From: an uncultured delta proteobacterium
GTDB lineage: Bacteria; Desulfobacterota; Zymogenia; Zymogenales; Zymogenaceae
DNA length: 64,000 nt
Assembly: GCA_963809875.1 (NCBI GenBank)
Contig: CAWELC010000006.1
Span: 128,591-192,590, forward strand
Reading direction: 5' to 3'
The notes beneath the pieces were generated by a model, which ran no database searches, had not been told where the DNA came from, and saw only the letters and a program-made list of their open reading frames with translations. The translations under genes and the position numbers were made by a program. Shown here in pieces: positions 1 through 64,000 of the stretch (positions within the stretch are counted from its first letter, which is position 1; the number at the start of each line of letters is the position of its first letter).

Positions 1-51000: not shown

Positions 51001-52373
51001 CTAGAAGACCCACTCCCCCTCGCTGTGCGTGAGCTTACCGTCCGAGGTGAGCCAGAGCCTCAGGTTTCCGCTCTTTGCCGTCCCGTTGGCGCGGGAGGAA
51101 AAGCCCATCGTGGCGATGACGGCGCCGTCCGTCAGGCTCGCGCCCGCGGCGTACGCGCTGACCGAGAGCGTCCCCCCGGCGCTGAAGAACTCCGACACCC
51201 CCCTGAGGAGCGCCGAACGGCTTGCGCCGCCGGCCGACCCGTTATAATCGGTCGAAACCAGCCCTGCGAGCGCCCCGGTATCGCCCCGGGACAGGGCCGC
51301 GGAAAACGCATCGACGAACCGGGAGGCCACGTCATTGGGATCGATCTCTTCCTTTTCCGGGGCGGGCGCTTCTTCCGCGGGGGCAGCGAGAGTTCGTTCG
51401 GCCAATGCGGCGACAGCGGGGGGCGGCGCCCCGACGTACGTCGTCCGTGCCCTGAGCGTGTACCCGCCGGCCGGGACGGGGCCGGCCGCGTAGCGCCAGC
51501 GGCCGTTCTCGTCAGGTGCGATCGTCACCCAGCTCGCGCCGTTATCCACGGAGACGAGGGCGGCCCATCCTTGCGCGACCGTACCCTGCTACGGCGGCGG
51601 TTCCGCTCGGCTCCGGTGAGGTCCGCAGCGATGCGGAAGGTCCCGTCACTGCTTTCCGTCCTCTTGCCGTTTACGGTGATGGACGTGATAACCTCCTCTC
51701 GTGGGGCAATCGTGGGGGGCGTGCCGGCAAACCCGAGGGAAATCGAGTCGGTATACGTATCGCGGGAAAGCAGGGGGACGAGCCCGCCACCGAACATCTC
51801 CACCCTCACGCGGCTGTCGCCGCAGACCGGCAGGATGCGGGAATCCCCCAGGAGGGCAAAAACGCACCCCCGGGTCACCCGGAGATAGTAGCCGTTTTCG
51901 AAGACGTCGGCGGCGGCCGTGACATCGGCGCCGGTGACCGGGTCGGTAAAGACCCTCGCCCATCCTGCCGAGAAGAGGACCAGAGACCCCGTCCCCACGG
52001 CCGCCCGCATCCGCCCCGAGGTGAGGCTCAGCCGGGCGGTAATGACGATCTTTTTCGCGCCGGTCTTCTCGTCCGTCATCCACCGGGGCTCGATCGTGTC
52101 GACGGCAAGGGTCGTGCCGCTCCCCAGCGCCACGAGGCTCCCGTCGGGAAATTCCAGCTCGGCGGAGTCCCCCGGTCCCGTGCTCACGGTATCTCCCGGG
52201 CCGACCTTTTCGTGCCGCCAGACCGAGACAAAGTCATCGGTCCCCGCGTATTTTACGGTGACGTGTCCCTCGACCCGGACGATGCGCGCCGCCGGAGCAA
52301 GGGACGCCGCCGCGTGCGCTGCCAGACAGAAGAGGGCCGCGATAAGAAAGGCCGTGCGCGTTGCGGTACACAT
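51001..52373 (-). CDS. secreted FecR-domain protein continuing (after 1-2 frame shifts near 51560-51590) into Ig-like and NTF2-like C-terminal domains
   Basis: Signal MCTATRTAFLIAALFCLAAHAAA. FecR core VGPGDTVSTGPGDSAELEFPDGSLVALGSGTTL. Then VSVDNGASWVTIAPDENGRWRYAAGPVPAGGYTLRARTTY (Ig-like), a Pro/Ala linker, and ...LVSTDYNGSAGG...LRLWLTSDGKLTHSEGEWVF. GGAGG RBS; the ATG is 14 nt after the barrel-gene stop. Confidence 0.6.
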
Positions 52374-52390
52374 CCGGTCACCTCCGAATC

Positions 52391-54068
52391 TCAAAATTCC
52401 AGGCTCACATAGATCCCGAAGAGTCTCTCTCCGTACGCGAGCTCCGGGTTTGGGGACGAGACGTCCCTGAGGACGCCGTGGAGCCCGAGCGTCCCGATCA
52501 GCCCGCCCCGCTTGAGCAGCACCTGCTCCAGGGTGAAATGAAGCGAGTGCTCGCGCGTGTCGTCGGCCGACTCCCGCCGTCTGAAGATCCCCTCGTAGCG
52601 CACCGAGCATCTGGTCGGGTGGTCGGTGAGAAATGAAACGGTCATCGCCGTCCCCGCCCCGACGCGCGCCACCGTATCGGAAAGGTGACCCCTGACGCGG
52701 TCGTGGATGCCCTCGATCCTGACCTCGCCGAGGAGGTCGGCGGAGAATGTATACCGGTCGGTGTCCTTATGGTACCCGAATTCGGCGCCGACGCCGCCGA
52801 TGAGCGTATCGAGATCCGCGGCGGTCTCGTCGTCGTAAGCGCTCCAGGGTGCAGATAAGGGCCCACCGGACGGCGGTGCGCGAATCGCCGATCCGCAACC
52901 GGGCGATGAGCCGCTCGTCGGCGACCGAGCGCGGCGCGTCGTCGGAACTTTCGCGGGAAAGAGTGGCCGAGAGATCGATCGTCAGATTTCTGAACGTGGA
53001 ATCGGCATCGTAGAAAAAGGGCTTGACCGAGAGGCTGATCCCGGGGTCCATCGTATCCGTGCGGTAGGGGGCCGGGGACGAATCGCTCAGGCGATCGTGA
53101 AACCAGCGAAAGTAGGCGGTGGCAGACAGCATCTCCGACGGCGTGTAGCGCAGGCCGGCCGACAGGGTCTCGCGGTCGATGGAGTGGGTCCCCATGACGC
53201 CGATGAAGTCGGGCTCGACCCGCTCGTAGGCCACGAGCAGCGAGAGCTCGTTGCGCAGGGGGGCAAACGAGAGGGCGCACCAGGCGGCGTTCCCCCACAC
53301 GGCCTCGGCGGCAGGCAGCCTCCGGTCCGCGTTATAACTGCTCATGGCAAACTCGCCGGAAAGCACCAGCCGCTCGTCCATGAGCGATATCCGCGAGGAG
53401 AGGGACCAGACGTCATTGCTGTAGTCGGTGACGGCCGAGGGGCGGTACAGCTCGGCGATCTCGGTGTGGACCCAGGAAGCGGCAAGGAGGACGGACCGGG
53501 AGGGGTTCACCTCGAACCGGGCGCCGGAGAATACCCTCCGGTAGGTGTCGCGCCGGGCGTCGCGGTTGGTTCCCCCCAGCAGTGAGACCGAGAGCCACGG
53601 GGCGGGCCGGTAGGTGGCCGCCGCCCCGAAAAAGGCGTTGTTGAACGTGTAGTTGGAGTAGAAGGCCGAGCAGTCCCCCACGCCGATCTGGAAGGTGTCG
53701 CCGGTGATTCCGAGCCTGATCTCGTTTATCATCCAGCTGTCGCCCGGGGCGCGCTGGAGCAGCCGGTCGCTCGTGTGCCTGCCCCAGAAGGAGAAATCGA
53801 CCCCGAGGCCGGAAGGGAGGTCGCGGGAGAAATTGACTCTGAGGCCCTCGTCGTAGTGCCACGCCTCGCCCGTTTCCGGATCGACGTCGAGCGTGGACGC
53901 GCCCAGGTTGCCGTATACGGACTCGTAATAGGTGTCGATGGAGTAGGTCGCCCTGAGATAGCCGCCGTCGTCAAAGTCGGCGGACCAGGCCGCGGGCGCA
54001 GAGAGAGCGACAATGCCCAGGGCAAGGAGCAGGGAGGGGGAGAGGAATATGAATACGGTCCGTTTCAT
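52391..54068 (-). CDS. outer-membrane beta-barrel protein, uncharacterised family; one frame shift near 52855
   Basis: Signal peptide ...SAPAAWSA, alternating beta-strand pattern, and C-terminal ...GIYVSLEF (terminal Phe). Clear homology to 56771..58483 (TYYESVYGN, WHY.E.L, GRH..D, NYTF, LGG.NRD, VTDY.NDV.SL, VEP.F..VMG). Confidence 0.7.
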
Positions 54069-54326
54069 AACGCCTATCAGAGGGATGAAAAGGGATTATC
54101 CGATCGGGGCAATGTCTACGAATATCTGAAAGTATTGGGGAAAACGGGGGGGTTGTCAAGAGGAATGAAGGGGGGAAGAGCGGCGGATGACGAGCGTCGA
54201 AAAAACGAGCCCGTCTGTCAAAAATGAAATAAATCTCGTCCTATTGTATAACCATTTGATAATTTGGTCTTTACTATATCGCCTTTATGCCCTATTATCC
54301 ACGCATATTCCTGAACGGAGGGTTCC

Positions 54327-55653
54327 ATGAAGGACGGATACACAAAGGAAGGATATCTCGTCTCAAGGCGGTACGCTTACTACGTTTTCGCTGTCCTCTT
54401 TGTCATTTACATGATCGATTACGTCGACCGCTATGTGGTGGCCGGGGTCGTCCCTTACCTCAAGATGTCGATTGCCGAGGGGGGACTCGGCCTCTCGGAT
54501 ACCCAGTCCGGCCTGATGATGTCGGTCATCTACTGGTCGATGATCGTGCTCACCTTCCCGTTTTCCATACTCCTGGACCGCTGGAAGCGGGCAAAGAGCC
54601 TCGGGGTCATGGTGATGCTCTGGAGCTTTGCCACCGGCATCTGCGCCTTCACCAAGAGCTTTCCGCAGCTCCTTTCTGCCCGCGTGGCCGTAGGTGTCGG
54701 CGAGGCCGGGTACGTCCCGGGCGGGTACAACCTGATCGCCGCCTACTTCCCCGAGAAGAAGCGGGACCTCATCATCGGCATTTGGAACGCCGCGATCCCC
54801 CTCGGGGTGGTCGGTGGGACGATACTGGGCGGCATCATCGGGGTCCGCTACGGCTGGCGGCACGCCTTCGGGATCGTGGCGATACCGGGGCTTGATACTG
54901 GCGCTCCTCTTCTTCCTTATGAGGGACTACAAGACCGTCGCGCTCCTGAAAACCGTGACGGGCTCCAAGACGTCCCAGAAGATCAAGATGAAGGTGGCCG
55001 ACATCATCAAGGAATTCCTCCACACCCCGTCGCTGCTTCTGACCTACCTGGGCTACACCGGCTGCGTGTTTGTCACCAACGCGCTGTTGTTCTGGCTTCC
55101 CTCCTACTTCAACCGCACCGAGGGGCTCCCCATGGACAAGGCGTCCATGAAGTCGTCGGTCGTGTTCCTGCTGGCCATCGTGGGCGCCCCGCTGGGAGGG
55201 ATATTGACCAACCTGCTGCAGAAGAGGGTCAAAAACGCACGGCTCGTGTTTCCGACGATCAGCTGCCTGGTCTCCGCGATCCTGCTCTTTGCCGCGTTCT
55301 ATTTCTTCCAGGGCAAAGCCCAGTACTATCTCCTCGTCGCGATGGGGCTGACCATCCCGATGTTTATCGCGGGGTCTGCCGCCGTCACCCAGGACGTCGT
55401 CCACCCGGGGCTTCGCTCGATATCGTTTTCCCTCTGCATGGTCGTCCACAACCTGCTGGGGGGATCCATCGGGCCGATCTTCGTGGGGTTCATCTCCGAC
55501 CGCTCCGCCGATCCCGCCATCGGGCTGACGGCCGGGATAAAATACCTCCCGTTTTTCCTCGCCCTCGGCGCGGCGTTCTTTTTCGTCGGCTCTTTCTTTT
55601 ACACGAAAGACCTGGCGAAAGTGGAGCGGGTGGTGCTGGAACCGGAAAAATAG
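54327..55653 (+). CDS. MFS transporter, one frame shift near 54893
   Basis: YAYYVFAVLFVIYMIDYVDRYVV...LLDRWKRAK...AVGVGEAGYVPGG...AIPG | LILALLFFL..., about 12 predicted TM segments across two frames. Confidence 0.75.
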
Positions 55654-55671
55654 CGAGTCTTTCCGACTGCA

Positions 55672-55701
55672 AAAAGGCCGCGGCGGAAGCTGCGGCCTTT
55701 T
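55672..55701. terminator. bidirectional intrinsic terminator
   Basis: AAAAGGCCGC-GGCGGAAGCT-GCGGCCTTTT between convergent genes. Confidence 0.7.
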
Positions 55702-55738
55702 CTAAAGGGTTTCCTTTCATCGTTTAGCAGAGCGCGTA

Positions 55739-56215
55739 TTAGAAGAACCAGTCACCCTCGGCGTGGATTAGTTTCCAATCGCCCTCATCATTTGATATCC
55801 ACCACTTAGTTCTACCATTCTCTATAGTACCGTTAATGTTAGAAACCCAACTTGTAGAGAGTACTATTACGTTAACTCCGCTATTAGCAGTGTCCTCATC
55901 CATGGGATAGCTGATTCGACCGATCGAATATGTTACATTTATATTCTCTCTGCTATCAAAAAAACTTTGTATTCCACTCATAAAATCTGTTTTTGAACTA
56001 AAACCTCCCACGTTACCAGTGTAATCATCGGATATAAGCTCCCTTATGCCATATACATTCTTCACTTCAAATGACTCAAAGAAGGACCGAGCAAACTTGG
56101 TGGCTTTGTCTGCGTTCTGATCTTCGATTTGATTACTATACGTGTTGATAGATATAGAAAAGAAAGAGACTAATACGCTACCGATAATTAATACTTTCTT
56201 TACTGTTTCCATCAT
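55739..56215 (-). CDS. small exported NTF2/SnoaL-like protein (island copy 2)
   Basis: N-terminal anchor/signal VKKVLIIGSVLVSFFSISI. ...ELISDDYTGNVGGFSSKTDF...TKWWISNDEGDWKLIHAEGDWFF, with the same C-terminal motif as 56277 and 51001. Confidence 0.6.
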   Translation of the reverse strand: MMETVKKVLIIGSVLVSFFSISINTYSNQIEDQNADKATKFARSFFESFEVKNVYGIRELISDDYTGNVGGFSSKTDFMSGIQSFFDSRENINVTYSIGRISYPMDEDTANSGVNVIVLSTSWVSNINGTIENGRTKWWISNDEGDWKLIHAEGDWFF

Positions 56216-56276
56216 AACCCCGAAGAATACATGAACTTAATAGTCCATTAGCAGGTGAAACGGTGTGAAATGGCCG

Positions 56277-56732
56277 TTAAACTACTTCAAAGAACCAGTC
56301 TCCAGCTGTCTTTTCAATTTTCTTAATTTTGAAATTATCCAGTTCTGAGACCCACCACGTAATTTGACCACTTTTATACGCACCAAGATCACCTTCCCAA
56401 ATTACTGTTATTTTGTATATCATGTCTTCATAGATAATTTTTTGGATTTCAGATAAGAATCCTATTTCTTGGTCAGATCCAATAAAGAATGCGGTCGTCT
56501 GGCTAATAAGATCATCAGCAGAGCTGAAGATCCCCCCGATACCGTCATATGCGGGGGATATAAGGGATTCTATAGCTTTTATATTTCTGGTCTTAAAGTA
56601 ATCAAGAAAATCTAGGACGACATTCCTTGCTTTTTGTCCTGGATCCATTAATCCAAGCTTACTCTTTTGCAGCTTTTTACTCTTGCCGTTTTGACTTGCT
56701 TCGGTTCTTTTCCCACTTTTCATTCTTTTCAC
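56277..56732 (-). CDS. small NTF2/SnoaL-like protein with Lys-rich N-terminus (island copy 1)
   Basis: ...ESLISPAYDGIGGIFSSADDL...GQITWWVSELDNFKIKKIEKTAGDWFFEVV. No clear signal peptide, so the start is uncertain. Confidence 0.55.
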   Translation of the reverse strand: MKRMKSGKRTEASQNGKSKKLQKSKLGLMDPGQKARNVVLDFLDYFKTRNIKAIESLISPAYDGIGGIFSSADDLISQTTAFFIGSDQEIGFLSEIQKIIYEDMIYKITVIWEGDLGAYKSGQITWWVSELDNFKIKKIEKTAGDWFFEVV

Positions 56733-56770
56733 CTGATCTGCAATAAGAAGGTTGCAGTTTATTAGAAATT

Positions 56771-58483
56771 CTAGAATGAGATGGTAAAGTCTAAGGAATA
56801 TATATTCTCTCCGTAGCGTTTCTGAGTATCCAATGGGCGAGAGTCGAAGTTCCTGTAACTTGCGCCTATGGAGTAGATATATTTCTCTCTCTCTCGTATA
56901 AAACTTATCTTGGCTTCATGCGAAGTGGTTCCCCCCTGACCGTTTATGAATTCGCCAGTGTACGATAATCTAAGTCGATTGACATTACTATTGTACGGAA
57001 ACCGTATATTTAACCCCGTCCTGACTATAGATAAAACCTCCAAAGAGTCTACGTCTGTGCTATGATTAAAGGTTTTCTTAAAACCTACCTGGTAGACTAT
57101 ATAGGGATTCCAATGAATATTTGATAAATTAAATTCACAGCTATAGCTTGTTAAGAGTGTATTAGTATAAGACTCGACATCAGTAACTGAATTGTCGTTC
57201 TGTTCGAAATCGTAGCCACAAGAGTAAGACATGTCAACACTATCTAATTTCGAGCTATTCGAAATTCTTAGGCCGGCATTCCTACTCTCTTCGTTTACGC
57301 TTCTTGGGTCATTCTCAGATTGTCTGTTCGTGGAGCCATAGTAAATAGCTAGCTGAAGACCTTTAAGAAAGGTTGCTACATCTCGGTAATAGAATGGCGT
57401 TAAGGTAATATCACCATAAGAGGTATTAATATTAGTACGATAATCTTTTAGCGTATTATCATTGAGGGAGTCCCTGCTGTGAAAATAATAACTATAGACT
57501 TTTAGGAATTCCGACCTCTTGTATCTCAAACTCGCTCTGATTTTCTCTATATCGTTACTGTATTTTCCCATAACCGCGTGAAACTGAGGTTCAACATATT
57601 CGTAGTCAACGCTAAGATCTAAATAGTTGTAATAAGCGTCAGAATATTCGTAGTATAAGCCTAATCTTAATGCCAATCCATAATAGGTATCTACTTCATG
57701 ACCTGCACGGTTAGGATTATACCAGCTTATAGCTAATTCACTTTTGATATTAATTGTATTGTCAACTATATTTGGATTACCGAGCGAACCTAATTCAAAA
57801 TGCAGATTTGTATCGAGAGATAAAACATCATTACAGTAATCGGTTACTATTGTATCTGGGTATAGTTTGGAGACTTCAGTATGAATATAGGAAATGCCGA
57901 CAAGATAAGCTGGTATTCTTATATAGGCCTTTGGTGTAAATTCTAGTCGTAAACCACCAAATATGTGTTCGAACGTATCTTCTTCGCCATCGCGGTTTCT
58001 TCCTCCAAGTACCTTCATCTTAAATTGAGGGGAAAACTTATACCATCCTCTTATACCTAGGAAAGAATCACTAAAGGTGTAGTTTGTATAGTATTCAAAA
58101 TTATCTCCAATACTAATAGCGAATTTGTCTTTCTTAGTTATGCCAAAATATACCTCTAATAGTTCCCAACGCTTATCCAAATCGCCAGTAACGACCTTGT
58201 CGGTAGCGTGTCTACCTAACAGATGCAGTTTTAGTATTAGGTCATCTTTTAGGGCTTGGCTAAAATCAATTAGGAGATTCTCATTATAGTGCCAGTTATC
58301 CCCAGTCCTCAGATTAATATCAAGGGTGGATTGACTGCGGTTTCCGTACACGGATTCATAATACGTCTTCGATATCTGTAGTTGTATCAAGACGTCCAGC
58401 TCCGCCGCCCACTCGATGGCGTGCAGGGTCAGCGGAGAAAGGAGGATAATTGAAAGGAAGATGAAAAATAAGACCTTTTTCAT
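56771..58483 (-). CDS. outer-membrane beta-barrel protein, AT-rich homologue of 52391..54068
   Basis: Signal MKKVLFFIFLSIILLSPLTLHA. 570 aa, intact, Tyr/Asn/Ser-rich strands, C-terminal YSLDFTISF. Confidence 0.75.
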   Translation of the reverse strand: MKKVLFFIFLSIILLSPLTLHAIEWAAELDVLIQLQISKTYYESVYGNRSQSTLDINLRTGDNWHYNENLLIDFSQALKDDLILKLHLLGRHATDKVVTGDLDKRWELLEVYFGITKKDKFAISIGDNFEYYTNYTFSDSFLGIRGWYKFSPQFKMKVLGGRNRDGEEDTFEHIFGGLRLEFTPKAYIRIPAYLVGISYIHTEVSKLYPDTIVTDYCNDVLSLDTNLHFELGSLGNPNIVDNTINIKSELAISWYNPNRAGHEVDTYYGLALRLGLYYEYSDAYYNYLDLSVDYEYVEPQFHAVMGKYSNDIEKIRASLRYKRSEFLKVYSYYFHSRDSLNDNTLKDYRTNINTSYGDITLTPFYYRDVATFLKGLQLAIYYGSTNRQSENDPRSVNEESRNAGLRISNSSKLDSVDMSYSCGYDFEQNDNSVTDVESYTNTLLTSYSCEFNLSNIHWNPYIVYQVGFKKTFNHSTDVDSLEVLSIVRTGLNIRFPYNSNVNRLRLSYTGEFINGQGGTTSHEAKISFIREREKYIYSIGASYRNFDSRPLDTQKRYGENIYSLDFTISF

Positions 58484-58862
58484 AAATCTCCCCGAATGGG
58501 AAGGAATTAACGGTCAAGGGAATTGACGAGAACCTATAAAGGAAATTAGGGAATCCTAATTATGGACTGTAGGTTGAACTTTATTACGAGGCAAGTCAAG
58601 CAATATTATGTATGCAAATATAATGTTTATTGATGGTAAATGGGGATGGGGAGGAGAAATGAAGATACAAGAACGATATCAGGAGTTTGCGAGCGTTGAC
58701 AAGTATATAATAATTTTACTATTAGTATGTAACAACTTCGCCGTTATACAAAGTGCATTATCGTACGCCGCCTCTCCAAACGGGTACACGTCGCGGCGGC
58801 ACCGGGTCCTTATCCGTGGTTAAATCACCTGCCCAACCGACGACTACGCCGAATCTTGCGTC

Positions 58863-64000: not shown

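Follow-up and report, generated by a model that had tools for sequence, protein, structure and literature searches.

Within the window, by which we mean the whole 64-kb stretch of DNA analysed here, an AT-rich segment with three genes lies between a GH116 glycoside hydrolase gene and a GC-rich operon for an outer-membrane β-barrel and its partner protein. We refer to the three genes as the cassette, to the GC-rich pair (barrel and FecR/NTF2 partner, 51001..54068) as the resident operon, and to the position between this operon and GH116 as the slot. The features of the region are as follows.

51001..52373, minus strand: resident partner gene, GC-rich, about 455 aa, with one frame switch at 51585..51630
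52391..54068, minus strand: resident barrel gene, GC-rich (GC3 0.87), about 558 aa, the reading frame switching once at about 52838..52842
54069..54168, minus strand: 3' border block, promoter-like, upstream of the resident barrel, containing …CTCATTCCTCTTGACAACCCC…CCAATACTTTCAGATATTCGTAGACATT…
54327..55653, plus strand: MFS transporter gene, GC 0.60, Pfam MFS_1 (E 3e-14), with a frame switch near 54736..54895
55672..55701, no strand assigned: G+C-rich hairpin (inverted repeat I20) with A and T runs on either side, between the convergent cassette and MFS genes
55739..56215, minus strand: cassette gene 3, NTF2-like protein of 158 aa whose N-terminal segment is a signal or anchor
56277..56732, minus strand: cassette gene 2, NTF2-like protein of 151 aa, N-terminus basic, signal peptide absent
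56771..58483, minus strand: cassette gene 1, 570-aa outer-membrane β-barrel, GC 0.38, GC3 0.39
58543..58760, minus strand: cassette leader, AT-rich and non-coding, 33% GC, conserved
58863..61555, minus strand: GH116 glycoside hydrolase gene, the conserved 5' flank of the slot, with frame switches

The AT-rich segment is the GC minimum of the whole window. Between 55735 and 58760 the GC content is 0.377, against 0.611 ± 0.021 (minimum 0.557) in 219 other 3-kb windows (z = -11.4), and at both edges about 100 nt suffice for the drop from 0.60-0.66 to 0.34-0.40. Tetranucleotide usage, corrected for composition, correlates with that of the rest of the window at 0.31 for the segment, compared with 0.88 ± 0.03 for other windows. 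GC3 is 0.35-0.39 in the three genes versus 0.72-0.87 in their neighbours, GC1 and GC2 are likewise lowered, and the FYMINK share of each protein is 0.34-0.37 versus 0.15-0.19 in the GC-rich paralogs. The segment is alien on sliding GC, GC3 and tetranucleotide profiles alike, which bears out the sharp discontinuity that the original prediction had placed between the MFS terminator and GH116. Of the limits proposed there, 55735 to 58860, the left one stands: the compositional boundary is the hairpin at 55672..55701, present as described and, from its sequence, a probable bidirectional terminator. The right one has to be moved, as the 100 nt adjoining the GH116 stop are 58-60% GC and the AT-rich span therefore stops at about 58760.

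The three open reading frames were found as predicted, co-directional on the minus strand, intact, and spaced 38 and 61 nt apart. They are indeed free of the frame disruptions that mark the flanks, but the difference is not significant. The GC-rich sequence has about 15 frame switches over 61 kb, many at G/C runs, which look like assembly indels; at that rate about 0.7 would be expected in the 2.7 kb of island coding sequence, where there are none, and fewer still if errors track G/C homopolymers (runs of at least five: 3 in the island vs 196 elsewhere). We also considered whether intact island genes beside broken flanks could signal the functional replacement of a decaying resident operon, and found this unsupported, because the switches are spread over the whole window, many of them at G/C runs, and each resident gene has only one and is otherwise 68-78% conserved.

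Cassette gene 1 encodes a plug-less barrel of about 26 strands that carries a signal peptide and ends in Phe; over 417 aa its identity to the resident barrel at 52767..54068 is 35% (E 2e-77). In the AlphaFold model (pLDDT 83, pTM 0.73) it most resembles MtrB (6r2q_B) by Foldseek, followed by other large outer-membrane barrels. No Pfam or NCBIfam family matches it, and there is no match to DUF6029, a predicted outer-membrane barrel family of Pfam, against which the GC-rich paralog scores 23.5 bits (cut-off 27) and three of ten family members match, all weakly. The family is rare: an exhaustive HMMER search of 1.84e9 proteins gave 12 at E<=1e-30, and the barrel/partner family has 74 matches among 1.84 billion representative proteins. 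Word-index protein searches with the island barrel and the family profile returned the query alone, low-complexity AT-type words probably saturating the candidates. The N-terminal 70 or so residues of the barrel are conserved family-wide, the GC clade included, which rules out the mosaic 5' end that it has in common with P0008 as a sign of recombination.

The two smaller proteins correspond to part of the resident partner. Cassette gene 2 matches residues ~345-460 of L027_p580 and L029_p585 by BLASTP (E 3e-9 to 5e-9) and is, by its sequence, a standalone version of the NTF2-like domain inside FecR-domain partner proteins. Cassette gene 3 matches L029_p585 (E 1e-20) and the C-terminus of the window's own GC-rich partner (E 4e-11), and its C-terminal end is the family motif HAEGDWFF; its model (pLDDT 77) is similar to NTF2/SnoaL/cystatin-like structures (Foldseek TM 0.6-0.8, E down to ~1e-6). 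No Pfam family is reached by sequence for either small protein, and it is the alpha+beta cone fold of this predicted structure that places the small proteins in the NTF2-like superfamily. A FecR domain is absent from the window cassette and present in all other barrel partners examined except that of L030; this absence, and the missing signal peptide of gene 2, are the grounds on which the cassette may be a partly degenerate version. On sequence comparison the three cassette genes are distant paralogs (~21-35% identity) of the GC-rich barrel and FecR/NTF2 partner operon only 1.7 kb away, a relationship that the original prediction had missed.

The resident barrel is 78% identical, in two frames (tblastn), to the barrel of locus L026, and a clade of the barrel tree identifies it as the ortholog of P0004, P0078, P0079, P0081 and others. 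The resident partner comprises a signal peptide, a FecR-like domain (a weak Pfam FecR match) and an NTF2-like C-terminal domain that aligns with the small cassette proteins; it is 68% and 77% identical to L026_p455 in two frames (tblastn). A metagenome scan with the GC-barrel profile re-found L026 alone. On the other side of the slot, GH116 has 81-82% nucleotide identity to genes of L030, L034 and L035 that carry Pfam Glyco_hydr_116N and GH116_catalytic domains.

We compared the slot with that of relatives whose core genes have 76-86% nucleotide identity to the window and which are hence not conspecific. In L034 and L035 the site is empty, with 67 and 123 nt, respectively, between GH116 and the GC-rich barrel, so that the two genes abut and the MFS gene is missing. 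Collinearity with L034 breaks at window positions 58877 and 54075, and the segment inserted relative to the empty-site genomes is thus 4.8 kb (54076..58876). It includes the GC-rich MFS gene, which is host-like in composition yet missing from these relatives, and also from L030 and L032. Similarity of the GC-rich tail (58770..58862) to the L034 spacer was not significant, and the two were dropped as homologs.

The slot is occupied in other relatives. L030 is collinear with the window (GH116, slot, GC-rich barrel operon), with flanks 81-89% identical at the nucleotide level, and has at the same place an AT-rich island of 33-45% GC that encodes a barrel and a 395-aa partner. The two cassette barrels are only 25-26% identical, and no similarity to the NTF2-like domain could be detected in the 395-aa protein, whose FecR match is very weak. 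In L032 and L033 the slot holds four unrelated secreted proteins (40-49% GC), which in L032 are a lipoprotein, a secreted C39/C70-like peptidase and two further secreted proteins, and in L036 a 717-aa repeat protein (37% GC); in all three the cassette lies directly upstream of the barrel operon. Most cassette products across the window, L030, L032 and L036 carry export signals. In the barrel tree the cassette barrel groups outside the resident GC-rich clade, as do other AT-rich alleles, and the barrels of L027 (35%) and L029 (33%), from other organisms, lie nearer to it than the L030 allele does. Both subclades of the resident-barrel tree contain a mixture of filled and empty states. A shared oligonucleotide signature of all AT-rich cassettes, as from a single donor pool, was unsupported (r = 0.25-0.47). 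In the four genomes compared, GH116 flank identity falls only in the last ~200 nt, and no extended divergence gradient or recombination breakpoint was detectable in the flanks. L035 has a second AT-rich insertion elsewhere.

Upstream of the cassette, the leader is 76% identical to positions 1328..1544 of L032, the same level as core genes, and can be aligned three ways between the window, L030 and L032. Its core, ATTATATTTGCATACATAATAT, is 22 nt at 58603..58624, invariant in the window, L030, L032 and L033, and lies within an imperfect palindrome, TCAATAAAyATTAT-N10-ATAATATTnnTTGA. After the core come TTGACT (58594..58599), 17 nt, and CAACCT (58571..58576), a layout from which we infer a probable promoter/operator. 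The core occurs once in the window and is absent from 32 other loci, the empty-site L034 and L035 included, from L036, which has no recognizable leader, and from viral contigs. A structured RNA was considered and rejected: the covariation term in RNAalifold was unfavourable (energy -8 kcal/mol), and no Rfam family matched. At the opposite end, the 3' border block is common to the window, L030, L032 and, in part, L026, is absent from L034 and L035, and constitutes a conserved slot border in cassette-carrying genomes.

None of the usual signatures of mobile elements accompanies the segment. The 64-kb window contains no tRNA; neither direct nor inverted repeats flank the segment, and its ends show no target duplication, the candidates for one or for diverged direct repeats not being significant (p 0.12-0.64); and no integrase or transposase lies within ~9 kb, all genes there being accounted for by synteny with relatives. 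On these points the original observation holds. The three cassette proteins match no PHROG or PADLOC family, and nothing similar was found in viral contigs, phage genomes or plasmids. The segment does not have the make-up of an integrase-mediated (tRNA-linked) genomic island, nor that of a prophage remnant, a plasmid-derived segment or a defence island.

A foreign origin of the AT-rich segment is supported in a broad sense, given its alien composition, oligonucleotides and amino acids, its absence from L034 and L035, and the position of its barrel outside the resident clade. The original prediction had offered, as one of two readings, a recent horizontal acquisition from a low-GC donor, of which neither 'recent' nor 'low-GC donor' is borne out, since no relative among 1.84 billion representative proteins exceeds 35% identity and the nearest homologs reside in 49-55% GC DNA. 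Nor is the point of insertion random, the slot being conserved, recurrently occupied and provided with a conserved leader. From these observations we hypothesize, with moderate confidence, that the segment represents one of the alleles of a replacement flexible genomic island, located in uncultured Desulfobacterota-like bacteria at the slot between GH116 and the resident operon: it occupies the same position between conserved flanking genes as its counterparts, and the alternative contents have little or no homology (26% between barrels, and unrelated proteins in L032 and L036). The slot would be either empty or filled by one of several unrelated or barely related AT-rich cassettes for envelope or secreted proteins, the window's own being a strongly diverged second form of the resident barrel/partner system. 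The conserved leader, with its palindromic operator-like core beside a TTGAC box, would drive transcription of the cassette; cassettes may be swapped by homologous recombination in the conserved borders after uptake of DNA from a diverse gene pool; and the products are predicted to be surface-exposed and under diversifying selection, for example by phages or predators.

Some features fit a replacement island less well. The relatives being distinct species, the variation observed is variation between species, whereas the hallmark of replacement islands is variation within a population; the flanks have no long divergence gradient beyond the drop at the end of GH116; the contents of L032 and L036 are not demonstrably equivalent in function to the barrel system; L036 has no recognizable leader; and the MFS gene stands between the window cassette and the 3' border.

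Several other explanations have to be weighed against the replacement island. One-off recent insertions from a low-GC donor at a hot spot, by some illegitimate or site-specific mechanism and independently in each relative, would be in keeping with the alien composition at all three codon positions, with the absence of the segment from L034 and L035, with the heterogeneous oligonucleotide signatures of different genomes' cassettes and with the lack of a gradient in the flanks; the region also tolerates inserts, as the second AT-rich insertion of L035 and a ThDP gene in the window illustrate. We nevertheless consider this unlikely. The leader before three different cassettes is conserved at the level of the core genome, so that the AT-rich DNA must be old and resident in its 5' portion at least; integrase, tRNA, terminal repeats, target duplication and phage or plasmid relatives are all wanting; and only by a striking coincidence would random inserts bear paralogs of the adjacent operon in two genomes. 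Distinctly unlikely, in our judgement, is an ancient in-situ tandem paralog, inherited vertically, evolving very fast, kept AT-rich by a local regime, lost in L034 and L035 and replaced in L032 and L036. (GC-biased gene conversion might bypass the locus, for instance, or selection might favour its silencing or low expression.) Such a history would leave what is seen in both the window and L030, a barrel and partner that follow one and the same leader and lie at a common position beside the resident paralog; the deep shift of GC1, GC2 and amino-acid usage suggests long residence under AT pressure; and the 1.84 billion representative proteins yielded no low-GC donor lineage. Against it, the window and L030 alleles are 26% identical between flanks that are 81-89% identical, the window allele is closer in the tree to those of L027 and L029, and the partner architectures differ (two NTF2-like proteins vs one of 395 aa).

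The original prediction had also allowed for a chimeric join, in which a fragment from a low-GC organism was wrongly joined into a high-GC contig. The abrupt switch in composition and the apparent metagenome assembly of the contig, with its many indel-type frame errors, could be read this way, but two precise false joins in intergenic DNA would be required, relatives have a conserved AT-rich leader at the corresponding locus, and the rare family to which the inserted genes belong is also that of the adjacent host operon. Moreover, the GC-rich/AT-rich/GC-rich layout recurs in three independent assemblies of other samples, L030 (JGI), L032 (NCBI MAG) and L033 (Logan), each with an AT-rich cassette directly upstream of the GC-rich barrel operon, that of L030 lying between the operon and GH116. 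By this comparison an assembly chimera is effectively excluded.

One further reading, somewhat unlikely as we see it, is that the slot is a dedicated expression site in which the operator-bearing leader drives whichever AT-rich envelope cassette is present, AT-richness being a maintained property of the cassette pool and not the footprint of a donor. If so, AT-richness could arise because GC-biased gene conversion does not act on non-homologous alleles, or because silencer-type regulation requires AT-rich DNA, and the GC-rich paralog (GC3 0.87 vs 0.39) would provide a built-in control on the AT-richness of replacement islands.

Replacement flexible genomic islands were reportedly described by Lopez-Perez, Martin-Cuadrado and Rodriguez-Valera in 2014, with O-antigen/O-chain biosynthesis clusters among the examples. 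They combine the same locus and similar function with a completely different genetic makeup, and their GC content is below that of the genome (PMC11898729). The window cassette resembles them in its fixed position between conserved genes, in the non- or barely homologous contents of relatives, in being envelope-related with a GC content below the rest of the genome, and in needing no integrase or tRNA, exchange in such islands being attributed to flank recombination. Unlike O-antigen islands it is tiny (3 kb, three genes) and encodes an outer-membrane barrel and NTF2-like partners, not glycosyltransferases; and the GC deficit is ~23 points, against ~6 in Pelagibacterales, with a GC-rich resident paralog adjoining.

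Variable polysaccharide gene clusters of enterobacteria have JUMPstart/ops leaders that recruit RfaH. The cassette leader is likewise a conserved non-coding stretch before a variable, low-GC, exchanged envelope cluster, but the three leaders have no conserved ops-like motif in common, and the core is an AT-rich palindrome beside a TTGAC box, which resembles an operator/promoter rather than an antitermination signal. There is also some likeness to integron cassettes, which are interchangeable and promoter-proximal downstream of a conserved region; here, however, there is no integrase gene within ~9 kb and no repeated attC-like element at the cassette ends, each cassette comprises several genes, and the adjacent operon possesses a separate terminator and promoter.

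As for the proteins, the cassette barrel shares with MtrB (PDB 6r2q chain B) a large plug-less architecture of about 26 strands and a periplasmic or secreted partner, but the TM-score is only 0.44-0.49 and the identity 10%. In the models this resemblance is generic, SlpA, ushers and TonB-dependent transporters scoring similarly. An MtrB-type porin-cytochrome complex has a multihaem CXXCH partner; the partners here have no CXXCH haem motif, the two small cassette proteins have no cysteine at all, and by sequence the system is not of this type. FecR-domain systems (FecA/FecR/FecI, or the leptospiral LipL45 type) are closer in that the partners of the resident operon and of other loci carry a FecR domain beside an outer-membrane barrel; they differ in that the window cassette has no FecR domain, the barrels have neither plug nor signalling domain, and no ECF sigma factor gene is adjacent.

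If the replacement-island interpretation is right, what seemed an assembly oddity is a clean and very small island of this type in an uncultured high-GC lineage, and annotation pipelines should not trim such AT-rich segments as contamination. The analysis also identifies a rare, unannotated outer-membrane barrel/partner family for which there is no Pfam family, and the conserved palindromic leader offers a concrete candidate regulatory element. Two copies of one family that differ by 48 points in GC3 over a distance of 1.7 kb amount to an unusually direct natural experiment on AT-rich variable envelope loci in GC-rich genomes.

The ThDP gene mentioned above represents a second insertion within the window. 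In a scan of the genome collection no barrel homologs were found near its relatives, which occur at 53-67% in several phyla.

Between about 55735 and about 58760, the GC content drops from 0.60-0.66 to 0.34-0.40, and it never falls below 0.53 in the rest of the 64-kb window (1-kb windows). The island, at 3,026 nt, has a GC content of 0.377, against 0.611 ± 0.021 in 219 other 3-kb windows (z = −11.4), and its composition-corrected tetranucleotide profile correlates with that of the rest of the window at only 0.31, compared with 0.88 ± 0.03 for other windows. The sharp AT-rich island of the original prediction is therefore real; its right limit, placed there at 58860, is not, as the AT-richness ends about 100 nt short of the GH116 stop codon. 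GC3 of the three island ORFs is 0.35-0.39, versus 0.72-0.87 in neighbouring genes, and since GC1, GC2 and amino-acid usage are likewise shifted, the AT bias goes deep and is of long standing, rather than being cosmetic. The ORFs are intact and close together where they had been predicted, and our search of the window and the island ends found neither tRNA genes nor flanking repeats, as had also been noted. The features are:

58863..61555, minus strand, GH116 gene
58543..58760, non-coding leader of 220 nt
56771..58483, minus strand, barrel of 570 aa
56277..56732, minus strand, small cassette protein
55739..56215, minus strand, small cassette protein

The large gene encodes a plug-less protein of 570 aa with a signal peptide and about 26 β-strands, ending in a phenylalanine that is invariant across the barrel family. 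Its predicted model is confident (pLDDT 83, pTM 0.73), and the best structural match is to MtrB among the large outer-membrane barrels (6r2q_B, TM 0.44-0.49), followed by SlpA, FimD/PapC ushers and TonB-dependent transporters; the resemblance to MtrB is generic only, and the cassette partners lack haem motifs. The barrel matched no family in Pfam or NCBIfam, and of 1.84 billion representative proteins searched exhaustively with HMMER, only 74 are related to it at E ≤ 1e-3, 12 of them at E ≤ 1e-30. The two small proteins share homology; for the 158-aa one, which alone carries an export signal, structure prediction gives an NTF2-like fold.

A GC-rich ORF just ~2.7 kb away, at 52767..54068, encodes a protein with 35% identity to the island barrel (E 2e-77), and the gene following this ORF encodes a C-terminal domain with homology to the small proteins. 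With an intact ortholog from the metagenome locus L026 as guide, the resident locus resolves into two genes:

52391..54068, minus strand, GC-rich barrel of ~558 aa, one frame switch
51001..52373, minus strand, secreted partner of ~455 aa with FecR-like and NTF2-like C-terminal domains, one frame switch

In other organisms (L026-L029) the conserved unit of the family is likewise a barrel followed by a downstream partner gene, whose FecR domain is clear in L027 and L029, whereas in L026 and L028 the match is weak or none was recorded. Because its barrel and small proteins are homologous to the resident barrel and partner domain, the AT-rich cassette is, judged by homology, a second, divergent copy of the system next to it. 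Unlike that system, it has no FecR domain and carries the NTF2-like domain as two genes of their own; if the resident operon is a guide, this module is the portion of the partner that remains associated with the barrel family. As to function, the best-supported reading is that the cassette supplies an alternative barrel for the outer membrane together with two NTF2-like accessory proteins. The cassette merits follow-up in that the barrel/partner family is so far uncharacterized and the adjacent GC-rich paralog provides an internal control for its AT-richness.

We reached syntenic contigs of host relatives, with core genes 76-89% identical at the nucleotide level, through members of the barrel family. 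The slot between the GH116 gene and the resident barrel varies among them as follows:

L034 (NCBI GCA_040961635.1), empty, GH116-to-barrel gap 67 nt
L035 (ENA ERZ25039527), empty, GH116-to-barrel gap 123 nt
L030 (JGI 3300029799), filled, 3.6-kb AT-rich island of 33-45% GC with a 586-aa barrel and a 395-aa partner
L032 (NCBI GCA_016933535.1, 'Deltaproteobacteria bacterium') and L033 (independent Logan assembly), filled, segment of 40-49% GC; contig begins 3.8 kb upstream of the barrel, GH116 lying outside it
L036 (more distant relative with another downstream neighbourhood), segment of 37% GC with a 717-aa repeat protein; contig begins 3.4 kb upstream of the barrel
L026 (JGI 3300031949), contig ends 160 nt upstream of the barrel, within AT-rich DNA

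The L032/L033 segment encodes a lipoprotein, a secreted C39/C70-like cysteine peptidase and two further secreted proteins. The window is collinear with L034 except for 54076..58876, which comprises the AT-rich cassette, the MFS gene and the promoter region of the barrel, and 49007..50992, which holds a ThDP-enzyme gene. Between the L030 barrel and the island barrel, identity is only 25-26%. In the family tree, the GC-rich barrels form a coherent orthologous clade of two subclades, each with filled as well as empty genomes; outside it, on long branches, lie the AT-rich alleles (window, L030 and P0008, a family member from JGI 3300075153), which are mutually 26-31% identical, the window allele being closest to barrels of other organisms (L027 35%, L029 33%).

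The original prediction left two explanations open, a chimeric join in the assembly or a recent horizontal acquisition from a low-GC donor. The abrupt change in composition would suit a chimera. The contrast drawn there between an intact island and disrupted flanking genes exists, but it carries little weight, since the window has about 15 switches of frame, spread along its length, from one GC3-rich ORF to an overlapping one on the same strand, many of them at G/C runs or homopolymers, and fewer than one would be expected in the 2.7 kb of island coding sequence. Examples are:

12001-12131, 12611-12816, 15934-16051, 21979-22222 and 22932-23052
31301-31358, 34410-34510, 45685-45791 and 63410-63510
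in the neighbourhood of the island, 52838-52842, 51585-51630, 54736-54895, 59567-59637 and 59909-60227

The affected genes that were checked have one switch each and are otherwise well conserved, and the switches are probably uncorrected indel errors of a long-read assembly and not pseudogenes. An assembly chimera is effectively excluded: in relatives the AT-rich leader is native to the locus, independent assemblies show the architecture again, and the island genes are members of the rare family that also includes the adjacent host operon.

Horizontal acquisition, in turn, is favoured by composition, patchy presence and phylogeny; the locus, however, behaves like a dedicated variable slot and not like a random site of insertion. 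No relative of the island barrel exceeds 35% identity, and the nearest homologs lie in DNA of 49-55% GC. Comparison with relatives revealed no recombination breakpoints or gradient of flank divergence, an oligonucleotide signature common to the AT-rich cassettes of different genomes was not supported, and the searches made gave no evidence of phage, plasmid, integrase or defence-system involvement. Replacement flexible genomic islands occupy the same position and serve a similar role with a wholly different genetic makeup and a GC content below that of the genome (PMC11898729), and a role of homologous recombination in them is relayed there from Lopez-Perez et al. 2014. The locus fits this description, and we lean towards regarding the island as a cassette with sharp boundaries that occupies a conserved slot and can be exchanged horizontally, a kind of genomic island already known.

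The leader shares 76% identity with the sequence in front of the unrelated L032 cassette and can also be aligned with the region before the L030 cassette. All three leaders share an invariant 22-nt core, ATTATATTTGCATACATAATAT, which lies within an imperfect palindrome and is followed by TTGAC(T/A)-N17-CAAC(C/A)T, roughly 60-110 nt ahead of the first cassette gene; in the window the palindrome spans 58601..58635, and CAACCT lies at 58571..58576. The core occurs once in the window and was not found in empty-site loci or viral contigs; the leader matched no known RNA family, and no RNA structure was supported. Its sequence features suggest a promoter/operator, from which cassette expression would start, to end at the bidirectional hairpin at 55672..55701, and this conserved palindromic leader likewise deserves follow-up. 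A promoter-like block upstream of the resident barrel is common to the window, L030, L032 and, in part, L026, and is missing from empty-site genomes. A 71-aa ORF on the opposite strand (58608..58823, plus strand) overlaps the leader; the three leaders show no codon-like pattern of conservation, and this reading frame is probably spurious.

In L030 and L032, clear G+C-rich terminator hairpins close the cassettes upstream of the barrel promoter block. Because the window has only a degenerate counterpart (54170..54235, minus-strand reading), on the far side of the MFS gene, the sequence hints that insertion of this gene separated the cassette from its original terminator. At the 5′ border of the slot, the last ~200 nt of GH116 in L030 (5700..5957, versus 58863..59100 in the window) are 40-57% identical to other genomes, compared with ~80-85% for the rest of the gene, and may mark where a recombination event ended.

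Small AT-rich insertions recur here, and the neighbourhood as a whole forms a hot spot for them. L035 has another at 16000..17500 (36-43% GC), between the AlaX-like and thiolase genes, with a PemK-type toxin gene and a 344-aa ORF, and a SocA/Panacea gene immediately upstream; zeta-toxin modules have been gained or lost in L032 and L035. The ThDP/acetolactate-synthase-like gene (49212..50921, plus strand, 569 aa), a second insertion relative to L034, is host-like in composition and missing between the partner and AlaX-like genes in L030, L032, L034 and L035. Since its closest relatives (63-67% identity) are scattered among Leptospirales, Spirochaetes, Desulfobacterota and Bacteriovoracaceae MAGs, their distribution suggests that it is itself mobile.

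A milder compositional step at a barrel locus is seen in L028, a metagenome contig from a further relative, where a barrel and a 380-aa partner (1808..4634, 46-49% GC) adjoin a thiolase gene (4963..6157, ~60% GC) with 75% nucleotide identity to that of the window (47025..48222). P0008, which with 31% identity is one of the closest family members to the island barrel, is followed by genes for a 626-aa protein, a 44-aa ORF and a caspase-like Peptidase_C14, and preceded by a large gene truncated by the contig end. Finally, a sub-threshold Rfam match to the sRNA BjrC68 (55618..55708, plus strand; 21.7 bits against a gathering score of 39, E 0.017) spans the MFS stop codon and the terminator hairpin, and most likely reflects chance similarity to the hairpin and its U-run.
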